Shown piece after piece: positions 1-64,000 of a DNA stretch of 64,000 nucleotides. Numbering within the stretch: position 1 is the first letter of the stretch; the number at the start of each line of letters is the position of its first letter. Below the pieces are notes generated by a model that saw only the letters and a program-made list of their open reading frames with translations, did not search any database and was not told the origin of the DNA. The DNA is from Amoeboaphelidium protococcarum X5 (Eukaryota > Fungi > Aphelidiomycota), in assembly GCA_023515725.1 (NCBI GenBank), contig JALDTO010000206.1:62001-126000 (forward strand). The letters are read 5' to 3'. The position numbers and the translations under genes were made by a program.

Positions 1-42
1 AGTAAAACACTGATCGACTCAAAGACCACTATCTCCGTAACA

Positions 43-1188
43 ATGTCACCACGAAAGTTTAAAGTTGTTTAGGAGTTATCTGATCGATTCAACAACTCGC
101 ATGAGAGCAATGATAGAGATGTTCCGCTGTTAGAAGTAGTGAGTGATGAACACAAGGGTCGATGCTTCATTGCAAAGTAGACGATCGAGTGTGGTCAGAT
201 GGTCCTCAGTGCTAAACCGTATGCTTTAATCGTGGACAATAATAATCGCATGAATGTGTGTGGGTATTGCTTCAATAAAGATCATGTTGCAGTGTCGGAC
301 TATAAATTACCCTATTCCACAGATGACGGCCTGGAGATGGTGTTTTACTGCAGCGAGTAATGCAAATTGGCACATTCAAAGTTTTACAAACTGGAGTCTG
401 AATTTCTGTAGCGTCTGTAAAGTAATCCGGTATACTAAGAGCTGAGCAGCTACTGTCAAGAGTATCTATGGCTGCTGGCCCGCTGTCTAATCAACAGAGA
501 TCTTGAGTTACAAGGTGATCAGTGCCACGCTAAACAATTCAAGAACGATGTGACATTTCGAGATGTTGAATCGCTGGTGAGTAATATGGATACCTTTACT
601 CAGGATAGAGTTGAAGGAGAGTTTATGGTTATAGCGGATCTATTGCAGGATCTGCAGCGAGATTTACAATCGCCTCCACTGAATAGATCAGAACTGCTCT
701 AGCTCATTTGTAAGGAGGAGTGCAATTCATTTGGCATATACACATTTACAGAGAAGGGGAAGCCAAAGCAGTGCTATGGACTTGCCTTGTATCCACTTGC
801 AGTCTTTTTCAATCACTCTTGTGATCCTAATGTCTCTCATACAACGGAGGGAAGTTGTCAGGTGTTTTATGCTAATCGTAGAATATGGGCTGGCGAAGAG
901 TTGACCATCTCGTATATTGATATCCGCAAGAGTCGCGCTGAGCGTTAACAAGAGTTGAAGGATGTATTTCTGTTCGAGTGCTCATGCTAGAGATGTGCTT
1001 TGGACACAACGGGCAATGATGGTGACAGTCGCCCTCGTATCCTATGTCCAGACACTTCCTGCTTCGGCTCTCTTCTTCCCATTTCTGTTGATGGTGTTGA
1101 TAAAGCGGATCAGTAGGGAGGAATCTTATCTGACAATGACGGTCAGATATGGCAATGTGAATGCTGTCAGAAGAGAGTGAGAATATGA
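43..1188 (+). CDS. SET/MYND (SMYD-like) lysine methyltransferase
   Basis: Table-6 ORF. Motifs KGRCFIA, MYND-like CGYC..YCSEQC, LYPLAVFFNHSCDPN, GEELTISYID and post-SET FECSCQRC; ends in TGA. Confidence 0.85.
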
Positions 1189-1243
1189 ATGAAGTGAATT
1201 GTATTTTACAAAGTAATAGTTTGTCCGTATCATCAATAGTTCA

Positions 1244-3226
1244 TCAATAGCGATTTTAAACATAATCTTGATACTTTATCGCCTTGTACTGATATATGCC
1301 GCCATATATTGTATCTGCATTAACTATAAACAAATTACCACCGCCACCATCTTGATTGTTCAAATCACCACAATAACTCCCTACGTCTATAGACTGTCCA
1401 CTATCAGAACCGCCAGATGAATCAGCAAAAGTGCAGCCAGATATCTCTCCAAAAAAGTCGATAATCTACTGCCGTTTGTAATTCTATTTCACATCATACA
1501 AATGGACATAATCTGCTGGTTCAGCAGCCATGAGGAAGTTGCCACACGGAGAATATTGACACGATCTGACTGCTGCCATACGGGCAGGAAGTACTTTCAA
1601 AGCCACATCCAACCGCCTCTTATCGAATATCCGCACAGTCTTGTCCTAATTGCCCACAGCTAGTTGAATGCCATTAGGTGACCAGGCACAACAGAATGAA
1701 TAATCCAGAAAGCCGCCAACCTGCGCAATCTTATCACCAGACAGAGGGTCCAGTAGCCAGCCAGCGGAACTATCACCCACACAAGCCAAAATCCTTCTAC
1801 TATCCGGATCTAGAGCGGAGCAATTGACAGCCCATGGCATTTAAAATTCCTGATCCACTTTATGGTACTCCACGTCAACAACTCGCGCATATTAATCATT
1901 ATTGGATGCGATAATAACGCGACGTCCACTAATTGACTGGTCGATTGCAACGTGGTTGGTGATACCATACGGATCTTGAGACACTTTAACACACTCGACT
2001 TTCTACTGCTCATCACCATTCACTATTTCTGAAGCGGCTGATCCCTGTCTATCACCTTGTGCAGTATTTAGAAAACACACTTCACCAGAGAATCCACCAA
2101 CTGCGAGTAAATCTTATCTGGAGTAGAGGGAAGTGATTCTAAACAGATTGGCACCATCAAAGTCTTACGCATGAAAGTCGGCAACTTGCACAGAGGATCT
2201 GGTGATAGCATTCCACTTGCGCACGGTCCAATGCTGTGAGAAGTACAATTCATGCTTAGACGGACTAGATGCTAAATGCCGCAACTAGAAATGGATGATA
2301 AAACTCTTCTCCATCAGCCGGGTGTAATGGAATCGATAAAACTTGCCATCATCTTTGCATGGAGACAACTGGGATATCAGATCTGAGTGAGAATGATGAT
2401 TGTTAAGTGTGGTGTGGTTGGTATAATTCTTGTTCCTGTAATCTCTATACCTCTACCTGGTGATGGGCAGGACTGACCAGTTTATACCCTGAACATCCCG
2501 TCCATCCTAATAATGATCTACCCAGGTCACCTCTTTATCATCTGTCAATATTAGATCTGTAAACCGCGAAGATGGCTAAATAAGATCTTGATCAGTATCA
2601 GCCTCTAATTATATCATTTACAACTGCGCGTTATTATTATTACTAGCATTATTACGTTCAACCACTGTATCAACATTATCAATACCTTATTAGGAAGTTC
2701 TATTACTATTACTAAGAGCCTGGCTAATATTATCAGCAGATGATCCATCTTCGGTACTAATAGTCGGCGTGGTGTGAGTTATACTACCACTCTAAAGAGA
2801 CTCGCTTGACCGCCGATTAGACTAAATACTTTATTATGAATCTGATCTCAGGGCAGCTCTCTACAGCATAGAACCAAGTGCAGTAAAATTCTCTTCATAG
2901 TCGTACTCTTAATCATTATCACCATCATCATTATCGTCCGCTCTGTCTCCATTAAAGGATCTATCAATGTGTGGAGGCCCAAAGAATAATTCATCATCCA
3001 GCACTGCATAGTAAGTATCGTCCATATGGAATAAATCATCATAATCATCATTCAACTGATCTCTCTCCTGTTCAGCAGATAATCCATTCGATTACTATGA
3101 AGAATCGCTCTGACCACTGCCATCTTCATCATCACTCTGTAGATTGCTAATATATTCAAATGGATTACTCCTTAAACTATTGCTATTATTACTAATGTTA
3201 TTATTAAGCGAAGTAGAAGCACTCAT
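1244..3226 (-). CDS. WD40-repeat protein with acidic/Asn-rich N-terminus (DUF2415-like)
   Basis: Continuous table-6 ORF. Motifs HFQLRHL, WAVNC, VGDS, DYSFCCAWSP, GNQDKTVRIFD, MAAEPADYVH, IDFFGEISG. Confidence 0.8.
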
Positions 3227-3395
3227 ATTCTCCCTTAGTCCTCAGACTACCTTTATTGATAAAAGACTATGCCGTGGTTTGGGAGCAAAGAGACGCGACT
3301 AAGCGCTGCGAATTGCTGCTGGACAAATGCGAAACAATTTACTCAGTTATAGGGGAGAAAAATAACCTAAATTTCAAAAAACATCATTTTATTAT

Positions 3396-4049
3396 TCAGT
3401 ATATGGTCATTTACAACAAAAGATGAATAAGGAGTACGAGAAATATGGAGGTGGTTGCTAGAAGGAGATCCAGTTACATCAACGCGTAAGCCCACAGTGC
3501 AGCAAGACCAGGAATGGGTCGGATATCATTCGGAGTCGGCGGCGAGTACAGTGAACTAGAAATATCACTTCTTCGCTATAACCAACCGGTGAGTGTAAAG
3601 TTCTGATGGCCAGTCATTATCTGTAACGACTTGAGACCCATTAGCACGGCAGAGGCGAGCAACATCTACTGCATCCAGCGTCTAGTTGCGTGTCTCTGTA
3701 CCAAGTACACTATAACAATCAGAGCAGGTGCGCTACTCAGCAGGCGATACTTGTAGTCTTCATCTTGAAACTGCTCATCGAGAACATCCAGCAGCGATGA
3801 ACCACGATATCTTACAGGTTAGAATGTTTACAGAGCGATGGCATTCATGAGTATGAATATTGCGGCCACCACGATAGAGTACAAGGCAGTCATTGCAACA
3901 TTACTACGAGTCCATCTATTGCTTATCGTGGGTACAGCATTCATTCTCTCCAGTATACCGGACTACTAAATTAGTCTGTCTCTCTCCTCCTCACTGATAT
4001 TTATATCCTCCCTTCTCTAAATTCTCTATGTTAGTGTCTCTTTTGTCAT
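3396..4049 (-). CDS. Hypothetical multi-pass membrane protein (fungal-type)
   Basis: Table-6 ORF MTKETLTQ..ISEEERDRLIQQSGIL with about four hydrophobic segments and PGLAALWAYALMQLDL; ends in TGA. Confidence 0.65.
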
Positions 4050-5220
4050 ATAATGCTAGCTGTATTTATTAGCTTCACTTGATACTTTACTCTAACGTAT
4101 TTCAATGTCACAAACGCGGTGTAATTGAGAGACTGTTTGAGCAGAAAACTTTCGAGCGCTTGATACTTATACAGTAGAGGAATTGCGTACTACCGATTTT
4201 TACTCTCAATTTAATGAGATGGAAACGGCAAACCGCTCGCCCACAAGTCCCTTTCACACAGTAATCAGCAATGTGGGTCTGATCAGAATTCCTAATCAGA
4301 TTCCCCTTTCGTATTTGCTCTGAAAATTGCGAAGCTGTCAATACTGTGATTTCAGTGCTGCATGACAGTCACAAAGTTCCCGCTTGCTACATGATAACTG
4401 TGCTTCCGTAAGAATGCTTCGATACATCCCAATTCGCGAAGATCAGCGAGCCAAATCAGCAGTCATTGACAAATCCTACACGTATATGGTTATGAACAAT
4501 TCTAGACAGACAAAATGTAAAACTTGACCTTCGTATTAGCATTTATTGATTTCAGACATGCGTACAAGTAGAAGAAACTAATGAGAAGAGAGAAAATAAG
4601 TGCTTAAATATCGCAGCGCCAGCGCAAGATCAAACTGGTCGGTGATGAGATCATTGTTCGCATCACTCAAACGTAGTGATACTCTAGGACAGACTATAAA
4701 CACAATAGGAACAGACGGGAAGCTATATACAAAGATTAAGAGTCAAACAGAGACACCAACAGAAGTACAGGAAGATTAAACATGTTAATAAGATAAATAC
4801 TCTATTAACACGTTAAAAGTTGTGCCTTATGACTAACCGCGTCGACAGTAAACAGTAAAACAGTATAAAGCGAGAGCGCGAGAGGAGGAAGAATGAAACG
4901 CGCTCGTGTCGATAATACCAATGACAACGACGACACAAACGCTGAAACAATTAAACACTGAGATCTTTATTCCCCACTCACATCCACTATTATTTATTTA
5001 GTGTAGAATAGGCTTCGGAATTCTAACAAGGCCAGCAATCTGATATAAAAAAGAACTCATTTTTAGAATAACTACGAGACATGATGGATAAGTGGTTGAA
5101 GATTAAGCCCAAAGCTGTGACTGGTGAGGAACCACAACAACTGGGCGCTGAGAAGAAAAAGGATGGTCGCGGTGGGGCTAGACTTAATGCCGGTAGGAAG
5201 AAGAAGATTGTGGAGGAGCC

Positions 5221-5259
5221 AAGGCAGGGCAGGGCCTGCCCTAACCCTGCCCCTGCCTT
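5221..5259. repeat. GC-rich imperfect inverted repeat (hairpin)
   Basis: AAGGCAGGG-CAGGG pairs with CCCTG-C-CCCTGCCTT around the loop CCTGCCCTAA. Confidence 0.7.
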
Positions 5260-5359
5260 GCCTACTACTGCTGTATGTAAGCAGTGGCAACTTGAAATGA
5301 GTATAAGTGTCTTAATATTCCTTTTCCGAAATTAAAAGGTAAGAAATAATATTAGAGAA

Positions 5360-6298
5360 TCAAAATGGCCGTTTATTACTGATAAAGTACTCATAAGTTT
5401 TCTGGTGAACAGTGTCGTCGTAAGGGGATGGAATTTCGCATCTGCCCGGCCACAGCATTGGTGATCTAAGGAAGCACACGCTAAGATTCTTGTAATTCAC
5501 CTCTAGAAAGTTCGGAACAAACACCCATGGAGCCATCATTGGCGGTGCATGTAATCCGTGATCTTGCGTGGATTTCGGTACGGTTTAGAGATATTTCTGA
5601 TACTTTTTACTAACAGTTTCCTCACCACCTTCTTGGTCGCCACTAGCCTCCTATTCGGAAGTGGATTCATCAGAATCAGCAGAGCCAGCACTTTACTCAG
5701 CATCCGATGCCGCACCATCTTCCATATCCAATCCCTTAAATTATCCATTTAATAGCTACAACTTTTCAGGGCGTAAAACTTGAGCGATATCACCATCCTC
5801 ACAAACGTAAGACGGATACTTTACTACGCGCCCGTTAACGCTAACCATACCAGTTCTAATCAAGTGACGTGCCTCATTCACTGAAGTTACAAAACACGCG
5901 CGAAATAATATCGTCTACAACTGCCTCTCCATAAAGGCAAACGTGAGCATGGTAGTAGGAGGGTACGGTAGCATAACTTGACGCGTCTTATTCTTCGTCT
6001 GATCTCCAGCATTGATAAGCGTAAGCTGCATATTATTTCTACGATCAGCATACAGTCGCTACTAGATAGGCAGTGTCCTGGTGATAGTCTTTCTGAGAAC
6101 GCGCATTTTGGACATTGACGCGTAATACGGCACCAGCTGACGTTTTGCACTCCATTGCAATTAGAAGGCAGTCTTTCGCAAGTTGTTCTAATTCTACAGC
6201 GATGGTTAGTACGCGTTACTGAACAGATTGTACAAGTTGTACTTGTTGTAAGATTAAATAATCAATCCTCGATCTATGTAACTCTTTCTAATAGGCAT
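5360..6298 (-). CDS. NAM9: Mitochondrial ribosomal protein uS4m
   Basis: SYNKYNLYNL, FQLQWSAKRQL, S4 domain MERQLQTILFRACFVTSVNEARHLIRTGMVSVNG, C-terminal PWVFVPNFLEVNY..PGRCEIPSPY. Confidence 0.85.
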
Positions 6299-6909
6299 AT
6301 CGCTTTTGGTAGTGGAATGTTAAAGTGCTTTTACAGTGGGCGATCTAAAAACTGCACGAAAATACTGAGAGCGCGTTCATATCAAGCATCAAAGCGTCAA
6401 ATAGCCTTTTGTTATTAACAAGCAGCAAGAGACTATAGTACTCCATAGAGAATCAACAATTAATAAAATTTTCCACTATGTACGACTGTAAAGTACGTCA
6501 AATATTCAATGAAATAAGCTCATCGACTGACCACCATACAAAGAAGCAATAAGAAATGTTCATGATGCGACAACTTCATCGTTCTAATTAGTGGGTGTCA
6601 TTAGCTAGTGAATGTTCCGATACATAATAACAGTAAACTATAATATTTGAGTTTACGATATCACTATTAAAATCGCTTACATAAATAATCCCGGATCTCG
6701 GATAAAGCATATCTTGGCCAGACCAGATATTTCCGAGATGCGGCTATGCAGCGTTCACGATTTACGGGGAACTCCGAGACTCGGGGCATACTGGATAACA
6801 TCGATGAAATCGGAAGAGCGTCCTTCTTTACTTACTTCCATTTGCTATTCTCATATTTTCCCAGCATCTGATTTTCTCACGCTTTTTAGCTGTCAAAAGT
6901 CTGAAGAAC

Positions 6910-8100
6910 ATGATCTCGGCATTGTAAAGGGTATTCGTTGTTGCGTTAGCGGTTGGCGTGTCTGTGGTGTGTGGTCGCGAGATCACATCAATGGATGAGA
7001 AATTGACCATATTCAATAATCTGAGCTAGAAAAATAGAGATCAAGTAAAGAATCCAGAAAATATCTGTCTATATACTGCATTTGGGCCGACATTCATGGG
7101 AATCAAGGAGCAAGTGGCTTACCGATATGAAACCCTTGAGAAAATATCTTAAGGCGCGTATGGCGAAGTTTTCAAGGCAAAAGATCATTGCACAGGGGAA
7201 CTGATCGCGCTCAAGATTTTCAGAAATCGAGACCAAGACGAGATCTTGGATTTGACGCAAGACACCCCGCAGGGCCTCCACACTCCAGAGTACGTCAAAG
7301 AAGGATGGCGGGAATATAGTATTGCGGGAAGCGATTTGGTTGCAGGGAATGCACATTGTGTTCATGCTATAAATGCTTATGAGTTCTCTGATTACTTTGC
7401 CATCACTTATCCTCTGTTCGACACAAGCTTAAAAAGCTATAACAAGAATTTCCTGAGTACTTTGGATTGCGATGATGCTTATAGACTTATAAAGTCAGTG
7501 ACGCGCCAGATCTTGTAGTGCTTGAAACATATTCATGATCGTGGTCTAGTACACAACGATTTGAAACCTGGTAATGTACTCATCTCTGGAGATCCTTACA
7601 ATCCTTTTGTTGCAGTGACAGACTTTGGAATTTCTTGTTACACGTAGGACTGTGAATGGAAACGTGTTACTCCTTGGTATGAGGCTCCTGAGATTATATA
7701 GTATGGGCGTGGAAATGTATAGAGTGATATTTGGTCGCTAGGGGTGATAGTGGCTGAATTGTTTCGAGCTAAGCCAGTATTCAGTGTCGAATTGAGTTAT
7801 CTCTCATAACTGTATGCCGTTGCTTGCTTATCAAATGATTTTCTGATGAAAGCTAGAATAGGAAATCAGTTGCGTGTGCCTCAGCTGAAACGCAAGTAGT
7901 TTGCATAAGCCTATGGGGTGGATCCTATTGAATACATGCAGCGTGGACTTGATCGAGTGCTTTATCGAAAAGAAGCACAGCTCTGTCATAATCAATTGTA
8001 TGAGTAGATGCATACCTTCGTGTAAGGCTGCCTGAAGTTTTATCCACAGCTGCGCTTAGATGCTCAGGCAGCATTAGAGAACCCATTCCTGGAGTTTTGA
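6910..8100 (+). CDS. Signal-peptide-bearing DYRK-like Ser/Thr kinase (copy 1)
   Basis: N-terminus MISALQRVFVVALAVGVSVVCG; VAYRYE, QGAYGEV, KDHC, ALK, HNDLKPGN, DFG, WYEAPE, DIWSLG, final NPFL then TGA. Confidence 0.9.
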
Positions 8101-8394
8101 TTAAACGATTGGTCATTCGATATTAATAGCTATACCACCACCATGAATGCAATGAAGAATTTTTAATACTGTTAAATGCAAATATTTTAATTTAAAATTG
8201 ATTTCCCTTTAAACTATGCGAATCACAGCTGTATAATTCAGTAGGATGTATCGTGAGCGCATGTGATTTGAGGCCTGAACAAGGGGGAACAGCACCGGCC
8301 TTACTGCGGACTGATCGCCGATGGCTTTTTCTCATTTTTACACGACTAGGTAATTTATCCCGATTATTAAATTTTTATCCTGCTGATATCACGG

Positions 8395-9633
8395 ATGGAT
8401 TGGCATGCGTTAGTCTTGATACTAATGCTGTTGTGGGCGTACGTGGCTAATGCTGGTACGGCTGTTTTCTCAGAAGAGATGAAAATGAGCATTTTTACAA
8501 CTCTAACTCCTCACTACTAATCTCAGGTGAAAAATCATGCCAATATCTGCTATTACGCTGATCACCACCCAACATTCGAAAATCTGCATGAATAAATTGC
8601 TTTCCGATATGAAACTGTGTAGCTCTTATCCTCTGGGACATATGGTTAGGTTTATCGCGCGATTGACCATTGTACTGTGTAGTGGGTAGCTTTGAAAATA
8701 TTTAGAAATCCACGCAAAGATAAAAGCAAGCGAGAGCCATAATTTTATTTAACAGATGGTCAGAATGAGTATAAATTTGCATCCAGTCTTGCTGTTAGAA
8801 GCAGTAGTCATTGTGTGCCGGCATTTGATAATTACTGGTTTGAAGACTTTTACGCTATCACATATCCTCTGTTTAGTACAGATTTGGTGACTTATAATAG
8901 ATAATTCCTATCAAGAATGAGCTGTGATGATACATTTAGAATTACTCAATCTGTCACGCGTCAAATCTTGGATTGTTTGGTGTCATTACATGCAAGCGGC
9001 ATTGTTCATAATGATTTGAAACCTCAAAACATTCTGATCACTGGTCCTATTGATAATCCTACAGTAGGAGTTACTGATTTTGGGCTATCTTGCACTGAAG
9101 ACTAATGTGACTGGCATAGAGTCACCCCCTGGTACGAAGCTCCAGAAATCATTTAAAGCGGTAGAGGTAATGATCGCAGCGACATTTGGTCTTTGGGAAT
9201 GATTGTTGCTGAACTATATAGATCGAAGCCTGTATTTTCATTCGTTTTGCCTGATAAATTCTAACTACTAGCTGATGCATTCATGACTGATCACTCAATC
9301 ACTCTGGAATCCATTTTAAATCGGTAGATTGATGATTAGGAGCTTCTAGATTTTGCCTAGTAAAATAACTTGCGCCCTCAGGCTCTTTATAATTACTTGT
9401 CGCGACCGTTAAAAAAGGCAATGTATAGACAAAAAAGTGATTAATGTCGTGATGCTCCATTTGACGATCTGCTTAGTTTTGTATAGGAATGTCTGGAGTT
9501 TAATCATTACTTTAGGCAAAGTGCTGTTGAACTTAGTATGCACCCTTTTTTGTTGCCCGATTCCCCGCTTTAAAATAATTAAAATTTACACTACGTAGAT
9601 GGTTAGATGATTTAGAATTCAGAGTAACAATGA
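8395..9633 (+). CDS. Signal-peptide-bearing DYRK-like Ser/Thr kinase (copy 2)
   Basis: N-terminus MDWHALVLILMLLWAYVANA; IAFRYE, SGTYGQV, IDHC, ALK, HNDLKPQN, DFG, WYEAPE, DIWSLG, HPFL. Confidence 0.9.
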
Positions 9634-9873
9634 AAAGTTTCGTAATAATAATATAATAGATTCAGAGACCCCTAGTTTAATTCCTCCTTTTAATGACTAC
9701 ACTTTTTATAAACTGAATTCACCAGGGGTCCTCTGCGGCCATGTGTTTATGTGTGGCGTCGGAGACCCCCAAATTCAAAATTAAAAGTCCGCGTAAATGA
9801 CTCATGTTAGTAGGCTGCAACGCCATTTATTATCTGAATAATATTTTTAATAATGCAGTGGACGTCCTATACA

Positions 9874-11109
9874 ATGAAGCTATACGTGTTATTTGGTCTC
9901 ATTATCGCGTTTTAAAACGTCTTGTTTGCTAGACAAATTTCTGACAATGAAGAGCGAATGAGGATTTTCCAAAGCCTGTCGCAGCTTGAATAGACACAGG
10001 TTGAAAGTCCACAGAATATCTGTTATCACTCTGATTTGGTACAAACTTTCATCAGGCCTGAAGAATCTATAGCTTATCGCTACTAGATTACGAAATTGAT
10101 TGCTGTAAGACCTCATGCCGTTATTGTTAAGGCATTTGATCATTGCACTGGCATGCTGGTTGCGCTGAAAGTGTTCCCACGGGTGAAAGACGAGTCAATT
10201 AAACAGCAACTGACGCGTTATGATCAATCCTTGTATTAGGATGCGAATTTTTGGTATGGCTTGCGGGAATTCAAGTATGCTGCATTCGCTACCACCCTGT
10301 CTTAACACTGTGCTGGATCACTAAAGAGTTACCTGTTTGTATCTAACTACGCTATCGTATTCCCTCTCTTTGATGGCAGCTTGTAGAACATGATTGGTAT
10401 GAGATGGCCAAATGGCCAGCAAGATATAGCGACGGTGTAAGAAGTCCGCGATGTGGCTCATTAAATCCTTCAATGTCTTCAACCGATGCATCTGGGCGGT
10501 GTCGCGCACAATGATGTGAAGCCTGATAATATCCTTCTACGAGTTGGCTAAAATAGTGCGCGAATAAATTTCTTTGCACTAGCAGATTTTGGACTCTCGC
10601 ATGGTGACGCTCTGGACTGGCCTGGTGAACCATGGCACCGTTCTACAGAGGAATATGAAGCTCCGGAAGTCCTACTTGATCGTCAAGGTTCAATCTAAAG
10701 CGATATGTGGTCTCTGGGTATGACGCTATTCTATCTCTTCAGTGGTAAACTTTTGCTTAAGCCCTATCCAACTGATATACAGCGAATGATCGCGCTCCCT
10801 CTCATAACAAAAGATCTCAATGATCAATAATTTGATGAATATCAACACACGCTGCAGGTTCGCTTCAAGAATGATTATAGTCTTCCTGAGGAGCAGTTTG
10901 CATTAATATACGAACAAGTGGCCAGCGACCCGTTTTTACAAGCGTCTATTGAAGAGATACTGGATCCTACAGGGAAATATCTAAATGATGCCAGCTTTGT
11001 CTAAATGGTGGACTTTATTAGCAAGTGCCTGAAGTTGAAGCCTAAAGACAGACTTACTGCTGAAACTGCTCTACAACACCCATTCCTTACTACAAGCCAT
11101 AGCGACTGA
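9874..11109 (+). CDS. Signal-peptide-bearing DYRK-like kinase (copy 3, degenerate Gly loop)
   Basis: N-terminus MKLYVLFGLIIAFQNVLFA (alternative ATG at 9853); IAYRYQ, FDHC, ALK, HNDVKPDN, DFG, EYEAPE, DMWSLG, HPFL. Confidence 0.88.
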
Positions 11110-11329
11110 ACATAATTATTATTATTTACATCTTCAATCAGACTAGAATCTTAAAGAATGATTTGATTAATATACTCTTACATCAAATTCCGGCTTCCAA
11201 ATAAGACTGTTTCGCGGTATCCGCCGCGTCCACAATGGCAAAGCGCGTCATCCATTTCCTCTCTTATTCGTTCAATTTGGCTCTCTTTCTTTCCTTCTCT
11301 GTGGTAAATTAAGTCCTGTGAAAGGCAGC

Positions 11330-14242
11330 ATGATGATACTCTAAAGGTAGAAAATTATTACACTTGGTCGTAGAGCAGTTCCTTCAATTGCTAGTTATAA
11401 TGCAAGAAGATTCAAGTCTGGGAACGATGGTATACAGAAGGCTCTATCGATAATAGAGAATGCAGTGACGAATGTTAATGGCGGTGCAGGCGGAAAGAGC
11501 AAATTACCGCGTGAACTATTGGCTCTTCCTGTTAATAACAGACCTCTATTCCCAGAATTTTTTAAAGCCATAAGTATTAAGGATAAGAGTCTTATTAAAT
11601 GTGTCCAAGATAATTTGAAGGCGAATAATCCGTATGTGTCTGTCTTTCTCACTCGTACACCAGCTGAGCAGTAGATGAATTAAGACGAGGACTAATCATC
11701 ATCATCATCATAGTAACAATATAAACAAGGGGATCAGAAGGAAGTTAATATTTCGCGATAATCTGGGAAAGGTAGTTTGGAAATTAGATCAAGTGATGTG
11801 ATAAGGTCGATTGATGATATTCATCCCGTGGGTGTTGTGGCACAGATTTTCAATGTTCTTGCTGAACCAAGTGGCTCAATGACTCTATTGTTATATCCTA
11901 TGAAGCGTGTCAAGATGGAAAAGTTTATCTCACCGCAGCGTCTCTCAAAGAGCTCAACTGAATTATCATCTGCTGTAAGTGATCAGAAGGATGACGACTA
12001 ATCTCCGGCCACTGACGTTAAATCGTTGAGTAGCAAATTTAAGACAAGTTGTGCCAAAGTTGTTGCTCTATAATTATAAGACGAGCCATTTGATATGAAA
12101 GACTCTGAGATTTAGTAATTGAGTAGAGATATTGTGGCTACTCTGAATGATATGGCCAATTTAAATCCTCTAGTCCGTGATCAAGTTTCCGAATTTGTAC
12201 GTGGTATGTCTGTCAGTGGCTCTTTTAGTCAGAACGGAGGAGTGGATGGAAATGGTAATAGCAACCTGGCTGGTGTATTTAATGAGGATGACTCGTTAAA
12301 GTCAGATGATCCTAATATTCAGTTGACTCAACATCCATCAAAGCTTGCAGATTTTGCCGCCGCCATGTCTGATGTTCCTGGCGATTAACTGCAATAGATT
12401 CTGGAGACTACTAATGTCAAATAGAAGTTGGAATTGTCCTTTAACGCCATAAGAAAGGAGATGAGAAATGCAGAGTTGCAAAGTAAAATATCTGCAGATT
12501 TAGAACAACTGATCAGTGACAGCGATCGACAAGCATTCCTTCACAAGAGGCTGAGAAATATTTAGAAAGAGTTGGGCGTGGAGTCTCAGAGCAGAGATAA
12601 AATTATGAATAAGTACCGAAAGAGAGTTGAGGGTCTGAATATGCCTGATTATGCCAAGAAGGTATTTGAAGAGGAAATGGGCAAGTTGAATGTACTTAAA
12701 CCGTCTGCGTAAGAGTATAATCTGACTAATAATTACTTGGATTGGATCACATCGATTCCATGGGGTAAAAGTGGCAAAGATTCCTATTCTATTAGTCGCG
12801 CCTTGCAGGTTTTGGATGAAGATCATTATGGACTAAAGGATGTTAAAGATCGGATCCTGGAGTTTGTAGCCGTTGCCAAACTGAGGCACAGCATTGAAGG
12901 TAAGATTATCTGTATGCAAGGACCGCCCGGTGTTGGAAAGACTTCGATTGCTAAGAGTATTGCCAGAGCTTTGGATCGTAAGTTTTATCGGTTCAGTGTC
13001 GGAGGTTTATACGATGTTGCTGAGATTAAAGGTCATCGACGAACGTATGTTGGTGCCATGCCTGGCAAGTTGGTTCAGGCTCTAAAGAAGGTGCAGACTG
13101 AAAATCCGCTTATTCTCATTGACGAAATAGATAAAGTTGGTCATGGTGGAAGTCAGGGTGATCCTGCCAGTGCGTTGCTTGAAGTGTTGGATCCAGAGCA
13201 GAATAACACGTTCATGGATCATTACATGGATATGCCATTGGACTTGTCTAAAGTCCTGTTCGTGTGTACTGCCAATGTGATGGACACTATTCCGGGTCCT
13301 CTATTAGATAGAATGGAAGTTATACAGCTAAGTGGGTATATCGCTGAGGAGAAGATGTAGATTGCGCAGAAGTATTTGATACCACAAATTTTGAAGCAGA
13401 ATGGTGTGTCTGAGGATCGAGTTCAGATTAGAGAGGATGCTTTGCGTACACTCATGGATTAATATTGCCGAGAGAGTGGTGTAAGGAATCTGAAGAAGCA
13501 CCTGGAGAAGGTGGTCAGAAAATCTGCTTTGCGTATCGTTCAAGGAGAGGAATCGGTAAAGGTGGATGCGTAAAACTTGAAGTCTTTTGTTGGCAATCCT
13601 GTATTTTATAGAAAGCAATCAGTGCCCGGAGCCAGCAATGTCGGTGTAGTGACTGGACTTGCTTGGACCGGCATGGGTGGTGACACGCTCACTATAGAGT
13701 GTCTTGATAAGTCGTTACCTGTACGCAATAGCGCTGTATCAGATAGTTTTGACAACAATACTACTAAGAATGGCGGCAGTTCTGCTTACATCAAATTAAC
13801 TGGACAACTTGGCGATGTGATGAAAGAGTCTGCACAGATTGCATATTCATACGCGCAAAAGTATATCCAGGACCGAGAACCGCAGAACTTATTCTTTGAC
13901 AAGGCATAGATCCATCTACACGTACCTCAAGGTGCGATCAAGAAAGATGGTCCTAGTGCTGGAATTACAATGTGCTCTGCATTGTTATCGCTAGCCACAG
14001 GTAACCCAATTCCTACTGATGTTGCCATGACTGGAGAACTGACTCTGACCGGTAAAGTGTTGAAGATTGGCGGAGTGAAAGAGAAGATTATTGCAGCCAA
14101 GAGAGATAACATATAGACTGTGTTGCTTCCGAAGGAAAATGCTGCCGATTGGACTGTTCTGGACGATACTGTAAAATAAGGTGTAGAAGTGCACTTTGTA
14201 GATTCGTACAAGGACGTTGCCGATATACTTTTCAGCCAATGA
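11330..14242 (+). CDS. PIM1: Mitochondrial Lon protease
   Basis: Basic presequence, [23 protein letters not shown], Walker [22 protein letters not shown] (catalytic Ser), IGGVKEK. Confidence 0.97.
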
Positions 14243-14335
14243 TAACATTGCTATCGTCACCTTTCATGATTGTTTGAGAATAAATAGACTAAAGTATATT
14301 TCAAAATAAGGATTCTTTTTTCAGTATCATCAGCA

Positions 14336-15256
14336 TCATATCTATTTAATAGGCGCCTCTCTTATCACACGCTGGTTCCATCTAATCAGTAATAAAGGCA
14401 AAATCAACAGAATTCCAATAGGAATAAGGAAACACATTAGTGCATAATTCAGCTGAGACTGTATATACGGCCCGTACTCAAATACGTGATAGAATACAGG
14501 CTCCTGAAATTCTTATAGTCCAGTCACAGATTTGAAGTACTCTTGACTGCGTTAGAACGTCTACATACAGAAATAATCTGGATCCGGATGCATCCATCTA
14601 GGGGCAACTCGCTGAGCCATGATGTTATTGTCCTTTGATTACCATGAAGGCGGCTGAGAGTACACTCCATTAAAGTACGAGGTGGAGAGGTCACAAGCCC
14701 AGGCGATATTACTCTAATCAATCACCGGGTTATTGCGATCACTGACGATAGGAGTAATCCAGTAGACACCATTCTAAGCCAAATCTTGTTCTGCTCTCAG
14801 CGTCATATTGTTAGGAAGTCCAGCTGGATACAGAATAGTGAAGCGGCGAATATCATCAGCAGCAGACGGCTTCTATACTTCATTAATGAATTCAGTAAAA
14901 TTGCCCACAAAGTTGTAACCAGTGTTCACATTATGAATATTAGAGCCGATTAGCCACAGTATCAGCGGAGTGATTGTGGAGATCATTATGGTGGCCACAA
15001 ATATCCAAGCTCCATCTTTACCTGAAATATGACGCAGAACTAGGTCTTTTGCATGCAGCTTGCCAGTAACGTACATCGATGCAACCACGATAACAGCTAG
15101 TAGAAACAGATAGCCATAAAATCTATCATCAGGATCCGAAGTCATCCCCAGGCCAAAGAAGATGGCATTCACCACAGAGACGTAACAGATGGCAAAGAAC
15201 AAGGCTCTGTAGCGATCAGCAAGTTTCAACTTAATTGTCTTCACAGTGGACGGCAT
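14336..15256 (-). CDS. Orphan membrane protein (3 N-terminal TMs, lumenal domain, C-terminal TM)
   Basis: Table-6 ORF of 306 aa read through to TGA; hydrophobic segments at both ends. Confidence 0.7.
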
Positions 15257-15504
15257 ACTTTTATACTTCTCTCTATACTATGGTCACCTTTAATCAGAAA
15301 TAAAGCTTAAGAAGTTTACGATTAAAGAAGACAATTCAATGTTTGTTGTTTCAGATAGATTTCAGAGAAACTTTGACGGTACTCATTTCAAAACCAAATC
15401 AGGAAAAAGTTCGAAACGGTCGCAATCAGAAAAGCTTACGAAAAAGGAAAGAGGCTTGGCCCCAAAACGAATCTTTATCAGAGATTATCAATAGTGTTGT
15501 ATAA

Positions 15505-16632
15505 TCATTGTTCTTTATATAAAACATCCTTGAGTGTGCCATTTAGTATTGGTAGAACCTCGGCGATAGCTCTAGCATTGTCATGCATTTAACTTTAGTT
15601 CTGAGCACAACTAAAGAGGTCCTTCAGCAATTCAAGCAGTGCTTGAGGGTTTTTGTCATCCGAAGTGGCCTTTATGGACTCGGCGATGCCAATGAGAATC
15701 TAATCCAATTTACTCTAAATACTCTGGTGATAATTCTTAATTAGCCAACTGAGAAATTCAATAGATTCAAGCCTACTCTATTCATGCAGCATGAAATCCA
15801 AGCTCACTAAAACAATCTCATCAATAAAGTACAGCACATCCTCTTTTAAATGATCGCGAACTATAACAGTGAAAAGCTGCATCAACATGCTCCTTAATTT
15901 AGCACTTGGTATTGTCATGTATTACAACTTTCCAAGAACCGCTTCAAAGAGTTTCTACCTCAACATATTCAATTAACTCCTTGGATCCTATTATTAATTT
16001 AAATCCACAAGCTTCTTGCGCTAATGTGGAGACTATTGATAGAGTTAATTTACATCCATAACACACGCAAGATGCAAAAGAGACGCGATATTTAACAGCA
16101 ATGCATTAAGAGTTTTACAGTCATTATTCTAACAGCTCATTAGATGTTGAGCAACCGCGTCAGCTAAAAGGTTCTCTAGTCTCCATTGTGAAATAGATTT
16201 TAATAATAATAGTCCGTGGTCAGAATCTTCACTAAAAGCTAAAAGTTTACTGAGAAACAATTGCAAAGTCTCTTCAGCCATTGACATTTGATGAAAATCG
16301 TCCAGTACGCGCAATAATGGCGGAATAATTAAAGACAGATTAGCGCGTAACTCTTCAGCTTTATTGACATTATGAAGTACATACTTAAGAATAGTGCATA
16401 TATATTTAGGTGCTCTCTTAGTGTCTTCAGATAGAGTAATATTATGAGACGAGTTAGGAATTCTGTGTTCCAATTCAAGCTTTGCGAGCAATCGATTATC
16501 CCTCCGACCATCCTCAGCCATGACATCTTCTCTCATATACTCTAAAATTCTTTTAATGTCGATCCCATCTTATACAATTGTTTCCGGTTATTACTAATTG
16601 GTTTTTATATGCTCATACAATTACCGTTCCAT
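15505..16632 (-). CDS. HEAT/ARM helical protein, TTI2-like (TTT co-chaperone)
   Basis: Table-6 ORF, Leu-rich and helical. LSLIIPPLLRVLDD resembles the Tti2 conserved segment. Confidence 0.55.
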
Positions 16633-16746
16633 ATTTAACACAATTTGAGGCAAATAAACTGAAAAGGGATGAAGACCGCGAAATCTGGTAAAATTCAATT
16701 CAAAGCATTTATAAACGAATTTCACTCACATAGGCAATTTAAAAGA

Positions 16747-19700
16747 TCAATTTGAGCCATTCAACATCTGTTTATTGACCAATGTCGCGTAAAGTCCATT
16801 CTACTCTAGGAGTTCAAAATGAGTTCCACTCTCGATAATCTCACCGTCCCGCATAACCAAGATCAGATCGCAATTCTAAATGGTGGACAGACGATGAGCG
16901 ATAGCAATACAAGTTCTACCCAAACTGGCTTCATTTAGAGCCTACTGAACCAACTTTTCAGATTCTGAATCCAATGCAGATGTAGACTCATCCAGAATAA
17001 GAATTTTTGGTTGACACAGCAGCGCTCTGGCAATACAAATACGTTACTTCTGACCACCACTCATCTGTGAATTTGTAACTTCAGTATCGTATTAATCAGG
17101 TAGACTGGAGATGAAATCGTGAATATTGGCCTATTTAGCGACTTGGATGATCTCTTCCTTGGAAGCATCCGGTCTACCATAGGCAATATTCTCAGCAATT
17201 GTTCCAATAAACAATATTGGTTCCTAGCTGACAATGGAAATCTACCGTCTTAAATCTCCAATGATCCACTTCTTAACATCAAGGCGTTCCACAGATACAA
17301 CGCCGGACTGAGGATCATAGAAACGCTCAATCAACTGGAAGATGGTCGACTTTCCAGACCCACTACTGCCGCAGATACCAATATTCTATCCAGCCGCGAT
17401 ACTCAATGATACCTTCTTCAGAATCTACTACTCCGGACGTTCAGGATAAGTAAAGTCAACATCTTGCAACTTAACTTCACCTTATACGTCAGTGATCTTG
17501 TCTCCCTCGGGAGAGAACTAATCAATTACAGGTTGACGATCAAGCAATTGGAAGAATTGTATAGATGCAAATCTAGCCTTACTAATGTCTGGACCAAAGG
17601 TAAATGTGGAACTAATTGCAATGGCACCAAAAATAATGGTGAACAAAACTTTAAGCAATTGTCCGGCATCCAACTGATTTGCTTCCACCAGCAGGAACCC
17701 AAAGTAGAACGTCAGCGAATACAACCAAAACTGAGTAGCTTAAGAGAAAGCAAATCCAATAGAGTCGATATACCCTTTCTTCAAACCGGCCTTGTAGGGA
17801 ATGTCTATGGCAGTCATATAGTCATTGACAAACGTCTCTTCGCGCAATAAACTCTTCACTGTACGAATGTTCTAAATAGCTTCACACGCAGTCTAACTGG
17901 CAGACGCGTAGGCCTTCTTGACTTTTTCTCCACCAGCTCCACCAGCGAACGAGACTCTATTCTCCAGAATGCTAGCAAAGATAAGCACAGGAATGAAAGC
18001 CGTCACAATCAGTGTCATTTTCCAAGAAAAGTAGAAAGATGCTCCAAATGCGACACCAACAGCGACAACCATTTGAAATACATTACCAAAAGTTGGTCCA
18101 GTCAGACCTGCAATTTTATCTGCCTAGTCACTCAGTCTGGCAGTCAAAGCACCAGAGCCATTCATTTTGTCATCAAAGAACGCGATTTCTTGTCTCAGCA
18201 TGGCACGAAATGTCATCAATCTCACCTTCTTTGTCAGTCTCTCGCCAGCGATACCAAAGCACGCAAATTGACCAAAATTGGCAAAGAACTGCGCAACCAT
18301 AAGACATGCAAACACTAGACTCCACAAGTTCGCACCATCTCTAAGCTCTTGCCCAGTCTTACTGAAAACTTCCAACACCTCTCCCATAATGAGTCCGAAA
18401 AGTGGCAGCAGGGCTCCGTTAATACCAGCAGATACGATACCTCCAAGAACAAACGGCCAATCTTCCTTTTGCATTTTAAGAACGCTCCAGAGCGGAGTTT
18501 TGTTCTCCTTCAATACCTTGGCAATCTCCTTCTTCTCCTTCTCTTCATCTGTGAGTTCCTTTACAGCATCAGCGCCTTTACTGGCGTCATAATGCTCTAT
18601 AGCGATTACAGCCTCACCTTAATGAGCTGCTACAGAACCATCTGCGATAATCTCATCCTAATCGCTTTCAACAGTGGCACGATCACTCTTTTTAGTCTTC
18701 AACTCTTAAGCTTTGACCAGAGCAGCGTACTTGCCGTCAGACTAAATCAGGTCAATGTGTGTACCAGTCTCCACAATCTTGCCAGATTCCATAACCACGA
18801 TCTGATCAGCATTCTTGATAGTACTCAATCTGTGAGCAATAATGATGGTGGTACAGTGTTCAGATACCTTCTCCAGAGCAGCCTAAATAATACGCTCACT
18901 CTCAGTATCCAAAGCAGAGGTGGCTTCATCAGCCAACAAAATCTTGGGTTTCTTGATAATACTTCTCGCAATACAGATTCTCTGCCTCTAACCACCGCTC
19001 AAAAGAGAACCTTTCTCACCGACGCGAGTCTGATACTTTTAAGGCAACTTCATGATGAAATCGTGACAATTGGCAGACTTACATGCAGATATTACATCCT
19101 CTTCACTGATATTCTAATCTTTCAATGCACCAAGACGGACATTCTCCTCAATGGTCAAATCAAACAGAATTGGCTCTTGCGACACGAGAGCAATATTATT
19201 ACGCAACCAGGAAAGATTCAAGTCCTTTACATTAACACCATCAACATAAACACCTCCCTCAAACACGTCGTAGAACCTCTCAAGCAGCTGGATGATGGTA
19301 CTCTTGCCTGATCCACTAAAGCCAACTAAAGCGACAGTCTTACCAGCATCAACCTTCAGGCTGTAATCTTTCAACACCACCTAATTCTTTCTTGAAGGAT
19401 AGCTAAATGTGACAGACTTAAACTCAATCTCACCCTTAATCTACTGAGGCTCTTTACCAGTTAATTAACCATCATCATCAGAATTCCGAATAGACGGCTT
19501 AGATTCAATCACTTCGAACAGCTTTGTCGCAACACCACGACCTTTGTTGATAGCCTGCAGCGCCGGACCAATGTTGATCACCGAGAAAGCACCAATGATA
19601 ACTGCGAACAAGACATTTAACACATCACCACCTTATATCTGTCCCTACTCAACTAAGATACTACCATACCAGAAAGCAAGAGAGTAAATACCAAACAACA

Positions 19701-20685
19701 TACCAAAAAACAGACCGAAACCAACACCAGTCTTCCACGATTTGGTGACACCAGTTTTAAGGGCAATATCCAACATGGAGCTAAATTTCTTAATAGATCT
19801 CTCCTGAGCATTAAACGCGGTAACCGTTCTGATGTTAGTCAGCGTTTCCTAGGCCACAGCACCAGCTTTTGCATAAGACTCCTGAGAGTTCTTGATACCA
19901 TCCGAGATTGCAATACCAACAAAGCCACCAGAGGCCAGAATTAATGGCAATGCGGCGACAAGAACTAAAGTCAATCGCCAACTCTTGATGAAAGCAATGA
20001 TAAAACCGGCAAAGAATGTTGTACCATATGCAAAGACAAGAGCCCACTTCTCACTGATACCTTCCTAAAACAGAGTAGTATCTGAACTAAGACGAGTAGT
20101 CAACTCTCCAACTTCATGCTCATCAAAGAATTAAACATCCTGGGACAGAATTGACTTCAAGAACAAGCGCCTCACACGATTAGCCTATCTTTAACCGGCG
20201 ACCACCCAGCACGCTTACATACAATACACAGAGACCAGCGCTCCTATGGACACATATATGAACAGCAGAACATTGTACACAATCTCAGATCTAGCCTTAG
20301 AGGTGGAATCATCAATTTACTGCTAAGGTACAGGGACACCGATACTCACCAGATACTTGATCTGCGCAAACTCAAGCAGAGCATTGACAACACCACCCAA
20401 AAAGACACTGATCAATGGTTAAATGACGCCATACGCAACACCAGACAGAGAGCCACCGAATATCAAAAACTTGTCCAGAGTATCAGCATACCTAAATAGT
20501 CCAATATACGAAATCATACTTGTATCTTTAGCAGCTGCATCCGGAGACGTGGAAGACTTGTCCTTACCAGTAGTGGCATCATCCACCTTTGTATCAGACT
20601 GCTAACCCACAGGTGCTGCTTGTTCAGCTTGTTCATGAAGAGCGGCATTCTCAGCAGCAACAGCAGTTTCAACTTGATCAGCCAT
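16747..20685 (-). CDS. Full-length ABCB (MDR/P-glycoprotein-like) transporter, copy A
   Basis: TMD-NBD-TMD-NBD in one frame (1312 aa); [32 protein letters not shown]; NBD2 [32 protein letters not shown]. Confidence 0.95.
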
Positions 20686-20970
20686 AATTAGTTGTTTCAA
20701 TACAGAAAGATGAATATATATACACAACTATAATACTATAGTGATACAAACAGAATATGTTAAAGAGGATAAACACAAAGATTAGATCGATGTCTAACGG
20801 ATAAATATAAATCTCCCTTGGTAACAGAAGAGGAAAGAAGAGGAAAACCGATCTGTTTCTGAAGCTTTCAGGCCGCGTGTGAATTTCCGATTTAGTTATG
20901 CCGACCATCGGGAAGACCAATAGATGTTAGAATAAGCAAAATAGAATAGATTAAAGTCAATTAAATAGTA

Positions 20971-21330
20971 TACGTGCCGTGTGGCTGGGGCCGCTCCATC
21001 CTGCACGATGGATCATGGGCGCACCCGGCACCGTACGCCCTATCCTGGATCACTCCCTTACCTCGTAGGCTCACCCCAACTAGCTGATCGCTAGACAAAG
21101 CCTGCAGTGACCAAGCCGAATCCAGAGGCCTTGGGTGCAGTCTTTAAGGGTGAGCACTAAGCATCTGGTATGCCACTACGAGTAGGCGCTTATCTGCACG
21201 AGTAACCGGTGCAGAGAGCTAAAGGCTAGAGCCACCGGTAAAAGTGTCTCCGACGAGTTCCCAATCGTCTACGGTGAAGCGAAAAGTAGTACCTGCCGAC
21301 CGATTAATCGATTAGGGGTACCTACCTCCC
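20971..21330. ncRNA. Unidentified highly structured GC-rich element (ncRNA or structured leader)
   Basis: Series of nested complementary stems (listed under findings) in a GC-rich island amid AT-rich intergenic DNA. Class and strand not determined. Confidence 0.45.
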
Positions 21331-21335
21331 CGGTT

Positions 21336-21617
21336 ATGGACAATGTAATGTATTATAACATAAGTATCATTCAGAGTAGAGATGCAGAGCAATTATTAGA
21401 TGTGGGGAGGCCAACAGCCGTGAATTGGATCAGAGTGATTGCTCATTTAACTCGCATTTGCAGTCAGCATATCAAAGAGCCCAGAGAGCAACTGTACCAA
21501 TAATACACCATCTCAGAGCGCCGCATATAAGTCGTGCTATAGAGGACTCATATAGAATACGCCAGAATACTGAGGAGTTTAAAAGTGACTACTACAGTTA
21601 CGGTATAGATAATATGA
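21336..21617 (+). CDS. Orphan 93-aa ORF directly downstream of the structured element
   Basis: Table-6 ORF MDNVMYYNISIIQSRDAEQLLDVGRP..TVTVQII; no recognised motif. Confidence 0.3.
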
Positions 21618-22081
21618 ATTATGGAGAGATAGGAAAAAGTATTGTACTTACACAAATCTGCAGCAGTCATGTCATCATCAGACGCCAATTCATAACTAAG
21701 CTCCTTTATTTCATATGAAGATTCCAGTTAATGCTTGTAGCGCTAGGCTCCATAGGGAGATCCGAAAGAGGTGTATTACTAGTGAAACTCATTATACTAC
21801 AACGCTATTCACAATCAAGAATAGAAGATTAACACGCAATGACAGCCTTTTATGCACAACAACAGCTCACACTTGAGTCACTGATCTCGCACCTGTGACA
21901 TGCTCAACAACACAAAAGAGAGAGAGAGAGCTAGAGTTTAAAATACGAATCCATACCACTGTTGCATCATCTCATCGCATCTAATCAATTTGCACCGTCA
22001 CGGTGACACGTAATCCCTACGACTTATGACTGTCCCCAATGAACTTCCAGGCGTCTTTTAACTTTTAAGTGGTCATTTACA

Positions 22082-22396
22082 ATGCCGCCCAAACGAAAAA
22101 GATAGATTAACGTTGTAAAGGCAAAGATCATTCCAAAGGCATCTGAAGCTCTGGTGGATAAGGTCAAAGCTTGCTTTGAAAGCTAGGATATAGATCCGGA
22201 GCTTTATGATGCCTAGAAAATTACAGATATTATCAGTGGGTCCTTTACTGACGCTACCGCGGAAAGTGAGACTGCTGTGTTCAATCGTTTGGCAGAAAAT
22301 TAACTGTTTGAATGTGCTCAAGTCAATCGCTAGGATTAGCATATGGACTCGTGGATTACTCAATAAATCTACCTTTGCATGCTGGCTAAAGTTTGA
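22082..22396 (+). CDS. Small hypothetical protein with NLS-like N-terminus
   Basis: Table-6 ORF MPPKRKRQINVVKAKII.. of 104 aa with protein-like composition; ends in TGA. Confidence 0.5.
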
Positions 22397-22582
22397 CACC
22401 AAAAGTAGGAGTAGATTCTTTAAGTCTTTAGACGTTCGAGTTATGAAGATAAGGTAAACATTAGAAGTAGGATTGAAATTCTTTTTAAATTAATTTATTG
22501 TTCATTTATTTGTGAAATTCATTTTCTACTCATTTGTATTATATATGAGAGAAGCCTCACACCGCGTTCTTCAGTTGAGACT

Positions 22583-23218
22583 TCAAGCGAGAATCAGTGA
22601 CGCGAAGCCAATCAAAACCACGCTTAGAGCATTTAGAGAGATGCCATTGACAGCCGAGTTTGCAGTGCTTTTGTCTCCAGTAGCACTGGTGTTATTTATG
22701 TTATTATTATCATTCAGTGGTTATTACTCACCACCACTCTAATCGTCCAATGGTAACTAATCACCATCAGCCATTGAAGGATCATCATAGACAATAGGGT
22801 TGAGATCTGAAACACCAGTTGCATTGACAGGGATAATTCTGATAGGAGAACTGATACGAGCACGGATCAGAGGATTGGTTTGAGTTGAGCTAATTCTGAA
22901 CATGAAGATATTTTCAGCAGTATCTACAGGCACTTACCAGTCATATGAATTCTAATTAGGACCATTCGTAATCAATGCCGTGAAATCAGACTGATTTGGA
23001 TACACGCCGACGCGATACTCGAGGGTAATAGTTTCAGGATTTCCCATTCTGACTGGAACAGCGCGCCACTTGATTTGAAACGTTGAGCCGGCTCTGATAA
23101 CCGGCACTTTGGTGACTAGAGTAGCTCTTTAAGGATTGTCAAAGGCAAAATCACCCACAGCGGCCTTCTAAGCCATTGTTAGCATTGCAAATGCAGAGGT
23201 AAGTAGTTGATATTTCAT
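22583..23218 (-). CDS. Secreted, probably GPI-anchored protein with a Kre9/Knh1-like beta-sandwich N-domain
   Basis: Signal-like MKYQLLTSAFAMLTMA; AGSTFQIKW..NQNSYDWQVP; Asn/Ser linker; hydrophobic tail NSAVNGISLNALSVVLIGFASLILA. Confidence 0.75.
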
Positions 23219-23484
23219 CTCTATTATGTCTTACTTATTTTGATATTGTTGTTTGAAGTGAGGAAGAGAGAGAAAGTAGGCCTGAATCCCTTTATATACT
23301 GCCACATGAATTTATTTAAGGATACAGATCGGCCAGAATCGGAAACACGGCACTAAATATAGGATCTGCATTACTCAAGCAAGATGTATTTAAAGTAAGC
23401 AACTCTGAGTCAAAGTATTATCGGAAAAAATTAAGGCTTCAATTAGTGATAATTAGGCAATAATATGCTGCAAATATTTAAATT

Positions 23485-24675
23485 TCACATTACGGGACAT
23501 TTCTGGTCCTCGCCACCACCACCACTTCCTAAACTCTACAAGAACTACAATCCTTCAGCAGTACCAGCGGCAGACGCGTCATTTGGCAGCTTTGGCATAC
23601 CATCTGCATCCAGTTCAATATCTGGCGCAAGTTCTTTTAAAAGATCCGCCGGTGGAGAGCCGCATTCTTGCATCTCATTCATCAACTGCGCTATTCGCTC
23701 CTGATTGTACTTTGTCTTTTCATACTCCTGCACAATGTTCACACAGCACTTCATTTACTTTTCATATCTCTGGAAATCATTAGCGGGGATTTTATCTTTA
23801 TTTTCCTGTAGGTAGGAAGGATACTTGTTGGCCAGCTCTTTCAAAGGATCATACAAAACTTCCTTGCTCATCAAAGTGTCCATCATGGAAGAAACAATGT
23901 CATTGAATGCGCCGTCTAAGCCTTCAAGTGATCCATCACCTAGGCCAGAAGTCGCATCATCTCCGTCACCACCCACAGACTGCGACTACGTGAACTGCTT
24001 CATCATCTCTGCCATTAACGCGTCTTCACTTAATCCCCCTAAACCGTTACTAGACTATTTAAGTTTAGAAGCCACATCAGCCTCAACCTTTTGCGATGAC
24101 TACTTCAACCGTTCCATAGTCTCCTCGACTTTTGAATTAAATGAAGATGATGGTTAGCTTTTAGAATTATAAGAAGATTTGGCACTCTACTCCTTGACCG
24201 TCTACTTGGTTGAAGACTTTTACGCGTTCTTAGACTTTGTCGGCTTAGACTATGACTAGGAGTGAGAGATTTGGTTAAACTCCTCGACCAGTTCCAGAGT
24301 AAGTTTCTCAACAGCCGCCGCTTCCTCTGGAGATAAATCTTGTTCAATCAACTTCTTAATGTCCGGAGGAGTTTGAACATCAGAGGCACCAAACGCATCG
24401 GAATGCTTGTTCAAATACTCCTCCATCTAGGATTAGATTAGCGTTTCCATGTCAAGATCGTCTTATACGCTCTAGCCACTTAGCAAGTTCATTTACTTTA
24501 ATATTTTTCCCATTAACGCATCAGCTTAATCGCTCTTTAAATTGGCACTTTGAACATCAGCTACAGCTTCTACATTCTCCGACAGATGCGACTCAACCTT
24601 CTGTTGTTCGCTCTAGAATTCATTCAGCGCATTCTAAAGCAAGGCATCCATATCCTACTCATCACTACCACTCAT
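23485..24675 (-). CDS. PEX19: Peroxin 19
   Basis: N-terminal DMDALLQNALNEF, LMSKEVLYDPLKEL..YP, MNEMQECGSPP, C-terminal CaaX CPVM then TGA. Confidence 0.95.
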
Positions 24676-25414
24676 CGTTCGTTTTAATAAGAACGCCGCG
24701 TTTTATGATTTCACTGAATGTTGATCAATATGCAGAATTCGAAATAAAGTGTTCACCGCTCTGACAGCCGATAATTTGCAGGATCGGCTAGCCTTTGATT
24801 ATGAGAACGAACTTGCGGTAAATACTTTTTCTCTCTGCTCAATATTTCCTAGCGTCTCTTTGAATACTGATCTTTCTCAAGAATAAGAGCCTTGAAAGAG
24901 ATAAAAATTCAAGGTTTACACGCACTTGTAGCTATTAATTAAAACGCCAAAGATTTCTAACTATTTAATTCTAACTATTTAGCTCCTGTAACAGCACCAT
25001 ATTGATTAAATTGATGTACACTTTTGACTTTAGCATCTTTACAGAATATTGATTGTCATGGTGCTGATTGACAATGATATGCCAGGACTTGATAAGTCTC
25101 TAAGCTGTTTTTGAGTGCTAATTCATATGGGCTTAACGGAATCACACGTTAATAAACTATACCTAGGTAATGGGTACCACCAAAAAAGATTTTTATTGCA
25201 ACTTTCTTTAAATATACGGACGGTTCCAGAACGGCCGTTAGATAAAACCATTGTACTGCATACCCCACCACCTTCACGGAACTACCGTTACCAAGAGAAT
25301 CAAACGAAATTGCACGATAAGTATCAGAATATCAAACACTGGATTAGTTTAACTCTTTCTTCATTGTGATAATCTTACATAGATAGATTGGGGTGTGCAT
25401 CAAAATAATCAATC

Positions 25415-28400
25415 ATGGCTGATCAAGTTGAAACTACAGCTTAAGTCGGGGGAAAGCCCATCAATGAATAAGTTATCTCTGGGTATTAATCTGATGCCGC
25501 ATTGATGGGTGCTATTTTAAATAAAAGAAAGCCATCGTAAATTGATAATACCTCATATATTGGATTGTTCAAGTATGCTGATACACTGGATATATTCTTG
25601 ATGTTCGTCGGGTCTCTATCTGGTATTGCGTATGGTGTTATAAGACCTTTAATCGCTGTCTTCTTGGGTGGTGTTGTCAATGCTCTACTTGAATACGCCC
25701 GGGTCAAGCATCTGGTCAGTATTGGCGTTCCTGTACCATAGCAGTAGGTTGATGACACTAATGCGCGCGCAAAGTCTGAAATTATGTACAATATTCTGCT
25801 TTCTATCTATGTTTCCATAGGTGCTTTAGTGTCTGTGTATAGTATGCAAGCTTGTTGGGCAGTTTCGGGATAGAGATAGGCTTATCGGGTGAGACGCTTG
25901 TTTTTAAAATCGATTCTGTCTCGGGATGTTTAGTTCTTTGATGAGCATGATGTTGGAGAGCTTACCACGCGTCTTAGTTCAGATACTACTCTGTTCCAGG
26001 AAGGCATTAGTGAGAAGTGGTCGCTTTCATTGGCAAATGGCACGACTTTTTTTGCTGGCTTTATCATTGCTGGTATTAAGTGTTAACTATTGTCTGTGAT
26101 TCTCATATTTGGTATAATACCTGTAGTACTTGGATGTACTTATTATGCAGCTGATTCTTTTTTGAACAGTCATTAAAATTATTTAGAATCTTATTATGGA
26201 GCTGGCGCGGTGGCTCAGGAGACTCTGACTAATATCAAGACGGTCGCCGCTTTCAATGCCCAAGAAAGATCTATCAAAGAGTTTAGCACAATGTTGGATA
26301 CTGTTCTCAAGACTGGGGTAATTAGATCATGGAAAATTGGGTTATTGCTCGGTGTATTTTTTGGTACGCTGATCGGTGTGTACACTTTCGCGTTCTGGTT
26401 TGGCGGTGACATGGTGGGAAGAGGGGAGATATAAGGCGGTGATGTGTTGACTGTACTCTTCGTTATCATAATATCTGCTCTTCAGATTTACAACGCTGGA
26501 ACAGCGTTACAAGTTATTAAAGACGGCCGGGAGGTTGCTTAAAAGTTGTTTGAAATTATTGAGTCTAAGCCGGCGATTTACACTGGGGATGATGATGGCT
26601 ATTCATTTGGTTTGGAACCTAAATCCTTGAAGGGTGATATTGAATTTAAATCTGTAACATTTAGCTATCCTTCAAGAAAGAACCAGGTGGTGTTGAAAGA
26701 TTACAGTTTGAAGGTTGATGCTGGTAAGACTGTCGCTCTGGTTGGCTTTAGTGGATCAGGCAAGAGTACCATCATCCAGTTGCTTGAGAGGTTCTACGAC
26801 GTGTTTGAGGGAGGTGTTTATGTTGATGGTGTTAATGTAAAGGACTTGAATCTTTCCTGGTTGCGTAATAATATTGCTCTCGTGTCGCAAGAGCCAATTC
26901 TGTTTGATTTGACCATTGAGGAGAATGTCCGTCTTGGTGCATTGAAAGATTAGAATATCAGTGAAGAGGATGTAATATCTGCATGTAAGTCTGCCAATTG
27001 TCACGATTTCATCATGAAGTTGCCTTAAAAGTATCAGACTCGTGTCGGTGAGAAGGGGTCTCTTCTTAGTGGTGGATAGAGACAGAGAATTTGTATCGCG
27101 AGAAGTATTATTAAGAAGCCAAAGATTTTATTGGCGGACGAAGCTACTTCTGCTCTTGATACCGAAAGTGAGCGTATTATTCAGGCTGCTCTGGAAAAGG
27201 TGTCTGAGCACTGTACCACCATCATTATTGCTCACAGATTGAGTACTATTAAGAATGCTGATTAGATCGTGGTCATGGAATCTGGCAAGATTGTGGAGAC
27301 TGGTACTCACAATGACCTCATTCAATCTGATGGCAAGTACGCTGCTCTGGTCAAAGCTTAAGAGTTAAAGACTAAAAAGGGTGATCGTGCCACTTCTGAA
27401 AGCGATTAGGATAATATTGTCGCAGATGGCTCTGTAGCGGCCCAGTAAGGTCATGCTGTAATCGCCATTGAGCATTAAGACGGTAGTAAAGGCGTGGATG
27501 TAGTAAAGGAGCTCACAGATGAAGAGAAGGAGAAGAAGGAGATTGCCAAGGCATTGAAGGAGAACAAAACTCCGCTCTGGAGCGTTCTTAAAATGCAAAA
27601 GGAAGATTGGCCGTTTATACTCGTAGGTGTCGTGTCTGCTGGTATCAATGGTGCTTGCCTACCTCTTTGTGGGCTTATAATGGGCGAGTTTATGAACGTT
27701 TTTAGCTAAAGTGATCAGGAATTATACTTGTCAAACTATATTTAAAGAAGGACATAGTTTATAAAAGGATTAAATCTGTGGAGCTCAGTATTTGCCTGCC
27801 TTTTGGTTGTTTAGTTCTTTGTCAACTTTGGACAATTTGCGTGCTTTGGTATTGCCGGCTAGAGAATGACTAATAAGGTGAGATTAAAGACATTTAGTGC
27901 CTTGTTGAGATAGGAAATTGCATTCTTTGATGATAAAGTTAATGGATTAGATGCTCTCACTGCTAGATTGAGTCTTTAAGCTGACCAAATCCCTGATTTA
28001 ACCCGGTTTATATTTGAATAAGTAGTGCATATGGTTGTTGCTGTAGGAGTCGCAGTGGCAGTATCTTTTTACATTTCATGGAAGATGACTTTGATTGTGC
28101 TGGCTTTCATCCCGATGATTATATTCGCTAATATTTTAGGAAATAGAGTAAGTGTTGATGTTGGCGAACGTGTATGTAATGGCAAATTAGCTTATGCCCT
28201 TGCCAGTCAGACAGCGTGTTTAGCAATCTAGAACATTCGCACAGTAAAGAGTTTACTTCGTGAAGAGACGTTTGTAATTGAGTATTTGGCGGCAATAGAA
28301 ATCCCGTATAAGACTGGTCTAAAAAGAGCCCAATTCGACTCGATTTCTTATGCATTCTCGTAGGCTGCATTATTCTGGGTGTACTCGCTTACGTTCTATT

Positions 28401-29356
28401 TTGGTTTCCTACTTATAGAAGCGAATCAGCTAGATGTCGGATAGCTACTGAAAGTTATGTTCATCATTGTTTTTAGTGTCCTAACAATCGATTTCACCTC
28501 TCCTTTATATCCGGATATAAAAGAGGCTAAGTTTGCATCTATACAATTCTTCCAACTGCTTGATCGTCAGCCTGTGAGTGATTCGTTCTCACTCAAGGGC
28601 GTTGAAATCACTGACGTATTAGGTGAAATTAAGTTGGAGGATGTCGATTTTACCTATCCTAAGCGTCCAAAGTAGCAGATTCTGAAGAAGGTGTCATTGA
28701 AAGTTTAAGCGGGTTAGCATATCGGTATTTGTGGTAGTAGTGGATCTGGAAAGTCGACTATCATCTAGTTGATTTAGCGTTTCTATGATCCTCAGTCCGG
28801 CGTTGTATCTGTCGAACGTCTAGATGTTAAGAAGTGGATCATTGGAGACTTGAGACGTTAGATTTCAATTGTCAGCCAGGAGCCAATTTTGTTCATTGGA
28901 ACCATTGCTAAGAACATTGCCTATGGTAGACCGGATGCTTCCAAGGAAGAGATCATTCAGGTTGCTAAATAGGCCAACATTCACGATTTCATCTCCAGTC
29001 TACCTGATTAATACGATACTGAAGTTACAAATTCACAGATGAGTGGTGGTCAGAAATAGCTAATCTGTATCGCCAGAGCGCTGCTTTGTCAACCTAAAAT
29101 TCTTATTCTGGATGAGTCTACATCTGCATTGGATTCAGAATCCGAAAAGTTGGTGTAACAGGCTCTGAATGAAGCCATTGTAGGTAGAACTTGTATCACC
29201 ATCGCTGGTCGTCTGTCCACCATTCAGAATTGTGATTTGATTTTGGTAATGCATGATGGTGAGGTTGTCGAGAGAGGAACTCACGATGAACTTCTTGCTT
29301 AAAACGGTCTATACGCGACGTTGATCAGCGAGCAAAATTTGAATGGTGTTAATTGA
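25415..29356 (+). CDS. Full-length ABCB transporter, copy B (inverted paralog of copy A)
   Basis: Same MADQVET start and architecture (1313 aa); NBD1 nearly identical to copy A; NBD2 has MSGGQKQL and IAGRLST. Confidence 0.95.
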
Positions 29357-29845
29357 TTTTAGTTGAAATAATTACAAGGCTATAACTAAAAAGCGCGAAA
29401 ATTATATTTCATCAGTGTCACGGCTAAACTTGACAACAATAGTCTTTTAATTTTATTTTAAAATTTTAGCATGATCATTATAGATGATCAAGTGGAATGG
29501 ATGCAAGAAGAGTTGTCCAGGTGCGGTCGAAACACTGAACTCGCTGACTAATCAATCAGTAACACTTATGCTGATGCCCGCAAGGTTAGTGGTCTAAATC
29601 TTTTCATTTAGATGGGACCATGAGATTACCAGCTTGTGATTCGGCTCCTTATAAAAATAAAATTATTATCATTATTGATTTTATCTTAAAATAGTGATAG
29701 TGGTCACATGCAACGGCCTCCACTGCTGAATCTGTTGTTAAATAGTCTGCGATCTTTCATTTCATCATTCAAATTTTCGTTCTTTTCAGCGCGCGAAAGA
29801 TCTCGGAAATACCTTACTAAATAGTTTTCATAGTGGTAATCGCAA

Positions 29846-30664
29846 ATGTCTGCAGATTATTTAAATATGAATTCAAACGATAGCTAGGATAAGTACGACT
29901 CCGCACACCTAGGCGATGACGAAAGTGGGGATTTTATGGAAATGAAAGTGCCAGAGTATTAGCCTGATGAGAGCTCGTATGGATCTAATGAACAGAAGGA
30001 TTATGATCAGGAGTATACACCGTACACGATATCATCAGTGCTGGCCAATGCTAATCGCGTCGGATAATCATCATCATCATCGGGAGCATCAGGAATCTCT
30101 TCGCCAAACACTGCAATGACCCCGGTGAGTAGTTATGGTGGCGTTGATTATCTGTTCATGGATGAGCACAAGAAGCGCGGTGAGCGAGGATTCAATGAGA
30201 AGCTTTGTTATAACACCGGCACTCTGTATGGAGTCGGCCTAACCGCAGGTGGTGCATGGGGCGCTTATGAAGGTGTCAAGTCATTGCTAAAGAATGGTGG
30301 TTAGAATGCTGGTGGTATCGCGTCCGCCGCCATGGCTTAATCTGCTTCATCGACTGCACCACCAATGTCTAGTAAGCTCAAGTTGAACACGGTATTGAAT
30401 AGCGTAACGCGACGTGGGCCACAGTTTGGAAATCAGGCTGGTGTTCTTACGCTGATGTTCACTATGAGCGAGCATTTATTAGGCAAGATGTTATTCGGTG
30501 AAAGTGCAAACGCGCAAATCTTGAATAATACCATCAGTGGAGTCGTGGCTGGTGTTTTGTACAAAAGCTCATCTGGTCTGCCTGTGGCTCTGAGAACTGG
30601 CGGTGTATTAGGTGCTTTCGCTGGTATTGGTAGTGCCATTTATCAAATTGCCTTTTCCTCTTGA
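29846..30664 (+). CDS. TIM23: Mitochondrial inner-membrane translocase Tim23
   Basis: Acidic N-terminus, VDYLF, RGFNEKLCYNTGTLYGVGL, KLKLNTVLNSVTRRGP..GNQAG, GVLYKSSSG. Confidence 0.92.
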
Positions 30665-30802
30665 TGGATTCCACTTGATATAAGTGGTGGTGTATCGCAT
30701 CAATGATTAAAATGTGATAGAATAAAGATTAAGTTTAGAGATACGCTAGAAAACATACTTACTTGTACTGCTAACAATATAGTAGGTTCTTTACTGTAAA
30801 TA

Positions 30803-31812
30803 TCATTTCTCAATGTCATCGGATTTCTGGCCCCATTCAGACCAACTGCCATCGTAGATGGACAAGCTCTCAAACCCAGATAGTTCTGCGGCGACGTACA
30901 GCACTGCAGCAGTAACTCCACTTCCTACACGCTATGACTTATCAATTCATCGCTTAATGTATTAAAGGCTTAAATAATGAGAGAATACCGCAAGTCATGG
31001 TGGTGGGTAATCGCTTGTCAAATTGTAACTTGGACCAGTACTCGTTGAGTTGCTCCACAGATTTCAAAGTACGATCTTATTCATTGAATAGCTCAATGTA
31101 CGGTAAATTCTTGGATAGTGGGATATGTCCACTCTTCATACCAGGCCTAGGTTCTACAACATCTCCGTTGAATCGCGCTTAGGCTCTGGCATCAAGCAGC
31201 TGGATCTTCAGCTTCCCTTCGCGTCCGTCTTAAATCATGGTGGTAATCTGAGAATAATCCTTGACTAGTTGCGGGTTAAACTTGGCCTTATACCGAGCGG
31301 GTGTAAACTTCGGTTCATCAACACTACTTTCTACCTGGCCCCCATCTTTGAGCCACTTGAGAATACCACCGTCAAGAATAGATACACGCTCATGGCCGAA
31401 TACTTTGAAGGTCCAATATACTCTGTAGGAACTAAACACGCCAGAGTTATCATATAAAACTACATGATCATCAGTTCCAATACCAAGTTGAGACATTTCT
31501 TCGCTAAATTGATTAGCAGGTGGCAGCATATGAGGAAGCGGATTGTTATGATCACTCACCTCTTCCACGTCGAAGAACCTTGCATTCTACACATACTTAC
31601 ATAAAAATCACGACCAATATGTATTATCACGGTATATAATGATCGCTGAAGTAACAGGTTACAGGCAAATGGCAATCCAAGTAGTCTTGAAAAGCAGAAG
31701 GGGTCTGCGCCATTGGCATTCTCCATGTTGCATCCACAGGGATGATTTTGGTTATATTTGACTTGCACCACTAAGTAGAGACCAGCGCTGGTACTTTAAC
31801 AGCTGAGCTCAT
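30803..31812 (-). CDS. TUM1: 3-mercaptopyruvate/thiosulfate sulfurtransferase (tandem rhodanese), two introns
   Basis: After splicing: DATWRMP..HLP/NARFFD, PHMLP, ILDGG, DAR, GHIP, TCG/SGVTA (active-site loop), YDGSWSEW. Confidence 0.9.
30925..30988 (-). other. Spliceosomal intron 2 of TUM1 (64 nt)
   Basis: GTATTC..GTGTAG; removal rebuilds CGSGVTA and restores the frame. Confidence 0.88.
31587..31662 (-). other. Spliceosomal intron 1 of TUM1 (76 nt)
   Basis: GTAACC..GTGTAG; removal joins HLP to NARFFD and restores the frame. Confidence 0.85.
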
Positions 31813-32031
31813 CAGTCTTCTCGCGGAATTTCCCAATATTTGTTGTGGTATCATTAAGCCCTTTCTCTTTGAGCTGTACTGTGATATGATTGATCAACTC
31901 CTTAGTAAAAACGTAAGGCAATCGCAACTTAACTCAAAACAAGTTTTTAAACTCACTACAGTTGATTTTAAAAATACTCAATTAAAATATATCATTTAGA
32001 ATATATATTTTAATTACTCTTTTATAAAATG

Positions 32032-35000
32032 TCACGATTATTGTTCTACTCCATTGGCAATGTTGATAATCTGTTGAGCCAGCTACTACTCTTCAGCGGT
32101 GAGAGCGGTAGTCATCGCTGCGTAGTACTATTACTACTAACCAGATTATGATGATGATAGGGTGAGCATAGTGTTCTTAAACTTTTCATGAACATTCACC
32201 TCATCTAGAGGGGTAGAAAAGAAAGCGTCTTCACCCAGCTACTAACTCCAGTCCTCATCCAAATCATCAAGATCGTTATCACCAGCTCCACCATCCGCAG
32301 CCTGCTTCTGTGCCAAGTACTGAAGATAATTCGATCCATCCTCGTCATCAACATCTCCATCCTGATCAAAGTCGACATATTCCGATTGAGGATGGAAGTC
32401 TGCATCATCCTCATCATCATCGTCGTCATCCTCTGAATAATCTTGATCATATCCGCCATCATTTACAAACTCATCCTCCAGCTCTTGTCTTATTTGAAGA
32501 GCTTCTGGCAAAGTCTTGAAGCATTACAACAACAGCTTCATCAACTGGCTTGATATCTACACGTTAGAGCATAGCACCTAACAGCTGACCGGGTTGTTCA
32601 TGCACTCCAGCAAAGACATGATAGTGAGCTTCTTATCATGAACACGCGTCAATTTAGCACCCATCTGGATCCATAAATGCAAGAAATTCTCCACCTGATT
32701 TTCTTGAACTAATAGCTGTGAAGTCAACTGCGGATTATACCACAAGCAATTAACAACACCTTCCAATGCGTGGACCTTATAAGCTAGTCCGCATGGATTG
32801 CCCAACTGCTGGAATGACAATTACAGAATTTAAGGTACAAACCGGTCTAAAGCACCTCGGCAATGCATCAACAGAGACTCAAAAAGTCTGAAGCCATGCA
32901 CACGCTCATCTTCCATATCCAGCTGAGTGATCATAAACCGTCCCAAATCAACCAATTGCTCCTGTAACTGAGGATGGGACATCACAACACTACTACCATA
33001 CGATACGTAATTGTCCAGTACTGGATAGATCTCTTCACTAAAATCTGAGCCAGAGAGTTTCAAAACACCAACCACACCATCAAATAACTACCACAAATTC
33101 TACGATATCGATTTCTACTAGTACTGCAGAGAGTCGAACAATTCAAACGCGTCGTCATACATTTCCACAACCTCTTTCTGCAATACAAAAGCCAGACATG
33201 GAATGCATGCCAGCTCCAGGCTGTTCAGTAACTACAACTACTTTTCGTGCAATTGCGCATCTTCCTGCTTAATTTGAACAGAAAGTACCAGGGTGGAGAT
33301 GGTCTTCAGTACGCCCATAGCTGCCATCACACGCTCAGAGAACATACCAGTCAGAAAGTCCTAATCATCGTCCTCTTTACCAGCTGATGCCTCACGTTCT
33401 TGCATCGTCTCTTCCATCATACGAATAAAAGTCTAAGACAGCTATTGGCACAATTGAACAGAGAACGGAGTCACCTGCTCAGGATAAATCTCTACCAATC
33501 TCTCAAGAATGGCAGTCAACACCTCAAGATCAACCTCATTAGTTAACTAAAGTAGAGATTGCATAATATGACCCACAAACTGAGCAGCGTGGTCACGTAC
33601 ATCCCCGCGTTCAATGGTCATGCCCATAAGGAGAGATGCACAGACACGCACCGGTAGTACCTACTGCTGGTCCATCAAATGTACAGCTTTTTGCAGAATC
33701 AAGAACCATCCACTCTACTCGCTCTAACCAGGCGCCACAATTTTAAGCATTTCATTCTGATCCACCTCCGCAAAATCTCTCAGCACCGATGCTGCCTGCA
33801 ACTTCAAATGAACCTCATTAGACTCCAGTAAAGGAACAACAAAAGAGGACAATACTTGGGACAACTGATCTGCAGGTACAGGCGACTTTTTAGTCAGTAA
33901 TAATTTGTTCAGGGCCGCAAGTATTGCCAACGCACCATAAATCTGTTGGGATGCACCAGCCTAGTTACTTAGAATATGATTGATAAATTGCAATACGGAT
34001 GGGAAGATCTATTTGCGGTCTTTGCATAGACTGACAATGAACTACACCGCGGCATTAGAAGGATTATTATAGTCCTCCATGGCATCAAGCTTCTTAGTGA
34101 TAAATTCCACGGGCTCATCTTCAAGAAGCTCAGCATCTGAGGCTTTAAAGCAAGTCTGAGGGAAAACAAATTCAGTCATAAGACGATCCACGCTGTCTTT
34201 GAGGATATTCCACGTCGTTGCTGGTTTTATACAATCAGCCAGCAGATTGAGCACCAAGAATAGAATTCGATCAGGAACATTGAAATGAGGAGCCATCGCA
34301 AAAGCTTGCTTGATAACGGACTGTACCATCCCAGGTACATATTTCTCCATTAATCTTTTACTAAAAGCGCGATACGCCTTGTTATCTGTATGTGATGAAG
34401 GCATGACATTACAATATCTAGAGTAGATCTTTGATATGCAATGGTATGCCCATTTCTGAGCCTTGAACCAAGGATACTGCCTCAAATCTTCTTTATCATT
34501 AGAGCCGGGTGGTGGAATTTACTTATCAATCACAGTAATGAATAAAGTGAGCCACTACGAAATTGATTGATCTTCTTGTAATGCCTTTGGATAATCATAC
34601 TAGATCGCCATGAAATAAGTCTTAAGCACAATCTTTAGCATAACAGCCGCTTCGGTACTCTACTGGCCAACTAGCTACTGCGCCAGTTACAGCAATGGCT
34701 AGAATGCAGTCTTAACCAGCTAATTAAGAGGAAACCGCTTCTCCTTGCTACACCAGCGATATTTGCGAGCAATCTATTAAATGGCTAGAAGAGCCGCGTG
34801 AACACATCGCTAATCCGAAGAATTATCCATCAATAAGCTGCCAGCCTGCTGCAATAGAACATCATACTTCTCGGGATAATCTTCCTCCACAATAAAGCCA
34901 AGAGCTTAACACAACTAACTCTGCATCTAAGGAGGAGACTGAACAATTACATTCAATAAAGAATCCTCGATAATCTACTTGTCATTATCGAATTAGCCAA

Positions 35001-35226
35001 GCTAGTCCCCAGCCAAATCCCAGCATCTCTTTACCCAATTCTTGAACCAGACAGCTGCTGATTAACGCGTCCCAAAATCCAAATCACTCTGAGATATCAA
35101 CTGCAAGACTTACGATGGAAATCCAGATTTCTAAGAGCATTCTTTCAACTAGATCTCCGCCTGGATTCTCTCCTAATTCTAAGGTGATATACTAAGCTAA
35201 AATAACTAAGCCACTGAATGTTGCAT
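32032..35226 (-). CDS. NMD5: Importin-7/8 family karyopherin
   Basis: IBN_N region QAEIQLK..RQSAAVWFKNWV, EDYPE, PWFKAQKWAY, EDEPVEFI, RVHDKKL, acidic C-terminal tract. Confidence 0.88.
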
Positions 35227-35620
35227 ACTTTAATTATTTATTCCAGGTGACTGAGACGATAGCATATTCCACTACCAAAAGGGAATAAAACTCAGAATAT
35301 CGAAATAAGACAAAGAGGGAGGAACAATGGCAAGGGAGAGAAATTGATGAATTTTCTCGCGATCGTTTCGCTAACCGAAGCTGTCTTTGTGTTGGGTATT
35401 CCCTCATCTTTGATTAAGTGTAGCTGCTGCTTATCTTTTCATCGTATGGTTAATGTAAGAGCCATCACTTTGTCAAATTTTTGTAGTACTTAATAGTTAC
35501 TAATCACTTTATAGTAAGTCAAATAAAAGGGCGAAAATTGCTTTTAAACATTTGATTAGGTTATACAATATGACTGATTATGCTTCGTATGAGAGAGTGA
35601 GAGGTACTATCAGAGGAACC

Positions 35621-36280
35621 TCAGAATGAGACAGAACTACCAACATGAGACAGCAGCATTCTCTTGAATTAGATAACAGTGCCCTGATTCGATACGGGAA
35701 TTCCATAAAAACGCAAATACGCGATAAGTGCATCGCGATTCAAATCATTTACCATAGCTGTGCTAGTAATTGCACGGAGATTGCGTTAAGATGGGACCAT
35801 TAAAGCGTTTTCACTAGCTGCATCCACTTTTGGAACTTCAACAAACGCGACTAAAGCTCCATCACCACGCGTATTATTCGTGAGCTGTTTCTGAGAAATG
35901 ATCACTTCGCCGATCTGATGTTTCAGGTTCGTTTCAGAATCTCGAACGTCTCTGTGGACAGCTTGCAATTGACGGGGCAATTACAGTATAGGGACAGCCC
36001 ACTCAGGAGCTCTTGCAACATTGGGATTCACAGCAGGATATAGCATTCTGGCAACTTAATGCTCAACTAAATGAGCTCGTACTTTTGACTGAACGACCGC
36101 GTTTTCATCAATTTCTCCCATGTGTCTCTTCAGTTTCACGGCTTTGACATCATTGGAGGCACCAATGGCGTTCTGGATTTAAACAACATCTCCCTAAACT
36201 ATGGGATTGGCAGCATCCACTCCTTCAATGTCCAATGCAGGAATATCAGAGGTATAGCGAACTAATAGATTTTCAGCCAT
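35621..36280 (-). CDS. Mug135/DUF1773-like fungal protein
   Basis: APEWA, coiled segment, NNTRGDG..FVEVP, LIAYLRFYGI..LLSHVG C-terminal pattern. Confidence 0.6.
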
Positions 36281-36904
36281 AATCAATGTTGTACAGTAAA
36301 ATGAGATCGCGAGTTTGTTTCGTGTGAAAGAAAAGAAGGAAACGAACTATACTGTAGGAACATGAATGAATAAAGCGTTGCTAAAATGGGTTTCAAATAT
36401 TGACTCTGCCGCGGCATCTGTTACAAAGACTTCGTATAAGGACGAGCACATTAATTTCAAAAATTTTATTTAACGCTCTTAAAACATTAAATTTCTCAAC
36501 GTCCTCTGCAGTAGTCACAGCATGACACATGGTGACAGATTCAACGCGTTGCAAGGGACTAGCACGTTCCAGGTAGAATAAACACGTCCTTTCATGATCG
36601 TGCGTGATTAATGTGCTGTACAACTCCAAAAATATACCATCGATTATTATATATATTTTTTATCGTGTCAATTTGGACAAGAGTGGTTGGACGTATGGTA
36701 GTGTATTTTATACGTATCAGAGAATCTTCAGCTTCTTGAGAACGCGTCACTGGTTGATACGCATTAACGCGTGAAGGAATTACTCCAGAAGGACGTTTTA
36801 GTAACAACGCTCATCACAGTATTTGTGACTTTTGAAAGTAGTGAAGAGATAAATAAGTAAAAATCAAGTTACCATCAATCAATATACAAACTCACATCTT
36901 CAAT

Positions 36905-38332
36905 TCACGCTTAAACAGTTACATTGTTGTGACCAGGACCTTGATTGATGCGCATAAACGACTGTAATATACGAACTAGATCCATATTTCGGTGTGCGTC
37001 ATGCGGACTATTTAGAAGACCCCACTATTCTTCAAAATCTAGCTTTTCTTCTCTAACGTAGTAATGTCCATTTAACACCCAATAACCAAAATCAACGTCG
37101 CGCTCATTCATCCAGCCAGAGAGACACTTTAACCAAGACAAGTCTGGAGAATTCGGTTTATTGATATCCAATTTCTCAACATGGACACCAAACTCGGACA
37201 GCCAAATAGGATTGGTATACTGATCATTAGGTTCATCAATAATGAAACCAACACGACTGTTCAAGAACCAGTGCATGTAATGACACGTGAGTTTATAGCC
37301 AAACAATCTCCACAGCGGATATATATAAATCTGATTATAATAATGAAACTCATACACTATTTGCTTTCTAATTGGATTGTCAATTGTGAATAACGCTTGA
37401 TCCTTCAAATTTTTAAGATAAGATGCAGATGACAGCCCACCAACGACAATAAGCAAATCAGGATTGACTTAATGAACAGCCTAAGCAGCTAGCCTCATAT
37501 ACTTGAACCAATCCTCTTCCTATGATTTACCAAATTTAAATGAATGCACCTCATTTCGCAGACCAATACCGATGATATGATTCCACTCTGGACGTGATGC
37601 CTCTTCAGCCATTTAGATAAGTGATAGAAGCCAAGGATTAGCTGGAAACATAACCTCTTGCTCGGAATTGCCTTATAAAGAGAATCGCGATTTAGTGCTG
37701 GTGGAAGGTGCGGAGGAGGATTAAATTAGATTCAAAGAGTCACGATCCCACCAACGATTATCATCCAACAGACCACAACACCAAGTTGCGCGACTCACAT
37801 GATTATCCAGCACTACCATCAAATTGTTCTATTTCAGTAAATCCATAGTTGCCTTAAATACATCATAAACTGTCGCGTTCACAAACTCTGGATGCAAATG
37901 ATACAGTCTCTCACGAGTATACTAGGAGAGATATTTTTGCAAGCGCGCATCAATAGGATGATCAAATTTCTCAATCATCTCCACACTCATTGTAAATCTG
38001 ACGCAATTAAAGCCCATCTCTACCATTTTCTCCATCAGTACGTGCAGCGGCTGGTCTCCCATTCCCTCCGGAATCAGAGCCTCCATATGACTAGCAAAAT
38101 TAACACAGGCCAATTTGACGCGTTTACCAGTCTAATCTATTATCCAGCGACCTTGTGTGGTCATTGGCATTTACACGTCATCCAGGGCTCGAAGGGGCGC
38201 GCCAGTGTCCACGTCTTCAGACTGCAGTAATGTGTTATGGGCAAATGGTTTAAACACTGAATCTCTAAATGTACCTTTGCCCGCTTGATATACCAGATAG
38301 AAGATTGACAAAAATAGAGTTGTGAAGTACAT
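36905..38332 (-). CDS. Secreted glycoside hydrolase family 5
   Basis: Hydrophobic N-terminus; GRWIID..GKRVKLACVN..H..EG, VLDNHVS..WCC, GLRNE (acid/base), EFHYY, WLSEFG (nucleophile), YW. Confidence 0.88.
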
Positions 38333-38771
38333 GGATTCAGGAGGATTTATAGAAGAGGAATATAAATTAAATTTCTTAAAGTGATGCAATTTCAGAAACG
38401 AAAGAGGAATGACAAAATTGTGGCGTTTTAGTAAGCTGATCGCGCGTGAGTGAATCGTTCTAAATATAGCAACACTCTTTGGATGCATGAAGGCTGATGT
38501 TGCTAAAAATACACTCACCCTGTTGACGAGTCACATTTTTACTGTATTACTGAACAAATTAGCCATCACACGCGCTTTGAAGTTCTAAAAAAGGGATACT
38601 TATAGAAATTACGTCAACACTTTGTTTATTAAAGAATCGCTTCGACTCTTTCCCCGTTCTTTGATTACTAATCGACGACCATTGAATGACCTTACCATCC
38701 TTAATCTGTTTGAAATGTCGATCTAGTTCAGACAACTGTCATTAACGCATTAGTAGAGATTATAAAGCTAA

Positions 38772-39664
38772 ATGATTGCTGCAAGATCAGTGACAGAGCT
38801 CAGAGGGCACTTAAAAAGAATGGATCCGTCACGTACAAAGAGACGAGGATTTGCTCCCACAATGGGCGCCCTTCACCAGGTCACATCAAATTGGTCAATA
38901 AAAGTCGTGCCGAGAATGACATAACCATCAGTTCTATATTTGTGAATCCCTCACAGTTTGCTCCTCATGAAGACTTGGATAAGTATCCGCGAACTTTGGA
39001 GACGGATCTCGCAATGTTGTAGAAGGCTGGCTGTGATTTAGTGTTGATCCCTCCGGTCACTGACATTTATCCTTCAGGCATTTCTCTTCGGCGACTAGAA
39101 CAGGTTGGAACTTTCATTGAAGTTTTGGGCGTCCAAGATGGTCAAGAGGGAGCTGTGAGACCACACTTTTTCCGCGGAGTTGCTACTGTTGTAATGAAGT
39201 TGCTTAATGCTGTTGATTAGCCGGACAATCTTTATCTTGGCCAGAAAGACTATCAACAATACCTAGTGGTTAAAAATATGGTTCGCGACTTGTTACTAGA
39301 TGATAAGATTAAGGTGAATTGTGTTGAGACTGAGAGAGAGTAAGATGGACTCGCGATGTCTTCCCGTAACAAGTACCTTAGCGCAAAGGAGCGCGAAATT
39401 GCTCCCGTCCTGTATCGTGCCTTGACCTCTGGTAAGGAAGCTTTCATGAACGGAGTATGCAGTACCAGCGATTTACTGGCTGTTGTGTAGAAGGTTCTTT
39501 AATCATAGTCTGGAATTGAGATTTAGTATGTTAATCTCTCTAATGCTGATACTCTGTAGAGCGTAACCTAAGATTTGATTAGCGATGAGCGTTACGTCTT
39601 AAGTGGCGCTATAAAGCTCGGCCAAACGCGTCTAATTGATAATTTGATTCTTCAGCGGGCTTGA
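38772..39664 (+). CDS. PAN6: Pantoate-beta-alanine ligase with a 1-nt frameshift at ~38880
   Basis: PTMGALH, then a shifted frame with [47 protein letters not shown]. Confidence 0.9.
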
Positions 39665-39723
39665 ATTTCAATATACAAAGTTTAGTGTAAGATTATTTTC
39701 TACTTAACCAAGTTTTGATAATT

Positions 39724-40644
39724 ATGGGATTTGCACATTTAACATTTTCACAAAGAATTGAATAGTACTGGCAGCCACTGCTAGCTAAAACCCCATAAAA
39801 CGGAGCGGTTAAGCTGGCTATAGCGCTTTTGAAATTGATGGAGCAGAAGAAGAGCAATCTATGCGTATCTCTGGACGTGACTAGGTGCGAAGACATTCTC
39901 AGGATTGCAGACATAGTTGGTCCATATGTGGTTCTGGTTAAATTGCACATTGATATCGTTGAGGATTTTCCACAATGGGACTCTTAGAATCAAAACCCCT
40001 TCATTGATAAGCTTAAAGCGCTGGCGTAGAAGCATTAATTTTACATTTTCGAAGATCGCAAGTTTGCAGACATTGGAAACACGGTAAAGATGTAGTATGG
40101 CTACGGAATATATAGAATTAGCTCTTGGGCTCATATAATTAACGTTCATGGCGTACCTGGAGATGGAATTGTAGATGGTCTCAAATCGGCTTTGAAGTAA
40201 TCGTCTGAACATGATGAAAACCTGCGTGGATGTTTAATGATATCTCAAATGAGTTCAAAGGGATCTCTAGCTAATGGCGTCTACTCTGACAAGTGTGTTG
40301 AGATGGCATGCAGAAGATCAGACTTTATAATTGGATTCATTGCAGGTGCTCGCCCTTAGCAGCTTGATGAGCAGTCTGTAGACATGATCGTAATGACTCC
40401 TGGAGTCTAAATTTAGGCCTCCAATGACAAATTGGGCCAACAGTACAACATTCCTGAAAACGTAATCAATGAGTTGAAGAGTGACCTTATAATCGTGGGC
40501 AGAGGCATAATTGGCCGCATTCAAGATATGACCTCAGAGGATGAGAAGATGGCCGAGTATGCAAAGATTAAAGAAAGAGCAGCGTAATATAATACCATAG
40601 CTTGGCAGTGTTATTTGAACAGAGCCGGAGCTCAAATACATTGA
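39724..40644 (+). CDS. URA3: Orotidine-5'-phosphate decarboxylase (stand-alone)
   Basis: [50 protein letters not shown]. Confidence 0.96.
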
Positions 40645-41090
40645 AGTGATCTGTTTGATGTGTCCGAATTTCCGTTTCTCAGACTTTTTGGACCGCCCGC
40701 TTGTCATCGCCGTGGGTCTCGCGGACCAGGGAACGATCGATCTGATCTGGCCCCTGGTCTGTAAACTTAAACCGCCAATTAATTTGTCAGACGAAAGAAA
40801 TTAGACTTCAAACTAATATCAGCGATGTCTATTCAGCCAATTAAATATACCTTCCAATTTTTATCACTTTTTTAGCTCGTTTACACTTAAAGTTACAAAA
40901 TTTACAGATTCTGGGACCAGCTGATCTCCTGAACATCATCATTTAGTTGATCGCACACAAACCGAAGCGACCACCGCTGTCATTTACAAACTGACAAAAG
41001 ACACAACATTCGATAATCTGCTTACTTATAATACAATTATTGATAAGATTCGCTGATTTAGCACACACTGCTGCAGAAATAAGAGTATTG

Positions 41091-43547
41091 ATGATGATTG
41101 AAGTAAATCAAGATTCATTCGAGATAAGGTGCTTGGTTTCTGCCGAAGAGTACTTCCGTTATGAATCATCTGGATATCTGACATTGACATCTTCACCGTA
41201 GAATGACAATAACAGTGCTGAAGTATCTAATGTTGAGGATTTGAAATGGTATGATAGTATTTCGTATGCTAAAGCCGAAGGCATGACTATCCCAAGCGGT
41301 ACCAGTGGAAGGGATCCCCACGGGCTGCTGACTCACATTTCGAAGCCAAAGCTTATCCGAATTTTGCACAAGGCCGCCAGTGTGAATCATCACGGCGAGA
41401 TGTAGATTGAAACGTGGACAGACAGTCGGAATATGTTTTGGATCATCACGATGAAGAAAATTGCTGATATTTTTGCATCAGGTCTTGATTCGCTTTGTTT
41501 CTAGTACTAAATATGTGACGCGACTCATCTCCGTCGTAGCCATGACAGACTGGCAAGGGTGGAAGCATTTTCTAAAGGTGGCTATTTTGAGGTGAACTTC
41601 TAGACTGGGTATGCTTGGGGAAATGAAAAGGCACTAGATTATCTAAACTGTGAGGCTGGTTATATTGTTCAATCATTGCAGAATTTAGAGTAACTGATTG
41701 ACAAGGGGTATGCACTTCAATATCGGAAAGCTATGCACAATTTGCAAGAGTTTGATACGCCCGTTAATCTATTCTGCAAGTTAGCGTTGCCGAATGGATA
41801 TCATCGCTCCTGTCAGCTAAAACTGGAAGTATATGAGAGAAGTTAACATGGTGTTTTGTATGTTGGTGGTTTTTTTGAAGTTGAGAATGATGATTTACTT
41901 AATGAGTATAATCGTCTTATTGCGCTTGTTGATGAATCTCCACTGGCTTTGCTTGAGACTACTTTGGATGGTGCTCTGCTTTGGGGAAATGATGCTTATC
42001 TTAAACTATTGGGATATAAGTTTGAGGAGTTGGCTGGTATGGGTTGGGTTCGCTGCTGGAAAAGTGTGCCTGAATTAGATGCTCAGGTTGAGAGTTATAA
42101 AACTGCATTGCTGGATGGTGGTGTTTATGAGCGAAAAATGTAGATTAAAGGCGGTTACGGCAAAGATATCATTATCAAGTACAGAATGTCTAAAGCGTCT
42201 CTTAATCCAACATCGTGTTATGGCTTCATGGTTGATGTGACTTAGGAACAGGAAATGGAAGAGCAGCTCACCAAAAGGAATCAAGAGCTGGAGCTTGCAT
42301 TGTAGCAATGCGAAAGAGCATCGCGCGCAAGATCCAACTTTTTTACTAGTGCTTCGCATGAAATCAGAACACCGTTAAATGGAATTCTTGGGAATGCGTG
42401 TCTGTTGAAGGACACTGGGCTGAATGAAGACCAGCAGGAATTGGTCAAAGAGATTGTTGAAAGTAGCGGCTACCTTGCGGAGCTTCTGGGAGATATCTTG
42501 GAATTGGCCAAGATTGAGTCCGATATTGACACTAGAGGACACGGTCATGTTGTGATTAATGAAACTCGGTTTGATCTAGTGGCGCTGTTTGAATCCATAG
42601 TTCGTATGTTTAGAATTAACCTTCATAAAGACATGGAACTGAGTGCCTCTTGTGTGTTTGCATCTGATCAGTCATAGCCACTCTAGTACCTGTTTTTAAT
42701 ATCAGATGAATCAAAGCTGCGGTAGATCATTGTGAATCTGTTGTCGAATGCTTTAAAGTTCACAGACGCTGGTAAAATCGCTCTAAAAGCTATCGTAACT
42801 GAAGTTGTTACTGAGACTGAGAAAAAGTACAGCCTTAGTCTCACGGTCACAGACACTGGTCTTGGTATGGATGAAGATCTTATAAACAGAGTGCTCGTTG
42901 ACGCGAGCGATAACGCTAATACAAGCGCTCAGATGGATTTAAGTCGAGAAGAACAAACTGTTGGCCTTGGCCTCGTCGTTTGCTAGAAGATTGTCGCGCG
43001 CTTGGGTGGTCAGATGGATGTTGAATCGAAATATGGGAAAGGATCAAAAGTGTCTTGTTAGATCCCAGTGCGACTTTGTGAAGCTCAGCGAATAATCACT
43101 GCTCGATAATCACAAAGCGATAAAGAGTAGATTGATAACACGTCAGTTTTGGTGGTTGAAGACAATATGGTCAACATGAGACTTATCACAAAAATGCTGT
43201 AGAAGAGCGGATACAAGTACGATATGGCTTACGATGGTGAAAGCGCATTATAGTTGGCGAAAAGTAAAAGATATGATCTTGTCTTGCTTGATATTGGACT
43301 GCCGGGAATCAGTGGAATGGAAGTCGCGCGCTCTATTCATGTCAACTTGCCGTATTAATTGTTCTAAAGACCGTACATTATTGCCTGCACTGCCAACTGT
43401 ATGTCTGGAGACAAGGAGGCGATTCTACAATCTGGTATAGACGACTTTATTGCCAAGCCATTTGTAAAGTATGAGTTGGACCTGGTCTTGTCAAAGTATC
43501 ATGACAAATCAAGCCTGAAATCTCTTGGTCTCGAGAATTAATTTTGA
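41091..43547 (+). CDS. Hybrid sensor histidine kinase (PAS-like domains, HisKA, HATPase, receiver)
   Basis: SHEIRTPLNGI, NLLSNALKFT, DTGLGM, VGLGL; receiver VEDNMVN, LLDIGLP, IAKPF. Start codon uncertain. Confidence 0.9.
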
Positions 43548-43699
43548 AAAAAATGTATTTATTATTTTTACACGATTAGTATTGACTTTCAAGCTGCTTA
43601 ATGAACTTTTTCCTGAAGCTGCAACTCATCTGATTTACAAGAGCATTTACAGTGCACAAACATTGACTGCAAAACAGTCACACTGCTGGTTGCGCATCA

Positions 43700-46600
43700 T
43701 CAGATGGTTAGTGATGATGGATGATGATGACTTACAACCGCAGTGGTTTGAAACGGAAAACCGAGAAGTTAATCGAGCGATCTGAGAAAATCGATCGTCA
43801 AGCAAGTCTAGACTCTGATCTCCCTCCCCTTAGTAATCTTTTTCGGCCATGGTCTTTTCCCTTTCTTCTTCTTCTTCCTTTTACTCAGCAACTATTGAGC
43901 GGAATTTGGTTCACTAATAATATACTCCGCTGCCACAACTTCACTCGTAGTCAAAGGAAATTACTTTTATAGCACGGAGAATATATCATGCTATTTAAAA
44001 TTGATAACACATTTGGAGAACCCAACCACCAGCTGAGAGAGTTAGCGATAAAACTTGTGCAAATACTCAATGACCACTTAGCATTCATACGAAATCGAAG
44101 AAGCGGTATTGACTTTGCCTTCCAAGTACTCTACCATATACACCAGCTTATTTAGCATGATTTAAGCATCAAGCACATTATAGACGAGCTCTTCCACAGT
44201 TCTATCTAGCAGCGTCTTCAATTAAATCAGCTTTATACGCGAGGTAGGTACGAGTCCAAAATGTTATGCAAGTAGTTCTTAGACATTCTATGAAGAGCAT
44301 TGACGACTGAGCTAATCAAATTTATCTTCAGATTTCACGTAAGCATTCCACTTCATAAACAGAGAGTTTACTAAATCCAGTGAGGTAAGGAACGCGTTGT
44401 AATACTAAGTTTTGGTTGCTCTGAATCGCTATTTCAGTTTAGTAGTGTTGCCAAACTTGTCACATGCTAAATTTATCGCGTCCCTCTCAATCATTGAATT
44501 TAGGAGCTAATGCAGGGCAACTTTCATCTAGTCAGTATAAATGCTTTACAAAGCATTTTGAACGACGGCAGAGTTCAGATCCATACGCTATACTCCAAGT
44601 AGTCTCTCAAGCGCCACCAGCTATCCCAGAACCTCTTCATTTCCTGCATTTTCATACAGCGCCACCAGCAGCAGAGCATACTGAGAGTATGACTTTTACT
44701 CTAAGCTTAGAGACTCATCATCGCGAGCAGGAGAAATATGGTCAGAGCCTTGCTGAAGATGAATGACATCCGCAGTTGTCATCCCAGACAGCTGCAACAG
44801 TTAATCATACTACGCCACGAGCACCTCATACTTCTGAATATTCATATCTACGCGATCAGACAGAGTATTAATAACCATCTGATCGGATTCCTCCTTCATG
44901 TGGAGCAACAAAAAACTCAGATAATCGTTGCGCTTTCCCATGGCCATTTCCCTGAGAAAAGTATTGCGGCCCAGACTGGACCACCGCGTTTCAGCTATCT
45001 CTCCAGCACATGTACCTGCACCAGGATAATTCTTCTGATCATACCCTTAAATGCAGGATTATTGATGAGCATACAGATGAAAGCTTGGAATAAGAAACTG
45101 CACATTTGCGCCACTAGGAACACGTCTCACGAAATTCTTCTAAAATTGACATGCTATATCGTAGAATACCAAGAGATCAGATGAATCGTCCAACTTCTCT
45201 ATAACATTCTTTAAAGCTATATCTCCGTAATGAAATCCTTCGCCTGACTTGATATTGGAGAACGTAGCCGCGCAGGGACAACCATGCCGAGAGCAGAATG
45301 CTCCAAACAGTCCTGTAAAATCATTAAGAGCTGAGGAACTTCTCTCTGCAACGGTTCTCAAAGCATTGAAAGCACTACAAGTACTGGAAGGAGGAGAGGA
45401 TGTAGATAGATCATCACGTTTCGCAAAGAATATATTAGTTATTTAGTCGCCATCAGCACCACCTTTATTCCTTCTATGCATCAATTTAAAGCAGCCATCT
45501 AAAGACACGAGCATTTTTGACCAACTGAGATCGATTTTAATTTCGTAATTAGATAGAGACAGAGCCATCCTCTTAAGCGTATGTATATCATATTCAATTA
45601 AATTCAACGGGTCAGTATCAGCGAGCTGCTTCACTTTGTTCCAGAACTCGTTCCCTTTCCATAGCGTGGAATCATTAGTTGGCACAACAAGTTAGATTGG
45701 GCAAGCCATACAATCAAAAAAGACTTTAGGCATAATACTTTCTAGAATCTAAAACCTTAGAAGTTTGTACTAATAAAAAGCATCCAAAACTGCATCATAG
45801 ACTTTATCATCCAGAAAAGAGGTGCAAAAATCATCAATGGACTACACAAAACTATGCATGCTGATATGCGCGTTGCACAACATGGAATCATAAAGCTCTA
45901 ATGTATCTACAGTTACAACAGTACTAACATCAGATGGACTGGCAGGAAAAAGACTACACTGTAGCAATAGATCCAACTACTTCTACTCGTCGCATCTGCA
46001 TAAGGGAACTGAAACGCGTAAAACACCAGACTCGAAGTGTATCAGATTCACCGGCTTCCAACCCCCTTTACATTAGGCACATTATACACCATACTTAGGA
46101 ATATTCAATAGAGATACTGGTATATCGACGTTCTAGTACCACTATGCAAAAGGCATATGATAACTTCTTACGTTTGCATGGTGTTCACAAAAGCAGCTTA
46201 TAGAACAAAATACAACATCTTAACAGCTTCTACAAGAAATTCGCTAATCAGTTACTACCTCTACTTTATCACATACACTGCAATTTGAATCAGTCATGGC
46301 TTTTAAGGGTAGCAATTTCTTCATGGCCAAGTGCCCACCTTCCTTCGTCCGCCAATCTGCAAAGGATTGTCCAAATCTAGCCAAGCGCCTATAATAATTT
46401 GAAGTACTATTTGCCAGCGGAATATCTTAAAAGGAGTTGTGAACAGGCTCATCGTATGCTTGCCATGGACTGTGACACGTACCATCAAGGCGAGATCTCG
46501 ATACGTGTTGCTGATTGCGACTGTCACCAGTATCCACTGAATTATCCAATAGCGGGTTCTGATACTGATATTCATTACTGTCGTCCTGATGTCCATTGTA

Positions 46601-46876
46601 ATCATCACCAGCTAATCTATCTCCGCTTTAGTCATCTGTATCATACACTCTCATCTAGTTAATATCATCAGCCGTATAATTAGATATTTCTCTACGCAAT
46701 CCTTTCATATAATCTGACATCTTCAAAGCTTTCATATGCTACCGAACAGCGGTTTTAGAAGGAGACTCCACCGATATCGTCTACAAGACACGCTTCTTCT
46801 TCTAATCAACTCCACCACCAAGGATTTATATTTTAAATTGATATACAGATTTATCAAGCTTCTTGCGTCTGCCCAT
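43700..46876 (-). mobile_element. Kyakuja-Dileera-Zisupton (KDZ) transposase ORF with Cys-cluster domain, about 1058 aa
   Basis: Cys/His clusters then LFPASP, SLDGCFKL, GAFCSRHG, GE, YDIACQF, FHLYAH..C, GEIAETRWS. One uninterrupted table-6 frame. Element ends not identified. Confidence 0.88.
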
Positions 46877-47086
46877 TGTTCCAACAATTTTCCGTTTTTC
46901 ACGCTCTAAGAAAGGGGAGCTCCCTCGTTGTTTCACAACGCTATCGGCGCAAGATAGCGCAGCACCATTAAGAAACGCTGAGGTATATTGAGAGTGGAGA
47001 AAAAAGATTTGTGATGTATAAAAACATGTACATTTTCATAAACTGAGTAAAATTGTTTGAATTTAGTATTACCGACAAACATATTC

Positions 47087-49860
47087 TCAATCTAATGTTG
47101 GAAGCTGATGTGCATAAGTAACCTGGGGCTTTTTCAGCCCGATGACCAAGGAAAGAATTCTTGACCCCGGAAGCGAAATCTCTGGTGCTGCATAACTGAT
47201 AGACGCGCCTTTTATTATTCCAGTCTAGAAAGCTTTGACTTTAAGTGACTGCTCATCCACAATCTTTGATAAACCAAAGTCAGTCAGTACCGAGAATATC
47301 AACCCACTCTGCGCATCATAGTCCAGCAAAGCGTTATCAGGTTTTATATCCAAATGAACGATACCACTTGAATGCATCATAAAGAGAGCCTGCGAAAGAG
47401 TTTTTACCAGATATAGCACCTGCCGCTTTGTGTACCTATATTGAGACGCCATCTTACTTTCTCCAAATATAACTCCTCATGGAGCCAAGTTCATAGAATC
47501 GCAATAGCAGTCCCGCTGGTTCGTCACTATACGCGTAGATATAAGCAAACCTTGGATCATCTCTGAATCTGTACATTATACTCAACTCCTGAAAGAAGAT
47601 GGCGCGCTAGTTATCTGTCAACATACGTGTACTAGGAGCAATTTACTTGAACAGCACCTTAACACCAGCTGGAACTCTCTGTTACAGCGATGGATTCAAC
47701 ACTTCGGCAAAGTATATAGAGCCAACACCACCTTTGGTCAATAACTGAGAGGTCCTAAAATCAACGCCACATTATGCTTGCATAAACACCGGGATGGCAA
47801 TGATATTAGACGCTTAAAGTGTTGTCTGTTGCATATGTGTACCAGGGTAGGCATTAGTGTGAGTATAGCTATAAGTCAAGGTGGAGGTAGTAGTACTGTG
47901 GTACATGGATGGTGAGCCTTTGGCTTTTCTAGCCATTTTGCGCCCTCTCCTCTTCATCACAAAGTATGTGGCACCCATTATAATTAGAGCAATAAGAGCA
48001 ATCGCGGCGACTAACGCGTACGCACCCACCATGCTTAGAGACTAATTTTGACTGGCTTATGTATCGATAATAACGGTGGTGCTTGACACTGCGCCTGAAG
48101 AGGTGACCTAAGTAAGACCAGATCCCCAGAAATTTATAAATCCAATGCCAGAAGTAGTTAAGAGGCTAGTAGTGGGTACAGTCGAGGAGCTTATGGTAAA
48201 AGACATTAAATCAGACGTGACTGTTCCATTCAATACTACGCTTGTGTATGTACTAGTGGCCAACGTGGAAGACGACTCAATCAATAATACAGATGACAAT
48301 GAGGATGTACCAATAGATGTGGCATTCGGAGTAATAGTAAAAGGAGTGCTTGTAATCGTTGGTGAGGTAGTACTAGTTGTCGCAATCGTTGTCGTCGGAG
48401 TTGTAGTTGTAGTTGTAGTAGTAGTTGTCGTTGTCGTAGTGGTGGTGGTAGTAGTTAGGGTAGTCGTCGTCGTCGTCGGAGTAGTAGTAGTAGTAGTTGT
48501 GGTTGTAGTGGTGGTTGGAGTAGTCGTTGTCGTCGTACTAGTCGTTGTTGTAGTAGTAGTGGTCGGAGTGGTGGTGGTGGTTGTAGTCGTCGTCGTAGTA
48601 GTAGTAGTAGTCGTTGTAGTAGTAGTCGTCGTCGTAGTAGTGGTCGTTGTAGTAGTTGTTGTCGTGGTTAATAGGTACGATGCCATATATGATGCCAAAG
48701 ATGTAGTGGGCAGAGTAAATGCATTACTTACCAGCAGAAATGCGTTTCCATCCAGCAGCAAACTACTAGCACCAACTCCAATAACAGTACGGTCATCGAG
48801 CATAGTCAATGATGTGAATATCGCTGGGAGATTGATTCCAGATACGAACCCATACGATGCAGAAGAGTAACCTGTACTGAAATAGGGACCTTGCTTATTA
48901 AAATAATGCCATTCGCTAGTTCCTTCAGGCTAAGAAGTGCCAACTGTCAATACAAGATTAGAAGCCATATCGACTTGAATATCATATGCTCTATCATAAC
49001 CCTGAAACCCAGTCTTAAAGAATTAAGTATCCAATGTGCCATCTAAACCATATTTCACCACAAGAGATTTATATAAACCAGAAGACGACTGTGCTATCGA
49101 ACCATAATTGTAATCGCCATTCCAAGTCCCGCCAGCATGCAAGTAACCACGGTAAAATTTCACAGTGTTAAAACTCGGTCAAGACGCCAGTAAATAGAAT
49201 TTACTACCATTTGAATGTGAACACACCAGAAGATGACACATCATAACTAGCTATAAATCCTTTGCGCGACCCAGATTACAAGACACTGCCAGCCACAACA
49301 AGGGTACGATCATCAAAATTCACTGAGGATCGAATAATATCATCAGTACCAACATCAATTATTATGCGATTCAACAGAGTGCCATCAGAGGCGTTAATAG
49401 ACATAACCTGACCATCAATACCACCAAAAGTACTTAGAGGATCATTTCTAGTTTAACCAGTAACAGTCACAAGATTCTTGGATGGGAAAAACTATATATG
49501 CCAACCAATGTTATCCAACCCAGATGTACCATACGTTTTTGTCCACACCACAGTGCCACTATTGAGGAGACGTGTCACATACACGTAGCCATCAACACTA
49601 TTCCTAACCTGACCAGTCACATATATATCACCTGTTGACTGATCCAACGCGATACCATAAGGCCTATCGACACCAGATGCCAGCAGATTAGCTTTCCATG
49701 AAAATTGACTTGCAATAGCTCCACTGTTAGAAATCACCTGCACCATGCTATTAAACGTTGTTTTAGCCTAACACACGGCAAAAGCAGTGTTAGCACCGAC
49801 ACGAGCCACCGTTGAGTAACAGTAATAGGCAGTATTGAGCACCGTCCGTGTTGTTGACAT
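47087..49860 (-). pseudogene. Receptor-like kinase (beta-propeller ectodomain, Thr stalk, TM, kinase), frameshifted and truncated
   Basis: GIALD..GDIYVTG propeller-type repeats, poly-Thr, TM ALVAAIALIALIIMG, KGGVGSIY, FFQE, HLDIKPDN, DFG, YAAPE. Frame changes near 49170 and 47477; no subdomain IX after APE. Confidence 0.75.
48360..48670 (-). repeat. Degenerate ACN trinucleotide repeat encoding a poly-Thr mucin-like stalk
   Basis: About 100 GTN triplets on the + strand, i.e. Thr codons on the - strand, with interspersed Pro. Confidence 0.9.
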
Positions 49861-50084
49861 TTCCTAACGTAATCAACTTACTATGAGATGAACACGCAAC
49901 AAGATTAAGCAAAAATTTTATCCTAAATAGGCAGGCAAGCACTCTAATGTATATATATTAGAATGAGTAAAAAAGTGTTGATCAAGTTTCCGATAACTTT
50001 AAAAAGACCTGCCATATAAGTCCGTCTATAAATAGAACATCATAAAGTAACATTGTTCGTTACCAATCAGATACTTTCATAAAC

Positions 50085-51461
50085 TCATTGTCTTAACAAC
50101 CTACCAGATGCTCTTTTAAATACAAAATACAGAGTGAGTATACCATGCTAGAACACGCTTTTAAACCCACTACGAGGACTAATTTCCCACTCTCTATTCA
50201 CAATGCGAAAGACTATATCACGATACACGTGTCCATCGCAACTAAACACAATAAGTTTTGAAGACTGTTCCAGTGTCTTGTCACTGTTACCCATTGGCTA
50301 AGCGCTTAGTGGACAATCAATCAATCTGAATGAAGGCTTCCTACCACTACCAATGAGATCTGGAAAGAATATGTTAAATTTGTAGCCTTAGATCAGCTTT
50401 GGCGGAGGATTATCAAACGAGTATTTGGCACGATTATAGGAAGTCCACACGTATCCAGTCACCGCTTTACAGTAGTACTCTGGAGTTTATAACTATTCCG
50501 AATCGTGAAGGTGACCCAGTTCACGCCAAACGCTTTCACCCAAGTCGGACACTGTTAGATGAGATAGAATATTTTCTTGATTGTAGGCACTATGCCTCTA
50601 CTCTCGCCGCAGCAGATTCTTCTTATACGATTCATGTGGTGTTAGAGTCTACTTTTCATGAACCAGAATCTTGGCGGAGGCATCATCATCCTACTATTGT
50701 TATGCTTCAGCCTCTTACGATTCTCCAGACTTGAGTTGATACAGCAGGTCAATGTACTTGGTAGACCGCGACTACTCCACTTGGCCATCATCTTCATAAA
50801 ATTCAATTACGCGTTCCAATGTACGCTCATACTCCATTTCCAACATTGCTTTAGCCACGAATACTTTACATATCTAGGCGACTATAGTCCAATATTCCCT
50901 ATCATATTCTGAGCGAGGATGAGATTCCATAGACCGCTAGCATTCCTATAATTCAGTTAATGGCATATCGGAGAATAATTAATGAACATCCGCCAAGACT
51001 AATTTTGGAATACTGACAAAGGTTTACTGGTCAAATGCAAAGCTTGTAAGGTGAATAAATTAAACATTATACATTCTCTTGGCGTCAGGTCTATTCTCGG
51101 TAAATTACAACTTTCGCGCGTAATCTTCCACCAATACTAGTACCTGCTCCCACATGGGGACATCTGATGGCTGGAGGTAACGCTTAATTTATCGACATTC
51201 TTCTACATACAGCTGCATGTCTTTAGCATTCTTATACCTATTAATCAGAGTGAATACGTCAACCAGGTAATCATCCACAACATAGTCTTCAATAGAATTA
51301 CCAATAAACATGACGCGCAACAAGTTATCCGCCATAGTCGCCCTTCTCTCATCCAGTCTGAGACGTGCCTTTTCTAATCGCTATCTCAATTCGAATGTAT
51401 ATTATTTATCGCTAGTCTATTAACTAAATGCATACTAAGATTCGTTCATTGCGAATTACAT
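50085..51461 (-). CDS. Cactin (splicing factor), shortened and divergent
   Basis: DNPPPKLIQGYKFNIFFPDLI, DIVFRIVNREWE, GFKSVF..GILTLYF. Possible 60-nt in-frame intron at 51013-51072; start uncertain. Confidence 0.85.
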
Positions 51462-51949
51462 ATCTATATAATTTGACTAAATGATGCTCCAATGATGAGA
51501 TCTTCGTGACAGCAACGCTAAAAGCTCCCCAAACTAAGAATGAGCGCAAATCAAGCGAAAGAAACGCGTTAGAATTGAGCTTTGGCCTCTGTAAAACAAC
51601 GCGCTCTTCAACACATGACCGGGCGATGATAATCTGACTACAAGTATGTGCAGAATACTGTGCGCAGCCGAGATGACAAAATATACTCGCCCAACCAAGA
51701 ACGACTGATTTTAATACAAACTGAATCGCGCTTCACCGTAGTATTCATCGCTTTTCTTGATAGTTTCACCATCTGGGAAAGTTGACGCCGTAAATAAACA
51801 GACAGACTGGTCAGAGTTTGAACATTTCTAATTTTTAAAAGTTTTGCATTTCATTGTCGCTTTGTGTGTGTGTTTGCATTGATCATTCTGTGTAACATTT
51901 TAAGTGTCTTTTTTGTTAGTGTAATTCTATTGTTTAAAGTTGTGAAAAG

Positions 51950-53218
51950 ATGGATCAATAATTAATAAGAGATTTGACCAAGTTTGTATCTAAATGTTTA
52001 CTTAAGGAGAAAGAGTATGAAGATGAAGTGGAGTTGAATACTAAGAATGGCAAGCGATGGGCAATATAACCTCAAGTGATGGAGCATCTCAAGGCGGAGG
52101 CGCGTAAACTAGATCTATGGAACTTGTTCATTCATAAAAAGTATTCACAGTAGCTGTAGACACTTGGGATTTCTTAAAAGTATACTTTAACTCATGAATA
52201 ATACGCCCAAGTGTGTGAGATTATTGGAAGATCATTCCTCGCTCCAGAAGCCACTAATACGAATGCTCCAGACAGTGGCAACATTGAGGTACTGCTCAAG
52301 TATGCGTCTGATAGCTAGAAGTAATAGTACCTCGTTCCATTATTGCGCGGTGAGATTAGAAGTGCTTTCGCAATGACAGAGCCTCAAGTTGCATCCAGTG
52401 ACGCGCTGAATATCGCATGTACTCTGAGTAGAAAGTCATCGGATGGTGGGAATCAGATGGTGTTGAATGGCAGGAAATGGTGGATTTCTAATGGCGGACA
52501 TCCTAATCTGCGTGTATTACTAGTGCTCTGCTTGGATCAGACTATAACAGGTGGTGCTGCCAGACATCGCCGTCATACCATTGTTCTCATTCCCAAAGAT
52601 GCTCCCGGTATCCGCTTCATTCGGCCAATGTGTGTATTCGGTCACGATGATGCAGTTGAGGGTCATTGGGAGATTGAGTTTGATAATGTCCCGGTCAGGT
52701 AGGAAGATGTAATATACAAGTAAGGTGCCGGATTTGAGATCATCTAATCCAGACTCGGCGGTGGTAGAATTCACCATTGTATGCGTGCCATTGGAATGGC
52801 TGAACGTGCAATGGAGGCTATGATTCTTCGTGCCAATGAACGTGTGGCATTTGGAAAGAAGCTTATAGAGAACGCTGTGGTCATCCATCAAATAGCTTAG
52901 TGTAGAATCTAGATCAACTAAGCTAGACTGTCAGTACTACATGCTGCATCTCTATTGGATTAGAATGATTTGAAACAAGTATATGTACATGTCGGCATAA
53001 TAAAGGCAAGTGTCCCCCAGATTTTATGTAATGTCATTGATCAGGCTATTTAGATTCATGGTGGTATGGGACTCTCGCAAGATACATTTCTGGCCAGGGC
53101 GTATGTATTAGCGCGTTCACTTCGCATTGCTGATGGTCCCGATGATGTTCACCTTAATCAAGTTGGAAGAACTGAGATTAAGCGTACGTTACTTCGCCTT
53201 TAATAATCTAAATTATGA
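51950..53218 (+). CDS. Peroxisomal acyl-CoA dehydrogenase (ACAD10/11-like)
   Basis: [57 protein letters not shown]; C-terminal PTS1 SKL then TGA. Confidence 0.93.
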
Positions 53219-53422
53219 ATTTTTGAATATTTAATGAAACTATATATAGTGCTTGTAAATTATATTTTATTTTGGCATATAGTTTAATAGAAGGAGAGAC
53301 AGCTCAATGTTGAAAAAATCGACCGTGCCGTGGGAAGCTTTCCTGTTCTCTCTACTCTTGCTTGGTTTGTTTCTACCATATACAGTAGATTAATCATCAT
53401 CGTAGCTTGAGGTCAAGTAGAA

Positions 53423-54952
53423 ATGCTCAAGTTAATCAGATAAAGGAGATATTTGAGTAAAGTGTATGGATCTGCTAGCGAGGCTATTAGCGATATTAAA
53501 TCCAAGTAGAAACTCTTAGTGGGTGGGTTTGGTTTGTGTGGAATCCCGGAGAATCTTATCAAGGCATTGAATGCCCGCCCAACAGTAAATCAGCTCACAG
53601 TAGTCTCGAATAATGCTGGAGTAGATGATGCTGGTATTGGATTACTACTGAAAAAGCAGCAGATCAAGCGAATGATAAGTTCTTATGTGGGGGAGAATAA
53701 AGAGTTTGAGCGGTAGTACTTATCTGGGGAATTAGAAGTTGAACTAATACCGCAAGGTTCGCTGGCTGAAAAGTTGAGATGCGGAGGCCACGGCATACCG
53801 GCATTCTATACAGCTACTGGAGTTGGAACATATATTCATCATGGTAAGGTGCCGATCAAGTATGACCTTAGCGGAAAGGTGATTGAGTATAGTTAGAAAC
53901 GAGAGAGCCGTTAGTTCAATGGAAAAGAGTACATTATGGAGGATGCCATTAGGGGAGATTATGCCCTGATTAAAGCATGGAAGGGCGATGAAGCAGGTAA
54001 TCTGGTTTTCAGAGGCTCGGCGCTTAATTTTAATGCAATCTGTGCCAAGGCTGCGGATATATGCATCGCTGAAGTTGAAGAGATTGTACCTGTTGGCCAG
54101 TTGGATCCGGCAGAAATTCATCTACCTGGTATCTATGTGCATAGATTGGTAAAGGGCGAGTAGTATGAGAAGCGGATTGAGCGTCTGACTCTGAGCGATC
54201 CAAGTGGCAAAGTGTCTATCAAAAAGCAAACTATCAAGTCTTCAGGTAAGAATGATGCCGAGAGTAAGAGAATAGCTATTGCCAAGAAGGCTGCTGAAGA
54301 GTTTCAGGATGGCATGTATGTGAACTTGGGTATCGGTCTACCTATGCTATCATCCAACTTTATTAAAGACGGCGTTAATGTTGTACTTTAGTCTGAGAAT
54401 GGTATACTCGGCTTGGGCAAGTATCCTGTGAAAGGGTAGGAGGATGCCGATTTTATTAATGCCGGTAAGGAGACTGTCACCCTGATACCAGGTGCATCTC
54501 TATTTGGCAGCGATGAAAGTTTCGGCATGATCAGGCGTGGTAGAATAGACTTGACCATTCTGGGGGCCATGCAAGTATCGTAGAATGGCGACTTGGCCAA
54601 CTGGATGATCCCACGTAAAATGGTGAAAGGTATTGGCGGTGCGATGGATTTGGTGACGCGTAATGGTCGCACCAAGGTCATTGTTATCATGGAGCATGTG
54701 GCTAAGAATGGCAGTGCCAAAGTTTTGAAGTAATGCTCACTCCCTCTGACTGGCATCGGATGTATCGACAAAATCATCACGGACATGTGTGTATTTGAAG
54801 TAGATCATAATACTACCAATGGTGGTAATGACGGAAGTAAATTGATCCTGACAGAAATTGCCAGTGGGTTGAGTGTAGAAGATGTTAAAAAGGCTACGGA
54901 ATGTGATTTCAAAATTGCGGACAATCTTAAAGAGTGGCAATAGTCTAAATGA
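53423..54952 (+). CDS. OXCT1: Succinyl-CoA:3-ketoacid CoA transferase (SCOT)
   Basis: [54 protein letters not shown]. Confidence 0.95.
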
Positions 54953-55225
54953 ATCTTTACTTACTATTTATTATGATTACATTCGTGTTCTCCTAATTGA
55001 ATATTCACTTTTTAAAAATATTACTCTTGATGATTTGACCATTCAAAGTCAAGGGGCTCTTTTAACCGTTCTGTAATCTTTTACTTAGAGCAGAGCTATA
55101 ACACGAGTTCTTTAATAGCGATTATAATAATAAAACGTAATTTAACTGCATTTTACATGGCTATTAGTTCTATAAGATACGTGATTTATCTTCTGTTGAC
55201 AGTGTACGTTTTGATATAATTTAAG

Positions 55226-55591
55226 ATGATTGACATTGCATGGGTAAAGTCTTTGATTAATGGTAGTGGTTCTGCGGTTGCATCCAACAGATTGTGCTTG
55301 AACATCGAAGGCTTTAACGGCTGCGGTTATTTCAACGCTGCCAAAGCTCTAGGTGAGAAGATTGATTCTACCCACGCTGCAGATGGTCGTGAGATTAAAG
55401 TCTATCCTACTGGACACGAGCGTTCTTAGTGGACAAGCAAGCGCGTACCTGAACTGCAGAAGTTGATTCCTGGTGCTGGCAGTCATCGCACATCACCTTT
55501 TGTCTATGAGGGATGCTCAACATCTGAATACAAGTTTGTCGGAGGTTATACTGAATTCTCTAGAAAGTACAGCTAGAAAGTTGATAATTGA
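55226..55591 (+). CDS. Glutaredoxin/thioredoxin-fold small protein
   Basis: GCGYF..A motif, TSPFV (cis-Pro-like) and FVGGY; 121 aa under table 6. Confidence 0.6.
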
Positions 55592-55701
55592 TTAATACCA
55601 AATGAAAGGAGCGTGATAATGCGAGATAATATAAAGAGGGCATTGTATGAAATACTTTTATTATATTGTGGGATGTAATACTTTTCAACTCGGATGTTCA
55701 A

Positions 55702-58047
55702 TCAATCATCCTAATCGCTCTTAGTCTAACTCTACTACTACTACTTCTTATCTTTATCTTTATTACCGCTGTGTCGACTCTCCACTGAATCTCTCTATGC
55801 GTTAGGCACCTACTTCAAAGTATCTTCGTACTGATGCTTCTCTGCAAATGGACGCGGACCTAGGAGTTCGAACATATCCTCTCTGTTCAGCACCTCCTTC
55901 TACAGCAATCGCTCTGCAACCTTCTCAATGTCACTCTTCTTCTCAGTGAGTAATTACTTCGTCCTTAACAGCGCCTAACTGATCAACTTACGCGCCTCTT
56001 CATCAATCATGCGACCAGTCTCCTCACTGTATGGCTTTTAAAATCGCTAGTCATTGTCCTGAGGATTACCATAACTCACGGCGCCGACTTTTTCGTTCAT
56101 ACCATACGTGACAATCTGAGCATAAGCCATCTTGGTCACCTTGTCTAGATCATCCTGAGCTCCTGTGGTTACACTCTCAAAGAATATGCTCTCACTTACA
56201 CGGCCTCCCAAAGTCATACACATCCTATCCAGCAATTGATTGGTACTGAGTAGATACTAGTCTTTAGGTAGGTATTGAGCGTAACCAAGCGCTGCCACAC
56301 CGCGAGGTATAATAGACACCTTCAGGAGAGGATCTGCATACTTAAGATACCATCCAGCCACAGCGTGACCAGCCTCGTGATATGCCACAGTCTTCTTCTC
56401 CTCAGGGGATAATACTCTGGATTTCTTCTCCAATCCGGCTATAACTCTTTCTATAGCCTGCTCAAAATGCTTCTCCTCCACATGATCTTGATTGAATCTG
56501 GCAGCGATTAGTGCGCTCTCATTACACACGTTGGCAATATCAGCTCCACTAAACCCGGCAGTCAACACAGCCAACTTCTAAGATAGTGCATCAAGATCAA
56601 GGTCGGTTTTAATAGGCTTCAGATGAACTTTGAAAATCTCCGCTCTTCCCTTCACATCCGGCTTATCAATAGTGATATGTCTATCGAATCGCCCGGCTCT
56701 AGTCAATGCAGGATCTAAAATATCAGGTCTATTAGTACCAGCCATCACCACCACATGTTCAGAACTAGTGAATCCGTCCATTTCCACCAGCAGCTGATTC
56801 AACGTCGACTCGCGTTCATCATGCGAAGATGCCATATTGCCTTTACCTCTAGCCTTACCAATGGCGTCAATCTCATCAATGAATATGATGCACGGGGCCA
56901 TTTTGCGAGCAGTAGAAAACAGATCACGAACACGGGAACTACCAACTCCGACAAACATCTCGATAAATTCACTTCCACTAACACTCAGAAATGGAACACC
57001 AGCCTCGCCAGCAGTAGCCTTTGCAATCAGCGTCTTACCACAACCAGGACTTCCAGACAATATGGCACCCTTTGGTATCTTGGCGCCCAATTTCTCATAC
57101 TTGGCAGGATTCTTCAAGAATTTGACAAACTCCATAATCTCCTCCTTGGCCTCATCCATACCAGCAACATCCTTGAATTTAACCTTCACATCGGTCTCCT
57201 AGTTGAACAGGCGCGCCTTACTCTTTCCAATTCCAAATATTCCACCACTAGGTCCTTTCCCGCCACCAGTCATGCCCATCAGAGATCTATTAAAATAGAT
57301 CATTGCTCCAACTAGAATCAACGTAGGAAGTAAAGTATAGACAAGCGATGATGCAGACACATTACGCTCATAATAGAGAGGGATACGTTCTCCATCTGGA
57401 ATGCCCATCTGTGCCTGAATGTTATCGATCTTGTCTTCAAACTTCTCAGGTGATGATATTTCAAACTGATACTTTGGTGTTCGTGTAATACTTTAAGTTC
57501 CATTACTAAAAGACACGTTCTTATCATTGCGGGTGTACACTTTCACTGTGGTATTGTTCACAATGGACAAGTGATCAACCTCTCCCTTGCGCAGTAGAGA
57601 GTTGACAAACTCTTGGAACGTGATTTACTTAGCATTACCACCAGCCGCAGAACTAAGAAGAAAATATAAACTCGTAGCTAGGAATGCCATACCCAATACT
57701 GACGCGTTATTAGGAGTCTATGGATCTTGTTAGCCAGGTGACTTTTTATCACCTCCACCAGATTGAGAATTCTTCTACTACTAGCCACCGCCATTCTTCT
57801 ATTACTAAGCCTACTTGTTCTACTATGAATTCTTTCCAGATAGACCAAACCACTGCTCAAATTCTTTAATTATCGGATCTTTATCAGGCTCATTCTTCTG
57901 GCTCTTGTTACCACTGCTACTGTTGTTCCTATGCTGCCTCATCAACAATCTCGGCGTGTAGAACGTTCTTCTCCACAGAGAGACTCTTTACACGTTCCTA
58001 GATGCAGATACAAGCGGCATATGTCTAAATTGTAAAAATGCGCTCAT
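55702..58047 (-). CDS. Mitochondrial m-AAA protease subunit (AFG3/YTA12 family)
   Basis: [61 protein letters not shown]. Confidence 0.95.
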
Positions 58048-58348
58048 GATACGCCTTCAATATATACTCGATATTATATAGCTAAACAAACGTAGCCAAG
58101 ATCAATAAAATATGAAGAGTTTAGAGTTCTGCAAAGAGATAAAGAAACACGAAAAGATTCCTCGATTGATGACGTTCTCCTTCATTGTCGCTCACTCGCT
58201 CTTGATGATCAACGCTAATGCTTAGTAATAGATAGTTATTCCCTGATATTCGATTCCATTCTTATTTAAAAAATTCAAGAGGAAATGAAAACGCACTATA
58301 TTGGCATAGCTGAACAGTGTATTTATAACTTATATCAAGTCATTTTAT

Positions 58349-60235
58349 TCATTTCAAGTTATATGCAGAAAGTCTCTTCTAGCTGATTTTAGAGTCGTTG
58401 TTCGCCGATGCTGATACAGGCTCGCTATCACGAACAACTTCCAAGTGGGATAAATCTTTTGAGCGCTTCTTTTTATCAGACTGAGAGCCACCTTGAGACT
58501 TTTACTATTTCTACTTCTCTTCCAGTCGCTCCTGCAATTTTCGCCTAAACTCTTTGACTTTATGCTTGGATTTACGCTTAAAGCGACGCTGCCACTTGTA
58601 AAATCTCTCATCAGCTCTGTATGGAGCCAATTTCTTCAGTGAGACAAAATCATTGAGAATATCATCATCTGCCTCCAATATTTCCGATGCATCCAGACCA
58701 TAAGTGTCTTGATCTACTTGTTTGTACTTAAAACGCGTCTTTAAACCGCCTTTGATGTCTTCATAATAAAGATCATCGTACTCTTTAAGCAAGTCTCGCA
58801 ACTTTTAAGTGGCCGCATCATCCTCAACTTCACCACTGGCATTATCAGTAACGATGCTCTCCTGTTCAACATCCAACGTGCGCTTTTTGTGAGATGAGGC
58901 AACCGGTTAAGAATTCTCCATATGGTCGGCATCCATGTCAATATCAGACTCATCACTAAAGTCTGGTCGCGACTTGTCAACTTGTTCATAGTATTCGTCA
59001 TCAAACACCTCAGACATGAGCTGACTGAACTTATCAGGATTGAATTCAGATTCGCCATCATCTAACAACTTTTCAATCACCTTCTGCACCTTCTTATCGT
59101 ATCGCTTCTTCTATTCTTTATCAAGGCCAGAAATCTTGAGTACCTGCTGACACATTTCCTCCATCTCTTTACGCTTCAGTTACTTTAATCTCTTCAGCTC
59201 ATTCATCTTCAACTCTTTTTCAATCCTCATTCGCTCCTCTTTCGCACGGCGCTAATCTGCTCTATGACTGTCCACCTTACGCACAGACTCTGGTTACTAT
59301 CTGGCATAAGTGTTTACCAAAGCCTTACCAGTTTGAGTGTACGATGAGCCGACAACTCCCATCTTCTATTCCAACTCTTCAAATCTGAAATTGAATTTAG
59401 TCTCAAATTCCTCATCCTGCTCATCTCTTTCAAAGTCCTCCTCGTCCTGCTCAGTAAGCGCAAGATACTTTGGCGTCTATCTGCGGTCAGACTTCTCTTC
59501 CCATCCCTTGTTGAAGACATAATCCAGCAGGAACTAATCATCTTCATCCGCAGCCTTCTTCTCTCCACCACCACCGGCTAGATAATTATTGAATACTTTC
59601 TACGCGTTCTTATCATCCTTGATCTTGTCCAGCACCCAATCATTGTACTGATCATCTTCTTACTGAGTCTATTCAACAGATTTCGATTTGACTACGAGCA
59701 GATCATCCTCAGGATCTTCCACTGCAATTGCTCGAATCAAATTCTGTTTAATCTATCTCTACTCTTGTTCATGGGTAATAATGACTTATTCAGGACTATC
59801 ATCCAGTTCACCACGTAATAAACGTTCCTTATGGTAATCTGCCAATAACAGCGGCTTCTATTTACTGGCGGGGGTATCAGCGTTCGATGCATCAACATTC
59901 GCCGCAGACTGAAATTAAAAGAACTGATGAGATGGATCATAAATGGCAGAGTCGCGCGTTCTAATCGCAGCAATAGTCTTCAATACCTGAGCCTCTTGAT
60001 CAGCAGTTATTTCCATCGCGTCGTCATCCTCATCCTCATCTTCGCTGCTACTATCGTTGCTATCACCATCGCCCAGTTGATATTGATCATCTCCGCTGCC
60101 GTACTTGTCTTTCAATCTGTGCAACTCCTCTCGCTACTTATTGTAATTAAATCTCTTGGCATAATCCTCATTAACATTCAATATGGCGCCATGCTATGAA
60201 CCAGCGACATCTTCATCTTTATCAAATAACTCCAT
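58349..60235 (-). CDS. KRI1: Ribosome biogenesis protein Kri1
   Basis: NEDYAKRF..REELHRLKDKYG, FLLDYVFNKGW, FNFRFEE, TYAR..ESVR, TRFKYKQV, FVSLKKLAPYR. Confidence 0.92.
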
Positions 60236-60446
60236 TTTATTTATATTAGACTTCAGGATATCTAAAAATGAAGTTTTGCTTTATTTTCACCAGTGTGCTG
60301 ATAGTAATAAGGCCTAAGCGAACAGATCAGAAGATTTAAAATTCAGGAGGCTCGGCATGTTTTCAATGACTGAGAGCTTCTAAAGTGAAAGATCACAATC
60401 TTTTTCTGATAAAAAAAGCTGTTAGAATAATATTGATGATATTATA

Positions 60447-61745
60447 ATGATTTAAAAGCTAGTATATCTATTTGCTATTAATTGTGCGTATGTGCTGGCC
60501 ATAGATTTTAGAGTTATTAATCCATTGAAGAATTCCTAGTGGATCAGTGGATCAATGATGGACATCAGGTGGAAAATGGACAATGTCAGTCTGCCGTATG
60601 ATGGTGTACGCGTCAAAATCGATATGTATAAGTATGTTTATGGATCGCGGTCCTTCATGCGGACTATCGTATCTGCAGCGGAGAACAATGGACTTTATGA
60701 ATGGCCCGTGGTAAATGATGCCACTGATACTGACACCTTTGAGATTGTAATATCATCATCATCATCAAATTCTGAAGGTGAACATCGACCAGGAGTCAGT
60801 GGATATTTTAAATCAGTCTAGCCATCGCCAGCTAATATCGCTATTAATATCGATTCACCTTAGGTGTAGAGCACGTTCTATTCGGGCCAGAAGGTGAATA
60901 TTGGCTGGTCTAAATTGTATCCGTTGCCTGATTTCCAGTATGGACTGTATGCCGATCTTATGCTGGACTCTCGATCAGTTGCAAGTGTCGCGCGTAATGT
61001 CTCGGCTTAATCTGATTCTGGAATCATCGAATGGACTGTGGGCGACGATTATCCTCTATCTACATCCACATAATCATCTGATCTTCTTAATAATCAATAA
61101 GGCGGAGAATTCGTGTTCACTGGCAAGTTGATGCTCTGGGGATTCGATGTGCGAAATGATAAGATTGTGTATGGCACTCAAGGTCCAATTTATGTTGATT
61201 ATACAGACAAAATACCACTGGCTATATCTTTTGTGTCCATTAACTAAGGCGATTTCTGGTATTTGGGAGCTAAGGTGACTATCGTCTTGTAATTGGCAGA
61301 GAAGGAGCGAGCTAAAGCGGTGCAGCGCGATGTAAAGATTGAACTTGGACTTTACAATAATGACAATGAACGCGTCGATTGGATTCTATAACCTGGCTCT
61401 CTCATTAAAGAATCCGAATGGAAGGCTGGTTCTGCTTTTATCAGTTATGTTGTTCCTGAGGGCATCAAGTTAGAGTCTCTGCAATCATTGGTCATTGATT
61501 CTAATAAGCAATAGCATACATTTAGTGACGAGAAAAAGCCAAAGACATTCTATCTGCATTTTGATGCTGAATATGCGGCTAAAGAGCCTGGTAAATGGTT
61601 TAGAATTGATGGTAATAGTCCCGTGTTCAATCTCAAACCATTGTAGAAAGAGCGAGGACCTGGCGGTGCTGCATCATCACTGTAGTTATCCGCTCTTTCC
61701 AACGTTGTATGCATTCTCTCTGTACTCTTATATATATTGGTTTGA
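60447..61745 (+). CDS. Secreted, probably GPI-anchored protein with repeated beta-sandwich domains
   Basis: Signal-like MIQKLVYLFAINCAYVLA; repeats 'P..W.SG..I.W..NNGLYEW.V' and 'P..FYSG..V.I.W..GIIEWTV'; hydrophobic C-terminal tail. Confidence 0.75.
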
Positions 61746-61980
61746 TTTTTGACTAAATACAAGTATCCTTATCTTTATTCTTGAGTTTCTCTATCATCAT
61801 CTAGTCCTTAGTAATCCTTGAGCAGTCAGCTCCTTGTCATGAGGCGTTCAGTTCTAAACTGTTTGATCAGGGGCCAGTTGAACTCATAATTGCTCCCAAA
61901 CTTGCGATTAATCTTCGTATTGGCTGTAAGCATTCTATTTAATCTATTAGAGTGTAAAATACTCAGCCATCATTTATAGA

Positions 61981-63306
61981 ATGAAAGTGCTCACTCTGCC
62001 TTGCGACGTATCTGAGGATATTTTTCAGTAGATACCATCTTGCCATTCTGCTAGGCGGATTACTGTCATGGAGCTGATTGATAGTGCCGATAGTAATAAT
62101 AACAGCAGCAACTAAATCTAAAAGTCAAGTAAATTGAGTCTGAGGTATGCAAATGCTAGATTTGATGAAATTTCTGTATCTGACGCCTAGCTGCTTCTTC
62201 ATAGATAACGTGCTTCGAGCAGTGGTGATGGCGAGTAAGATGTGGTTGGAATTTTAGTATTACATCTCCCTGATGGCGTACCGCAGTCTGTAAAATTTCA
62301 TTACGCGTCCGTGCTCCCTAATATAGCCAAGGCATTTGGAGTATATAGAGCCAAGACTATCACGTCGCTTGAAGATTTACCCAGTCAATTGGATATCCCA
62401 TCTGATTTAGACTTGCACAATGCACTGTCAGAGAGTGAACGCGTGCGATTGTCAGCTCTTAAGGCAGTCGAGCAGGAGCGCGAAGAGTTGATTAAAATGC
62501 ACACTCAAGACAAGATGACTGAGGCTGCAAAGAGTGGCGGCTTCCATTCTATTGATTTGCAGTGGAATTCTGAAATCTAGTCATCCCTGAAGGACTTGTT
62601 TAAGGGTTATCCGTTGGAAGATGATCAAGATCTATTCGCCTTTATTAAATCGATGAATTTGGTGAACAACTACGGCTATCCTAGAATGGTAAAGTATGTG
62701 CAATTCTTTATATCCGGAGATGAGCAGCAAATGAATAGCACTGCCGTAAAGTCGCTCATGTCAAACTAGCATATTCCACTCACTCTGTGTCCACTGGACT
62801 CGCCACGCCTCATCATCTTGGCGTACCCGCTGGTTGTGAAAGACAATATCGCTGCAATCAGGCGTGTTCTTGTGCACTGGATACCTGATGGCGCCGATCC
62901 ACGCGTGAAAATGATTTACAGCTCTGCCAAGCCATAGTTTAAGCGCAATGTTTTGTCATTAATGGAAGCGCAGTAGATCAACTTTGATGAATAGTTGAGC
63001 CTGTCCAATGACGATTTGTATCATAAGGCTGAAGATTTGAATGCGTCATTAGGTGAATAGAAGTAAGAAAACGCCGATCCGTAACATGAAGTCACCCTTG
63101 AATCAAGCGGCGGCGATGATGTTAAAGATGGCAAGTTTATGACAGTCCTGGAACTATTGCGAATGGTTGAAGAGAGCATCGAGATGAGAGTGGCTGAGCG
63201 GAGACGCGAGAATGAAACGCTGAAATTGAAAAAGAGTTTGCCTCCCAGGCCGAGACAGACGCGTAATCCTTCCTCTGCATTGCATCAAAGAGTGATGTGG
63301 AGTTGA
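61981..63306 (+). CDS. Twinfilin-like protein (two ADF-H domains), divergent
   Basis: LHLPDG..VKFHYAS, linker ALSESE, second domain HWIPDG..RVKMIYSSAK, basic C-tail. Family call tentative. Confidence 0.55.
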
Positions 63307-63645
63307 ACCTATTGTGAGTGTGTGATCTCTTGCCTAGTGTGTAAGTTCGTTTGGAAATACATTTATTCTTTGTATACAGTGCATTGTCTTCAGTAATTAT
63401 TTGTCTTTTAGTTTCTACCGAGCAGCACTTTTGATAAAGTAGGGAAAGGAAGAATCAAGAACTTTGAGGCCTCACAAAACTTCTTTTTTAAAGAGTAATC
63501 ACTAACGCTGAATCCGACTGTCGTTCGAGATATGCACTTTCGGCGCCGCGATATATGGTCTAAGATAAAAATAAAATTGTAAATAAAGCCCAATAGAAAA
63601 CACGAATTATGCAAAGACGACTATATAAACTTTAATTAGTAGAAA

Positions 63646-63930
63646 TCACTTTCTCCAGTCGTTCCACATGTCTTTCCAACTGACACGACCCATTCTGATG
63701 GCGTTGATGTTCTCTTCCCTGAATCCATCCAGCCAACTTACGCCCCACTCATTAGTATAGTACAGATATGCAGGAAATGCACCATACAATATTACCAACC
63801 ACTTCAAATTATACGAATTTATCCTAAACTAACCAAACTGACCCAAGTATCTCTAATAGACCCATCGATCAATTGCAGGATCCTTCTTCAGGACCGTATT
63901 GTACTTGTGATCAAAAGTGTGCAATGGCAT
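63646..63930 (-). CDS. Complex I accessory subunit, NDUFB4/B15-like
   Basis: 94 aa; DPAIDRW..R..FR followed by a single TM ending GAFPAYLYY. Confidence 0.6.
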
Positions 63931-64000
63931 ACTGAGGTTAAATTCAAAGTAATTCTCTAATTAATGTAGTACAGCACTGTTAATTAATAATTAGGCAAAG

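Follow-up and report, generated by a model that had tools for sequence, protein, structure and literature searches.

Three neighbouring kinase genes in the aphelid Amoeboaphelidium protococcarum raise the question of whether members of a normally intracellular kinase lineage carry genuine secretion signals and, if they do, whose proteins they phosphorylate. CMGC kinases, the DYRKs among them, work in the cytosol or nucleus and need to autophosphorylate a tyrosine once, and aphelids, which crash algal mass cultures, have to our knowledge almost no characterised effectors. The original prediction described three co-oriented, intronless paralogues of about 400 aa, and this description was accurate: K1, K2 and K3 are intact single ORFs of 396, 412 and 418 aa on the + strand of the window (the whole 64,000-nucleotide stretch that we analysed). 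Pairwise identity among their proteins is 44, 30 and 28%, and their features are as follows.

6910..8100, + strand: K1 gene, 396 aa, code 6; public protein P0008, homeolog KAI3637883.1
6910..6975, + strand: K1 leader, residues 1-22; h-region 8-21; -3/-1 residues V/G, at a cleavage site predicted by the rules
6979..7116, + strand: K1 N-terminal DYRK module; two helices (probable NAPA1 remnant), DH-box-derived segment, NAPA2-like end
7126..8091, + strand: K1 kinase domain; ALK Lys, alphaC Glu, HNDLKPGN, DFG and APE present
7621..7692, + strand: K1 activation segment; YxY tyrosine missing, CMGC arginines both replaced (TP, YEAPE); Cys pair also present in K2
8395..9633, + strand: K2 gene, 412 aa; P0013, homeolog KAI3637882.1
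8395..8454, + strand: K2 leader, residues 1-20; A-N-A cleavage motif
9853..11109, + strand: K3 gene, 418 aa; P0131, homeolog KAI3637881.1
9853..9930, + strand: K3 leader, residues 1-26; the weakest leader of the triad; position 18 is Ile here, Asn in the other three haplotypes
10102..10125, + strand: K3 degenerate Gly-rich loop, residues 84-91, IAVRPHAV, zero glycines; identical in all four haplotypes

Each gene begins with ATG, ends with TGA and contains in-frame TAA/TAG codons (12, 21 and 12, respectively), which encode glutamine in A. protococcarum (code 6), the source of the window. Nearly all of the 135 Pkinase matches in the genome contain internal TAA/TAG, and the public proteins P0008, P0013 and P0131 have Gln at all TAR codons and are identical to the window at the remaining codons; the triad is therefore read in code 6 and does not consist of broken genes. 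The genes had been thought invisible in standard-code annotation, but GenBank already annotates all three under code 6, as hypothetical proteins. The gene upstream of the triad encodes an S4 domain and lies on the opposite strand.

All three proteins matched Pfam PF00069 with 107-129 bits (cut-off 31.7), over residues 73-394 in K1 (E 2.7e-37), residues 72-386 in K2 (E 6.5e-34), and in K3 (E 1.2e-30) with an alignment beginning only at profile position 14. Their AYRY start is present as described, and the predicted DYRK derivation was supported and narrowed to class 2. DYRK2-like proteins were the top match by sequence, profile and structure; the only PDB entries that the family profile matched at E<=1e-30 were DYRK2/DYRK3 (best 1e-42), and in a maximum-likelihood tree the triad clade lay within DYRK/CLK with support of 100/99. 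AU tests rejected neither a tree that forced K outside the CMGC set (p 0.15) nor one that placed K with DYRK2 (p 0.14). The AlphaFold model of a triad protein (pLDDT 88.5) aligned with NAPA-containing DYRK2 structures over residues 1-374 (3k2l, Z 30.1, rmsd 3.5, 329 aligned), whereas its alignment with CLK/DYRK1 structures ran only from about residue 35 onward; the closest Atlas shapes were dual-specificity kinases, one of them named DYRK4-like. Sequence comparison and predicted structure together show the triad to be of DYRK2-like ancestry, a case stronger than the original prediction had made.

The shared F..L...QV...NIC region ahead of the kinase domain, which had been called a pro-region, is present, but it is the DYRK N-terminal module, composed of the DH box and probable NAPA1 helices. 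The DH box is diverged, with its register exact: it matched metazoan DYRK2 in a fixed ungapped register (0/20000 permutations) and the genome's own DYRK2, whose two exons were scored separately, at 86/20000, and no significant match was found by this permutation test in eight control kinases. In K1 the DH-box-derived segment contains a family-specific Cys (NIC). The helices preceding the DH box are probably NAPA1; their best ungapped match landed there (p 0.07; hhalign not significant), and the range of the structural alignment spans the NAPA1 region. A special export motif behind the leader is unneeded, the shared region being the DYRK cap.

The beta3 Lys, alphaC Glu, catalytic Asp, DFG and APE are present in the triad, and the catalytic Lys, Glu, Asp and Asn as well as DFG are invariant in 12 copies (K1-K3 in four haplotypes). 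The Gly-rich loop GxGxxG is partial in K1 and K2 (SxGxYG, the first Gly being Ser) and absent in K3, so that the complete kinase domain claimed for each paralogue does not extend to K3. All 12 copies carry HND in place of the DYRK catalytic-loop motif HCD, the YxY activation-loop tyrosine is gone (Lys/His at its position, counted from APE), and the CMGC arginines (SRxYRxPE) are replaced by P/E/Q and E. The triad proteins are non-canonical DYRKs in all of these respects. We consider K1 and K2 to be probably active kinases, while K3, lacking the Gly loop, appears to be an atypical kinase or a binding partner; the proline-directed specificity of DYRKs is probably altered, because the P+1 loop has been rebuilt.

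A hydrophobic N-terminus on each protein, with no further transmembrane segment, had also been predicted. The best 10-residue Kyte-Doolittle mean of the N-terminal stretch was 3.08, 3.05 and 2.78 in K1, K2 and K3; among the other 25 long ORFs of the window one membrane protein came near (2.49) and the remainder reached <=1.79, and no other 19-residue segment of the triad exceeded 1.5. The leaders were free of indels across four haplotypes, versus 15 gap columns upstream of K2 and K3, and their codons had 12 synonymous and 12 non-synonymous states, a synonymous excess (p 0.004) that the K3 leader taken alone did not show. Because of this excess and the lack of indels, the leaders look translated. 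The cleavage-site residues of all three satisfy the -3/-1 rule, and by hydropathy, this rule and codon constraint the leaders fit a signal peptide; no canonical kinase of the A. protococcarum genome has a comparable leader. In K1 and K3, positive charge N-terminal to the h-region and zero net charge after it favour a lumenal C-terminus. To judge from sequence, the triad proteins probably enter the secretory pathway.

That parasites use secreted kinases as effectors is established (PMC8893276, PMC3682881), and the aphelid becomes an amoeba within the algal cell, engulfing host cytoplasm (PMC3975115). The proposal of an effector family agreed with this algal parasitoid lifestyle. It is weakened by the family's small size, 4 genes per subgenome, and by purifying selection near the level of the neighbouring genes, unlike a fast-diversifying effector family. 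The triad occurs in both subgenomes and both X5 haplotypes, and the fourth member is a dispersed pair on C98/C249; these are lineage-specific paralogues, for which homology searches found no close relative outside A. protococcarum. Triad dN/dS was 0.16-0.25 (neighbour genes, 0.05-0.15), and no positive selection was seen on the triad, the K2 cap region having dN/dS near or >1 with only 1-2 synonymous changes. Atlas feature searches returned generic matches only, and the papers searched on secreted DYRKs and on the secretomes of aphelids contained no description of such kinases.

The best explanation, which we hold tentatively and with slightly less than even confidence, is that the triad encodes secreted DYRK2-derived kinases acting on host proteins. 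In the order of events that we infer, a class 2, DYRK2-like gene would have undergone duplication within the aphelid lineage, one copy acquiring a signal peptide fused straight onto its N-terminal NAPA1/DH-box module. With the YxY tyrosine, its two arginines and the HCD cysteine, this copy would have lost its tyrosine-autophosphorylation switch; it would also have acquired conserved cysteines and given rise to four genes, of which three form the tandem array. The proteins would enter the ER, have their leader cleaved and, as soluble Ser/Thr kinases requiring no activating phosphorylation, pass from the cyst, the infection tube or the amoeba inside the host into the algal cell; there they would have host ATP at hand and might phosphorylate host proteins. 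If true, this would be a new way of making a secreted kinase, in which a DYRK2 offshoot kept its folding cap, dropped its switch and gained a signal peptide; its ancestor would be traceable, whereas we know of none for ROPKs and FIKKs. The four defined genes are testable candidates for the parasitoid's host handling or for the building of its infection apparatus.

It is possible, though on the unlikely side, that these kinases work in the secretory pathway or outside the cell and, instead of being host-directed, phosphorylate proteins that the parasite itself exports (cyst wall, adhesive, infection tube, vacuole surface). CotH/Fam20C-type kinases phosphorylate exported proteins, the same leader evidence applies, and the family is small and conserved. 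Extra cysteines are conserved as well, two pairs being retained in K1 and K2 and both lost together in K3; they would fit a lumen or the extracellular space more readily than a reducing host cytosol. Toxoplasma WNG1, active without a Gly loop and working in the vacuole lumen (PMC6442604), is a precedent that includes the loss seen in K3. Nor would a leader alone imply an effector, because the non-parasite Oikopleura also has a leader-bearing HND DYRK2. However, the C-termini show no ER/Golgi retention signal, there is no second transmembrane segment, and three diverged paralogues with differing C-lobe surfaces suggest several targets.

It is improbable that the leader is an uncleaved anchor with a cytosol-facing kinase, or that translation starts mainly at a downstream Met and yields a cytosolic form, so that these would be lineage-specific intracellular signalling kinases. 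An in-frame Met directly after each leader (K1 M28, K2 M29/M31, K3 M36) could initiate such a form, the K2 n-region has a net charge of -1, the K3 h-region is short and polar-substituted in three haplotypes, and the GenBank model begins at M11 for two K2 copies. M11, however, is not conserved (it is Ile in one X5 haplotype), and the cleavage-site residues in 3/3 leaders, the constrained leader codons and the K1/K3 charge distribution all speak against this reading. More improbable still is a ROP5-like, non-catalytic role, as secreted pseudokinases or scaffolds binding proteins of the host or the parasite: the Ser at the first Gly of the K1/K2 loop, the loop gone from K3, the non-RD HND and the absent activation-loop phosphosite would fit, but the catalytic residues are invariant in the 12 copies, across paralogues merely 28-44% identical, and WNG1 retains catalysis while lacking the loop (PMC6442604). 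Pseudogenes were ruled out by genome-wide code 6, Gln in the public proteins and dN/dS, a housekeeping orthologue by the canonical DYRK1, DYRK2, Yak1 and CLK elsewhere in the genome, and a truncated receptor-like kinase by its separate clade and the upstream S4-domain gene on the other strand; a bacterial or viral origin is unsupported, with generic bacterial matches (25-31%) and triad GC the same as that of neighbouring genes.

The triad shares with class 2 DYRKs (human DYRK2/3/4 and the genome's own DYRK2, loci L051/L052) the ePK fold, the AYRY start, ALK.F.N, DFG.SC, a DH-box-derived segment, a probably NAPA-like N-terminal cap and a CMGC-type C-lobe. Unlike them it has a signal-peptide-like leader and HND rather than HCD; it lacks the YxY tyrosine, has TPWYEAPE-type sequence for SRFYRAPE, and has about 20 residues deleted between the probable NAPA1 and the DH box. 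The genome's own DYRK2 has an intron inside NAPA1, whereas the triad is intronless. The receptor-like kinases of the same genome (Mikhailov et al. 2022, as cited in PMC10608142) include some that are likewise HND, but their N-terminal regions are long and their clade is a separate one, distant from CMGC.

The Oikopleura dioica protein (CBY07823.1 / E4X6M4, P0132) is a class 2 DYRK with a hydrophobic N-terminal leader and the same change from HCD to HND; unlike the triad, it retains the activation-loop tyrosine, the arginines and a long N-terminal spacer, and its organism is free-living. It grouped with the aphelid clade at just 61/37 support and is probably convergent. In the aphelid Paraphelidium tribonematis, a 417-aa protein (EukProt Partr_v1_DN26755, P0158) has a leader, a CMGC-like fold, the IF..(L/M)S..EQ..V helix and the D.CT and xND motifs of the triad, and may be related to it, but it differs in its long unplaced branch, unmatched DH box and APL for APE. 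We regard it as unlikely that exported, phosphorylation-independent DYRK2-derived kinases are aphelid-wide, shared with Paraphelidium and delivered to the algal cytoplasm to reprogramme host phosphorylation; if they were, effector kinases would have arisen in the sister group of fungi independently of apicomplexan ROPK/FIKK.

ROPK, FIKK and WNG kinases (PMC3682881, PMC8893276, PMC6442604) number 20-50 genes versus 4 in the aphelid, and belong to another supergroup with an ancestor other than DYRK2. Homology to them beyond the fold was absent among the top PDB sequence and structure matches, and the ROPK WC motif at the alphaF end is not in the triad. The likeness, which rests here on genes whose products are predicted to be secreted, is that of lineage-specific ePK-fold kinases with leaders and tandem loci in an intracellular parasite, with an N-terminal extension on the N-lobe, co-conserved cysteines (ROPKs too carry a disulfide; PMC3682881) and one member without a Gly loop.

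The window lies at C205:62001-126000 of a 23.6 Mb assembly. Nearly all Pkinase matches across this assembly contain internal TAA or TAG, and long ORFs emerge in the window only under code 6 (TAA/TAG read as Gln), which indicates that the following three kinase genes are intact:

6910-8100, co-oriented with K2 and K3: K1, single ORF, 396 aa
8395-9633, co-oriented with K1 and K3: K2, single ORF, 412 aa
9853-11109, co-oriented with K1 and K2: K3, single ORF, 418 aa

These ORFs agree with the original prediction of three co-oriented, intronless paralogs of about 400 aa. The triad was queried with stop-free pieces and then with public proteins P0008 (K1), P0013 (K2) and P0131 (K3), which have Gln at every TAR codon and are identical to the window at all others. 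The genes had been thought invisible in standard-code annotation, yet GenBank already carries them as hypothetical proteins. All three match Pkinase well above the cut-off, with pairwise identities of 28-44%, and the spacers between them have no common sequence, which argues that the duplications are old.

One haplotype of a second assembly carries a 7 kb insertion between K1 and K2 (L044:11370-18330, JALECJ010000020.1; site at window 8258-8276), whose four code-6 ORFs are a PIF1 helicase, a Pox_A22-like Holliday-junction resolvase and two without assignment. No terminal repeats were found in it, its matches to the window's assembly are all short (84-95%), and from its sequence it looks like an unclassified mobile element. 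A 1.1 kb insertion (window 4183-5274), missing in the three other haplotypes, is a composite repeat of two parts, each with several genome copies, split by a 140-base element with more than 30 genome copies, many paired about 5 kb apart (LTR-like). A Lon protease gene (window 11330-14242) lies downstream of K3, and C205:50471-51750, some 20 kb upstream on this contig, holds another Lon-like DNA match (72-74%).

As predicted, each protein has a hydrophobic N-terminus (10-residue means of 3.08, 3.05 and 2.78 in K1, K2 and K3), and hydropathy of the full proteins revealed no second TM-like segment. Only one membrane protein among the window's 25 other long ORFs approached this hydrophobicity, and the canonical kinases fetched from the genome had no such leader. 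No indels were found in the leaders across haplotypes, whereas the 120-base upstream regions of K2 and K3 contain 15 gap columns. Pooled leader changes were 12 synonymous and 12 non-synonymous (expected synonymous 23%; p 0.004), an excess that comes from K1 and K2; the K3 leader by itself is near neutral and has I18N in its h-region in three haplotypes. Their freedom from indels and this pooled synonymous excess make translation of the leaders very probable. In GenBank, two K2 copies (P0002, P0011) are modelled from the second Met (M11), which halves the leader; a different haplotype has Ile at that position, making a start at the first Met more probable. Comparison of the window with the three other haplotypes, on natural unbroken code-6 reading frames, gave dN/dS of 0.155-0.157 for K1, 0.23-0.25 for K2 and 0.17-0.19 for K3, against 0.05-0.15 for neighbouring genes. 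K1-K3 are thus functional, and their rate of evolution is only a little above that of housekeeping genes.

The proposed derivation from DYRKs was upheld. The best PDB sequence match of both K3 and the K1 homeolog was DYRK2 (for the latter, E 4.6e-25, versus 4.7e-20 for CDK6), and in that database only DYRK2 and DYRK3 matched the family profile at E<=1e-30 (best 1e-42). Ahead of AYRY, a 21-residue stretch aligns gap-free with the DH box of metazoan-type DYRK2 (N..Y..D spacing; 0/20000 permutations), and matches the genome's own DYRK2 and DYRK1 at 86/20000 and 317/20000; Yak1, CLK and eight control kinases gave no match in this permutation test. The shared N-terminal region described as a pro-region is real, but it is the DYRK cap, comprising the DH box and two upstream helices whose best match is NAPA1, though with weak sequence similarity (p 0.07; hhalign not significant). 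In DYRK2 the N-lobe is stabilised by NAPA1, the DH box and NAPA2, which fold against it (PMC3677093). The AlphaFold model of mature K1 (pLDDT 88.5, pTM 0.89), whose input alignment included DYRK rows, had DYRK2 as its top Foldseek match, and its residues 1-374 align with NAPA-containing DYRK2 structures (3k2l: Z 30.1, rmsd 3.5, 329 aligned), whereas CLK and DYRK1 structures tie in Z but align only from about residue 35. Its best Atlas shapes were dual-specificity kinases spanning the same cap. In the ML tree, six copies grouped at 100/99 within the DYRK/CLK clade (100/99) on long branches, and AU tests rejected neither union with DYRK2 (p 0.14) nor placement outside the CMGC set (p 0.15). Canonical, leaderless DYRK1, DYRK2, Yak1 and CLK genes (HCD/HTD) persist separately in the genome, and the triad is therefore not orthologous to a housekeeping kinase. 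These results show the triad to be class 2 DYRK descendants. The genome's DYRK2 has an intron inside NAPA1 (its exons were scored separately) and the triad genes are intronless; on the simplest reading, a signal peptide would have been joined to NAPA1, and about 20 residues separating NAPA1 from the DH box would have been lost.

All 12 copies keep the catalytic Lys, alphaC Glu, Asp, Asn, DFG and APE unchanged, and the DYRK HCD has become HND. HND also occurs in receptor-like kinases (L022, L024, L025, L028, L030, L037, L038; HNDIKA.N) that are distant from the triad in the tree, so it arose more than once in this genome. In DYRK structures two arginines hold the phosphorylated tyrosine; in the triad they are replaced by Pro/Glu/Gln and Glu, and the tyrosine position (counted from APE) is Lys or His. 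Class 2 DYRKs require this autophosphorylated tyrosine (PMC3250476). Its loss together with its binding residues suggests that the triad kinases are independent of an activating phosphate, with a rebuilt P+1 pocket, and K1 and K2 would be constitutively active. Five cysteines are invariant across K1-K3, and DYRK2 lacks three of these; two more Cys pairs, retained in K1/K2 and jointly lost in K3, hint at disulfides.

The triad thus comprises intact, selected genes that combine constrained hydrophobic leaders with an intact catalytic core. Judged by sequence, ER entry and leader cleavage are likely (-3/-1 residues V/G in K1, A/A in K2, L/A in K3). Aphelids inject themselves via an infection tube and feed as amoebae on host cytoplasm (PMC3975115), so their secretions meet host proteins and host ATP; secreted triad kinases would phosphorylate the former with the latter. 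We tentatively favour action on host proteins, at somewhat under an even chance. That the kinases instead act on proteins exported by the parasite itself is conceivable but less likely. An anchored kinase, or a cytosolic one begun at the Met just past each leader, is improbable given the constrained leaders. A purely non-catalytic role is the most doubtful. The K3 Gly loop is glycine-free in every haplotype, and K3 may be a pseudokinase, but WNG1 is active without a Gly loop (PMC6442604). The idea of an exported effector kinase family is weakened by its small, conserved membership.

A homeologous triad on contig C155 has 90% DNA identity to that of the window, and a 947-base K2 piece in a Logan contig (run SRR845265) is 99.4% identical to the C155 copy. 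Both haplotypes of the second assembly (locus tags MP228, presumably strain X5) carry the triad, flanked by the same S4-domain and Lon genes. A fourth family member, known as profile matches, is present in both subgenomes (C98:1195115-1196272 and C249:216220-217326, both +), colinear over almost the full length; in profile searches of the genome, only this pair and the triad matched the cap. Outside the species, no close relative turned up among metagenome contigs or in two sets of 5.8 and 1.84 billion proteins, searched with word-limited or one-piece queries that may miss distant aphelid kin.

A leader-bearing, very divergent 417 aa protein with a CMGC-like fold from the Paraphelidium tribonematis transcriptome (P0158, EukProt) has a cap helix resembling that of the triad (hhalign E 0.002 versus 0.3-0.8 for controls; 9/2000 shuffles) and also D.CT and xND motifs. 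It gave no match to the DH box in the permutation test, the triad was not its first match in this genome, and it is an unplaced long branch in the ML tree, where union with the triad was not rejected (p 0.33); common origin is possible, if somewhat doubtful. In the literature searched, which did not include the genome paper, no description of secreted DYRKs or aphelid secreted kinases was found. An Oikopleura dioica DYRK2-like protein (CBY07823.1, E4X6M4) has a leader and HND as in the triad but retains the activation tyrosine switch. This is probably a case of convergence, and the protein may be a tunicate DYRK that entered the secretory pathway independently; it shows that DYRKs can bear leaders without parasitism being involved. 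Although descended from DYRK2, the triad lacks three defining DYRK features (HCD, YxY and the CMGC arginines). It is not a member of the ROPK, FIKK or WNG families, but may be comparable to that class in its working.
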